Source: Calcarisporiella thermophila CBS 279.70 | Lineage: Eukaryota; Fungi; Calcarisporiellomycota | DNA: 60,586 nucleotides | Direction: 5' to 3' | Assembly: GCF_041956535.1 (NCBI RefSeq) | Contig: NW_027192228.1 | Coordinates: forward strand, 57,170 to 117,755 | Shown here: positions 1 to 60,586 of the stretch, in pieces | Layout of the letters: every line of letters starts with the position of its first letter | Numbering within the stretch: the first letter of the stretch is position 1 | Position numbers and translations under genes: made by a program | Notes under the pieces: generated by a model | What the model saw: only the letters and a program-made list of their open reading frames with translations | Databases searched by the model: none | What the model was told of the DNA's origin: nothing

Positions 1-200
1 TGAGTTGGCTGCACAGGCGATTCATCAGGCACCGGTGTAAATACTGGTGGCTCTGGAATTGCATGGGTTGGCTGGATAGGTGATTCATCAGGCACTGGTG
101 TAAATACTAGCGGTTCTGGAATTGCGGGAGTTGGCTGCACAGGAGATTCTTCAGGGCCTGGTGTGAACGCAGAAGGTTCTGGGATTGCAAGAGTTGGCTG
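1..200 (-). repeat. 63-bp tandem coding repeat (21 aa, about QPTHAIPEPPVFTPVPDESPV)
   Basis: GTTGGCTG recurs at 4, 67, 130 and 193 (period 63). A more degenerate unit continues to about 290. Confidence 0.85.
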
Positions 201-1857
201 TACTGAAGTCTCTATGTTTCCAGTAGTTCCTGGCTCAGGCGTGAGCAAAGGTGGCACTGGGATAGCGTGGGTAGGCTGCCCCGGAGTTGCAATACTCTCA
301 GTATCTTTAAGCACAGAAGTTAACACAGGTGGATAAGCATTGCCACTAGTGATGGGAATCAATGGATATGGGCTACTTGTTGTGGAGCTTGCTGGGCTCG
401 ATATAAATACATTATGACTCTCTTGGCTAGCCACACAGGAAAGTGTTAACGTGGTTTGCTGAGTGTATCGGTTAATAACGGTTGCCGTAGTGGTCTTCGT
501 GATTGTTTCTGTAACTGTGATTGTAGTTGCAGAGCAATAATTGGTTGATAAAGGAGGAACAATTGGAACTTGTACAGCGTTGACTGAACTCGGATATGAG
601 GTTACTAAAGAAGTAGTTGTGTCTGGCTTTACTGAGGTGATTATTCCTGTGCCCACTGGTTTAAATGAAGTATGAGGGCTGTATGATATCATGGTACTCA
701 GATCTGGATCTGGAAAATCTGTCGGAATGGAAATCACGCGCGATGCGGTCTCCGATGGGATTGGTTTATACGTTGTTTCGCGTTCGGTCGTGGTAGGCGG
801 CCCCGAGTTGTATGGCATTGTAAACGTGTCCTGTGAATTATAAGGAGTAGAATTGATTGTGGTCTCAGTATAATTTGACGTAGAAGGAGTTTCACGATCG
901 GTTGTGACTGAACCGTATGGACTCGTGGGCCAAGTCATTACTGAAGGCATATAATTAGTTGTAAGCTCTGTAGTTCCTGGACTCATTGATATGAATGAAC
1001 TTATGAGCTCCGTGCTCTCGGGACCCTTTGACGAAAATGGCATTGATTTCTCCGTAGTCTTTTGAAGCGCAGTCTCATGGGTTATTCGCTCTGTTGTTTT
1101 TGGCCAATTTGTTGTGTCTGGTTTAGTTTCTAACGAAGTCTTTGGAGCCTCGGACTGGTATATAGTCGTATATTTTGTCGTCTTTATTCGCTCCTTCGTC
1201 TTTGGACGTTTTGTCTTGGTCGAAGTTGTGCAATCTGTTGAACTTGGCCGTTTTGATTTGTGTTTTGTGGTGTAGACTGTCTTGATTGGATCCACCGGGT
1301 TATCAGATGTAGTGCATTCCGTTGTCTTTGTACTACTGGGTTTGACTATAGTATTTTGTGTATCCAGCTGAGTGCTAGTTGAAGAGGATGATATTGTCGT
1401 TATGGAAGATGAAATTGGCACTGAAAGTGTATAAGGATCCTCTGCAATTGTGTCTACAGGAGGAATCGAAGTGGACGAGCTTGATACCCAGCTTGAAGTA
1501 GCTGTAATCGTGGACTTAGTGAAAGTCAGGCTGTCATCGTTCCCATACATGATCGGGCTTCTGTTAACGTCCTCATTATGAGCTTCAGGTATATTGCTCT
1601 ATTTTAATTGATTTTAGGGAATATTAGTGTTCCTGCACATATTTCCCTTGTATTTCTATTTCGAATTATTTCAATACCATTTCATTCTGTTGCTGACTAC
1701 CAATTTGGATCTCGGCGCTAAGATCACTTTGTTTTGATGGATCAACTGGTGGGCCAGACGTGGCCGATAAATTATCGATCTTGTTCCCCATGAATGGGGC
1801 GCCCTGTACCATCGCAAAAATTGCGATGGCAGGAGAGAAAAGGAGGGTAGACTTCAT
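1..1857 (-). CDS. Secreted Ser/Thr/Pro-rich (mucin/adhesin-like) protein, 3'-truncated by window edge
   Basis: ATG at 1857 gives signal-peptide-like MKSTLLFSPAIAIFAMVQGA. GT..AG intron at 1677-1599. Exon 2 (SNIPEAHNEDVNRSPIMYGNDDSLTFTKSTITATSSW...) reads as T/S/P-rich sequence towards position 1, ending in 21-aa repeats. Confidence 0.8.
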
Positions 1858-3210
1858 ATAAAATGAGAGGAGAGATTGGACTCGATTACAAGGATTCCAA
1901 ACAGAAGAGCGACAATAAGGAATGTATGTAGATAATGATAATCCCACGCGTTTTTTCAGAATACTATTCCTGAAGTTAAACGAGGGAAGAAATGGGGTTT
2001 CTAATGATATAAAGATCATTTATATAGTCTTCATCACACCCAAAATGTCTAGGCGGAGAAACCAGCTGAATAGAAATGCAGCAAATAGTTTTATCAAGGC
2101 AAATTTCACCCTTACTCGTCGGGTTGCATTGGCAATTTCTAGTGAATTTGCCTTCTATCTCTTCTACAAATTTAAGCTAAAGCACAACTTTATGGAATCC
2201 GGCGCCTAAATCCAAAAAGAAGTCAAGCCTGTTTATGGCATGAATTCAGAACTTCTCCAGCGAAACGTGCTGAAATTTTCTCTCAGAACACAAGTTTCTA
2301 TTCCTGACGTAACCTAAAGATATGCGACAAATTCACTTTTCGAATTATATAAGCGCAAACAATAGGCTCAGGTGTCTAATTACATGCCCTGAGAGCAACT
2401 GGAATAAAAATACTAGCCAATAGAGCTCTTCTTAATACCGGAGAGAGTTATAAATATAATCTCATCTGCTTAGCAGATCTTTTCATTTTCTTTATAGTTA
2501 GCCCCACTTTACTCTAGGTTTAATTATTAACCGAAACCACTCTTCATATTGGTATACAGAAAACGATATTCGGACATCAGCTCAATATAATCACCATCGC
2601 AGATTATATACACTCTAAATCGTTAGTGGAAAAGGGAGTAATCGCTCAATTGAAATTATTTCTATCTCTTAGATCATACAAACAGAAGGTGGAGATAGTG
2701 AGAAGTGATATATATTTTGAAAGTCCGAAGTGGACCGATATGGAGAATTAGAGAAGTATTTTATGAGAATCGAGCATCTTTCATAAAAGCTTTGAAATAA
2801 GGAGTGTTGCTGAATAGCTATATAAGGAAAGGTAGGTGAAACCAAGGATTTTGCATCATAGTTCTTGTATATAGTAAGGAAAGGCGCGAAGGAAATAGCA
2901 TGGGATGGCACAAGATAAAATTTACTGAGATCCGTGTTGAGCCATTCTAGCTACAATGACGAATAAAAAAAGAGGCTAACAAAATTATACACACAGAAGA
3001 TATGTCTAAACAGTTAGAACTGTAAGAATAACATTTTCGCTCAGTTTTTAGATAATAATAGATAAATAGGTAATTAAAGATACTCCATGATGCTATTATT
3101 TCGAAATAGATTTTATAACTCTCTACTCTGTAAGCATGAGGTTAATTGTTAAAATATTATTGCGCTTAATAAAAAAACAATTAAATATGCATATCTATAG
3201 TTCAACCAAT

Positions 3211-3625
3211 TCAATGATAGGGCTTGCTGCATTTGGGATTAGGGACAGTGACCGTATAAGTAACCATTACGGGAGGTGGACAAGATGCAATAGCAGTGAC
3301 TGTGACTTGAGGGGGACATTTAGGAGGACTAGGATCATTTATATTCTGGTTCAGGCTCCCGCTGCCAGGACCCGAATTGTTCGAGTTCTTGATGTTGTTC
3401 TATAGTTGGAGAATAGTAAAAGGTAAAAAATCTCAGTGGAAATAATATAAAAAAAATACATTAATGAGAGTTCACCTCAGCTATCTGCTGATGCCCACCG
3501 ACATGGTTGTTGCCGCCAATGCTAATTTGGCGTTTAACCACCTCAGCATTCATCTGAGTTTCCTCACCGCTAGCCATGGCCACCAAAGCCAGAGTCGTCA
3601 GAGCGAGGACCAAGTATGCTTTCAT
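3211..3625 (-). CDS. Small secreted protein (112 aa, 2 exons) with Kex2-type KR site
   Basis: Exon 1 at 3625-3476: MKAYLVLALTTLALVAMASGEETQMNAEVVKRQISIGGNNHVGGHQQIAE. Intron GTGAAC..CTATAG at 3475-3400. Exon 2 at 3399-3211: NNIKNSNNSGPGSGSLNQNINDPSPPKCPPQVTVTAIASCPPPVMVTYTVTVPNPKCSKPYH*. Not present in the ORF track. Confidence 0.75.
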
Positions 3626-4435
3626 TTTATTTTGAAAATTTGGAAATTAAACTGTGTTTTAATGAAAGTAATAGCACAATAACAAAGGAATGTAAGGTTA
3701 TTAAAATAATTGGAGATTGATGGGGAACATAAATCCCGGGATGAGAGGGCCCTTTTATAACCTACTCGGACCTTACGAATATATAATGAAAATGAGGCAA
3801 ACAATAAAAAAAATCGGTTCAATATTTCCTACACGGGTCACTCCTGCCTCCTCTACCTGGAAAGTATATAAAGCCCAGCTTGCGCCCAGCAGGGTCTCAG
3901 TTTTGCCTATAATCTAACAATAGAGTGAGGTAGGGCCGAGAAACTCTACCTCAAACATACTTTTCATTCGCCACAATGAAATTCAGGGATTTCAAATTTA
4001 AACTCAATTAAAATTAGGCTCTATATGTGGTAGAATAGTTGCTAATTGATCTAGGTTACTAATTCACAATAGAGCTTAAATAAACTTATCGCTTAATAAC
4101 AATATAGCAGTGCAATAGCATCCCGTCTAACTTACTAGGCTTCTAGAATAGTTCGCTTTTCACGTTTCCATACACAGACATTCATCTAAGAGAGCACTCA
4201 CACCTCTAAATATGGGTTGTCCAAAATCTTGCAAAAGTTAACATTATTGTAGTATATTTGCGTGGGATCACCAATGTCCAGAGTAGAACATACAAAATAA
4301 TAGTTGGTATAATCATATTCTATTTAAATTACACGAGGATTATTCGGAGTAGAAATATAACAATGATATACAAGGAATAAGTATAAGTGACAGGAGAATA
4401 AAAGTTTACAACAAAGTGGTCGAATCTCTATTGAG

Positions 4436-6126
4436 CTAAGAAAAAATCCCCTTCAATGTAAACTTCATGAAGAGGTACCAGCTCAGCACCATCAATCCAG
4501 CCAGCAACCCAATTCCCACGTAATTCCACCTGCTCCCCTTCCATTCCGCATCCTCTTCCACTTCCGCTTCATCTTCCAGCAACATAGCTGCTTTTTTCCC
4601 ATCCACTTCAAGTATGCTCTTTCCCCAGCGCCAATCTACTCCCCATAGCACAAGCGTCACAAAAGTAGCGACTCCAGCCAACACGATAAAGGCAGCAAAC
4701 ACTCTATCATAGCTTTTGCCTCCTTGTGTTCCATCCTGGAGCATACCTGCACAGATATCACATATAGTGGCCCCAATGTTGTTCGCTGCTTTGATCAGCC
4801 CGAACGCCGTACCCAGCAGAGACGCCTTACGCGCGAGCAATATCGGAATAGACGTGGTAAGTGCGACTGGTCCCAAAGACAGTGAAATCGAAAAAAAGAA
4901 CATGCCCACAATGGGTGTCAAGGAAGCAAATCCAAGCAACAGCTGTGACACCAAAAGTGTGATTGCTGTCAGCAAGAGGGCCTTTATTCTCCCCCCGTAT
5001 CTATCTAGCCATGTCCCTAGGAATGGGGCAATCATCACAGGCAAGGCTTGGCCAACGCTAGCCTCATAGGCTGCAATCTCCTGCGAAGAGCCAAAACGAA
5101 ACTGAACCATCTCAGTTGCATTGTGCAGAATGCTCGTCCAAAGGCCCCCCAAAAGAAATTCCAAAATAATAATAAGCCAGAAGGCGAAGGGAAGAAACCG
5201 AAGTCCAGTGAGGGAGAAGGAATTGACTCTACGCTTGAGGCTTATGGGACGGTAGCCATGAGAATGAGAGGGAATATAGAGAATATAAGCGGCATTGAGC
5301 AGAAAGCATATAACACAGATCGCCGCTGAAAACTAGAATATCGAATTATGTTGAAAAAGCAATTAACAGACTTCCTACATTATTCAATCATGTCTGCATT
5401 ACCCAAAAAGAATATTCATAGCGTCCTGTATAATTTTTGATTGGTACAACCGTTAAGTTCGCAAGAAAAGACGCCTACCAGAAAAACAGTCAATAATCAG
5501 GCTATTACATGAAGTGTAAATGAGAGGATTACCAATCGCGAGATGGATATCATTATTCCAAATACAAAAGACAGACTTTTCCCGCTAAACCACTGACACA
5601 AAATTATCTCTTGTACAATTACAATAGTTCCGCTACCAAGCCCATACATAATGCGGCCCACGATCATTAGTTGAAAGGAGCGAAGATTAGTAGCAAGTGC
5701 GGTGATAAGTGACCCAGTCGCAATTAGCGAGGTGGTTGTGAGCGATCCAGAGGAGGTTCCAAAACGATCAAGGAGCACACCGCCAACAATCGGGATGAAG
5801 GAATTAACCATGGAGACACTAAAAATATAAAGCAAACCGCTGAATAAAGCAAGCAAAATCCGGCCAGATCGCAAGTACTATTACCAAGATTGAAGGACTC
5901 CAAATTCAGAGTTGGATATTCCAAGATTTTCCTTCAAGTCGACCTTCAGTGCTCCAAGAGTGTGAGCAGCGAAATGGCTCCCAATGGCCAAAAAAAGCGC
6001 ACAAAGGAGGGCAAGGGCTCTGTAGTGCAAGGGCGAATCATGCTGGTCGGGAAATGTATGCAATACAGGGGAGGGTATTGTTTGTTTTGAGGAGGCTGAA
6101 GATAATAGCAAAGGGGTGCGTTCCAT
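4436..6126 (-). CDS. MFS transporter, MFSD1-like (lysosomal/vacuolar), multi-exon
   Basis: Exons in ORFs 5881-6126, 5497-5874 and 4436-5164. MFS motif A-like GVLLDRFG and GTWLDRYG, GRIMYGLG, many TM segments, and N-terminal dileucine ERTPLL. Confidence 0.85.
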
Positions 6127-6633
6127 AGATGAAATTATAAGGATGTTTGACGATGTTAAGTAGGCGATTAAAAAATTGGTTACAGTATCAAAAGCATATC
6201 TTGAAACTTTCTTAGTAAAGGATGTCAGGTGTTAACTGTTATATTTTGAAAACATTTATCGCCATATTCGAAATGGCTCAACAAAGTTAATTCTCAGGTG
6301 ATTTCAGAAGTTTCAGAGATCTGATGGAATTATCAGGTGAAATGTTTAACGATGATGTCACTGGAAATGTTAAGATGCGGTTGAGAAATGGATTGCCGTC
6401 AGGAACGTAAAAATCTTGCGAAATTCGCAAGCCAAAACGAAAAAGATAAAAAGGTCAAACTATACCCGGAATCGCTCTTTTTAGCGGTATGTTGAAAGAA
6501 CTTGAATCCAAGCGTATTTAAGGCTACGGTTGCTTAAGAATTCGTTTATGTTAACTTATTATCATCGTAACATAATCCACTTGACATTGTAAGCGATACC
6601 ACTCTTTTTACCCACAACCCGTTCCCGCTCGTG

Positions 6634-7107
6634 ATGAAGTGCTCTATCGTAAAGCTTCTTGTACTCTTTTTGCTGGTGACGCTTGTTATGGGCGCGCACA
6701 AGAAGGTATTTTGTCAGCTGTAGCGTTAATATATTGACTCTCCAACTCTGGTTACTAATTGAATTCGAACACAGGAATTGGCGATAAAAGAGGTCAAAAA
6801 AGGTCATCACCATGCGCACTCCAAGGTGTCCAGCTCTTCTTTCCCGCCCTCCGCGGCGGCTGCTACGCAAGCGACTACAGTACCGGAGCTCATGACGCTC
6901 GCCCCTTCTAATGCCAAATTGGTAGCGCCATCCAGCGCAGCTCAGCCCGGATATACGCCCCTCCCCTCTGTATCCAGCAACTATGGTGCCGTCTCGATCT
7001 CAACGCCCCGAGTCACTGCCAATAGCTATATGAGCGGAGGGGATAAGGCCGCGGTAATGGGCACCCTTTGCTTTGTGCTTGTGTTCGCTAGCTTTTTCCT
7101 CCTCTAA
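6634..7107 (+). CDS. Small secreted, probably GPI-anchored S/A/P-rich protein (2 exons)
   Basis: ATG at 6634 gives MKCSIVKLLVLFLLVTLVMGAHKK. A GTATTT..ACAG intron splices it in frame into ORF 6778-7107. The C-terminus has small residues (SGG) followed by a hydrophobic tail (VMGTLCFVLVFASFFLL). Confidence 0.75.
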
Positions 7108-7690
7108 TGCACCTCCAATTACTATATTGTAAAAAATGTTTTCTATTTGCTATACTATTCGATCCATAATAGAATTTGGGTTCTTCCGTTAATGCTAAGT
7201 GACTTCTTTAAGGCATGTCAAGTATGGCAGCTCCGGAGTACAGAAAGGGGATTCCCGACAAAGAGCGCAATGACCATTTAGAGCACAAGCAGGTTATACA
7301 TGTGGCACATATGCGAAGAGATGGTGCATCCTCATGCATCCCCAAACGCGATTCTTCCCTTCTGATTGCGACTGTAATTCAGCTTCACGTATACCTACAG
7401 GAGGATAAAGAAGAAGAAGAAGATGATGATGAAGATCTCTCTCCACTCCAATTGAAAAACCGGCCTAACTCTCCAGCCTTCCGACCCTCCTTCGGAATTC
7501 CTACATTTAGTTGATATCATCAAGTGACTCGAGTGGAGCTTAAATTTTTATTTGTACATAGTATCCCCGCTGAGATTCCCACGCTAATCCAATCAACGTA
7601 TATAAATACATTAATAACTTACAACTGCCCCTCCCTTGAGAAATATTTAACTCATACCTTTCCTTCTTTACCCGAGGCTTCCCTTGCGAA

Positions 7691-8647
7691 ATGGGCATCA
7701 TAACCAACGTCTTTGCCAAACTTTACCACAACCAGGATCCCCTGCTCACCTCCTGTGTAGCGGTGAGCGTTGGTTTGCTCGGCTACATTGTATATCGCGA
7801 GCAGTTTGATCGCTACCGTCCCAAGGAAGCCAATGACATGACACCGTTCATAAATGATCCCACCGAACATGATGGATTCACGAAGGATGAAATGATGCTT
7901 TTGCACGATCCATTTGATCTTCCCCATATTCCATTCAAGCATTTTTTGAGAAGAAAAGATGGAGAGATGGTACAGCGTGCTCGAGAGTTTTACGAACTGA
8001 TGAATGCGCGCCGCTCCGTGAGGATGTTCAGTGACGAGCCTGTGCCGATCGAAGCCATTCGAGATGCTATTCGCACTGCTGGGACTTCGCCTTCAGGTGC
8101 CCATACCGAGCCTTGGACTTTTGTGGTTGTTGGCGACAAGGCGCTCAAGCAGGAGATTCGTCGCATTGTGGAACAGGAGGAGAAGGTCAATTATGACCGG
8201 CGAATGTCGCGTCAATGGGTTAAGGATTTGGCTCCTCTTAGAACCAATTGGGAGAAGGAATATCTATCCGTCGTGCCCTATATTATTGTTGTGTTCAAGA
8301 AGGCCTATGACTTGATGCCGGACTCGAAGCGGAGGAACAATTATTACTATGAGCAAAGTACAGCCATTGCGTGCGGTCTCTTGATTGCTGCCCTCCATAA
8401 TGCGTAAGAAGTTTGCATTCTACCTTTTCACCCAATTCTTTCTTAACTCGATTCATATTATTACAGCGGTATGGCAACCCTAACCTCGACCCCCATGAAC
8501 GCAGGTCCGGACCTTGCGGCATTGCTAGGGCGCCCTGAACATGAAAAGGTCGCACTTCTTTTGCCGGTGGGTTATCCTGCCAAGGACTGCACCATCCCGA
8601 ATCTGAAACGAAAGGCATACGAGGAGATTGCAACGGAATTCCTGTAA
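7691..8647 (+). CDS. IYD: Iodotyrosine deiodinase (nitroreductase-fold FMN halotyrosine dehalogenase), N-terminal membrane anchor
   Basis: Motifs FYELMNARRSVRMFS, GTSPSGAHTEPWTFVVV, EQEEKVNY, LAPLRTNWEKEYL. Intron 8404-8466 is followed by GMATLTSTPMNAGP...LGRPEHEKVALLLPVGYPAKDCTIPNLKRK...EFL*. Confidence 0.93.
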
Positions 8648-10341
8648 AAATACCCATCACCTAGAAGATATATTATTATGTATTTGAGTAGTTTATAAAT
8701 ACTTCACCATACCTATTACTTAATAATAGCGATTCCCTTACTCATATTTAGATATATGTTCTTAGAGACTTGGCTTGAAGCTTTATCTACTATTTAAATT
8801 GAAAGGGTATTTCTTGTTTATTGTTATTGGAGCGTGTCCTATGTTTCCTTATTAACATCCACCCCCTTAAAGAAATTTTTCATCTTATTTTAAGAAAAAT
8901 CAACGGGAATGAAAATGTGCTTTGGCTTCGCAGAATAGACCGAACAAGAAGGCTTATTCTTTGAAACATATCAAAAGTATTGCTAGCACAATAAAAATAG
9001 CCTCCGATAGTTACTTAAAGCTCAGCAAATTTCTGAAAATGGTATTAAACTATATAAAAAAGGGTGTATATATATCAATGAAGTTGTTGGCTCATGGGAG
9101 GTAATCGAATTTGTTCGTGCCGTATTATGGGGTTTTTGCTCACTGCTTTATTATTACTTTTATCATTCCGATATTTCACATGCGAAGAAATTGGCTGAGG
9201 ACAAGACTTATTCCAATGCATAGATGAGCTACACATGGGGATGCTATTTTGAATCACGTTATTCTGATAAGTTTATTGAGTGCATTTCGTATACATAAGC
9301 CGACGTCTGGATGACCAACGAGGAAAAGGATGCAAACGGATCATCACAGTGGAGAATTTAGAGGTGTCTGAGTTTGGGAACCCATTGTATTGTTGGCAGC
9401 ACTTAAAAGCGATGTAAAAGACCCCTCCAAACAAATCCAATTTGCTATCGGATCCTCTCACTCGTTATATCAGAACTTGAATGGGATACACGCTATTTCA
9501 CAAAGCCAATATATTTGCATGACTATTATGTAAGTATACCTGTAGAAACTCGCATTAATGTAGCCCATCATGAAAAACTTTTGCCAAGCTCTTCTGCAAA
9601 TATTGGATCGATGTTACAGGATAAGGAGACCGTCACCGGGTGCACCCGCGAGCCATGGTGCAGCTTTTAGGGCCATTGAGTTGCGCATATATACGACTGT
9701 CAATACTGTGAGAAAAGGAGAACAAAGGGGGGCTCCGGCGAAGATTTTCCAAGCAGGAAGCTAAGCCCAGTTTTAGAAGTAAAAATAGGATTACTGCAGC
9801 CATTCTGAAGTCTAAAGCGGGATGGCCTAGATCCCTTGCAGCGGGAAGGTAGCAGGGCGAGGGGGAGAAAAACTCATTTTATCCATCCTCGGACCCCGAG
9901 AACGAATACAGAATAAAGTGGAAAGCAGGGGAGCGATCCTATGCGAGAACTGCTAAATTGCGATAACACAACCGGAGCAACTGACTAATGGGCCGGATCC
10001 AATTTTTTTTTCGGCTGGAGAAGCTGAATCTCGGGTGCACAAGCTCCCGGCTCCATTATTTGTATTTAAGAGTGCGTTGGTCCTTTGTTCTATTTCGGTT
10101 CTTTATTCTAACTGGTACTTCAACACCAGGCAAAGTGGAGGGGAAAAGAAGCGAGAATCACAAAGCCTTGATTGATTCTCGAACTCTCTTATTCTCTGGC
10201 GCTTTTGCTCGTGCGGGATCTTCCAGGTGTCTTTGCTCTTCTTCCTTCATTAGACGATCATACTGAATTCCGTGAATCTCTCCCTCCTCTTGGAATCCAC
10301 GCGATCAATCCGGCCGGTCCGCATTGAGATTTCCCCTCACC

Positions 10342-10749
10342 ATGCCCACTCACTATCGACACCATTCGCAACCTCAATGGACCGATACGCCAACAAGGAA
10401 GGAGAAGCGGCGCTTTTCCACCCTTCTTTCCACCACCCTGCTCACCCTTCTTCCCAAGCGCAAGCGTGTCCAGGATTGCCAGGATCCTGCAGCCGGTGCT
10501 GCTTCGTCGGAGCCACTTAACAAACGGCAATGCCTTCAGCCTCGTTCTCTCCAGCAGAATGAGCAACTGCAATCAGAAAACCGGCAACAGCGGAAATTCA
10601 TGAAGCGTTTTCAAGCCAGGGTGGAAGAGAAGAATAAGAGGTGGAGCGAGATCGAAGAGGGCAAACGGAAGAAGTTCGAGGAACTGCTGAAAGGGGAAGA
10701 ATCGATCCGGTGGTCGTTGACTCCTGAACTTTGCGGTGGAAAGAACTAG
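10342..10749 (+). CDS. Hypothetical small basic/coiled-coil protein
   Basis: Open frame with NLS-like PKRKR and a charged helical C-terminal half. No recognisable domain, and the start is uncertain. Confidence 0.35.
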   Translation: MPTHYRHHSQPQWTDTPTRKEKRRFSTLLSTTLLTLLPKRKRVQDCQDPAAGAASSEPLNKRQCLQPRSLQQNEQLQSENRQQRKFMKRFQARVEEKNKRWSEIEEGKRKKFEELLKGEESIRWSLTPELCGGKN

Positions 10750-11157
10750 CTACGACCTCGATCCCCTTAATTGTTGCCTTAACACTATGACGCTCCTTAT
10801 ACTATTATATCACAAAAATCTATGCTAAGATATCCCCATTGAGAGGCTCGGTGTTTACTGATACATAAAATACCAAGTATGCTACGTTACGCTTTAGCTT
10901 TTTCATAGCTTATCTATTCTTATTTTTGCTTTTCTCATTCCATCTATTTTACCCCTTATCGCTTTACCCCTTTCAAAATAATAAACTGTATTCCGTCTAT
11001 CAGATTTGGTTTAAGATATCGGAGCTGGGTTAGATGAAATGAAAGAGATTAATTTTTGGCAAAGTTATCTTTGAGACTCATTATTAGTAAGTTATTATTG
11101 AATAAATATTGGCTTTCTTCGCGAACTTTTAATGCAGCATCCTTTCATTAGATTAGC

Positions 11158-12773
11158 ATGGCCTTTTCGATATTCTTACTCATCTTTCCAGTGGCTGTCC
11201 TCGCCCAGCAGCTTCATTTTCAGGCCCATTCTCAACCTCCCAAAATTGCCATCATAGGTGCTGGTGCAGCCGGGTCCTCCTTCGCGTATTTTGCTTCCAG
11301 TGATCTCCCTTTCGCTCAGGTTACGGTGTATGAAAGAGATCGGGTGGGTGGGAGAACTCGAGTTATTGAGGTGCCTGGAATTGGCGTAGAAGAAATAGGG
11401 GCTACAATCCACGTGCGCGCAAACCGGCATCTGGCCAATGCAGTTAAGGATTTTGGGTTGAGTTTAGGTGGCAGTAGCGAGGACGAGCGTGTAGGTAATT
11501 GATGGTTTATCGATTCACAATGCAGAATAGGCGTGCGAATTAATTGCCCTCGTACCATTCCTTTTGTCAAACTTTATTTCAAGTACAGGTGTATGGGATG
11601 GGCAGGAATTCATTTTCTTGGAGAGCGATGGCTGGTGGGACAAGCTCAAGCTATTATGGCGATACGGTTTTTCCCCATTTAAAGTACTTGTAGTTGCTCT
11701 TTGGCGTAATGCCTGCTTCGCTCACGCCATTTTAAATCTCTGCTCCTTACCGCCTCTAGATGCGTGCCTTGGTTCAATCGGCTGTTACACGTTTTCTCAA
11801 CTTTTATGACCCTGCTTTCCCAGCATTCCATAATCTCTCCGAAGCAATCAAATACTTCAAATTCGAAGAAGAGTTGGCTTTCCCTGGACTTGGCTACGTA
11901 TCTAACCATGGGATAAGTGCGGCGTTTGCGCACGATCTTGTCCAGACAGGCACCCGCGCTAATTACATGCAAGATCTGGATAAAATCCATGGCCTTGGCA
12001 CGCTGGTCAGCCTGGCCACCAGCGGCGCTAGAACCGTGGCCAATGGATCCTACCAGATATTTGAAGAAATGCTGAAGCGTTCACGTGCACAGACTCGACT
12101 CGGGTATAGTGTGACCTCCATTTCACGGATAAATGCAAGCAAGAATGAGGAGAGAATACAATACTTGGTGGCATCGCAAAACGCAGACGGCACCAGCCAT
12201 GAGGAAAAGTACGATGCCGTTGTATTAGCCGCACCTCTTCATCTTGCCAACATCACGTTTCATGATTTTCCAATCTCTATCCCCTTCGCCCCGAATATTG
12301 CCTACAAGCAGGTGTACATCACAGTTCTGAAAGCCCGCTCCATCCTCCCCACCGTTTTCAATACCCCCGATCTACCACAGATGATCATCACGACCCCCGA
12401 AGCCAATGCTCCTTTCACCAGTCTCTCCAAGCGCAAGTGTAATGCTGAAGAGTGCGCTTTTCGCCTCTTCTCAAACCATGAAATTAGCGATCGCCAGCTG
12501 GATACGATTTTTGAAGCAGTGTCATGGGTGCATAGACACGTGTGGGACGCGTTTCCTATTCTTCGCCCGTTGAGGGAACCCGAATCGATCCAGAATGAAT
12601 TGAACGTGGACGTGAATCTGGATGGACACGAGTGCTACTACGCGAATGCGTTTGAACCGCTGATATCGACGATGGAGACCGAAACCGTTGCAAGTCGAAA
12701 TATTGTTAAAATTCTTGTAGAAAAATGGGGGGCAGTAAGCCAAACAAAGACGGAGGAACGAGACGAATTTTAA
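11158..12773 (+). CDS. Prenylcysteine oxidase/lyase (FAD-dependent), 3 exons
   Basis: Signal peptide, KIAIIGAGAAG Rossmann motif, ERDRVGGR, GVWDGQEF, LLWRYGFSP, NAFEPLISTMETETVASRN, and C-terminal RDEF. Confidence 0.9.
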
Positions 12774-13079
12774 GAAGATATGAATTCAGCTCGATTATTA
12801 GCGTTCCCTTTTTTTAATATATTATTATCATTGTTTATACTACAAACCGCATCCATGGAGATATTTTTGAGCAATATATTTAAATAAAAAAGGAATACTA
12901 ATTAAATCCTAAGCGTGCACGACAATATGGGAAGAAAAAGAGTTTAAGATTAACAAGGAAAGTGGGTGGAAAAAAGAAGGGTAGGACAATTGAGAAGTAA
13001 ATAGTGAAATGTTGTGCTGGGCATACTTGAATACACGTTTCTCAAACCATTTAGTATCCTCTAATTTGCTCTTATCTTA

Positions 13080-15626
13080 TCACCAAGTACGAGCAGCTGC
13101 AGCCCGTACGGCTTCATCCAAATCAACGTGGAAATAGGGGGCCGTCAACTCAACAGTGGTTGTTTCCGTTGCCGCTGGAGAATCTCGATGTTGACTCTTC
13201 TCGATATCTCTTTTATCTTCGTCGTTGCTTTCTTCTGTATCCTCGCTGCGGAGAGGATTGCTGGTTGCCCCATCCGGGGATATTTCCGATGAGATGTTTT
13301 CATGACGCTTCGCAATACCGAACCCACCAGCGATCAGCGCTCGCCGCACATCACCCTCAATTATGCCGGCAAAGTGCCACTCCACCTCTCGACCTGCATA
13401 GCGATTGATCTGGGTCCTCAAATCCACCAGCACTAGCAATCCCGTCGTGTCCACGTGATGAACCCCAGAGAAATCGAGGACAAGCGCCTTGAGAACGGGG
13501 AGCTCTTCAGAGGACTGCTTGGCAAGTTTGGCAATACGCCTATGGTTTCCGGCTTCATTCCAAGGCCAATCACCTTTTTTCTCTGGCTGCTTGCCCGCGT
13601 ATCGCGTGTGTTTTTCTACATACTCCACAATTTTGTCGGCAATATAGTTGGCATTTGGATAGGTTAAAGCTTCTTCAAATCGGAATATTAACACGCCTGG
13701 GGGAGGATTCTCAATGGTAGTGGTGGCCTTAAGGGTATTGTGTTCTATCGGAACATAGAGGTTGCGTACTTGATTTGGCAAGGAGGTCGCAACAGAATCC
13801 TCTTGGGGGTGGGTTGAATCGACACGCACACGACCAAGAATATTATAACGAGGGCGAGCAACCCGGAAGAGAAGTTGTAGTAAGGAGAGAGCAATAGTGG
13901 AGTAGATACCCCACTCCACGGTCGAGAAAAGCGTTACAATGACACCAACGAAAAAGATGAAGACCTCAAATGCTGCCATAGAGGAAGAGAGTTTCGTGAA
14001 TACATTAGATAAGATATATTCTCTATCAACTCGCCCGATTGCAACTTACGATTCACCCTCCAGAACTGCTTCAATGCTTTTGGACCGACTATTAGGTCGC
14101 CCACTGCATGAATAATGACCGCTGCCAACGCGGAATTTGGAATATAGTAGAAAGCAGGTGTCAATACGAAAAGGGCTAGAATCACTACCACCCCGGAGAA
14201 GATGCCAGCAAATGGCGTTCGAACGCCAGACCTTGATTTAATGGCAGAGCGCGAAAAAGAACCTGTGGCAGGGTAAGCTGAGAAAAAGGATGCAATCATA
14301 TTGGTGACCCCGATGGCGATGAGCTCCTGGTTCGGGTTGACTTTAATGCGATTACGATGGTGAGTAGAGAAAATCAAGAGCGGAAAATTTTCTGGTTCTT
14401 ACTTTTGTATCCGTTCACACGACCGAAGGATTTGGCGATGGCTACATGCTCTAAAACCAAGATTAAAGCCGTACTTGGGATGTAGGGAGCTATACGGGAA
14501 AGCAGCTCTGTATTAATGTAGGGGACATGTACTTCTCGGAAGCCAGACGGCACGTTCTTCAATATTGAAATGGGGGGGCTAGTGGGATTATCCTTGCAAA
14601 TTCCATAGGAGATTGCTGTGTAAAAGATGACGAGCAAAACGTTGCGCGAGATGTTGAGGAAAAATAAGGGCCTTTTGAAGCGTGGATAGCTTTTTGAGAA
14701 TCGACTTGTTAGATATTGTAACAGGTATAAGAAAAATAATCCCGTCAATCCCATGGATGCATCTAGGGTGGTTCTAGGCAAAGCTTTGAGGGAGTTGATG
14801 AGAACCAGATAAGCGGCTGCGCGGGAATCCACTCCAGTTATGCCTAGCAGGGATGGTATTTGTCCGATGGAGATGGTGATGGCGGAACCGGTCATGAACC
14901 CCGCAATGGCGGGGTTGGGGATGAAATCGACAATAAACCCTAGCCGAAGGAGTCCTAGACCTGTAGAAATAATACCACACACAAGGGCTGCTGCTGTAGC
15001 GATAGCCACGTTACTAAACTCAGAGGTTACGCTTGTCACAGAGGTGACAACATGGCTAATGACAAGCGACATAACTGCGGTCGGGCCTAATTTAACAAAT
15101 TAGGAAATGAGTAAATTAATCCACAAGTATGCACGCGACTTACCGATAGTCATATCCTTGGAAGTGGCAAAGAAGCAATAGAGAAATACGCCAACAAACG
15201 ATGTGTATAGCCCGTACTCTGGGGTAAGCGTAGCAATTTTGGCATATGCCATTCCCTATGGTGGCAAGTGATTAATCGCGTGTTTTAATATTCATGGCAT
15301 ACAGATAGCAATGAATCATCGTCGTAAAGCCTTGGGGCCATGTCAATAGATAAATTGAACTTTCGAATAAGATAACTAACCTGCGGAACCACTACACAGC
15401 CGACTGTTATACCTGCAATCAAGTCCCCAATCAACCACGTTATATTGTAGTGCGGTAGCCAGTTTGCAATTGGAAATAGCTCGATCAAATAATTCAGCAA
15501 CGCTTGACCAGATAACTTAATGCCGCCCCGTAAGGTGGAAATGAGCCGATCTTTGGAGATAGGATGCCTTTGGTCGTCGAAGACAATGGCTTCACGAGTA
15601 GTGGGCAATTGTTCTGCTGAAGCCAT
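13080..15626 (-). CDS. SulP/SLC26 sulfate permease with STAS domain
   Basis: GDLIAGITVGCVVVPQ, AIAGFMTGSA, NQELIAIG, YPATGSFSRSA, and STAS motif LDFSGVHHVDTTG. Several short introns. Confidence 0.92.
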
Positions 15627-17979
15627 GGCTACTAACTACACATATAGAATCAGACCGAGCCAATTTAGTAAGAGGTGAGAAGGTATATATAAAGAGTGTA
15701 GCGAAATGGTGAAAGAGATACTCGAGTGCAAAACATTTTTGAAGGCTTAATATATGAAGAGAGGGAGAAAAGGCGGAGAACTGGAGGGTGGCAAAAGTTA
15801 ATATTTTCACAACTGTTTTACTTATTGCGTGATCGGTTCAAAGTATTGTGCTAAATTCAAATGGCCGAGATAGTATTTCAGCCAATTTCGAGACCTGCCT
15901 ATGATGTGTCAATTTGGTTATCAACTTGCATGCTTTCCAATCTCTTTTATTTTCCCGTAAACAAAACAGAAAACAATTGCGCAAACTTCAAACTAAGTTG
16001 CGATTATCGTGGCTATTGTAACTGTTGGAATCAGCTTTGTGGAGACTATTCGAATCGTTTGCCTGCCAGTTTGTGGACCAACCTGATCTTGTGATGAAAT
16101 GTTATCCAAATTCAAGCTGAATTAATATGAGTTCAGTTGGGATTGGACCGGCAAAGGAATTTGGATAAATGAGTAAACCAAATATAGAATGCATCAAGCC
16201 ACGCTGATGCTTTGACTTACCTTTTCAACCTTTGTTGGGAAGGTCTATACTCGATAGCTGAGGAAACTCTGGAATCAGTTTAGCATTTCACATTGGTAAC
16301 TGGTTCGTTTCTCTTATTTCCATAGGTGCGTTTTCCCGAGTTAACTCATCATACGCGATTTGACGGTTATTTCAGAAGCCTTTCGGCCATGTAAAACACG
16401 GGCGTTTGTTGAGAAATTAAGATACATTCGTATTATGCAAATAAAAGCGTGCGGGCTACATAAAAAACTCAGTGGCGTATGGCCAAGCCTACACAGAGAT
16501 CCGCAATAGTATCTCTCTAGAAGTTGCAATATATTTTACCAACATTATTACCTTAAAATATTCTGGTTGTTTTTTATTACTCTAATAATACCTTGTTTTC
16601 GCAAGCTTCTGCTAGATCCAACAATAGCTCCACTTCCGTTATACTTTCAGCGTTATGGTTTTAATTTAAAAACAAAAATGACATTAGCTATCAGAACCGT
16701 TTCTGAAATTTTTAAAATTAACTTAAATTACTAAAAGCAAGCAAATCATTTTTAACATGCTTTGAGATATTCAAATTGAAAGTATCCTTGTCGTACCATT
16801 TTTGTCATTGAACTCCTGGTGAATCTCTCCAAAGGTTACATGATGAAGAAGGTAAATATGGTGAATAATCTCAGTTGGGCGTGGCAGAGTATAATACTTT
16901 ATACACAATTAATAATATTAACTTAGGCATATAAGCCAATAAACAGATTCTTCGGTTGGCATATATTTCAAGTTTATTCACGATGGAAATACTAGGTATT
17001 TGCTCCTGGGGATTGTGAGCATGAATATAGTATGCAGGTCAGAATACAACACTTGAGGTGCTAGACAATGGAATGGGCTACATATATGAGGAGATTTAAC
17101 TTGTTCACTTTCATTTTCCGTATTAGAGATATCACATAGTATACAACAAACTATTTTTTTTTTTTCAGTATTATGCTTCATCTAGCCTGCTTCACTGAGT
17201 ATCGATTCAAGACTAAGTTACAGGTTGACACTACTGCTGCTTATTAAGAAAATATAGAAAGTATTACTGAATTATGAGAGCTTCAAAAGTAGGCAGGCGG
17301 CAGTTAAATCAAATAAGCTACAGAATGAGAGAATTGCTCAATCAGCCTTTCTATAGTACTCAAAGGCATGGCCGAGCATCTGGGTTATTTCCTAAAGAGT
17401 ACCTTATTAGACATAAGTCAAAAAGGAGGTAACGAAGAGTTGATTGGTAATGGGGGACGGAGATTTCCTAACCATATCTTGCTCGCTCTCACCTAAGCTT
17501 ATTACTCTGTATATTATTTCCGTAGGTTGCAACACGCTCTCTAATGGAAATCTCATAAACAAGCTGGCAGGCTCTACCGAGAAAAGGGCACCGGGCACCT
17601 CTACTCCAGTCGTGCCCACGGTTCAGTCAGCGTTTTTGTTTGGGGTTCAGAAGGGATAGACAGAGCTCAAGTCATGAGCCGGAAAAACTCGTGGGGTGCT
17701 GAGATGTGGGGACAGTGGACATTGGCAGCCAGCCACCATATACCCAATAACATGGCTCCTGTGAAAACTAAGCATGCATTATGCTGCTTCCTTAAATAGT
17801 CATCTGATATTTTTAATTCAATTCGGCCTTAAGCGGGAATGCATTAAGCAATTATCCCGCCACTATCCCGAAAATGCTTTTTCTATCAAATTGCAGCAAT
17901 TTTAAAAACATAGTCCCATGAGACTTTCATTTTGGACTTCCACACATGTCTAAGCACTCGTGAGAATTTCCATCGAACC

Positions 17980-20900
17980 ATGTCTACCAATTCACGCCCG
18001 GATACCTTGGCATCCTCACGTCAGTTACCCAAAGTAAATAGCCTACAACAACAACATCAGCGTCCCTTCACTCCAGACTTGAATCCACCGCGAGAACGTC
18101 GTGGCTCACAGCCTCTGGCTTCTACTTCCAATGGGAGCAGAAGTGGGAGTCCAGCGCTTACCTCACCCCGATCTATCCCACCCTCTCTTACCAACAGCGA
18201 TGTAGAAGGCAGTCCCAAGATGGCATCTGGTAAAAAGCATCCGAAAGATCTCCTTAATGTCGTGAGCGGAGTGGTCTCTAATCGCCATGGGAGTGTATTG
18301 ACTCGTGGGAATATACTGAAGGCCGATCACTTTCCGTCTGGTAAATTTATATCCGGATTTGTTGTCATCATCTGCTTCTAACACCTATTGTCCTGCTCGG
18401 CTGTAGGAAGGAATCCACATCTTGATTTTCACCTGCAAGGAGCCCCGAATTTCCGTATGGTTGATCTAAATGTGTTTGGCGTTGCTCAGCCAACTGTATG
18501 AATAATGGGTGCTCTTCTTCTAGAGGATAATAGGATGCTTACTTTACGTGGATTGATTTCTAGACACTCGGCCTCTCTACTATCCTAGCTGTGCTCAACT
18601 GTCATCCAAAATCGTCTGGGTCAGCACGATGCGTGTGGGTATCGACCCGCGAAGAACCTCTGGGTAAGCATCACAAATACACTTGGTCGCCCTTGTCAAT
18701 TGATATTTATCTGATTGATTTGATTAGTCTATCTCAATGGCAGCCCCTACGTCTTGCGTGACGCATCAGCCCCTTTTCAGAACCTCCGCATCTACTCGGG
18801 CATTTCCGCGTCACGGCTTGAGATGATGGAGGAGCGCCTCAAGGCAGACATTATCAAGGAAACAAAGCGCATGGGCGGTCTTTTGCTGGTACACGACGAG
18901 CTTGATGATGGTTCCGTCGTGCCTTGCTGGATTGCTGCGGACACCGTGCAATCTCCACGAGAAGTTTTTACCTCTTTCCAGGAACAAGGCTATAAAGTAA
19001 GATACGCTCGGATTCCAATTTCACCGGATCAGGCCCCAGAAGACAATTATTTGGACGAATACGTAAATGTGATCAAGGAGCTGCCACCTACGGATCCTCT
19101 GATTTTCAATTGTGGGATGGGAGTGGTTCGAAGTAAGTGTTTGGAGTAACGAGCCCGAGGATTTATTTCTTATTTTATTATTGCATCGAATAGCAACCTT
19201 CGGCATGGTGGTCGCTCTACTTATTCGCCGTGCACAGCTTATCTCACAGGGCCAGCCAGATCCGTTCCCAATACCAGGTTATATATCCGGAGATATAACT
19301 ATCCCAGGTCTAGAAGAGGCAGAAGAGTTACGCATGCAAAACCGGTCGATCTTGCGACTGGTATACGTCTTGGAGCAGGGTAAGGATAATTGAGCCTGAG
19401 GACGACGTTCTATTCTTTGTTGAATGGGTGACATTAAAATTTTATAATAATAAATTTCTTAGGCCTGAAGAGTAAGATGTCTCCTCGCTCGGCTATCGAG
19501 TGGGCACTTGCCCGTGGACCCCTCATTGATAGCCTGAAGAATGCGATACAAGGCAACTACCTCTGTATTCTTGGGCTAGCCAGTGTACTCGACAGCGGTA
19601 CCTACAGTAAGAAACTTCTAGACGCACTTATCAATCGATGCGATGCAGTCGTCAACTTACGTGAAATTATCCTGATGCACCGTGTTCGCTATACCGTATC
19701 GAGCGAAGAGTCTGCCAGCCACTTGCAACGTGCCCGTGGAGCATTGGAGCGATACTTCTTCTTGTTATGCTTTGCGGCCTATGTAAACGAATCGAGTTCG
19801 GCGAAGTTCGAGATCAGTTTTTCGCGGTGGTTAGAACAGCGGGCTGAGATTAGAAGCATGTTGGAAAATTTACGCAAGCGGGCGCAGTTATACCTCTTTA
19901 GACCGGTGGACGATTTGTCATTGTTCAGCGGTGGACCGATGGAGGAGGACGACGCAACAGGCGTGGCCGGCTTCGGGAAAATGATGCGAGTTGGGAAGCA
20001 GCTTGGCAATGAGTTGGAGTTGCATGTCACGCAAAATCGCAGCGGCATCGTCCTTGGGCCACACACTATCCTCAAGATAGATCAATGGACCAGTAACAAA
20101 CAGGCCCGCAACCATGTAGAGGACTCGTCGGGCCGACAAGCGGGCTCCATTTCCGGCGGAATGGATATCGAGGGGGCCTATAATTTCCGGCGGGTGGCTG
20201 GAACGCATATATATGGAGTTGCACAGCCTACCTATCAGGGCATCAAAAATGTGGTTGAGCTTATCAGAGAGGAGCAGCCGGGACTCTCTCAAGTGCTTTG
20301 GATCAATCTGCGCGAGGAGCCGATCATTTATATTAATGGCGTGCCCTATGTCCTTAGAGACAAATATTTCACCCTGAGAAACCTCAGGAGCTATGCAGGG
20401 ATCACATCTCAGCGCCTAGAGCTTCTGGAAACTCGCCTTAAGGAGGATGTGGTTTCGGAGCTGGAGTACTATGGGGACAAATTATTACTGCACTCGGAGA
20501 CGCCAGACGGAAAAATCGAGCCGGTGTGGGAGGAAGTCACGGCGAAGTACGTGCAGACCATCAAGGAGGTCATGGAGGAGGTGGGTGGCGCGGAAATCGA
20601 TTACCACCGCGTCCCTGTCACCGCCGAGGCTTCGCCCGAGTTGAAGGATTTCCAGGCTCTAATCTCATTGCTGTCGCGTGTAGATTGGAAGCGGACGGCC
20701 ATTGTGGTTAACTGCCAGGTGGGGCTGGGTCGTTCCACAACAGGCACTGTGATTTGCTCGCTGATCGAGCGCTGGCTCTCCCTTTCTCGGACGGCTACGA
20801 CTCCCTACACCGAACCCTCCTCTCCATTCTATTCGAGTGGCGGACGCTCTCGCCGCCTTTCTCGGTCATCCTCTGTTTCTTCTCTCGACTACAACTATCA

Positions 20901-22842
20901 CCCGGTGCCCCGACCCCCCACTAACAACTACCAGATCATTCACGCATTGCTCCGCGTCATTCGCAATGGTCTCGAGTGCAAAAACGTCGTGGACGAAACC
21001 ATCGACAATTGTGCCCCATGCCTCAACCTGCGTGATACTATTGAGACTTTCCGAGTCCAGGCGGAGAATGCCTCGGACCCCGCCCAGAAAAAACAAGCCA
21101 TCAAGCGGGGCGTGGCCTCTCTGGAGCGATATTTCTTGCTGGTTGCATTTGCCGCCTACTTGGACGAAACACCCGCCGATACGGTCACGGACCTAGAGAG
21201 CTTCTCCGGATGGATGGATCGACACCAGGAGCTCTCGACTCTGCTGAACGAGCTGCAACGCAGCGGGTTGGATGCGCTCGTGCCGGTTGAGAAGATTGCT
21301 CCAGGAGACGGTGTTGCATTGTCAAGCGAGGTTATAGAGGTGGTGCAGGAGCGTAGAGGGGCTGTCTTGGCACAGGGAACCATATTGAAACACGATGCTT
21401 TCCCCGGGTGCCAGAAGATGTCATTGCCCGAGAAAATCGAAGGCGCACCCAACTACAGGCGGGTGCCTTTCGCAAGTATCGCCGACCTAACCTATCCTGA
21501 CGAGGCCCACGGGGAAGAAATGGGATCCAGTGTGATGGGATGCGCCATGCCCACTAAAGATGGAATGCGGCTTTTGTTAACTAGGGCGTCTGCGGCCCCA
21601 CAAAGCGAGAGCGGAGAAAGCGGGCGACGGATTGTGTGGACCTCACTAAGAGAGGAGCCTGTCCTCTACGTAAACAAGCGTCCTTTCGTGCTTAGACTCT
21701 TCCAGGTGACTATCCCTATTCCACCGGAAATCTTTCCCTAGGTTTCGGTTTACTGAGATATTTCCCTTTAGGATCCTGTGCGCAACCTCATATTCACCGG
21801 TATTGCTCAAGAGAGGGTGGAGCTTATGGAGGTCCGGATGAAGGAAGACGTGCTGAACGAAATTAAGAAGTATGGGGGCAGAGTGTTGCTACACGATGAG
21901 GAATTGCTCCCCCAGGGTGGCTTTTCGGTAATACCGGTGTGGGAGACGGTGCTTGAGCGCGACGTTCAAACGCCCGCAGAGGTATTTAGCGAGTTTATTG
22001 CAGAGGGATACAGAGTTTCTTATGCCCGAATTCCAATGTAAGTGCTCTCTTTTACCTCTCAAGCACTTCCTTGAAAGGGGAGAGGGTCGTTTCAGTAGCA
22101 GAATTCGGTATGGAAATTAAACAAATGTATTTTATGCAGCACCGATGAGCAAGCTCCCATTCCGTTAGTATTCGACCAGTTGGTGGAGAGGATCAAGGGT
22201 TTGGGGAAGGGGGATGACGTGCTTTTCAATTGTCAGATGGGGTAAAGATCTGTGCGAGATTATGAGTATAATCCTTCGAATACTAAGCTGGCTATTTTGG
22301 CGTGGATTTGTAGACGCGGAAGAACCACGACAGGCATGGTCATCGCCTGCCTCATGAATATGATCCTTAATCATGATACCGACGTCTACAGCCTTACGAC
22401 CTCTACTCCCGCCGATCGGCGCCTTCCCATTACGCCCGGTGGCACTGAAGAGTCTGACCCAACCCGGGAGGAGGACGATTCCCTGCGCTACCTACAGGGA
22501 GAATACAAGCTAATTCTTCAGGTTGTTTCCGTTTTGACGTATGGAAAACTGGCGAAGCGCTTGACAGACATTGCAATCGATGCCTGCCACCACATGCAGA
22601 ATTTACGCGAGGCCATATACGATTTCCTGTTGCGTGTGGAGAGCACCCCGCCGGGACCGAAGCAGGAGGCGCTACGAGAGGTCGGGCTGAATTACCTCAT
22701 TCGATACTTCTATTTGATTGTGTTTGCCGATTATTTGTTGGAGGAGGTTCGCTCGGGCGGCAGTTTGCGTTTCAGCGAATGGCTCAAAGGGCGACGTGAA
22801 ATAACGCACATTTGCCGGGCGCCCAACCAGGAACTCTGCTAA
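17980..22842 (+). CDS. Paladin-like protein with three tandem PTP-like (inositol phosphate phosphatase/phytase-like) repeats
   Basis: Three repeats of GAPN(F/Y)R / GAYNFR, (W)xxLREEP and CX5R loops (CGMGVVR, CQVGLGR, CQMG|RGR). Repeated LERYF/LIRYF motifs. Several GT-AG introns. Confidence 0.88.
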
Positions 22843-23332
22843 TCATGGACTTTTTGCATCGAGAGCTCGGTTCAACAATAGACCATGGGTCGTGGCTGTT
22901 TACGTTTATTCCTATTGTCTTAGGTTATTATGAGGATAGGGGGTAGTAGTGGTAGAAGTCCTATCAAGTATAAATAATAGAGGCAATTTTCATACCGTTT
23001 CAATAAATTTAACATGGATAGAACAATGACCGAGAATAGGCTGAAAAGAGAAGCGTCAAAGAACTTTGATATACAAATATACAAGGGCTCCAATCTGACT
23101 CGATGAATATTTACAAAATAATCGTCATCGCCCTACTTCCCCGACACTGCTCTTGTAGTATGTGTTGAAGATAAGCTATGCAGTTACTCCGAGAAAAATT
23201 AAAGTGTAATTTGTTACTCACTCTTGATACTATCCGACACTGAGTGGCTTAGCCATTTATGACAAATCCAAAAAGAGTTTCGATCATATAAGCTCGCCTC
23301 GAAATTCACTCGTTGATTCATAAATCTTGAGC

Positions 23333-24250
23333 ATGACAGATACATCCAATAATCTCTCCTCTATAAAGCACATAATCTTGGTGCTCTCGGGAAAAGGAGG
23401 CGTTGGTAAATCTTCAGTCACCGCCCAGCTTGCACTTTCTCTCAATGCCATGGGAAAGCGTGTCGGGGTTCTCGACATAGATCTCACCGGCCCGAGCATG
23501 CCCCGCGTCCTGGGTCTCGAGGGAAAACAGGTGCATCAGGCCTCCGGTGGGTGGATCCCGGTGTATGCAGACGAGGAGAAGCGGCTCTGCTGCATGTCTA
23601 TTGGATTTTTGTTGACAAATAAGGACGATTCAGTAGTATGGAGGGGGCCGAAGAAGAATGGTAATATTGGACGTAGATTTGGTCAAGATCGAGTGCTAAT
23701 GGTATTGATGTAACAGCCATGATCAGGCAATTTCTGACGGATGTCTGCTGGGGCGATCTTGACTACCTGCTTATCGACACACCGCCCGGCACGTCCGACG
23801 AACACATTGCTATTGTTGAAAACTTGCGTGAATACAACCCCGATGGAGCTGTGCTCGTAACTACACCTCAGGTATGTGTTCTGATGCTCTCTCTCTCTTG
23901 CTACTAGCTGCTTAGAGTTGCACTCACCTTAGGGCGTTGCGCTCTCGGACGTCCGCAAAGAATTATCTTTTTGTCGGAAGGTTCAGCTCCCGGTTCTGGG
24001 GGTAATCGAGAACATGAGTGGCTACATCTGCCCCCACTGCGAGGAGTGCACAAACATCTTCTCCACGGGGGGGGGAGAGGCCATGGCGCAGGAATTTGGC
24101 ATCCAATTCCTGGGAAGAATACCCATCGACCCCGTGTTAGTCAGTATGATGGACAATACCGGGGAGAATTCGCTCCTCAAAACATTTGGTGATAGCGCAC
24201 TAGCACCCTTGTTCAGAAAGGTCGTTGACCGGCTTGTGGAGGCATCATGA
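23333..24250 (+). CDS. CFD1: Cytosolic Fe-S cluster assembly P-loop NTPase Cfd1/NUBP2
   Basis: [46 protein letters not shown]. It lacks the N-terminal 4-Cys extension of Nbp35. Confidence 0.92.
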
Positions 24251-24462
24251 GTTTATACCAACTGTCTGTACTCTTTCTTCCATGTCTACAGTAAATAATA
24301 ATCTATATTTTTATGAAATAAAGCATTCCTACAACACAATCCCTCTCCCTCCCCTCCCAATAAGTGAATAGGCTGGAAAACTAGAAGAGTCCTGCGAGAA
24401 ATAGTAGCAATAGAGAGAATAAATAGATAATGCGAAGTCCAGCAATTCAATCCTTAGCGCCG

Positions 24463-26223
24463 TTAGTGTTTTCTGATCTCGGTAAAGGTCTCCTTCACAG
24501 CGTCCATAAAGTCTGTCGTGTTCAAGTAGTGCTCCCGTTTAAGCTTGCGACCATGGATGGCAAGGGCCAGATCTTTCGTCATCAATCCCCGGGTGTCCAC
24601 TGTCTCGATACATGCCCGCTCAAGCTGATCAGCAAATTGACCAAGCTCTTTGTTCCCGTCCAGTCGCGCACGATGGGCAAGCCCTCGCGTCCACGCGAAA
24701 ATGCTGGCAATCGGGTTGGTGCTGGTCTCGTTTCCTTTTTGGTGCTCACGGAAGTGGCGGGTGACCGTGCCGTGGGCGGCCTCGGCCTCCATGGTCTTGC
24801 CATCGGGGGTGAGAAGAACCGAGGTCATTAGTCCAAGCGATCCGTAGCCTTGGGCAACGATGTCGGATTGCACATCGCCGTCGTAGTTCTTCGTCGCCCA
24901 AACGAAGTTTCCGTGTGACTTCAACGCTTGCGCAACCATGTCATCGATGAGACGATGCTCGTACCACAGATTCTTGGCCTCGAAATCTTTTTTGTACTCG
25001 CTACATATGCACATAGAGTGGCCAAAGGATGTTTAGCGATTGGAGTTCTTCCGCACCCCCATGAAGAGTACCCTTACCTCTCGTAAATTTCCTGGAATAT
25101 GTCCTTGAACCGCCCGTCATACTTCTTCAAAATGGTATTCTTCGTGCTGAGGTATAGCGGCATTCCCCGGGAAAGGGCCAGGCGGAAGCACGAGTGGGCA
25201 AAGCCGCTAATGGACTCGTCGGTGTTGTACATGCCCAAGGCAACCCCCCTGTCCTTGAATTCATAGATCTGGTGCGTCTGGGGGGCGCCATCCTTGGGAG
25301 TGAAGATAAGTTCCAACTTGCCGGGCTGATCGATGACAATATCGGTCGCACGATACTATCCAAATACCATCCAATGTTCCCAATGAGGCTCTCCCATACT
25401 GTGTTTATGCAATTGTACATACCTGATCTCCAAAAGCATGACGTCCAATAATAATAGGATTCTCCCATCCTGGAATGATACGGGGGATGCGACGCAAGAT
25501 AATGGGCTCACGGAACACAGTTCCATTAAGGATGTTTCGAATGGTGCCGTTGGGGGATCGATACATCTTCTTCAGGTTGAACTCTATAGTAGTGTAGGGC
25601 TGGTCAGTTTTCATTTTATCTCGAAGGAGCTATTCAAGAGGAGTGTAGAACCTTTGACGCGCGCCTCGTCAGGTGTAATGGTAGCACATTTGATGCCGAC
25701 GTTGTATTTCTTAATAGCCTCTGCTGCATCGATGGTCACTTGATCGTTTGTCTATGCGGGGAAAGAGGGAAGAGGGCAGAATATATCACCTATGATTAAG
25801 ATTCCTCTCAGCTTTCTCGCATTCCAAATGGCTGCTTACCGCATCACGGTGGGTAATCCCCAAGTCATAGTATTTGACATCCAATTTAACATAAGGAAAA
25901 ATGAGCTAATATTCCGTAATTTATCAGAAATCGAATCGCATTAGAGGGCAGAACATCAATGATAGTGATATACCCGTTCTTTTATCATTTGCCAAATGAT
26001 CCTTGTCATTTCATCTCCATCCAGATCAACAACCGGGTTTTCTACCGCAATGCGGTTGTCCGTTGAGTCTATTGAATAGAAATGGAAATACACATCAGCA
26101 CTGAGGGAGTTAAAAGGAGAGGGGAAAATGTTCCCACGTACATGCACGATACGTAGCTGAGCGCAGAGCAAGGTGGGAAAGAGCTCTGGGGGCAGCAAGC
26201 TGCGATTTCAGGACGGAGAACAT
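24463..26223 (-). CDS. IDP1: NADP-dependent isocitrate dehydrogenase, mitochondrial presequence
   Basis: Presequence [27 protein letters not shown]. Motifs [58 protein letters not shown]. Confidence 0.93.
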
Positions 26224-26519
26224 GATTGATGCGTGCAAAAGATGCCTTTGGCTTGAGACAAGTTTATCGAGAGGTTAGCTAGCCTTCAGAGGATAAAAAG
26301 GAGGCCGAGCGTTTTTCGAAACTTCATAAAGCGTAATTTTCTAAGCAACGTGATTCATTATTTTTAAGTTCAATCGACTATTCCCCAATTATCCCCGTCC
26401 GAGAGGATATCTAAATTAATCACATTCCCTTTTTTAACACGACGTATATAACCTCTCGAACCCTGTTCGCCCCAGGTTATTGCTTGGTTTTGTGTAAAAG
26501 AATTTTGCAAGCGTTCATA

Positions 26520-27741
26520 ATGTCACTGCGTGGAAAAACTTTGTTCATCACTGGTGCCTCTCGGTAAGTCTCTTTTGGCCATGGTCAGATTCGCTATTTC
26601 CTGAATGGACAGTGAAATCTTGTAATTTAGTGGCATTGGCCTAGCCATTGCTCTTCGCGCTGCCCGCGACGGTGCCAACGTCGCCATTGCCGCGAAAACG
26701 ACCACCCCGCATCCAAAAGTAGTGTTGCATTCAAATGCTCGCGTTCATTTATATCATGCTTAATAATTTGCTGTTTTAGCTCCCAGGAACTATATACACT
26801 GCTGCCGACGAGATAAAAAAAGCTGGAGGGAATGCTCTGCCCGTTGTATGCGACATTCGTGACGAAGACCAGGTAATCTTATATTTTCCTTTCTTTCTTC
26901 CTTTTGCTCTCTCTATTCATTTCATTCTCCACCTTAATGCCCTGCTTACGAATATAATAGGTGAAAAGCGCCATCCAGCAAACTGTGGATAAATTCGGCG
27001 GCATTGATATTGTAGTGAATAATGCTAGCGCCATTTCGTTGACCAATACGCAGAACACGACTTTTAAGAAGTATAATTTGATGAATGAAGTCAATGCGCG
27101 CGGTACTTGGCTTGTATCCAAGGTAACTAGCTAATTTCAACTACAGCTATAGATCGGAATTTACCACCCCCCTCCCACTTACGCAAATAGTATGCGATCC
27201 CGCACTTGATTAAATCCAAAAATCCTCATATCCTTATGATTTCGCCTCCACCCTCGATGAGTCAAGTCTGGTTCCGCAATCACGTTGCTTACACCATTGC
27301 AAAGGTAGGCTTCATACATATCCCTTTACGCAGCCATCCCCTTCAGAGACTATACGATATTAGATGGGCATGAGCATGTGTGTCCTTGGTCTTTCAGGCG
27401 AGCTGGAAGAGTATGGCGTTGGCGTTAACGCCCTCTGGCCGCTCACCATGATCGATACTGCTGCCTTGCAAATCCTTGGCGAAAAACTGAATGAGCGCTC
27501 TCGCACCCCCGAGATCATGGCGGACGCTGCCTATGCCGTTTTCATCAAGAATGGTCGTGAATTCAACGGAAATTTCCTGGTGGACGAGGTGTTCTTGCGC
27601 GAGGAAGGCGTCACTGACTTTGAGAAGTACGCCAGCGTTCCCGGAAGCAAGGAAATTGATCTGGACCTCTTCGTGGGGCCCGAGATCCTCGACAAGGTTG
27701 AGGAGCTGCGACAGAAACAGGGGACGAAGTCGAAGCTTTAA
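26520..27741 (+). CDS. HSDL2-like short-chain dehydrogenase, peroxisomal (PTS1 SKL), no SCP2 domain
   Basis: MSLRGKTLFITGASRGIGLAIALRAARDGANVAIAAKTTTPHPKLPGTI, VNNASAI, catalytic YTIAK, VNALWP, and C-terminal SKL. Five introns. Confidence 0.9.
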
Positions 27742-27934
27742 GGATTCTAGTTTTGTAAATGATTTTCCTGTTTGTCTGATTATTTCCTCTCCATTTTTCT
27801 CCCATTGCTGCAATGCTTTTTGACGAGGAGGCCATCCGAGTAGTGTTTGTGTTCTTGTTTTCTGTCATCGCTAGGCCGATCACTGTTATTTTAGGATTTT
27901 CGAAATGAAATATTTTATTGACAGCTTGCTTGGA

Positions 27935-30895
27935 CTATTCTATGACTATTGGATCATTATATAAACGAGCAAAACGTCCTAATGCCATCAGTGTGAATGC
28001 AAACTTATAGTTGGGATAGCTGATGGTGCAAGTGTGGTTGAAGACGCCCTCCACCGCCTCCTGTTTGAATTCTCCATTCGGCTGCTGTCGCGTCATCAGC
28101 AGCCGGATGCCGCGCCGTATGGGGGCCTCGTCCGGGTATCTTGCAGCCATCAGGGCAAGGACGGCCCACGATGTGTTGACGACCTGTGCCGATTCCAGCT
28201 GATGATACACCTCGGTCTCGCAGGATTTGTAAGATTCGCCCCAGCCTCCGTCGGGGAGCTGTTTGCTCAGCAGGAACTCGCACCCTTTTTTCGAACACTC
28301 GCTAGTAGTAGAACGGGAAGCAGAGGTGCCAAGCTGGGTCAGCACAAACCCCATCCAAACAAGAGGGAGCCGACATGGTCCCCCCCCCCCCCACCAAAAA
28401 AAATATCATCCCAATTACCTGTTGTCATAGTATTCCCCGATGCTAGACAAAGCCTCCAAAGCACACCACGTACCATAGGTGAAACAAATGGCCCAACTTC
28501 CGTACCAGCTCCCATCGGGATTTTGCCGTCTCTTGACAAAACGGAAAGCATTCTCACAACAGCGCCTATTGGAATGCCGTTAGGGACTCACAGGCGACAC
28601 TTTTAGTTCCCCCACAAGTCGCAATTACCTTATCTCCATGGCGCGATAATCCGGATAGAATTTGGAAAACGCTTTAAGGGCGAGCAATATCGCCGTGGTG
28701 CATTCTGTATAGCTATACTCGACCATAATCTTACCGAACAGCTCAGCGGGATTAAGGAGCTCAAGCCAGGCTGGCCCGCGTATTTCTTCGTAAGTCGAGT
28801 AGCCGCCATCGCCGTTTTGCACGGAGAGTAGGATATCCACCGCTTGACACAGGCGCTCCTTGGATACTTTCTGAGTGATAAAGCTAACTCAATGGGGGTG
28901 GGAATAAGCAAACATGTCATCCATTTCAGGAGGTACATCATGAAGGTGTACCTGTATGTGTTCAAGTAGAGCACGGTTTTCATCGCCTCGGCAGTACAGT
29001 CCGAGACCATGTAGCCCTGCTCGCTTGTGCTAAACGGCCATGCTCCTATCGCAGGGCGGTGAAAGGTGTATTTATGGTGGGGAGTTTCACATTTGATTTG
29101 GGTATAGTCTAGGAAGTTGTAAGCCTTCAAGAAAACCGAGTGGTTCTTTGGATCCTTGGCCAGGCCTTTCGGGTCGGGAAATGAAACGAGGTGAGGTGAG
29201 TAGGTCCAGAAGAAAGTGGAGGAGGAAATATCACACCAACCTGCTTCGAGGGCGCCCTGCAGAATGAACGCAGTATCCCAGAGCTGCGAGCCATTGTTCC
29301 CGCTCATCATCATACCTTTAGGTCCGAGCCTTGGCAAACAGCAAGGAGGGGTCAGTCAGTTTGGAGGGACTTGTGGATAGGGAGAGGGACAAACCAGAGG
29401 AAGTCTCGATTCCGTATGAGGTGACACTTGAACGCCGCCGAGTCGGGCCCATCGACGAAAAACCGAATGACCATGTGCATCACCTTGTTAACCTGTCAGA
29501 GAGGGAATCGGATTAGAGTCTCAGCTCTCAAACGGATCAAGAGAAGCACCCCCTCTAACCGCAACCTACGGGTCCAATGTTCAGATAGGAAGTGTCCTCG
29601 TCCTCTAAACAAATGCATTTGTACACCTTGTCCAATGCCCGTTTTCGAAGAAACGAGTTGGGAAGGTTCTCGTAGAGATTCAGCGCAGCTATCAGCACCA
29701 CATTAGCGAATTGCCAAGGCATTTTTTTTCTCCCTTAGAGAATATGTTCCATGCAGCACTCACCGTGGGCAATATTCAATAGAGTTGAGTGCGGGGTATA
29801 TTCGTCTGCTTTACAAATATTGTTGCGATGAGCTGGCCAGTGAATCGTCTCGTACCGTTGAGTATAGAGTTCCTAATTCGGGACCATGCAATTCAACATC
29901 CAATAGAATAATCCATTCGCGGAAGCGCCGCATGCTCACCTCTCGGAGGGCATGTACTAATGGGGTTTCCTTTCCCACCAGTCTTCTTCCATAGATGTAC
30001 GACATTGGCAAGTAGATGGCTCGGGTATGAACCCAGAAATGCTTAGGATGAAGAGGCAATGTGTCGGGAACAAGCCAGAGTTCGGGCGGAACTGGATTCA
30101 TCCCCTCCCAGCCGTACACCCCTAAAAGCGAAAGCCAAAACTTGCCCCAGGAGGCGCACCCGGTGGCCCCTCCTAATCAGCACGAGGGGGCATTTAATGG
30201 CTGGTGGTGAAAATCCAAATGCAAGAGGATGGAAAGATACCTTGTTTATGCAGGTTTGCTCGGGCCTTTTCAAGGACCGGGTGGGTTGGCTCCAAGCCAA
30301 GAAGACGAAGGGCACAATAGTTGAGAGCGGTTCCGAACACGGTCGCTCTCCCGGTGGTATGTCTGCGAGAAAGAGAGAGGGAAGGAGAAAGGGTGTCAGT
30401 GCAAGAGAGGCGGCGCCGGGGGGGGCGCCTGCTCGACTGTCCTTACATTCCCCAACCGCCATCGGAGCGCGCGGTGTTGATAAGATATCTCTTCAGCTCT
30501 AGCTTCTCGGGCTCGGGGATAGGCGTCTCGCACACGTAGTATGAAATGACCAGCCCGGGAATAAGGAACTCCGGCCCTCCGTACTCGCCTGCCCAGTGGC
30601 CATCCTCCGTCTGGAGAAGCTTGACGAACTCAAAAGCGTTGCATGCAGCCTCCTGGGCGGTTCTCGGCCGCGACAGCTCCCTCGCCTCTTCCTAGAGTCG
30701 CGGGGCCCGTGGGCATTAATTCCTGGACGGACCCCATCGGGGCAGAAGGCCACAATAACGAGGCTCACTTACTATGGGGAGGCCGATATGGTATTTCTCG
30801 CACGTCGTCTGCGGGCCGCTGTCTGAGTAGCACCACACCTGGGCCCCGTGCTTCACCTGAAGCCTCCAGCGACGAAGTTCGGTGAAGGTCTGCAT
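27935..30895 (-). CDS. ERG7: Oxidosqualene cyclase (lanosterol synthase/ERG7-like), about 12 exons
   Basis: Start [21 protein letters not shown]. Motifs [36 protein letters not shown] repeats ([34 protein letters not shown]) and [11 protein letters not shown]. Confidence 0.9.
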
Positions 30896-32293
30896 ACTTT
30901 CGCGGGGGGAGAGCAGGTCTAGCGGAAAAAAAGAGCCCGTTCGGACGTCGCAGTAGGAAAAAAAAAAATCCCGCCCTTTTAACTGACTCTGGCGGGGAGT
31001 GGCCTAGTGACAATATATTTTTCGACCAAAGCCAGAGGGAGGCCAGTCACGGATTTTATTTCGCACCTAAGAAACAAAATCCCCTTGCGTGCATGGGTGG
31101 GGGGTTGCATGATGCCTCTCGCCTCATTCCACCCCCGGCCAATGCTGGGAAATCCGGACCCGGCTTGCACGGCCAATCTTGCTCGAATTTCTCCAGCGCG
31201 GCTGCCGCGCAAGGCCGCAGGAATGGAATGTGAAAGCACCCGCCCCGCAGATAAGGAAATTCCCCATCCTCCGCCGCCCCCTCCCAGCCTGTGTATGGCG
31301 GCTGGCCTCGTCCTGGAGCCCCCGGCCGGCCCTTGGGTGCATGGACAGTCTAGCATTTGTCGTCACTGAGGACAGCCCCTGAAACCGACTTCATCTTCGA
31401 GCAGCCCGCAGCGCTATCATGCCCCTCCACGTCATCGTCACCCTAGCGAGAATGCGATCTGAGACGGCCTATTTTGCCTTGGGGCTTGCGACCGCCTCAT
31501 GGGGAGAAATACAGGCAATGGCGATGGACTTGGCAGGCTGCACGCATTCTCCGGCACTGAAACATACAAATCTTCCCGCCAACGCTTTTCCTCACCGTCA
31601 CATCACTTTGTTTAACCACCCTCCCGACTCAGGCTTGCTCCCATCCTATGGTGGCCGGGCCCTCATCCTGCTCTAAGGGCATGGCGCATCTTCCAACTTC
31701 GGCCCTCCCCACTTCGGAGCCCAACCCCCCCCTTCCCCCAAAATGGCGATTTTGTCCAAGCGTGCTGCTCTCCCGGGACTTTTTGGCAACCCACCTCCAA
31801 TTTGCCACGCTGGTGGGTGACGCGCGTTCCGGAAACAGGCCCAAATTTCATCGTGCCAAATCTCATCACTGCGCCACCCATTACGATCGAAGAGCCCACC
31901 TCTTACCTTCGCCTCCAGCGATCCGGTGCAGCATACGGGCCCAAAACAGAAAGGGAATCTGTGTTGAGGGTGGGTCCAAGTTCAAACCGCCCCTCCCTCG
32001 GGAATAAATAAATTTCCTTATTAGGCAGCCATGTTTGGAATGGCATGGCAGTTTAGGAGAAGGCTTGTCAGGTCCTATCCGGATTTTACATAAAAGCGTC
32101 GATTCTAGTCTCCCTTGAGAGGTAGCGAAACGAAGAAAATTAGCACTCTTTTTATTTTGGAAGAAAAACACTTGACAGCAATAATAATAATCATAATAAT
32201 AATAAAAATTAAAAAAAATGAATAAAATTATACATTACAAAAAAAAAAGAGACAAAAAAGTTAAAAGGCGTAGATATTGTTTTCCAGTGGCTC

Positions 32294-35200
32294 TCAGAGC
32301 CAGGGCATCCAAGTGCACTCCATCAGGGACAAATTCTTGACGTTGGTTGCCTGGCCCACGAGCTCAAGCAATGATTGGTTGCAGGGGGTCGCGGAATTCA
32401 GGCCCTTCTCCCGATCCGTCTTGCACGAGAGCAGCTGGGCCCGTCTCAGCACGAGGTTGACATTCTCTGTGACCTTCTCGCGCATGTTGATCTCGAACTG
32501 CTGGGGCTGGCGCTGGATATGTTGCCACGTCACGAGATCGTCGCGCACAAAGACGGTGAGAAATTGGTCGAGCTCAAACTCGGGCTCCGTAAGGCAGCGT
32601 GCAATGGCCATCAGCGACGACGCAAAGAGCCCCTCCACCCCCACCGGCGTCACAAACTCCTGCAGGTTGGGGGTAAGTCGGAAGGGGACCGCCTCCGGAT
32701 TGTGGAACAGTGGGCCGTTGGCATTGGCGTTAGGCGACCAAACTATATTTCAACACAAGGAAAAAGGAAAGACAGATTGGAGCGATTAAGTACTTGGCAA
32801 GTGCCACTCTGTCAAGCGCAAAGCACTTACTCGGCAACAGCTCGCTCATCCACAAGTTGCCTGTGCTACGAGAGATGTTGACCTTGGTCGGTAGGCGATG
32901 CCCAATGCACATGATATACGTCATGAAGGTAGCCGACGCAAGCTGGGTCGTGAACTGCCGGCGCGCCATCCAGTAGTCGGTGTAGGATTTCATGGTTCTC
33001 CACATGAACTGCAGCGCAGGAAGAGGTCAGTACGTTGATACAAAGGGTATCGAAGGGGAGCTAAGCAAGGAAACTTACCGTGGAGAGCAGATTATTGGGC
33101 ACCATACGCGAGGATATCTCGTCAAAGATCTCTTGCTTCAAGTTGGCATTTTCGGATTTCTAAGGAGGAAAACGGAGGGGTCAGAGCGAGTGGGGAACTC
33201 GGGGGAGGCGAGTGGATAATGGAAAAGGTAACTTACCGTCTTTTTGTGGTCCATGCTGGCGCGCACCATATCTATATAGGTTTGCACGCAATCATCCCGG
33301 TGCATCCCCACCCTCTCGCAGTGATCCTCATACACATCCTGTAGGGTGCAGCTTGATGGGTCGTCCTCCACGATGCGAATATGCGGAGCTAACGGCACAA
33401 TCACCGGGAGGGTGAATGACAAATTCCGCATCCGGCTCTCCTTGCGCCGCTCGAGCACATTGTTCAAAATGCGGAAAAATTGCACAATTCTCTCCTCGCG
33501 TCGACCTTGTCGCGCTGCCGGGTTCTGGACCGCAAACGGATGCAGACTCCCGTCGTGGCCACGGATGGTGATGCGGCGATAGCAGCTGCCATGGGCACGG
33601 ATGAGCTCTACGTCGGGCAGGAACCGGTCGATGCGCACGAAATCGTTGTTGGAATCACGCAACAGGAGATACTGGCCGGGTATCTCGACGTCATCGAATT
33701 TCTGGTGTTGGAACTCGACGAGATAGTGACTGCAATGCTCCAAATTGATGCGACGCGGTTTGCTGTCGAGAATAGCTTCAAACCGGTCTCTCCAGGCACG
33801 CAGTCGCTCCACGTATTCAATCAAACTCGGCTTCGAATGAATCAGGTCAGCCTCGAACGCCTGCCTCATGGGGCCGGGGTAGAGGTTTTGTGAAAATCGC
33901 TGGATGTTATTCTCCACGTTGGGGGGAAGCTGGCCTTTGTCGCTGATGATGTGCAGGCGGTTTAGCAGGTTCGTCAACCCGTCATTAAGAAGGGCCGCGA
34001 TCAAGCGGTACATATCATCATTAGGGGTGGGTTTGAGACGTTGCTGGATCTGGTCCACCATCGACTCCATGGAGAGAGCAAGAAGTGGATAGGCGGTCTT
34101 CAAAATGGCCATGAGATCATCTGCATGCTCCCAAGGCTGCCTGTTCTGAGCCGTGGCCTGTTGCCCAGAAGGAGCGGACTGCGTGGAGGATTGCATGGGC
34201 GACGGCTGTTCACCGGTACCACTAGGACGCGAACCTTGGGATTGGTTCGTGGTCATTCTTGGTGTTGTTTGCTGCTGTGACTGAGTCTGCTGCTGCTGTT
34301 GTGGTGACATGTTCTGCCCTGGTGATTGAGGTGGGATGGCGGGCGACTTTTGCCCACCAGCCGCTGGAGTTGGGGCTTGCACGGGCGAGATGGCAGGTGT
34401 AGATTGCTGCATGGACGAATTTTGACCAGGCGTCACAGGGGTGGCAGGGGCTGGAGTGCCGGGCTGACTTGCGTGAGCTCCGGACTCCGGATTCTGCTGT
34501 GACGAGGGGCCGTGTTCATTAGCCTTATCTGATGCATCGTTAGCGTTGTTGACGCCGGGTGTAGTAGAGGAAGGGGCAGGTGTGGTCGCGCTGGCTGGAG
34601 CTGGGGTGGATGGCTCCGAGGTTTCCTGTGGTTGACCATTGGCTTTTCCGTCAGCAGCGGGCTGAGTTTGTTCGGTTGGAGTAGCCTGTGCCGGTGACGC
34701 CGAGGGTGCGGCTGGTGTAGAGCCTGATGAGGATGCACTCACCGGCGGGGGCATCGACCCGGTCACCTGTCGACGAAGCAGAACATAGTCCTCCTTCATG
34801 GTTCGCAGCTGGAAGTATAGAGCCTATGGTCACGGTAATTCGTGGTTAGCACAAAACCTCCCCAACATCAAAATCAAAGAAATTCCCACCTGTGGATATT
34901 GTTTCGCAATCTTGAATAGGATTTGACGCACATATCGAGCCTCCTTATATTGTAGCGATGTCAGCATTTGAGGGATAAATGTGATCCAATACCAAGTGGG
35001 CATCTCTCCACGATACGCTTCGAATGCCCGGGAGATAGTGCCTTGCTGATCGTCGAGACTAAGGAGCCATAAGATACGAACCAGATATTTGCGTGATTTC
35101 CCATTTTTGTAGATACCAGCCGCCTGCAAGTAGCAGCTCACCGAGTTGTTTGCGTACGACAACTCAGTCGGCTTCTCCTTGAACAACCGGTCATGATATT

Positions 35201-37653
35201 GGCCCCAAGCAGCCCACGCTTTCGGTAAAGTTAGATCGAACTGCACCGCGCTGGAAAAAGCCGAATTGGCATCCTCATTTAGCCCGAGTTTAGCAAGAAA
35301 CATGCCCTTGAGCGTGAAGAACTCGGCCTTTTGTGAGTTGGTAAAGTAGTTGAGATTTGTGTTGTTGATGACGTCAAGACCCGTCTGCAATTCAGCAGGG
35401 CTGTTGCATTGGAAATGGCACTTGGCATGCTCGCGCAGCTTAAGGAAAGCCTCTTGGATCTCGATGTTCGGCAGGGTATAAATCTTGGAGAGCTGGGTAT
35501 TACAAACATCAAAGAGTTGATGCTTACGAGCGACATGCGCAAACCGGTTAATGATCCACGCTGTTTCATGATATCCACGGTATGCAAATGTGTTGGAGAC
35601 ACCATTTCCCCCATGCTGAGGAAGCATTGGAATCAGCGATATATACGTCATATTGATCGCAGAGAATATATGCTGACGCCATGCCACCAGATCACTCCAA
35701 ACATTGATGTCGTCCCACATGTTTGGAAGCCGCTCACGCCATGTTTGCAGCGTGGCACGGAGATCATGTGATCGGGATTCGAGATTCTGAGCATTGGTGC
35801 CTGCAAGGCTTTGGAAGATATGGCTAGCTTCGTTAAGTTCCACGAATTGTTGGAATATCTGCAATAGGGGAACGTGGCTCTGTGAAATAATTTCGGGCAA
35901 CGAGTGCCAGCCACGTAGCGAGATCTGGATACCCTCCTCGCAGGTTTTCTGAAACTCGCTTAACCGATCTGCACCTCCACCCTGCTGGCTCTTGACGAGT
36001 GCCATAAAGGCTTCAAATACCTTGCGTCGAGGAGTAGGTGTATCAGCCAATGATTGGATAGATTGCTCAAGCTGTTCTCGTACTGCAGTCCAATCGTAGA
36101 GCCTCCAAGCACACTCCATAAGCAAGCTAGTGTTGTTATCATGTTTTGCTAGATCATTGAGAATATCCCACTGTTGTAGCTTCTGTGTACAAGAGATCCA
36201 GTGCTCCTCCCATAAACAATATTCCGGTTCAGTAAAGGAGAGCACACCAGAACGTGCTTTAACCTGCGCGTTTTCATACATCATTTGTGCAAGGTCCCAC
36301 GTACCAGCTTGCTCATATGCTACTGCTGCTACAGTCTCAGGATACCGTGATCTTCGCCGCCACAACCCACAGAACATGTCATCCTCAGACAATGTGAGAT
36401 ACAGGTCAGCAAGAGCATCTAGTGCACTCTCTAGGATTTTTTCGTCATCGTTCTCCAGCATTAAATCACTAACACGGCCATCTGGTATTTGGTTCTGCAG
36501 AATGTCGATAGCAATATGCCAGGCATTATACATCTTTCCAAGATATTTGATAAGATGTGGCGGTAACTTGATGGATGGTGAGCATCGAGCAATCCCTTCG
36601 AGTAAAGCTTGGATGACATTGGGGCGTGCATCCATTTGTTTATTGTGATAGTCCTTGGCTAGTAGAGGGATTAGGGATTTGGTTAAATCCGTGCGTTCGC
36701 GTGAATTAAGCGCAGCCCAATAGCGTGGAAATAGATCAACCCATGTACGATAGGCAACGTTCACGTCCAGATATTGTAGCTGTCGGAGTGGAGCGATTGC
36801 CTGCTCGGCCGAAGTTTGTTGTAAAGATCGGAGAAACTCTCTGTGTTGCTGGATCAGCTTGGACAACTCTTCCGATGGTTCCGAGTCGTTTCCCTCTTCC
36901 ATAGCTAGCGAGTTGATAGGAATTGTGGAGACTCCCACTATCGACACTGCCTTGGTATTCAAGTTTTCGGGACCAGGTGTAAGAGGGTTAGTTGTCACAA
37001 CTGAGCCTAGTAATATGTCCAGTGCCCGTTGTATCCAGAAATTTGAGCCTAGGTATTCCCAATTTTGTACGCCTATAACGTGGCTAAGTCGCGCGAAAAG
37101 ACTGCGTCCAACAGATTCATCTAATATCCGGCAGAACTTGTTGCGCATCAATGGGTTTTCATTGCGTGTGCCCATCATAAAGGCCTGTTCAAGTCGCACC
37201 GTAAGCTCGGAGCGTGCAAAAGCACTTTCAGTGTATATACGGATGACCAGCGCGAGATAATCCTCCAGCAGCTGTTTATCTCCGCGATTCTCAAAGCACA
37301 TCATTTTCACCATCAATCCAGCCTTCTCCTTGATGGTTGGAAAAGTTTCTGTTTTCCCAGTGATCCAATCCCGGACCATGTCAAGAATCGCACGCGCAAG
37401 TTCAATGTCAGATGACTTTTCAATTAGCGACACCATGGCACTCAAATACCAACGTCGCTGATCACCCAAGTGGGAAATGCGAAGCTTAACTAGTCGTAGT
37501 GTCATTATCAAAAGTTGAAGCGGCGAATCTGGGTTATCATTGCCAGACGTGGCTGTAGAAGATTGTTGTGAGGTCTGTGGCGTTTGTTGTCCCTGTGGAG
37601 TTTGTTGAGATTGCGATTGCTGCAGCGGTTGCTGTGATTGCTGCTGTTGCTGT

Positions 37654-37685
<32 letters not shown>

Positions 37686-40600
37686 GGGCTGTTGCTGCGT
37701 CTGCTGCTGCTGCTGCTGTGATTGTTGTTGTTGCTGCTGTTGCGGCTGCGGCTGCGGCTGCGGCTGCGGCGCCTGCTGCTGTTGCTGCTGCTGTTGCTGT
37801 TGTTGCTGTTGCTGTTGTTGCTGAGGGAGGATGTGCTCTTTGGTTAACTTCTGCAATACCTTCATGACACCAGGGATAAATTGGTCAAGATACTCGGGTT
37901 TACTACTACTAGCAGCTTGCAATAAAGTGAGCACTGGATAGAGATTCGACATATTCTGTAGCCCATCTGATATAGCGGCATCGATCATCGATGTAAATGT
38001 GCTGATATCTGTATTTGATGACGGATCCTCGGTTGCATAAATAGTCTTATAAACTTTAAGCAAAATGGGCTGTAATGCGCGGTGAATACGTGTATTCACG
38101 CTTTTGACGGGGTTCTCAAGAAGCCGCGTTAGTGTCGAAATATTGGAGATAAACCACTCATTGGGTTTGCGATCAAGCACGATATTCATTACTTCAAGAG
38201 TGTTGCACACAATATTCACGCCAGATTCAGTGGTGGCAGGTTGTATCAATGTCCGTTCGAAATAGACAAGCTTTACATTTACATCAGGCCAGAGCTCAGG
38301 TTGCAGAAAGTCTCTCACTAGTTGTGCAGCACGCTGGGCAAAACCTGCCTTATGTGACGGCTCATTGGATGCACACGCAAAGCGCACCAAGTAGCTAACG
38401 ACATTCTCACGTAGTGCTAGACTAAGCGGTTGTAAGGCAACAGGAAGTGAAGCAACGCTTTTACTTGCACTGCCAGGTGAATCGATATGCATTCTCTTTC
38501 GAGGAGACGTGCTAGGCGAGTCCCCAACGGAGGCTTGATCCAAGCTCCGTTTTGCTCCTGTGGTGACAGGCGAATCAGCAGTTTGGGCACCGGTAGCAGA
38601 GGTTGAACCATCTTCGGATTGAAGCTTATGGATTTCTGCCAAACGCCTTCGTTCCCACTTGAGAATTAAATCAGGTAAATCTACCATAAGCGATCGCCCG
38701 TCGTTTGAGGCATTTTGCAAGAATCCATGGCGTGAAAGCATGCTCACAATTTGAGGTAAGAACTGCTCACGTACGTCGTAGAACAAATCAGGATGTCGTA
38801 CGAGCAATTGATACACATTAATCACCATCGTGGCACTATGCGTGTCCTCATTTAGCACACGACGTGTCCAACGCGCCCAGGTGGGAAATTTAGGATCACC
38901 TTGCTGATTTGGAATTCGCACAGGTACAACAGGAGCTATAATATCGAGAGCCTGTTTAACCAAAAGTCGACCCTCTGTCTGGGATGATCGCAGCAGTGCA
39001 AGATAAATTTGTACGCAGATTTTAGGAGGTGTGTCATAGGCAGCGATGAATCTTGCAATAAGGACATATGCGGCCATTTTTGCAACAACGTCGTCGACCT
39101 TCATTAGATTCCATCCAAATTTAATCACGTCCTTTTTGGCATCTGAAATGCGTTGAGGTGCATGCTGAATTATAAGCGTGGTAAGTTGCAAAAGTTCAAC
39201 ACGAAGTGCATCGTCAGGTGCGTTCTCATCAAGCTCTGACGCTAATGGATGCCAAATACGATAGTGTATCTGATCAATTATCTGTGGGTCTAGAACAGCT
39301 TCAAATTCAGAAGGTCCTCGCATCAATGCCACAAATAACACAGGGATCACTAGCATTCTAAGGGTCTGTGTCTTGATCATTTGCGGAATCTGTGTGTCTT
39401 GGAATTGGGATAAGAATCGCTCGAGAATACTTCGCTTTTGCTCAGAAGAATATTTAAAAGCAACCTATATCAAGAAAAAAATAATAGAATGTCAGCAACA
39501 TGCTCTACAAAATATCAGAATCATTTACATACATCCTCATATAGGAATTTCTTTAGAAATGTGAAATCAATTACACTATCCTGTTGAAATACAGCCACTA
39601 ATTCGAACATGATTTCATCATCATGTTGTTGTCGCAAATAAATAATGAAAATTTCAATCAAAAATTGGAATTCTCGGGTGCTCTGAAGTGATAGTTTCTC
39701 CATTTTCAATCGATCAGTTCGTTCCTGTGACCTCCAAACAGCCAGTAGGGCATCCACAACTGGTCGATTGCGAGCAATCCATTCTGGCTCAAAACTGCAA
39801 ATAGCGCGAACTAGATAGACACCTTCGAAAGCCAACTCTCCATTCCCATTATCCGAGTTGAACGTTTTCGCTATTAATTTCTGGGGATCGCGTGTGACCT
39901 CAGTACGTAAATGTGAGGCAGATTCCATGCCAAGAAGATCTATGAACAAACGGCTATATCGTACATCACCCAAATGTTCGTAAAAATAGTCGATAGCCTC
40001 TGCCGCATATCGATTTAGATATTTCACAAGTGGCTCACGGAAAGGGCTCGACGCGAAGCGACGAAGCTGTGACTCGAGGTCTACTACAGCTGATACCAGG
40101 TCGTTGAGAAACATGTTTGCCGCCGCAGGAAGTAAGTAGAATACGTTTAGAATGGCGACGAGAATCTTAATATCCTGCACTTCTGAGAGCGGTTTCTTTG
40201 AGGTCTCTTGTAGCATAGCCGGGTCTGCCCATTGCTTAAGGTGGTCAAGGAGTTTCTTGCCAATTTCCACCTTAAAATAGTTTGTTAGAAGTTCGAGGAG
40301 GCGTGCCAAACCTTCAAGACATGCAACGCTTAACCTCTTGTGATCAGATAAGTTCATGAGGATAGGGCGCAATCCAGCCTGCAACAGATCCTTAGGTAAC
40401 TTGTGTTGTTGTGCGAGCACTTGCTTTAACCCCTTATTTGCAACTTCAACTACTTCAGGTGATTTTGAATATAGAGACTTGAAGAACACCGAGATGATAC
40501 GAGCACGCGTAGCACTTTGTCGAGGTGAAAAGAAATCTGAACAGGCCATTGCTGCGGAGAGAAGCTTGATACAAACAATGCGTAAGTTGGTAAGCGAAGA

Positions 40601-43600
40601 CGAATTCTTATAATGCGATGTCCTCGAAACGAGTGCCTGATCTTCAGCGTCCGCTAATGCTAGCGCCTCGTGCAGTAATCTGACAAGCTCATCATTAAAC
40701 TCAAGGAGTGGAGGCCTCAGTGACAAGCAATAAGTAATGGCATCAATATGTCCAATTTGCATTGCAAAGGGTAGAGCACGCAATGGCTTAGCGAAAATTG
40801 GTGCCACCAGACGCTCTCGCATCGGAGCCAGTAGCTCTGTTACCTCATTACCAGTTAAATCAGCGAGTAATTGGAACGAGGATTGAATAGTTTCTCGTAC
40901 AGTGCTATTGGAGTTGGATAGCTCCACAACCAACAGCGAGATCAGATTTGCGAATTTCGCCTGCCGATCAGGTGATTCATCATCATCTTCTGGCCGATTA
41001 CATACTTTAAGGACATGAGACATAGTTTGAGTTGCATCTTCTACATTTCCAGTTGCAATATCCTGAGGCATGTCCTTGAGGACGAATAACAGTGATCGCA
41101 CAAATTCTGACTCATGATCGAGCATCCAGCGAGTGCCGAGGTCTAGCTGAGAGCTTAATATTGAGATTCCAATGCACCCACCACTTTTGCGATACCATTC
41201 CTGCTTGTAACATGCTGAGCAGAACCGCAGAGCAATCAGGTGGAACACAGGCAATTGCCCGACTGCCTCCTTAGATCCCAGCACAGTGACACACGTGTCA
41301 TAGAAAAGTTGAAGAGCTGACTCTGCAAGTTTCCTCTCTTGGTGTTCGGATGTCATTACTTCAACAATAGCCTCGAGGAAACAATTTGTATTCAAATGAA
41401 GCTCACGGGGTTCCATACGCTCTAAGAAAGATTTCTTGCGGGCCTCACGCACCTCTAATGCCTCTGCAATCTCAAGAAGCGCGAAGTGACGAATAATATG
41501 TTGTAAGAATGGCCATGCTTCCTCCTTTATCTCTGCGTTTGATGCCGCAGTAAACAGGGCACATAGAGCTTTCTCGAGCACGCTCTCTTGTGAGATTTTT
41601 TTACTCATATGCCGGCCCTTGGAAAGTTTGCGAGCAAAGATATTAGAAGCTCGCTTTTGCTCCATCTCAGTTTTCTTTCCTTCTTGGGGTTCAGCCTTGA
41701 TGTCCACATCCATCTTATCTCCGCCATTAGCGATACCTTTTTCTTTCTCTCCCTCCGATGCCGCCTCATTTGAAGTTGCAGTTGTTGGAGCACCAGAGCC
41801 AGTGTTTGCATTTGCATCTGAAATTTGCTTCAGAATTCGGCTATGAATCTCCTTGGCAAGCGAGTCACTACCCTCGTCAAGATCCAATGAGATAATGACT
41901 ATTGCTCTTAAAAACTCGTATGCTTGTTGTCTATAGAATTTCATAGCTTCGTCGTTAGCATTCACATCTCTAAGCGTTTTTACAGCTAAATCGAGGCATG
42001 CGTCCAACGGTAGAACGTGCAACTTTGTAAGGCGATTCTGTAACTGTACACTAATTTCAATACCGCTCTCAGGATATGCTGTGTAGGCAAGCTGAGGAGG
42101 AGATTTAAGCATACGCCGATTTCGACCACCTAATTTCCCCAAAATTCGCATAGTTGTATGACTGTGGTTTGCATTATATGGGGAGGGCTTTAAGTGGCGC
42201 CAAAGTGCATGCATCAAATCGAGTATAACGGGTGCAAGGATAGGGTCAAGGAATTCTTGAGTCAAGTTGTCGATGCATAGTTCGAGGGTGCGAAGTCCCT
42301 GTCCCACTAGCTCTGGGCCAGATTGTAAGGCAAATACGAGAGGCTTCATCAGATAGCCCAAATAAGGGAGCAGAACACTTAGGCGAACCGGCACCGTTAA
42401 ACATAATTCAACGAATATTTCACGCATATGCTGTTTATCCGCTAGCGAGAGCAGGGAATTTAAGCTCTCAAGCAACACCTGCAAAAGTGGAAGCACCTCT
42501 TTATAAAGTAGTTCGAATCGACCACCCCCAATGCTGCGGAAAAGGTTTCGCAATAAGAGAAAATAGTTTATCGGTTCATCCGCCTTAGCCGACATCTTTA
42601 ACGATGACATAATGATGTGCCGTAGGTGAGGTTGCAACACAGTTTCGTTCGAATTCGGAAACAGAGTCACAGCCATGAACGCCAGTCGGAATAGCCGCAG
42701 CAGCATCTGAGCATAGTTAACATTAGGACCGCCCACCTTATCTAGTCTATCTACCAGAAACCGGTAGAGAATACCCGCAAAGCTATTTGATATATGCTCA
42801 TTCGATGAAAGTAAATATTGAGGGATGTGTACAAGAAATGGATTGACGAGCGCCTGCTCAAACATAAATTCAATCTGAGAAGCGAAGACCTCTTGGAATA
42901 CCCACGGGTCAACAAACGTCCATGCCATAGCAAAATGCTCTAAACTTTCACGTTCTTCCTTAGGAAGTGGGCTCGTCCGGCTAAGTAAAACGTCAAACGT
43001 TCCTGTCGAGTCCTCACTGCTCTTGGTATTAAGTGCCTCAAGCATTGAATTGTCAATAGTATAATACCGGAAACCTTTAAGGGCTTCTTTAAAAAGCCGT
43101 AATATAATTTCTATCTCATCTGGAGACAGTGCACCAGCAAGTGGAGCTGGATGTATTGAACCAGGTTGTTGCTGCTGATTGGATTGATCACCAGTTGTGA
43201 CAGTGGTAGAGGCTTGTGGTGCAGCTGTAGTGGCAGCAGCTGCTTGAGCTGCAGTGCAATTTTTGATCCCTACGAAAATAGTCCTAAGGCCCTGAACCAA
43301 GCTCTTGAATAAGAACTTCGCATCTCGTAAAGGATCCTCCAACAGATTTGTCGATGACGTTGTAAGAATTGGCCGGCCTTTATCAAAATCCATATCCTCG
43401 AGTGCTTCACGCAAACGCTGCTCTGTCTGTTCGGGGAACAGAGAAGTAGAACCCGAGCCCGGCTTCAAATCCTTACGACGCTGATGCTGTTGCACAATAT
43501 TAGGATAGGCAATGTTTAACACAGCGAATTTGTTTGTAAAGGAATCGAGTATTCGAATCAGTAAAGTGCGCACTATAGCAAATCAATGTAAGCTAGTGTT

Positions 43601-45315
43601 TTAATGAAAAAAAATAATTGTAAAGCCCACCTAATGTTTTATCTGGTATTTGCGAAATACAGTCGATTAAATTCACTAGTAGTTTTGCACACATTGCCTG
43701 AATGCTTGGTGCAAGGGTGAGGTCATGCATATTTCGGGAGTATATGTAAACGGTCCGAGATAGCTGTGTCGGATTAAGCTCACTACGCACATGGTGTATT
43801 AAGTCGGCAAGCATGCTAAATGCAAGGGGTCTAATATTATTATAGAAAATAGTCATTATTTTTCAATTCTGAGATAACAAATTTACGATTAAAATCTCTG
43901 TACCTTAAAGTCTCGTGTAATGCTAGCCCAGTGCCAAGCAATATTTTTTCATTAAGCATGATATCAACTTTAGGTGCAAATGCAGTCCGAAATTCGGTTG
44001 AAAGAATGTGTCTTGCGGCAATTAGCAATTCCTAGTAAATCAATATAGATATTAAGCTAAATATTGAATATTTAATTAAAATTAATGTGGTTACCTTTCT
44101 GGTTCCAGATGCCTCAGGTGGACAATCTTTCATCAATCGCACTACAAATTCAGGAATGGAATTCTGGTGAGGGCGTACAAGTGCAGGGAAAGCACGAGTG
44201 ATATACGCGAGAAAAGAGAGCGCCTTCACTTGCGACACAATAAAATCGGTGTATAAAGTTCGATTTCTTATGCCAGGTGCAACTCCAATAAATATCTCTC
44301 CTCTCGCTCGAGCAGCATTTTGTGCCTCCAATTGTGGTTTTGCCTGAAGACTTAGTGCCTAGTAGATTAATAAAAGAGTGATCAACTATCTGCTACCTAT
44401 TGCTGAGAATAAGACAATTGCCTAAATACCTCAATAATTAGCGGCAAAAATTTGACAATGTTATCACTGACATATCGTCGATAAGACTGAAAGAGCAATA
44501 CAACAATAATGGGACACTCGGTTATGACTTTAAAACTATACATCCCTTTTGCCAATACTCTATTTGGTGTCTCTGTAAAGTCAGAGGCAGGGGAGACTGG
44601 GCGAGGGGAAGTAAGGGCGGCAGGCTATTGATGAAATAAAGAAAAGTTTGTAAAGATGAGCCACTTTCCAATATCTTAAAGACTGCGAGCTTACTGTTGC
44701 TCCAGCCGGTGTTCCTGGGGCATCAAATGCGTCTCTGACTGCCTGCTCCATGTTCCGGTATATATCTTGCACGAAATCAAAGAAGGGCTGGACTTGTTCT
44801 TCGAGCGAATGCTTAAAGTTGCGGTGTAGTTCAAGCGCAATTTTTAAACAAACTACGCAATTTTCTTCATTTTCTACACGCAATAAGTGGATCATAAGTT
44901 TCATAAGATCGGGTGCGTATGAACGTAGCATATCATTCTGAGGGAGTCGGTGTATAATTTCGAGAATTGTATTCCGGAATTTCTAAATAAATCTCAGTTA
45001 ATAAAGTCTCGATCGAGAGATATTTAGCTATTTACGTTTTCTAATGAGTTGTTCAAAAAAACGGGTTGTCCATTTTTGAGGATGTCGATAAACACTGGTA
45101 TCAACACTGAGAGAAAGCGGGAGTACTCCACTGACTGGAAGAGTTCGACTTGATCCCGGAGTTCCGTGGCTATTGTCAGCTTAAGTTTGACATCTATAGA
45201 TATTATCATTAGTTTTTGCGAAGCAAGTTTTCGTTAATCAGATTAGCTTACCTAGTGCTGGATCTGCTAGTCTAGTCGCGTATATATCACTATTTGGAAC
45301 ATTTGGAGCAACCAT
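32294..45315 (-). CDS. TRA1: Tra1/TRRAP PIKK pseudokinase (SAGA/NuA4 scaffold)
   Basis: RSIGGGRFELLYKE, QGLRTLELCIDNL, FAT region (LQTWRERLPN, YRGYHETAW), RREERIVQ, VPFRLTP, and FATC ending WMPWL*. More than ten introns. Confidence 0.95.
37560..37825 (-). repeat. Poly-Gln CAG/CAA tract with (CAGCCG)5 Q-P hexamer inside Tra1
   Basis: Visible (tgc/tgt)n run on the plus strand, translated in ORF 34830-39380. Confidence 0.9.
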
Positions 45316-45472
45316 TGTTGCCCATTTAGAGATATTTCCACCAAGTCTCTCTTTAGTGGAAAAATAAAAAGAGAATGCACTAGCTAAAAAAATAAAGGTA
45401 AAATCAAACTACTTTATAACCACGAAAATCTTAAAGTCTCGTTCACCCTGAAAAATTAGTTGTTACACAATG

Positions 45473-45492
45473 AAACGTCACGAGTGACGTTT
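45473..45492. promoter_or_regulatory. Inverted repeat AAACGTCAC-GA-GTGACGTTT (two TGACGT CRE-like sites) in the Tra1/Qcr8 divergent promoter
   Basis: Perfect 9-bp arms with a 2-bp spacer in the 270-bp head-to-head intergenic region. Confidence 0.45.
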
Positions 45493-45585
45493 TACTGCGC
45501 CACTAGATCTGTTTATTGAACCTCCCCTGCTCTTTACCTCTTTAATCTGAATTTAGTTTTATATCAAATTTGTTAACACATCAAC

Positions 45586-45929
45586 ATGGGTGGCGGATCT
45601 AAATGTGAACATCTTCTAGTTATTTTGCTACATGAGATTAATCTAACTCATTCCTACGTTATTTTGAATACATAGGGTTTGGATGGTGGGGAAATCTCCC
45701 CGGACCTAAGCAGCAGGGAATTGTTACCTATGTTCTCTCCCCTTACGAACAGAGAGCTTTTGCTTATGCTCTTCAAAATGCCTTCTTCAAAACATTCCGT
45801 CGATGTGCTGCACAAGCACCTTATATTGTTCCTACCTTTGCAATTGGCTATGGTGTTTACAGTTGGGGAATGCAGCACCATGAATATCTGGCATCAAAGG
45901 CTGGTCAGGCTGCGCACGGTGAACATTAA
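45586..45929 (+). CDS. QCR8: Cytochrome bc1 complex subunit 8 (2 exons)
   Basis: Spliced translation: MGGGSKWFGWWGNLPGPKQQGIVTYVLSPYEQRAFAYALQNAFFKTFRRCAAQAPYIVPTFAIGYGVYSWGMQHHEYLASKAGQAAHGEH*. The ORF track shows only the wrong frame. Confidence 0.92.
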
Positions 45930-46445
45930 ATAAGTCAACTCTACTTGTATTGGCATAGAAAATAAAGCTACTGTTGAGCCTATTTAGATAATTCTGAGAG
46001 TTTTAATTAACAACAAAAAACGCTCAAACTATATTTTCCTACTCAAGATATATATATATGTGTGTAAACCAAATTGAATACTGGATATAGAATTTTGATT
46101 AAATATTGATAATAGAGATAGGAAAGAAAAAAGGAAAGGGAGCTGGGAATGCAAATGGAGAACAAAGAATAGAAAGACAAGGTAATAAAGGTGGCATTAT
46201 TTACAATAAATAAACAGGTTGTTCCATTTTTTTTTACGTGAAATAGAAAACTGCAAAATAAAAACCATAAGTGACATTAATCGCATCCAATATACAAAAA
46301 CTACTTAATTCATCTTACGATCAATTCACTTATATGATTCAGAGTTATATAACCTCCACTGCCCACACACTTGCAGAATAGGTGAGATATTTCACAAATT
46401 GGAAGCGCGCATTATATTAATGTCGTTAGTATATTTACTTGCACC

Positions 46446-47901
46446 TTATCCTTTACCCTGATCCTGGTAATTCTCCTTTTTCCCCTGTCGTTTTTGCTGT
46501 AGTCGCTGTGAAGAGGTTTTAGAGACACTTGGAGAGTAACGAGAAGGATCTATATCATCGCTTAACGAATTAACAGCCGAAGATAAGGTTCCAGGAGAGG
46601 TAGGAGGCGGATGAAGAGGCTGTGGGGAGAAATCTAAAGTAGCAGGCGTAAAACTTTCCGATGTGTGTGGGTAGCGTGAAATATGAAAAGGGGGAGGAAG
46701 CGGGGGCAACTTTGGTAATTTCAGTTGACCTTGACTTGATTGTGATGCTATTTGGTCGTTAAACTTGTCAAATGGAGGCAATAGGCTTTTATGGTTTGCT
46801 GCTAGATTCTTTTCCTCTTTCCCAGCTTCAACCGATAGATTCGACTTGATCTTAGAACGTTTACCAGGCCGAAGACAGGCCTGTGAGCCTGCTGCTTCTT
46901 GTTTAGCTTTGAAGTCGGCCAAGTATTGCTGATAATTCTACAATAAACAATTGTGAGCTGAGTTAGATTGCCGCATATTTAAATTGGGATGCATACCCTG
47001 TAATCCTGTGTTGTTTCGTACTTCACCAAGTCATTCAAATATATTTCTTTAGCTTTTGATGCTGTCATATCATAATACTCTTTTTCTTTTGGGCTCAAAG
47101 ATTTCCATCGATCTCCTACAATTTTCGCAATCTCCGTAAAAGATAGTATACGACCCTTCAATTCCTCGCGCACCTTATTCGCAAACATCACATAAGCACT
47201 CGGTGGTTTTATTGGTGCATGTGGATCAGGTTTAGCGTGGCGGCGATATCGACGCTTCGCTTGCTTATGCAAAAGAGTATCACTGCTAAATTCAAGTTCC
47301 TCTGCAGATGAAACGCTTCCCATAGGGGCGAGAGAATCTGTCTCACTAAGATTTGCTTGTGCTGATGGCTGTTGTGGAGAATATGTGGGGATTCGAGAAC
47401 TAGCAGTCGTAGTAGGTGTAACTGGTAAATCTTGTGGGGAAATTGAGGGTGGTAAATCATGATAAAAAGAATGGAAAGTAGTGGAAGACGAGAGCATATG
47501 GAGGGGCGTGGAGATTGGAATGTTATTAAGAGTAGCAATTTCTCGCTGAATGAGCTATTTGAGAAGAAATAAACCTCTAGTTAATAATTCTCGAATCCCA
47601 ATATATATAACCCAATTACCCTACGATGACCTCGTTTAACGCCCAGAGCAATAAGATCTGCTTCGGTTACTTCATTTAACTAATTGGAAAGAATGAGACA
47701 TATATATATTTCTATCTAATAATAGCTATTTACAGATCTCATCTGATCGAACCCCTCTTCTATAAATTGTTCGTAATACCGCTCTAGATTAAGCCGGGAT
47801 AAAAAATCATACACTTCCTGAGAGCCATTTTTGGCCTCTGGCGAGCTCATTTTCGAACTTTTATTCTCCGGAAGATGTTCTGCTGATTGACTGGGCTGCA
47901 T
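46446..47901 (-). CDS. SAM domain + HMG-box protein (4 exons)
   Basis: SAM: VYDFLSRLNLERYYEQFIEEGFD..LNEVTEADLIALGVKRGHRRLIQREIA. HMG: KRRYRRHAKPDPHAPIKPPSAYVMFANKVREELKG..SFTEIAKIVGDRWKSLS. Confidence 0.88.
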
Positions 47902-48210
47902 ATTACGATCCGCATCGAGTTTGTAAGTTTAATTTTCGAAAAATAATTAATGAACCGAATGTCACGAATACAGGAATTAAGCAAGTTGTTATGTCTAACA
48001 AAAGTGAGAAAAGAAATCAAGAGGAGTTGAAATTATAAATTGTTGAGGGTAAATTAGGCGTGGAGAATTGAGTGAAATTCTAATGTAGTTACATCGCGTA
48101 AGCAAAAACATTCTGAATGTTTGTTATAAGCCACCAATTTAACGCGACAATAGAAAAGCAAAAAATTAATAGTTTATCACTACTCCCTCTCTCGCAAATT
48201 TTCTAGCAAA

Positions 48211-51200
48211 ATGGAGGAGGTGAAAGAGTTCAACCCTTGTCCACATACGTTTCGCTCGGATCTTCCCCATGGAGGTGCATTTGGCTCATCGTTGTCTAGC
48301 GGAGAGCCGCTCTGGTTTTACCGATACGATTCTACTAATCTGGAGGTGCGCGATATAAATTCTTGTGAATCTCGGGTATTCGCTTCTCTACGTGCAGAAA
48401 GCATGGCTAAAAACAATAAAGAACAGGTATTTCATCTTTCATCTCCAATAGTACTCTGAAAAGCTTGTGCCTATTTGAATATTTTGATTAGCTTGAAATC
48501 GGACATGTTGTTCCAGTTATGATTGATGGAGAGCATTTCCTCCTGGTGTGCGCAAATGAAGCCGGTTCAACTGAATGCCGTACATTTTTATTTAATCCGT
48601 TCACACAGATGAATTTACCTTTGGATTTTCCTGTCAAATCTGCGCTACAAGTTTCATGTGCTGCCGTTTCGAATATGTGTATCCCTACGGTAACATCTAT
48701 TTCGTGATTCTCCATACAAATAACATGGATTAAATCACCTAAATATAATTAGGATGCCGATTGGAGAAAGGCACAAACATCAGGAGTGGTTGAGCCAGAT
48801 CGATATCACCTCCTCGTTTTGGGAACAGCAGACGCCAAACTCTACGTTAAAAAAGTAATTGTACCAGAATCGAGTTTGCAGGCTCTTCACATTGAGGAAG
48901 TAGAGTCCTTCTCACTTTCAAAACGTGGTATTGGGGTTATAACCTCGATCGCGACTTTGACACGCAAAGCACCTTCCTTCGAGAATCGAGGTTTACCAGC
49001 CGTGATTGCTGTTGGAGGATCTAATGGTCGGGTTGATTTATTTGAATACAGAACACCAGTGGATAGGAGAGATAGAGGAGTGCAGAGCCTACTAAAACTA
49101 GATGCATTGGAGTCATCAGGTATCTACAATATTTTGTCTCCTGAACTTAAACAGATCATGTAACTAATTTTCATCAATATGTGATTATATGTAGCTTCAA
49201 TCACACAACTCAAGATAATCCCATGGGGAGAAGAAGACAAAGAAAATGGACTGGGCTCAATCCTACTAATAGTTGGACAAGGATCTCCGCAACATATGAC
49301 ATCAAAAAGGCAAGATTAAATAACTTTACATCCAATTTAATGTAATTACTCAGATAGATCCCTTTCGTTCTTTCTACTTTTAGTGTTGAGAGGCCATCTT
49401 TGTCGATATTTAAGGTGGATCTTTTCTCATTAGAATATCAACTCTTGGGACATACAGTGGCTTCACTAGGAGATGGAGAGACATTTAACATTGGCCACAT
49501 TTTAACGACATCTATAGTTAATTGTAAGAACATATATTGTTCTCAAACATAGACGAATACATTGACTCACCCTGCGTTTAATATTTATTAGCGGACATCC
49601 AACGAGCAAATTTGTATGCCATTTTCTCAATTAAAGGCCAGCACGGCTTCTCGAAGACCGAAATGGTAGTTTGGCAAGTACTAGAAGAAGATGCAACCGA
49701 AATTGCGCGCTTTCCATTCAACATTTCAAATGCACACACTATTCTTGACCTGGCTCCCCTTAGACACTCCCCCGAGCTATCAGTATTATTTTTGAATAAA
49801 ATGGGAGTGCTAGTTCTCCCAATTGAGCTCGATTCCAGACGTGGAGATGTAGAAATGACATCGGGAGAAGATATACCTAATTTCTCTGACTGGTTTGATC
49901 TACACCCCGACAAATTCTCCTATCCGAAAGCAGTTGCCCAGCAGATCGAATCGAAACGGCGACGAATGGATGGACAGCTTTTTATTGATCGCCTACTTCA
50001 ATACGCCGAGATAGAGATTGGCCAGGTATACCCACCGCGGGATATTAACCAGCTGCAGCATTTAGTGCGTGCAGTATTCAAATGCGATTTGGACAGCCTA
50101 AAGAAACACTGCATTGTATATTATCTCCTCCGGGATACGCGTATTAATGCCCGAGCTTCCACTTATGCAAGCAAATATCTTATCCCTTGGTATTTCTGTC
50201 GACTGATGGACGGGTACTGGGCACTAGATCAGGGCGAGTTCGAAGAGGCAGTCCGTGCACTTGCGGATCCCGCAGTAGAACCAGATTGGTCAAATGAAAT
50301 TGCGAGAATATTGGTTCGTTTTGCCCCTCCCCGCGTAGCACTAAGATATTTGAAATTAGCGCAACCTACTATGACTAGCCGAGAAGACGTGGAAATGTGG
50401 ATGGAAGTATTGATTAAATGCGATATATTGGATGCTTTCTTATACCAGGTAAAATTCAAATACGCACTTTTGTATTGACCTTGTCTATTGATTTGGAAAA
50501 CCTCATTATAGAGAAAACACCGATCAAAATCTGACCATTCATTCAGCAATCGTCTTCTTTCCCACTTATTTGATGCGTGTTTTGCGGCCAAAGGCACCCA
50601 TATAGCTCGATTGCTCGCATTTCCATTCGACAATGCAGAGGAGGCTTTTATGAAAGAATACTGTTTGCGATCCCAACATCCCCTGTCAAGTGATTTTTTG
50701 CTAATGTGGTTTGTGCAACATGGTCATTACACTGATGCCATTCGACTACATGAGCAAATATTGTTGCGAGAAAAAGAGCTTGGATTTAATGAAAGAGAAC
50801 TCGGAAGCTTTGGAACGGATCGAAAGGTTATTGTGGAGAATTTGAAGAAAATTTTGCCAGAAGTTCAGCGGACATATTTAGAGTTAGAAAATGAAATGGG
50901 TATAGGGAAGGAAATGGCATTATCAAGGAATGATGGAGACGTAGAGATGAGTGAAAAAGCTAGCGAGCAATTAGAAACTGAAGGCGACTTTGGAGCAAAG
51001 ACAATAACTACACAAGAATCAAAGGCCTCCGATACCCCTTCAACTCGCCATGCACGCCCCCTCCTGCCCCTGTCTGCATCCAAGACCATCCGGTTTGCGG
51101 TCCCTCAAATAGATCGAAAAGACTTCGTATACAACCCACAGAAACAGCTGATTCGTGCCTTACTAGAACATATGGACGACGCAGAGCGAGAAAAAGGGGT

Positions 51201-52128
51201 CGCGACTGGGCGGGAGCCATGTGTGCTACCAACACAACTTGGAACAATGATGCAAGAGCCGATCTTAGATGAGGATTTGAGCAAAACACGCCAGACAGAG
51301 GAGAAATTATCTTTTGCGCGATATCCAGCGAAAGGATCTTCTACATCAAAACCTTTTGCTGGACCACCGCGTACTCCTGAATATGATCGCCCGCGAAACC
51401 GCTCACCGGTGAAAAATTCATCCCCTGCTATTTCAGCAAAGATGGCACCCCTTCTTCCACTAGGGCTGGATGTGATGCCTAGTCACAAACGTAGAAACCC
51501 AGTGGACCAGACCGAGTTAAAAAGCCAGTCACCTTTCTCTTCACGAGTACAGTCGCCAATTCTAGATTCAACAAAATCTAGGAGAAATATAGAGGCGACT
51601 GAAGCTCCGATGCGACTCGATTCACAGTTGCCGCTACCGTCTGATTTCACAGCAAAACCTTCACTACCTGAAAAATCTAAGAAATCAGTAGCGAAAGAGA
51701 AGAAGGTGGACACCCCAATAGCCAAATTGCGCCGCACCCCTCGAAAATCGAGAAAACTATTGACGGAAGAAACCACAACAACTGACGAAGATGATTCTAA
51801 ACCTGTAGTTCAAGCTGCTCCAAGTACAACCACCACTCGTCGACAAACGCGCTCACGTTCTGAGTCAATCGGCGGCAGCAGCACTACAGATAAGCAAACA
51901 TCTCAACATGCAATCACTCCATCGCGCCGCACACGAACTGCAAGAAGTCGACTGACAATTGCTGGTTCAGAACCCGCATTAAAGGAATTGATAGAGTTGG
52001 ATTCAACCCCAGCACGAAATACTCGACGTCGACAGAAGGCTTCCCAAGAAATGACATTGAAAGAAGACGACACTGATACCGATCCAGGTGTAACTCCGCG
52101 TAGAAGATCATCGAGGCGTAAAACTTAG
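48211..52128 (+). CDS. ELYS-like nucleoporin (nuclear pore assembly)
   Basis: ELYS helical-domain pattern LFIDRLL..YPP..IVYYLLRD..LMDGYWALD..FEEAV. Beta-rich N-terminal exons and a long disordered basic C-terminal tail. Confidence 0.78.
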
Positions 52129-52863
52129 GGCTAACGAATGTTTCCGAAAATCGAGTAATCTATTTTATTTTTAAATAAACAATGTAAATGAACTTCTTGT
52201 GGCTTTGATCTATTGACCATGCAATGTTATGTCTTTAATTCTCTACCAAAAAAGGATTCATTGCATCCACCTACCCACTCAGCAGCGACATCTTAATTGA
52301 AGGCAAAATTACTATGATATTGCTGGATAGACTTTGTTCGATGATTATCATATTTAATCAGGCTAAGATCTTTGTCAATCTTAACTTCCCAGTATTATAT
52401 CAAATGACTAATTAATTACTACTAATATCTGATCTGGAGCTTTTTTACATTCAGCTTCCAAATTTATTTTTTACCCTTATAATCTGCGCTATTATTTTGT
52501 TAAATTTAGCATTCTCACTTGGTACACCTTGAGATTTTAATATTACAAGAGAATTTTATATAAGTCAAACTGCCTACAATCCAGCCCAAAACGAGCTTTG
52601 ATAACAAAAAATAAAAAAATTAATTCTCCTCAAATTTTTCTTCCAGAGAACACTATAGTATTGTAAACAATAGATGCAAATAGGACTGTGAGTTCCTTCT
52701 CTCAAGGTTTTTTGTAGGACTGTTGGGGAAATGAAAGAGTCGTCTATCGCCTAATACGAAGCAATCATAGTATATTTCTATGGGATATCAAATTTCTCAC
52801 GAATTATTTTGAGATTTTCTTGAAACTTTATTTATTTCTCCTTCCTCTCCATACACATTCGAC

Positions 52864-53830
52864 ATGTCCTCACCAGAGAAGCTAGTCCCGCTACCCAAAA
52901 CTTCCTCTCCAATCAATTCAGCAGGATCTCCTATCACTCTGCAATACGTCCGGGACATCACAGCTGCCGGGCTAGCTTCTTTGTTCGTTTCACCTTTTAT
53001 TGCCATAGTTGATCGGTGAATGTCAACAATTTTCATCCAATGATCTTGAATACTCGTGCCCTAATATTGCTTACGTTGATAGCTCAATTATTGAAAATGC
53101 GAACGGAAAATTAGATTTAGTTTCGGGACTAAAGCAAGGGTTTAAACATTTCTCTACTAGGCCACATCAGTTTATTAGATCAAAGCAATTTGGACTTATT
53201 TATGGGCTCTATTTCGCGGTAAGAATTTGTCTTTCATTCCCTCAAAACATTTATTTTTCTTAATTAACATTGCATTTTATTTAGACTTACGCAACTGCTA
53301 ATACCATTGACACAACCTATAACTACTGGAATTCTGATCCACAATGGCCAAAATTCGTTGGAACAACCGCGGTGAACATGACGCTGTGTATCGCCAAGGA
53401 TAGGGCATTCACACGCATGTTTGGGATCGTTGCTCCACGTCCCCTACCAATCCCTAGTTATGCTCTCTTCGCTGTACGTGATTCTCTTACTGTTGCTGCG
53501 TCTTTTAATGCCCCAAGTATCACATCGAAAGAACTACAAACTTATGGCTACTCTCGTGAAACTGCCGATGTTATTGCCCAGCTGTTTTGCCCTGCAATAA
53601 TACAATTTGCTTCTACTCCTCTGCATCTCCTCGGTTTAGATTTATATAACCGTCCTGATGCCACCAGCGGGAAGCGACTAACCCTCATCGGGCGCGAATA
53701 TTTGAAAAGTGTATTCGCTAGAATTGGCAGAATTGGACCAGCCTTTGGTATTGGTGGAGTAGGAAATCTCTATTTCAGACGAGTATTAGGAGACTGCTTG
53801 CCGAATAAAAAGTTGGCCGTGGCAGATTAA
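52864..53830 (+). CDS. Conserved fungal membrane protein (S. pombe C365.16-like, putatively mitochondrial), 3 exons
   Basis: AAGLASLFVSPFIAIVDRSIIENA, TYATAN, KDRAFTRMFG, LFAVRDSLTVAASF, QFASTPLHLLGLDLYNRP, RIGPAFGIGGVGN. Confidence 0.75.
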
Positions 53831-54952
53831 ATATTTCAAAATAAATAGACCCCCTCAGGGTTTAATTCGTGTATACAATAGATATATATAAGGTAATTTC
53901 TATTTTGCTATGTGTGTTCTTTAACGTTTTCCGGACAAAGAATAAAAATTTTTTTTGGATTCTCTATGCATCTTTAATACTCTCTTGAATCGATTGACAC
54001 ATTGAACACGTTAAAATTCCGCATCCATTTGATAGTTTTCTAAGAGGAGTGGAAATTGCAATCCTGCATCTGAATCTTCTGGGTACTTTTTCCGATCTCT
54101 CCTATATATTTGACTTTCCTGAGTGTACTATGCTAGATACAGTTATTACCGCCTTGATTATGAGTATATTTTGCTACAATACAGATAATACACTTGACTT
54201 GAAAATCCTTGCATCGCTCATAAATGCAATGCCGTCTGAAGTGATCGAACGCGTTTTCCAATGATTGGGTCACTTAAGGTCTAGAATATGATTTTTTTTT
54301 ATTAATAAGCTAACCTTTTTGTATATCGTCACAAACTGAAATAACTCAGGTAATACTCCTGGTCTATATTAAATATTAGCGGAGGAAGTAGAAACTAAGG
54401 AAATAAAAAAGGAAATTGAAAGATGGAACCGTAGAGATAAAGAGAGTAGGACAGGTTAGATAAAGCTACGTTATATCATAAGGTCGACCGGAAGGATAGT
54501 ACTAATATATGTAAATACATGAATTAGAATGTTAGAGGTAGAAAAATGGGGGAAAAATTATGCAAAAGAAAGAAAGAAAATGAATAGAAAAAATAAAAGT
54601 AAAAACAAAGGAACAGACTAAGAAAGACTGTCATAGAAAAGTTGGAAGATATTCACACGACAGAATGATTTTGTGTTGGGATTATGGTATCGTGTTCATA
54701 GGAATCTTGAGTGAATATCATAATTTCGTCGAAGACATTCAACCAATACCACGTGTCCATTTGTTGATAAACTCTCTTTTCCGGCTTCGATGCATTGCTG
54801 TCCATTACTTAGAGCTTACTCTCTGCTGTAGCTCGTAGTCAAATTGCTTGGTTATAACTATAGGTTTTAGGCTGGACATACTCCAGACCTATTTCAAGCT
54901 TTGGAATATTTTGGAACTCCGAACCCTCCAGAACTCGAGAAATCTTACAGCT

Positions 54953-54960
54953 TGGTAGCG
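54953..54960 (+). other. Primer-binding site TGGTAGCG (tRNA-iMet type)
   Basis: It lies 3 nt after the 5' LTR end ...TCTTACA (54949) and is the same octamer as the yeast Ty3/Ty1 tRNA-iMet PBS core. Confidence 0.75.
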
Positions 54961-57900
54961 ACGAGTTCGATCTACCTATGTGACACTACCAGAAATCCAG
55001 AAATTTAACCAGAAACCAGACACTAGACATCAGAATTATTTTACGAGAAGATCAATTTTGAAATAATGGAACTGATTTTTATACCAGCACCTTTCCGTAT
55101 GCCTGAACCCGCCAGGTTTAGTGGCAGACATTATCCCAATGTGCGCGAATGGATTGATCAAGTTGAGAACTATTTTGTGGGAACGAGTCCCCCTCAACAT
55201 ATGAAGGTCCCTTACGCCGTCTCTTTATTCCAAGGTGACGCCCTTATTTGGTGGAGACACTTAAAAATACAAGGACGAGTGCCAAAGGAGTAGGAAACGT
55301 TTAAAAACGAGGCCATCCTTATGTTCCAACCGATCAACTCGGTTAAACGTGTGAGGGATAAGCTTGCTGACTTAAGACAACGACGTAGCGTACAGGAGTA
55401 TGCTGTAACTTTCCGATCATTAGCAATGCAAATTCCAGGCATCACTGAGGAGGAACTGATCGATAAGTTTATTCGTGGATTGGAACTGTAAACGAGAAAG
55501 GAAATAGAATACAAGAATCCGACCACCTTGAATGAGGCAGTTAGAGAAGCTGAGCGTTACGATGCCGTTTATTTCCGAGGTCGTATGCGTTTCGAATACA
55601 ACACTCGTGCTTCCACTAGTCATGAGAATCACAATGGACCAAGACCAATGGAGCTTGATGTCATTCAAGCGCGAAGAAGACTTGATGAACACGAAAAAGA
55701 ACAACTGAGAAAGAGCGGGTCGTGTTTTTTCTGTCGCAAGAAAGGCCATATTGCTCAAACCTGTCCTAAGAAGTCGAGAAACACGTAATCATCGTCGGAA
55801 AAATTCAAGTCCCGGTGCTGATGGGGATCTCCACTGGGACCAACGGTGAAAATATTTTGCCCGACAATTCCCCACCTTCTCAACTCAACACGACGACGAC
55901 GAATCGACATGGGGATCTTCTGATGTATCGAGGGTTTCTAGATAAATTCCCGGCCAAGCTTCTCGTTGATGGAGGAGCGTCTGACAACTTCGTGACTAAA
56001 GATTTAGCCTATTGCTTTGGCAACAAGATAATTGAGACTCCCAGTTTTGAATTATATTTCGCCAACGGTGAGAAGCAGATCTGTAGCCGAAGACTCGTGG
56101 GCGTTCACCTACGACTAGGAGAATATGAGCAGGCACTTAACTTTGTTGTCGCCGATCTCCCGCACTACGATATTGTCTTGGGGAAACCCTGGTTGGCCGA
56201 ACACAATCCGTAGATCAATTGGAGAGACAATACGGTAACATTCTGGCACCAGAATCAGGAGATCAGGCTCAAAGACACTCAGCGCAATAGTATGGAAATG
56301 CTATCTGCAATGCAATTCAAGCGCGCCACCAAAGATCACGAAGTGTACGCGGTAATACTGAAGGAAGCTAACGACGCCGAACCACCTTAACTCGATATGA
56401 ACGAGGACATCGAAGATATCATCGCCAGCTATGAAGATGTATTTCCTGAAGAATTACTAGCCGGATTGCCGCCAGAAAGAGCCGTCGATCACCGTATCGA
56501 ACTTGTACCAGGTACCGAACCACCATCTAGAGCAACATACAGATTAAGATACCCCGAGATGGACGAAATGCACAAGCAGTTGCGAGATTTACTTGAAAAG
56601 GGATGCATCCAACCCAGCAAGTCACCCTTCAGCGCACCAGTACTTTTCGCTAAGAAAAATGGTTGTGACTTGAGAACGTGCATCGACTACCGCGCACTTA
56701 ACAAGTTTACTATCAAAAATCGTTATCCGCTGCCACGAATTGACGAGATTCTCGACCGAGTGCAAGGAGCAAGAATTTTCTCGAAAATCGACTTGAGATC
56801 TGGCTATCACCAGATCAGAATTGCCGCGAACGACGTGCCAAAAACCGCCTTTAGGACACGTTACGGCCACTTCGAGTTCCTGGTATTACCTTTCGGTTTG
56901 ACCAATGCGCCCGTGACATTCATGACTCTCATGAATGACATATTTCGTCAACTGTTGGACTCGTGCGTTATTTTTATCTCGACGATATTCTTATTTTCAG
57001 CAAGAACGCACAAGAACACACGAAACACTTGCGACAAGTCCTCGACATATTACGGGAAAACAAGCTCTACGCGAAAAAGAGTAAATGTGAGTTTTTCAAG
57101 GACCGTATTAACTTCCTGGGACATGTTATTACTAGCGCTGGAATTCAAGTTGACAATGAGAAGATAGCAGCAATTCAAGATTGGCCTGAACCAACGACCA
57201 CAACGGAAATCATGTCTTTTCTGGGCCTTGCGAATTTTTATCGGAAATTCGTTCCAAATTTCGCGAAAACGGCAGCACCATTAACGTGAGTTACTCAAGA
57301 AAGATCGCGAGTTTGTATGGGACGACAATTGTGCAAAATTGTTTCAAGAGCTGAAGAGCAAGTTAATCACGGCATCGACACTCAAGATCCCGGACCCGAA
57401 CGAGAAATTCATAGTAACTACGAATGCATCAGATTTCGCCATCGGTGCTGTATTATCTCAGTATGAACCGTCTGACAACTCGTTACATCCCATCGCGTTC
57501 GAGTCGCATAAACTGTCAACTTGCGAGCGAAATTATGCGACACACGAGAAAGAACTTTTCGCGATAGTGCACGCATTAAGGACCAGGAGACATTATCTTC
57601 ATGGACAACATTTCAAGGTCTATTCGGATCGCGCATTACTAAAATACATCCAGACTCAACCAACGCTCACACGAAGATAAGCAAGATGGATGGAGATAAT
57701 TCAGGAATTCGACTTTGAAATATTGTATCTACCAGGAAAGACCAACATAGTAGCCGACGCTCTTTCGAGACGACCTGATTTCGAGATCAACACAATTTCG
57801 ACAATTCAACCTCCCAACGAGATATTAGACGAGACAAGAGCCAAGTATAAAGATGACCCAGATTTCGCTAACATTTATATTCAACTCAAGGATCCCGAAC

Positions 57901-59359
57901 AGCCAATTCCATAGCCCACAGCATCAAGTATTTCGACTTGAGAGATGGTCTTCTTTTCTTCGGGGAGGGAGGAGATAAGGAAAGATTGTGCATTCCGAAC
58001 GACAAGGAGATCCGACTTCAGATTCTTCAAGAACACCACGATATTCCGATTTCAGGGCACCTAGGGATCGAGAAAACTTATGAACGAGTTCATCGACTTT
58101 TTTATTGGCCAAGTTTACAAGACGCCGTCAAGAAATATGATACGAGCTGCGATGTTTGCCAATGAACCAAATCGAGTAACACCATTCCAGCAGGACTCCT
58201 TCAACCACTTGATACACCAACTCAGAAATGGCAACAGGTTTCCATGGACTTAATCACTCAACTCCCAAAGACTAAGAATGGACTTGACGCGATTGTGGTT
58301 TTTGTCGATAGACTGACGAATTGGCGCACTTCGTTCCAACAACAACATCAGCCAATGCACCAACTTTAGCCAAGCCATTCTTTGACACGGTATTTCGACT
58401 TCATGGCCTTCCACAAGCGATAGTAACAGACCGATACCCTCGTTTTATCAGCAACTCATCAACAAAGCACTGCATAATTACTTGGGAACCAAACTTACAA
58501 TTTCAACCGCCTACCACCCAGAGACCGACGGCCAGACCGAGAGAACGAATAGAACCCTAGAACAGATGTTACGCGTATATATGTCCTATCGACAAAATAA
58601 CTGGGATGAATGTTTGGCCGCCGCCGAGTTTGCTTATAATAATGCCAAACAATCTTCTACCAGAATGAGCCCTTTCGTACTTAACTCAGGACAACATCCG
58701 ATCGTGCCAACCAGCCTTTTTAATTTTCGACCTCAACAAATTAACATACAAGCAAATGAAGATTTTATACATGAGATGACCAACTTATTGAAAATTGCCT
58801 CGGAAAACTTAGTGGAAGCAAAATCACGACAAGCGCAACAAACCAAGACCGCAGACAAGAAGAGTTCGATATCGGTGACAAAGTCATGATTTCAACTGCA
58901 AATATCCAGTTTGCCTCGCAGTCTCAACGACTAACAAGGAAGCTACAACACAAGTTCATCGGTCCATACGAAATCATCGAAAAGATATCAGCTGTAACGT
59001 GTAAGGTCAAGTTGCCCGACTCACTTAGGATCCGCCCAGTCTTTCACATATCACTTCTGAAAAGATTCGATGAAGGTCCACAAGAATACGCGAGCAGAAT
59101 CAACCCGCCGCCACCGCCAGTTGAGACAGAAGAAGATATTGAGTACGAAGTCGAGTATATCTTGGACAAGCGAACAAGAAAATTCGGACGTCATGAGCGA
59201 ACAGAATACTTAATCAAATGGACCGGATATGACGAAACGGAATCAACTTGGGAGCCTTTGCCGAACTTAGGAAATGCACAGCGAGCAATAGAGGAATACG
59301 AAAATTCGACGAAGTAACTTTAAAATAACCCGAACGGCGAATTTTAAGAAGGGGAGAAT

Positions 59360-59633
59360 TGTAATGAATTGACTTTACTATTATTTTTTTATTTTTACAG
59401 AACATATTTAGAATAATGTCTTCCCTTAGATAATGTTTTAACTTTGTAATATTACGCCAGTTTTACCTTAGCCATTTAACGCCAACTTGTATTATGTAAA
59501 GAATGTATTTTCTGAAGTTTATAAATAGTCCTTGATCTTTGTAAAGAATAATTAATCAATCTTTTTTCTTCGTGAATTACTTGATTTGGAATATTTGGAT
59601 CTCCGAACCCTCCCGAACTCGAAAAATCTTACA
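59360..59633 (+). repeat. 3' LTR (274 bp, TGTAA...TTACA) preceded by polypurine tract
   Basis: PPT AAGAAGGGGAGAA at about 59346-59358. The last 49 bp match 54900-54949 with 3 mismatches and 1 gap. Confidence 0.85.
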
Positions 59634-60332
59634 TCACTCCCTTCAGGTCCCACAAAAAAAATTGTGACAGCTGTTGTTATTGCCAGATCAACATTTAACA
59701 TTTTTCCAAAATGTCATGTTGTGAGGAGATTTGGCACAATATGGAATTATGGCGCAGTAGGAGGAAAGGTGGCTTTGGCGGCTTATTTTTCTTTTACACT
59801 TCTTTAAGTTCTTGGGATGGTTTTATTAGTATATTTATTAGCTTACGGTTACGGTTACGGTTAACATATTTCTCCTTGATTACCTCATTATATTTTTATT
59901 ATCTTGTTTACATTTATGTTTGTGGTACGTTATTTTTAGTATAAAAGGGAATCATCTTTGTTTACAATAAAAGTGTGCTATTTTGTTTTGGGATAGAACC
60001 GGATTACTTTACAATCCACTTCGTGTCGTTTATTAGCCTTCTGAAGTGTTTACGGAAGGACAATCAAGAGCTTATTTTTTTTGATTTTCAATGGAAACTT
60101 TTTATTTATTTTCCATATATTACATGAAGTTAATGTCAATGGACTTAACATAACGAGATATAGATTCTTGATCGATAGACTTTTAATCGATATGCGTGTA
60201 TCGCCGTTGTCGTGTATAGCATGTACGTGAAACCGATGTAATCTTTTGTACTTATCGTAAGGGCGGTCTTTTCAATAATCAAGACTCAGCTTCTGATCAA
60301 GTGGATAGCAGCCACAAACTAAGAGTAAGTGC

Positions 60333-60383
60333 TGGTGGGGGAAGTGGGATTCGAATCCACGCCGTTCTCATCGGCATACCAGG
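60333..60383 (-). pseudogene. 3' half of a long-variable-arm (Leu/Ser-type) tRNA with genomically encoded CCA
   Basis: Minus strand reads CCTGGT ATGCCGATGAGAACGGC GTGGA-TTCGAAT-CCCAC TTCCCCC A CCA: variable-arm hairpin, T-arm, acceptor 3' strand, discriminator A, CCA. No canonical 5' half was found. Confidence 0.6.
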
Positions 60384-60489
60384 GATAGTCCACTACACTA
60401 ACCCTCCCCCCCCTTGAAATAAAATTTTTTTTTGATCAATCAACGGAGAGTTTAATGATTTAGGGGGAGGGTTAGTGTAGTGGACTATC
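60384..60489. mobile_element. 106-bp MITE-like element with perfect 27-bp terminal inverted repeats
   Basis: GATAGTCCACTACACTAACCCTCCCCC (60384-60410) and its exact reverse complement (60463-60489) flank a 52-bp AT-rich spacer. No clean target-site duplication. Confidence 0.6.
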
Positions 60490-60586
60490 GACACCATCTC
60501 AGGCCCCCTAAACACTCAGGTGCTGAGCCCCAGGAACCTCGTACTTGGCGACCTACCAGAAGCCCCGAGGACAGTAAGACACGCGG

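What the first reader, a model, noticed from the sequence alone, without database searches (positions are those of the whole stretch)
7691..8647. Intact, membrane-anchored, animal-type iodotyrosine deiodinase in a fungal genome
Seen: an uninterrupted 2-exon gene with a host-style 63-nt GT-AG intron, embedded among fungal genes, so it is resident rather than a bacterial contaminant. It keeps the residues equivalent to human IYD E157/Y161/K182 (EQEEKVNY, TNWEKEY), which bind the halotyrosine zwitterion. It also keeps the FMN-N5 Thr loop (TSTP), RRSVR, the metazoan-like SGAHTEPW and an N-terminal hydrophobic anchor. Known: IYD is characterised in animals and some bacteria and archaea and is absent from model yeasts; to my knowledge it is not a characterised fungal enzyme. 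Inference: either an ancestral opisthokont gene retained in this lineage or HGT, implying fungal halotyrosine turnover (e.g. from arthropod cuticle or soil organohalogens).
Basis: partly seen in the sequence, partly recalled or inferred. Interest (0 to 1): 0.82.

Follow-up and report, generated by a model that had tools for sequence, protein, structure and literature searches.

The report
Iodotyrosine deiodinase gene in a fungus
The thermophilic early-diverging fungus Calcarisporiella thermophila carries one intact gene for iodotyrosine deiodinase, the enzyme animals use to strip halogens from tyrosine. It looks like a rare relic of an old eukaryotic gene that nearly all other fungi have lost.

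Summary
Window 7691-8403 plus 8467-8647, split by one 63-nt GT-AG intron, encodes a 297-aa protein. NCBI lists it as 'uncharacterized protein VTP21DRAFT_8183 [Calcarisporiella thermophila]'.

Both exons match solved human and mouse iodotyrosine deiodinase (IYD) colinearly (E 1.8e-56 and 1.7e-19, about 55-58% identity). The halotyrosine-binding Glu/Tyr/Lys triad, the FMN-N5 Thr, the FMN-phosphate arginines, the lid (E1), the E2 extension and an N-terminal hydrophobic helix are all present. The 25 best matches to the AlphaFold model are all IYDs. A homodimer with FMN is predicted (0.96, best control 0.00).

It is the only nitroreductase-family gene found in this genome, and its neighbours are fungal.

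It is not unique in fungi. Unnamed orthologues exist in Chytriomyces (chytrids) and in the nucleariid Parvularia. Others occur in a choanoflagellate, Corallochytrium, Perkinsus and a euglenozoan.

In ML trees the fungal copies form one clade inside a well-supported opisthokont clade, outside animals. This favours vertical retention with wide loss over transfer from an animal, but AU tests do not formally exclude an arthropod donor (p 0.055-0.098).

No paper found mentions a fungal IYD. Activity, expression and substrate remain untested. Verdict: a new member of a known kind, of moderate interest.

The parts
7691..8403 (+). Exon 1 of the IYD gene (Met1 to the first two bases of codon 238). It holds the N-terminal anchor, the FMN-phosphate site, the E1 lid and the E2 extension.
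   Evidence: The ORF is 100% identical to P0001 residues 1-237. It matches human IYD 4ttb at E 1.8e-56.
8404..8466 (+). The single 63-nt intron: GTAAGA donor, TTAAC branch-like site, ACAG acceptor; phase 2 in codon Ala238.
   Evidence: Read from the sequence. Removing it joins the two exons colinearly with human IYD chain positions 200 and 202 and gives exactly the NCBI protein. There is no RNA evidence.
8467..8647 (+). Exon 2 (last base of codon 238, Gly239 to Leu297, stop TAA). It holds the Thr loop and the C-terminal strand.
   Evidence: Matches mouse IYD 3tnz at E 1.7e-19, chain positions 196-250. It equals P0001 residues 239-297.
7739..7795 (+). Residues 17-35 (PLLTSCVAVSVGLLGYIVY): the presumed single membrane anchor, followed by a basic stretch (REQFDRYRPK).
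   Evidence: Kyte-Doolittle mean 1.76 over 19 residues. AlphaFold models a helix at 17-42 with pLDDT 86-93. It aligns with the anchors of animal IYDs.
8009..8023 (+). R107-R108-S109-V110-R111, equivalent to the FMN-phosphate-binding arginines of human IYD (R100/R101/R104).
   Evidence: R107 and R111 are invariant and R108 at least 90% conserved across 48 eukaryotic and bacterial IYD-type sequences. The alignment to human IYD is ungapped.
8171..8266 (+). The E1 lid region (residues 161-192) with E164, Y168 and K189, the triad that binds the amino-acid zwitterion of halotyrosine.
   Evidence: E164, Y168 and K189 are invariant in 48 sequences. Their spacing equals that of human E157/Y161/K182. 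The role of the triad is taken from PMC8668982.
8489..8491 (+). Thr246, equivalent to human Thr239, which hydrogen-bonds FMN N5 when the lid closes.
   Evidence: At least 90% conserved. The offset of +7 to human numbering is constant. The role is taken from PMC8668982 and the title of PDB entry 5yak.

Best explanation
This is an expressed-looking, single-copy fungal orthologue of iodotyrosine deiodinase (halotyrosine dehalogenase), an FMN enzyme of the nitroreductase superfamily.

Inferred mechanism, by homology. Two subunits form a domain-swapped homodimer with one FMN in each of two interface sites. A free 3-halotyrosine (iodo-, bromo- or chloro-) binds over the flavin. Its zwitterion is held by Glu164, Tyr168 and Lys189 of the lid, the lid closes, and Thr246 comes onto flavin N5. 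Reduced FMN then removes the halogen reductively, giving tyrosine and halide.

The N-terminal helix (17-35) probably tethers the enzyme to a membrane. The basic residues that follow it suggest a catalytic domain facing the cytosol.

Origin. The gene is most likely a vertically inherited relic of an ancestral opisthokont (probably older eukaryotic) gene. It survives in Calcarisporiella, Chytriomyces and nucleariids and has been lost from most fungi.

Shown here: the gene structure, family membership by sequence, residues and predicted fold, the predicted dimer, and the phylogenetic position. Inferred: catalysis, substrate, membrane topology, electron donor and physiological role.
For: Colinear matches of both exons to solved IYDs, with generic nitroreductases far weaker: E 1e-56 against 1e-8 or worse.

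The defining residues are all conserved.

The AlphaFold model has pLDDT 90.4. Its 25 best PDB matches are all IYDs; the best is substrate-bound human 4ttc at TM 0.89 and 55% identity.

The homodimer with FMN scored 0.96, best control 0.00. That mark was reached by 21 of 30 proteins solved as pairs and 0 of 23 solved as single chains. The runs agree in at least 97% of contacts and the partner's pLDDT is at least 93. The pass may be from memory of solved IYD dimers.

No NCBIfam family reaches its cut-off; BluB scores 62.7 against 150.

The gene is single-copy and the only PF00881 match in the genome.

The contig is fungal.

Trees: fungal clade 98-100/92-93, opisthokont clade 99-100/95, eukaryotes against bacteria 100/99. 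Holomycota held as one clade is not rejected, p-AU 0.28.

The N-terminus MG[ILF][ILV][ST]N...DP plus anchor is shared with Chytriomyces, Parvularia and P0002.
Against: No RNA run was listed, so neither expression nor the splice is shown. There is no biochemical data for any fungal IYD.

The tree rests on about 207 columns. The branch placing fungi outside animals is only moderately supported (80-90/88-89). Parvularia does not group with the fungi in the free tree. AU tests leave an arthropod-donor topology unrejected (p 0.098 and 0.055).

No intron position is shared exactly with Chytriomyces or a fish.

The anchor is less hydrophobic than in vertebrates (1.76 against 2.87).

No source of halotyrosine in this fungus is known.
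Confidence: 0.8

Rival explanations
1. It is a true IYD but was acquired by horizontal transfer from an animal (for example an arthropod) into an early fungal lineage, or separately into the Calcarisporiella and chytrid lineages, rather than inherited vertically.
For: The best named hits of the first search are crustaceans and insects, at up to 61-62% identity over the core. Distribution in fungi is extremely patchy. AU tests do not reject fungi plus decapods (p 0.098, dlnL 21.7) or Calcarisporiella plus P0002 plus decapods (p 0.055, dlnL 34.8).
Against: The free ML trees put all fungal copies in one strongly supported clade outside Metazoa. The forced arthropod topologies cost 22-35 log-likelihood units. 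A nucleariid, a choanoflagellate and Corallochytrium also carry the gene, so an opisthokont ancestor with it is the simpler reading. The fungal genes have their own intron positions. The N-terminal motif is shared across Holomycota.
Confidence: 0.12
2. The protein keeps the IYD fold but works mainly in another way: as a regulatory partner of a membrane protein (as proposed for C. elegans SUP-18 and the SUP-9 K+ channel), or as a general flavin, nitro or quinone reductase.
For: The C. elegans IYD orthologue SUP-18 was found as a regulator of a two-pore K+ channel (PMC3930498, abstract seen). The physiological substrate of IYD outside chordates is known only for Drosophila (PMC11126969). It is the only nitroreductase-family gene detected in this genome, so it might cover broader reductase duties.
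Against: The zwitterion-binding triad and the N5 Thr serve halotyrosine chemistry specifically, and they are strictly kept here and in all fungal copies. Every IYD homologue assayed so far, from human, mouse, Drosophila, Haliscomenobacter and Thermotoga, dehalogenates halotyrosines.
Confidence: 0.07
3. The gene is a contaminant or an assembly or annotation artefact and is not part of the fungal genome.
For: Nothing beyond the animal-like top hits.
Against: It lies inside a 117,755-base contig of the C. thermophila assembly. GC content matches the flanks. The neighbours are spliced eukaryotic genes, and one of them has all its named best hits in fungi. Its closest relatives are fungal, not animal.
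Confidence: 0.01

Closest known systems
Human and mouse iodotyrosine deiodinase (IYD/DEHAL1; PDB 4TTB/4TTC, 3GB5/3GFD/3TNZ)
   Same: About 55-58% identity over the catalytic domain, ungapped. Same Glu/Tyr/Lys triad, N5 Thr and phosphate arginines, and full-length E1 lid and E2. An N-terminal single hydrophobic anchor followed by a linker. Predicted fold TM 0.89 and predicted FMN homodimer.
   Different: The host is a fungus with no thyroid hormone system. The linker between anchor and core has a different sequence and is modelled with low confidence (residues 43-75). The anchor is less hydrophobic. The gene has one intron, at a position not shared with a fish IYD gene. It has never been assayed.
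Drosophila and Daphnia IYD (halotyrosine dehalogenase; bromotyrosine is the native substrate in Drosophila)
   Same: Members of the same opisthokont clade. Organisms that do not need iodide, so they are a better functional analogy: removal of bromo- or chlorotyrosine (PMC11126969).
   Different: These are animals. The fungal clade branches outside Metazoa. No phenotype or substrate is known for the fungal enzyme.
Unnamed orthologues in Chytriomyces hyalinus, C. confervae and Chytriomyces sp. MP71, and in the nucleariid Parvularia atlantis
   Same: The nearest relatives, at 52-63% identity. They share the N-terminal MG...DP motif and anchor. The Chytriomyces copies form one clade with the window's gene.
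   Different: They are annotated only as hypothetical or nitroreductase-like. Their intron positions differ: three introns in C. hyalinus, none at the Calcarisporiella site. Their gene neighbours differ: Neurochondrin, PEX11 and a CH domain, against MFS, prenylcysteine lyase and SLC26 here. Parvularia does not join the fungal clade in the free tree.
Bacterial IYDs (Haliscomenobacter hydrossis 5KO7/5KO8; Thermotoga neapolitana 6PZ0)
   Same: Same subgroup, triad and chemistry. Fold TM 0.83-0.90.
   Different: Only 31-45% identical. They have no N-terminal anchor. The thermophile forms lack E2 and one E1 residue (PMC8668982), whereas this thermophilic fungus keeps the full eukaryote-type architecture. 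Bacteria are separated from eukaryotes in the tree at 100/99.

Membership tests
Iodotyrosine deiodinase subgroup of the nitroreductase superfamily | Nitroreductase (PF00881) FMN-binding core | tested here: met
   PF00881 at E 2.8e-13, 50.8 bits against a cut-off of 23.5. The fold matches IYDs first and then nitroreductases.
Iodotyrosine deiodinase subgroup of the nitroreductase superfamily | Glu/Tyr/Lys triad in the E1 lid that binds the halotyrosine zwitterion (human E157/Y161/K182; TnIYD E68/Y72/K92) | tested here: met
   E164, Y168 and K189 are invariant in 48 sequences with human-identical spacing. The definition is from PMC8668982.
Iodotyrosine deiodinase subgroup of the nitroreductase superfamily | Thr next to FMN N5 (human T239) | tested here: met
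   T246 in TLTSTP, aligned ungapped to the human and mouse TTTP and at least 90% conserved.
Iodotyrosine deiodinase subgroup of the nitroreductase superfamily | Closer to characterised IYDs than to any other nitroreductase subgroup | tested here: met
   PDB by sequence: IYDs at E 1e-50 to 1e-56, the next non-IYD at 1.5e-08. Foldseek ranks 1-25 are all IYDs. BluB, FbiB and NfsA models all fall far below their cut-offs.
Iodotyrosine deiodinase subgroup of the nitroreductase superfamily | Alpha2 homodimer with FMN at the subunit interface | tested here: met
   Prediction only. Score 0.96 against best control 0.00. The mark was reached by 21 of 30 proteins solved as pairs and 0 of 23 solved as single chains. 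Contacts agree in at least 97% and the partner's pLDDT is at least 93. The pass may be from memory of solved IYD dimers.
Iodotyrosine deiodinase subgroup of the nitroreductase superfamily | Reductive dehalogenation of I-, Br- and Cl-tyrosine | not testable with these tools
   Needs enzyme assays.
Eukaryote (animal)-type IYD architecture | N-terminal extension with a single membrane anchor, plus a full-length E2 extension | tested here: met
   Hydrophobic helix 17-35. No gap relative to human IYD across E2, residues 205-217. The architecture is as described in PMC8668982. Membrane insertion itself was not tested.
Vertically inherited opisthokont gene (as opposed to an animal-to-fungus transfer) | The fungal copies are monophyletic and branch outside Metazoa; the species-tree topology is not rejected; donor topologies are rejected | tested here: inconclusive
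   Fungal clade 98-100/92-93, outside Metazoa at 80-90/88-89. Holomycota monophyly gives p-AU 0.28. The arthropod-donor constraints give p 0.098 and 0.055 and are not formally rejected.

The most novel reading that the evidence does not exclude
Halotyrosine dehalogenation would be an ancestral eukaryotic trait. The few fungal lineages that kept IYD (Calcarisporiella, the chitin-loving chytrid Chytriomyces) would do so because they really meet or make halotyrosines. The source could be halogenated arthropod cuticle proteins or their own peroxidase chemistry. That would reveal a fungal halogen and tyrosine turnover pathway not recognised before. It would also supply a naturally heat-adapted, full-length eukaryote-type IYD useful for engineering aerobic dehalogenases.
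Probability: 0.2. Interest if true: 0.65.

Novelty: new member of a known kind. Interest (0 to 1): 0.45.

Why it matters
[quoted passage not shown] None mentions a fungal member.

A clear fungal orthologue, with chytrid, nucleariid, choanoflagellate, alveolate and euglenozoan relatives, moves the gene's origin well before animals and thyroid signalling. It makes fungi a case of massive loss with rare retention.

It gives an experimentally easy handle, a small soluble FMN domain, for asking what halotyrosines do in organisms without iodine physiology.

Because the host is a thermophile yet keeps the N-terminal extension, full E1 and E2, it runs against the pattern described for thermophile IYDs, which have minimal cores. 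It may be a sturdier scaffold for bioremediation engineering.

The result is still incremental. The family, fold and chemistry are known, and the gene is already in public annotation, though unnamed.

Tried and rejected
RNA evidence: no RNA run was listed for 7500-8800, so read laying was not used and the splice is unverified by reads.

I did not build or submit a joined sequence. Full-length work used the database record P0001 returned, whose two parts I checked piecewise against the exons.

Intron conservation as a test of vertical descent: Chytriomyces introns lie after TE140, at L183|R184 (phase 0) and in codon A234 (phase 1). A fish (Scleropages) has introns in the R184-equivalent codon (phase 2) and at the H236|N237 equivalent (phase 0). 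Calcarisporiella has its intron in codon A238 (phase 2). These are close but never identical, so they give no evidence either way.

Synteny: the Chytriomyces neighbours are unrelated to the window's, so a conserved 'halide salvage' cluster is not supported.

AU tests on the 91-row set did not finish. I repeated them on 46 rows. The tested groups were chosen after I had seen the hit lists and trees.

A naive enumeration of GT-AG joins in neighbouring genes, meant to test 'host-style intron', was too ambiguous to use.

Phatarphekar et al. 2014 (PMC3858845) is not held. The Orussus protein had no contig on record.

The organism behind P0002 (Logan ERR15302235, an intron-less 979-bp contig) could not be identified.

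Limits on the absence claim: fungal absence rests on capped lists. These are the best 120 of 8000 scored candidates and the best 150 representatives, of which I could name 30. More fungal copies may exist.

Full report
**1. What is in the sequence**

On the + strand an ATG at 7691 opens a 238-codon ORF. It ends at a TAA that overlaps a GTAAGA donor at 8404. A 63-nt GT-AG intron (8404-8466) has a TTAAC branch-like site 18 nt before the ACAG acceptor. It joins in phase 2 (GC|C = Ala238) to a second exon, 8467-8647, which ends in TAA.

The word search with exon 1 returned a 297-aa NCBI/UniRef record, P0001, 'uncharacterized protein VTP21DRAFT_8183 [Calcarisporiella thermophila]', on a contig of 117,755 bases. 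Its residues 1-237 equal the exon 1 translation and residues 239-297 equal the exon 2 translation.

The window is the end of contig C38 of a 28.2-Mb assembly. The strain is CBS 279.70, sequenced for the thermophilic-fungi study PMC11393059. NCBI places the species in its own phylum, Calcarisporiellomycota.

**2. The protein is an IYD, not a generic nitroreductase**

- Pfam sees only the superfamily domain PF00881.
- Against all PDB sequences, exon 1 matches human IYD 4TTB/5YAK at E 1.8e-56, mouse IYD at 2.5e-55 and Haliscomenobacter IYD at 1.3e-50. The best non-IYD nitroreductase scores 1.5e-08.
- Exon 2 matches mouse and human IYD at 1e-17 to 1e-19, starting one residue after the point where exon 1's match stops. 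The splice is therefore colinear with solved proteins.
- The alignment is ungapped from about residue 88 to 293, with a constant offset of +7 to human numbering.
- The residues that define the subgroup are present: the zwitterion-binding Glu/Tyr/Lys and the N5 Thr, with roles as described in PMC8668982. Here they are E164, Y168, K189 and T246.
- The arginines R107, R108 and R111 are also present. E164, Y168, K189, R107 and R111 are invariant, and T246 and R108 at least 90% conserved, in 48 eukaryotic and bacterial relatives.
- No NCBIfam model (BluB, FbiB, NfsA and others) comes near its cut-off.
- An AlphaFold model built on that alignment has mean pLDDT 90.4. Its 25 best Foldseek matches in the PDB are all IYDs. 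The best is substrate-bound human 4TTC (TM 0.89 by target, 55% identity). Generic nitroreductases follow at TM 0.73 or lower.
- A homodimer of residues 76-297 with two FMN scored 0.96 against a best control of 0.00. That mark was reached by 21 of 30 proteins solved as pairs and 0 of 23 solved as single chains. The runs agree in at least 97% of contacts and the partner's pLDDT is at least 93. The tool warns that such a pass may come from memory of solved IYD dimers.

**3. Architecture**

Residues 17-35 form the most hydrophobic 19-residue stretch. Their Kyte-Doolittle mean is 1.76, just over the classical 1.6 threshold but below Xenopus at 2.87. They are modelled as part of a confident helix, 17-42, followed by a low-confidence linker. 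The basic run after this helix suggests, by the positive-inside rule, a cytosolic catalytic domain. That is an inference.

There is no deletion in E1 or E2 relative to human IYD. PMC8668982 describes thermophile IYDs as lacking the N-terminal extension, one E1 residue and the ten-residue E2. This enzyme from a thermophilic eukaryote keeps all three.

**4. It is resident in a fungal genome**

- GC content across the gene (0.43-0.44) matches the flanks.
- The neighbours are multi-exon eukaryotic genes: an MFS transporter, prenylcysteine lyase, an SLC26 sulfate permease and a paladin-like phosphatase.
- The prenylcysteine-lyase neighbour is VTP21DRAFT_8186, and all its named best hits are fungi: Basidiomycota and Mortierellomycota.
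- The gene is single-copy and is the only PF00881 match detected in the genome. Those counts are lower bounds.

**5. Relatives**

The first search listed almost only animals, with shrimps, wasps and vertebrates at 44-62% identity. An exhaustive HMMER scan of 1.84 billion 50%-identity representatives found 213 at E no greater than 1e-30.

The best-scoring representatives were named as follows:

| Representative | Organism | Note |
|---|---|---|
| P0121 | Chytriomyces hyalinus | 'hypothetical protein', 56% identity |
| P0127 | Chytriomyces sp. MP71 | 'Nitroreductase-like protein' |
| P0123 | Parvularia atlantis | nucleariid, 59% identity |
| P0136 | Choanoeca flexa | choanoflagellate |
| P0143 | Corallochytrium | |
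| P0142 | Perkinsus | |
| P0186 | Petalomonas | |
| P0134 | Daphnia | characterised IYD |
| others | nematodes, a flatworm, an echinoderm, insects | |
| others | Bacteroidota, Phycisphaerae, Anaerolineae | bacterial forms |

A profile of the four holomycotan sequences pulled out C. confervae and a second C. hyalinus record, and then dropped about 100 bits to animals.

P0002 comes from an intron-less 979-bp Logan contig of run ERR15302235, organism unknown. It is 48-52% identical over the full length including the N-terminus.

The N-terminal motif MG[ILF][ILV][ST]N...DP plus the anchor is shared by Calcarisporiella, P0002, Chytriomyces and Parvularia.

So the gene is rare in fungi but not unique to this species. 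None of the fungal copies has a functional name.

**6. Origin**

I built ML trees of the catalytic core (about 207 columns, LG+C20+F+G4 PMSF) on 91 rows and on 46 rows. Supports are ultrafast bootstrap / SH-aLRT.

| Grouping | Support |
|---|---|
| Calcarisporiella + P0002 | 99-100 / 83-88 |
| That pair + Chytriomyces | 98-100 / 92-93 |
| Opisthokont clade (fungi, animals, choanoflagellate, nucleariid) | 99-100 / 95 |
| Fungal clade as sister to all other opisthokont sequences | 80-90 / 88-89 |
| Eukaryotes against bacteria | 100 / 99 |

AU tests on the 46-row set:

| Rows held as one clade | dlnL | p-AU | Outcome |
|---|---|---|---|
| Fungi + Parvularia (the species tree) | 7.5 | 0.28 | compatible |
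| Fungi + decapods | 21.7 | 0.098 | not rejected |
| Calcarisporiella + P0002 + decapods, without chytrids | 34.8 | 0.055 | borderline |

The groups were chosen after I had seen hit lists and trees, so these p values are indicative only.

Intron positions do not help. They are near one another but never identical between Calcarisporiella, Chytriomyces and a fish.

My reading: vertical retention of an ancestral opisthokont, probably older eukaryotic, gene with widespread loss in fungi, at about 0.75-0.8. An ancient transfer from an animal lineage is at about 0.12.

**7. Function**

All IYD homologues assayed so far (human, mouse, Drosophila, Haliscomenobacter, Thermotoga) dehalogenate iodo-, bromo- and chlorotyrosine. 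In Drosophila the native substrate is bromotyrosine (PMC11126969 and PMC8668982).

By homology I expect the fungal enzyme to remove halogen reductively from free halotyrosines at a membrane surface. The electron donor is unknown, as it is in animals.

The source of substrate is open. From memory, not tested here: Chytriomyces hyalinus is a chitin-loving saprobe of arthropod exuviae, and halotyrosines occur in arthropod cuticle.

**8. What is known**

The full-text searches found no paper that mentions a fungal IYD. The specialist papers speak of Metazoa plus limited bacteria and archaea, or 'all three domains'. A 2025 preprint notes IYD homologues in diatoms and alveolates. The key 2014 survey (PMC3858845) is not held, so I cannot say what it states about fungi.

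**9. Verdict**

This is a new, unassayed fungal member of a well-known enzyme family, most likely a vertical relic. It is not categorically new.

Interest is moderate, at 0.45. It revises the stated taxonomic range of IYD, supports a pre-metazoan origin, and offers a thermophile-derived full-length eukaryotic IYD. The chemistry and fold are already known, though, and expression, activity and physiological role remain untested.

Noticed in passing
P0124, P0128 (Caldalkalibacillus salinus WP_202077538), P0146, P0150, P0160, P0162, P0168, P0175, P0176, P0199: A clade of bacterial proteins of about 370-445 aa holds two tandem IYD-like domains in one chain. This could be a fused pseudo-dimer of the normally homodimeric enzyme.
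   Followed up: no
L002:10001-11276 (Chytriomyces hyalinus) and P0127 (Chytriomyces sp. MP71): The public chytrid gene models look imperfect. P0121 carries a roughly 55-residue insert after the anchor that is absent from its relatives. P0127 has a long unsupported N-terminal extension and lacks the segment between TNWEK and SNSIACG.
   Followed up: partly
window 7691-7730 (residues 1-13) and the N-termini of P0002, P0121, P0123 and P0003: The conserved start MG[LIF][ILV][ST/A]N... sits before the anchor in Holomycota and in a shrimp. A Gly2 start with a small or Asn residue at position 6 resembles an N-myristoylation signal, so the protein could be dually anchored. This is only a resemblance.
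   Followed up: no
window 4436-5874 (-), 11158-12773 (+), 13080-15626 (-): The neighbours are an MFS transporter, a prenylcysteine lyase/oxidase and an SLC26 anion transporter. The arrangement is not found around the Chytriomyces orthologues.
   Followed up: partly
P0143 (Corallochytrium limacisporum, EukProt): This holozoan IYD-like sequence does not join the opisthokont clade. It falls at the base of, or with, the bacterial group in the trees, which suggests a separate history or a long-branch effect.
   Followed up: no
P0131 / P0383 (Drosophila santomea and D. yakuba, 792-794 aa): These are annotated as a fusion of a MADF-domain protein with the IYD domain at the C-terminus. This may be a merged gene model.
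   Followed up: no
G000 (whole assembly): The IYD gene is the only Pfam nitroreductase (PF00881) match reported in the 28-Mb genome. No Frm2/Hbn1-type fungal nitroreductase was seen. The count is a lower bound.
   Followed up: partly
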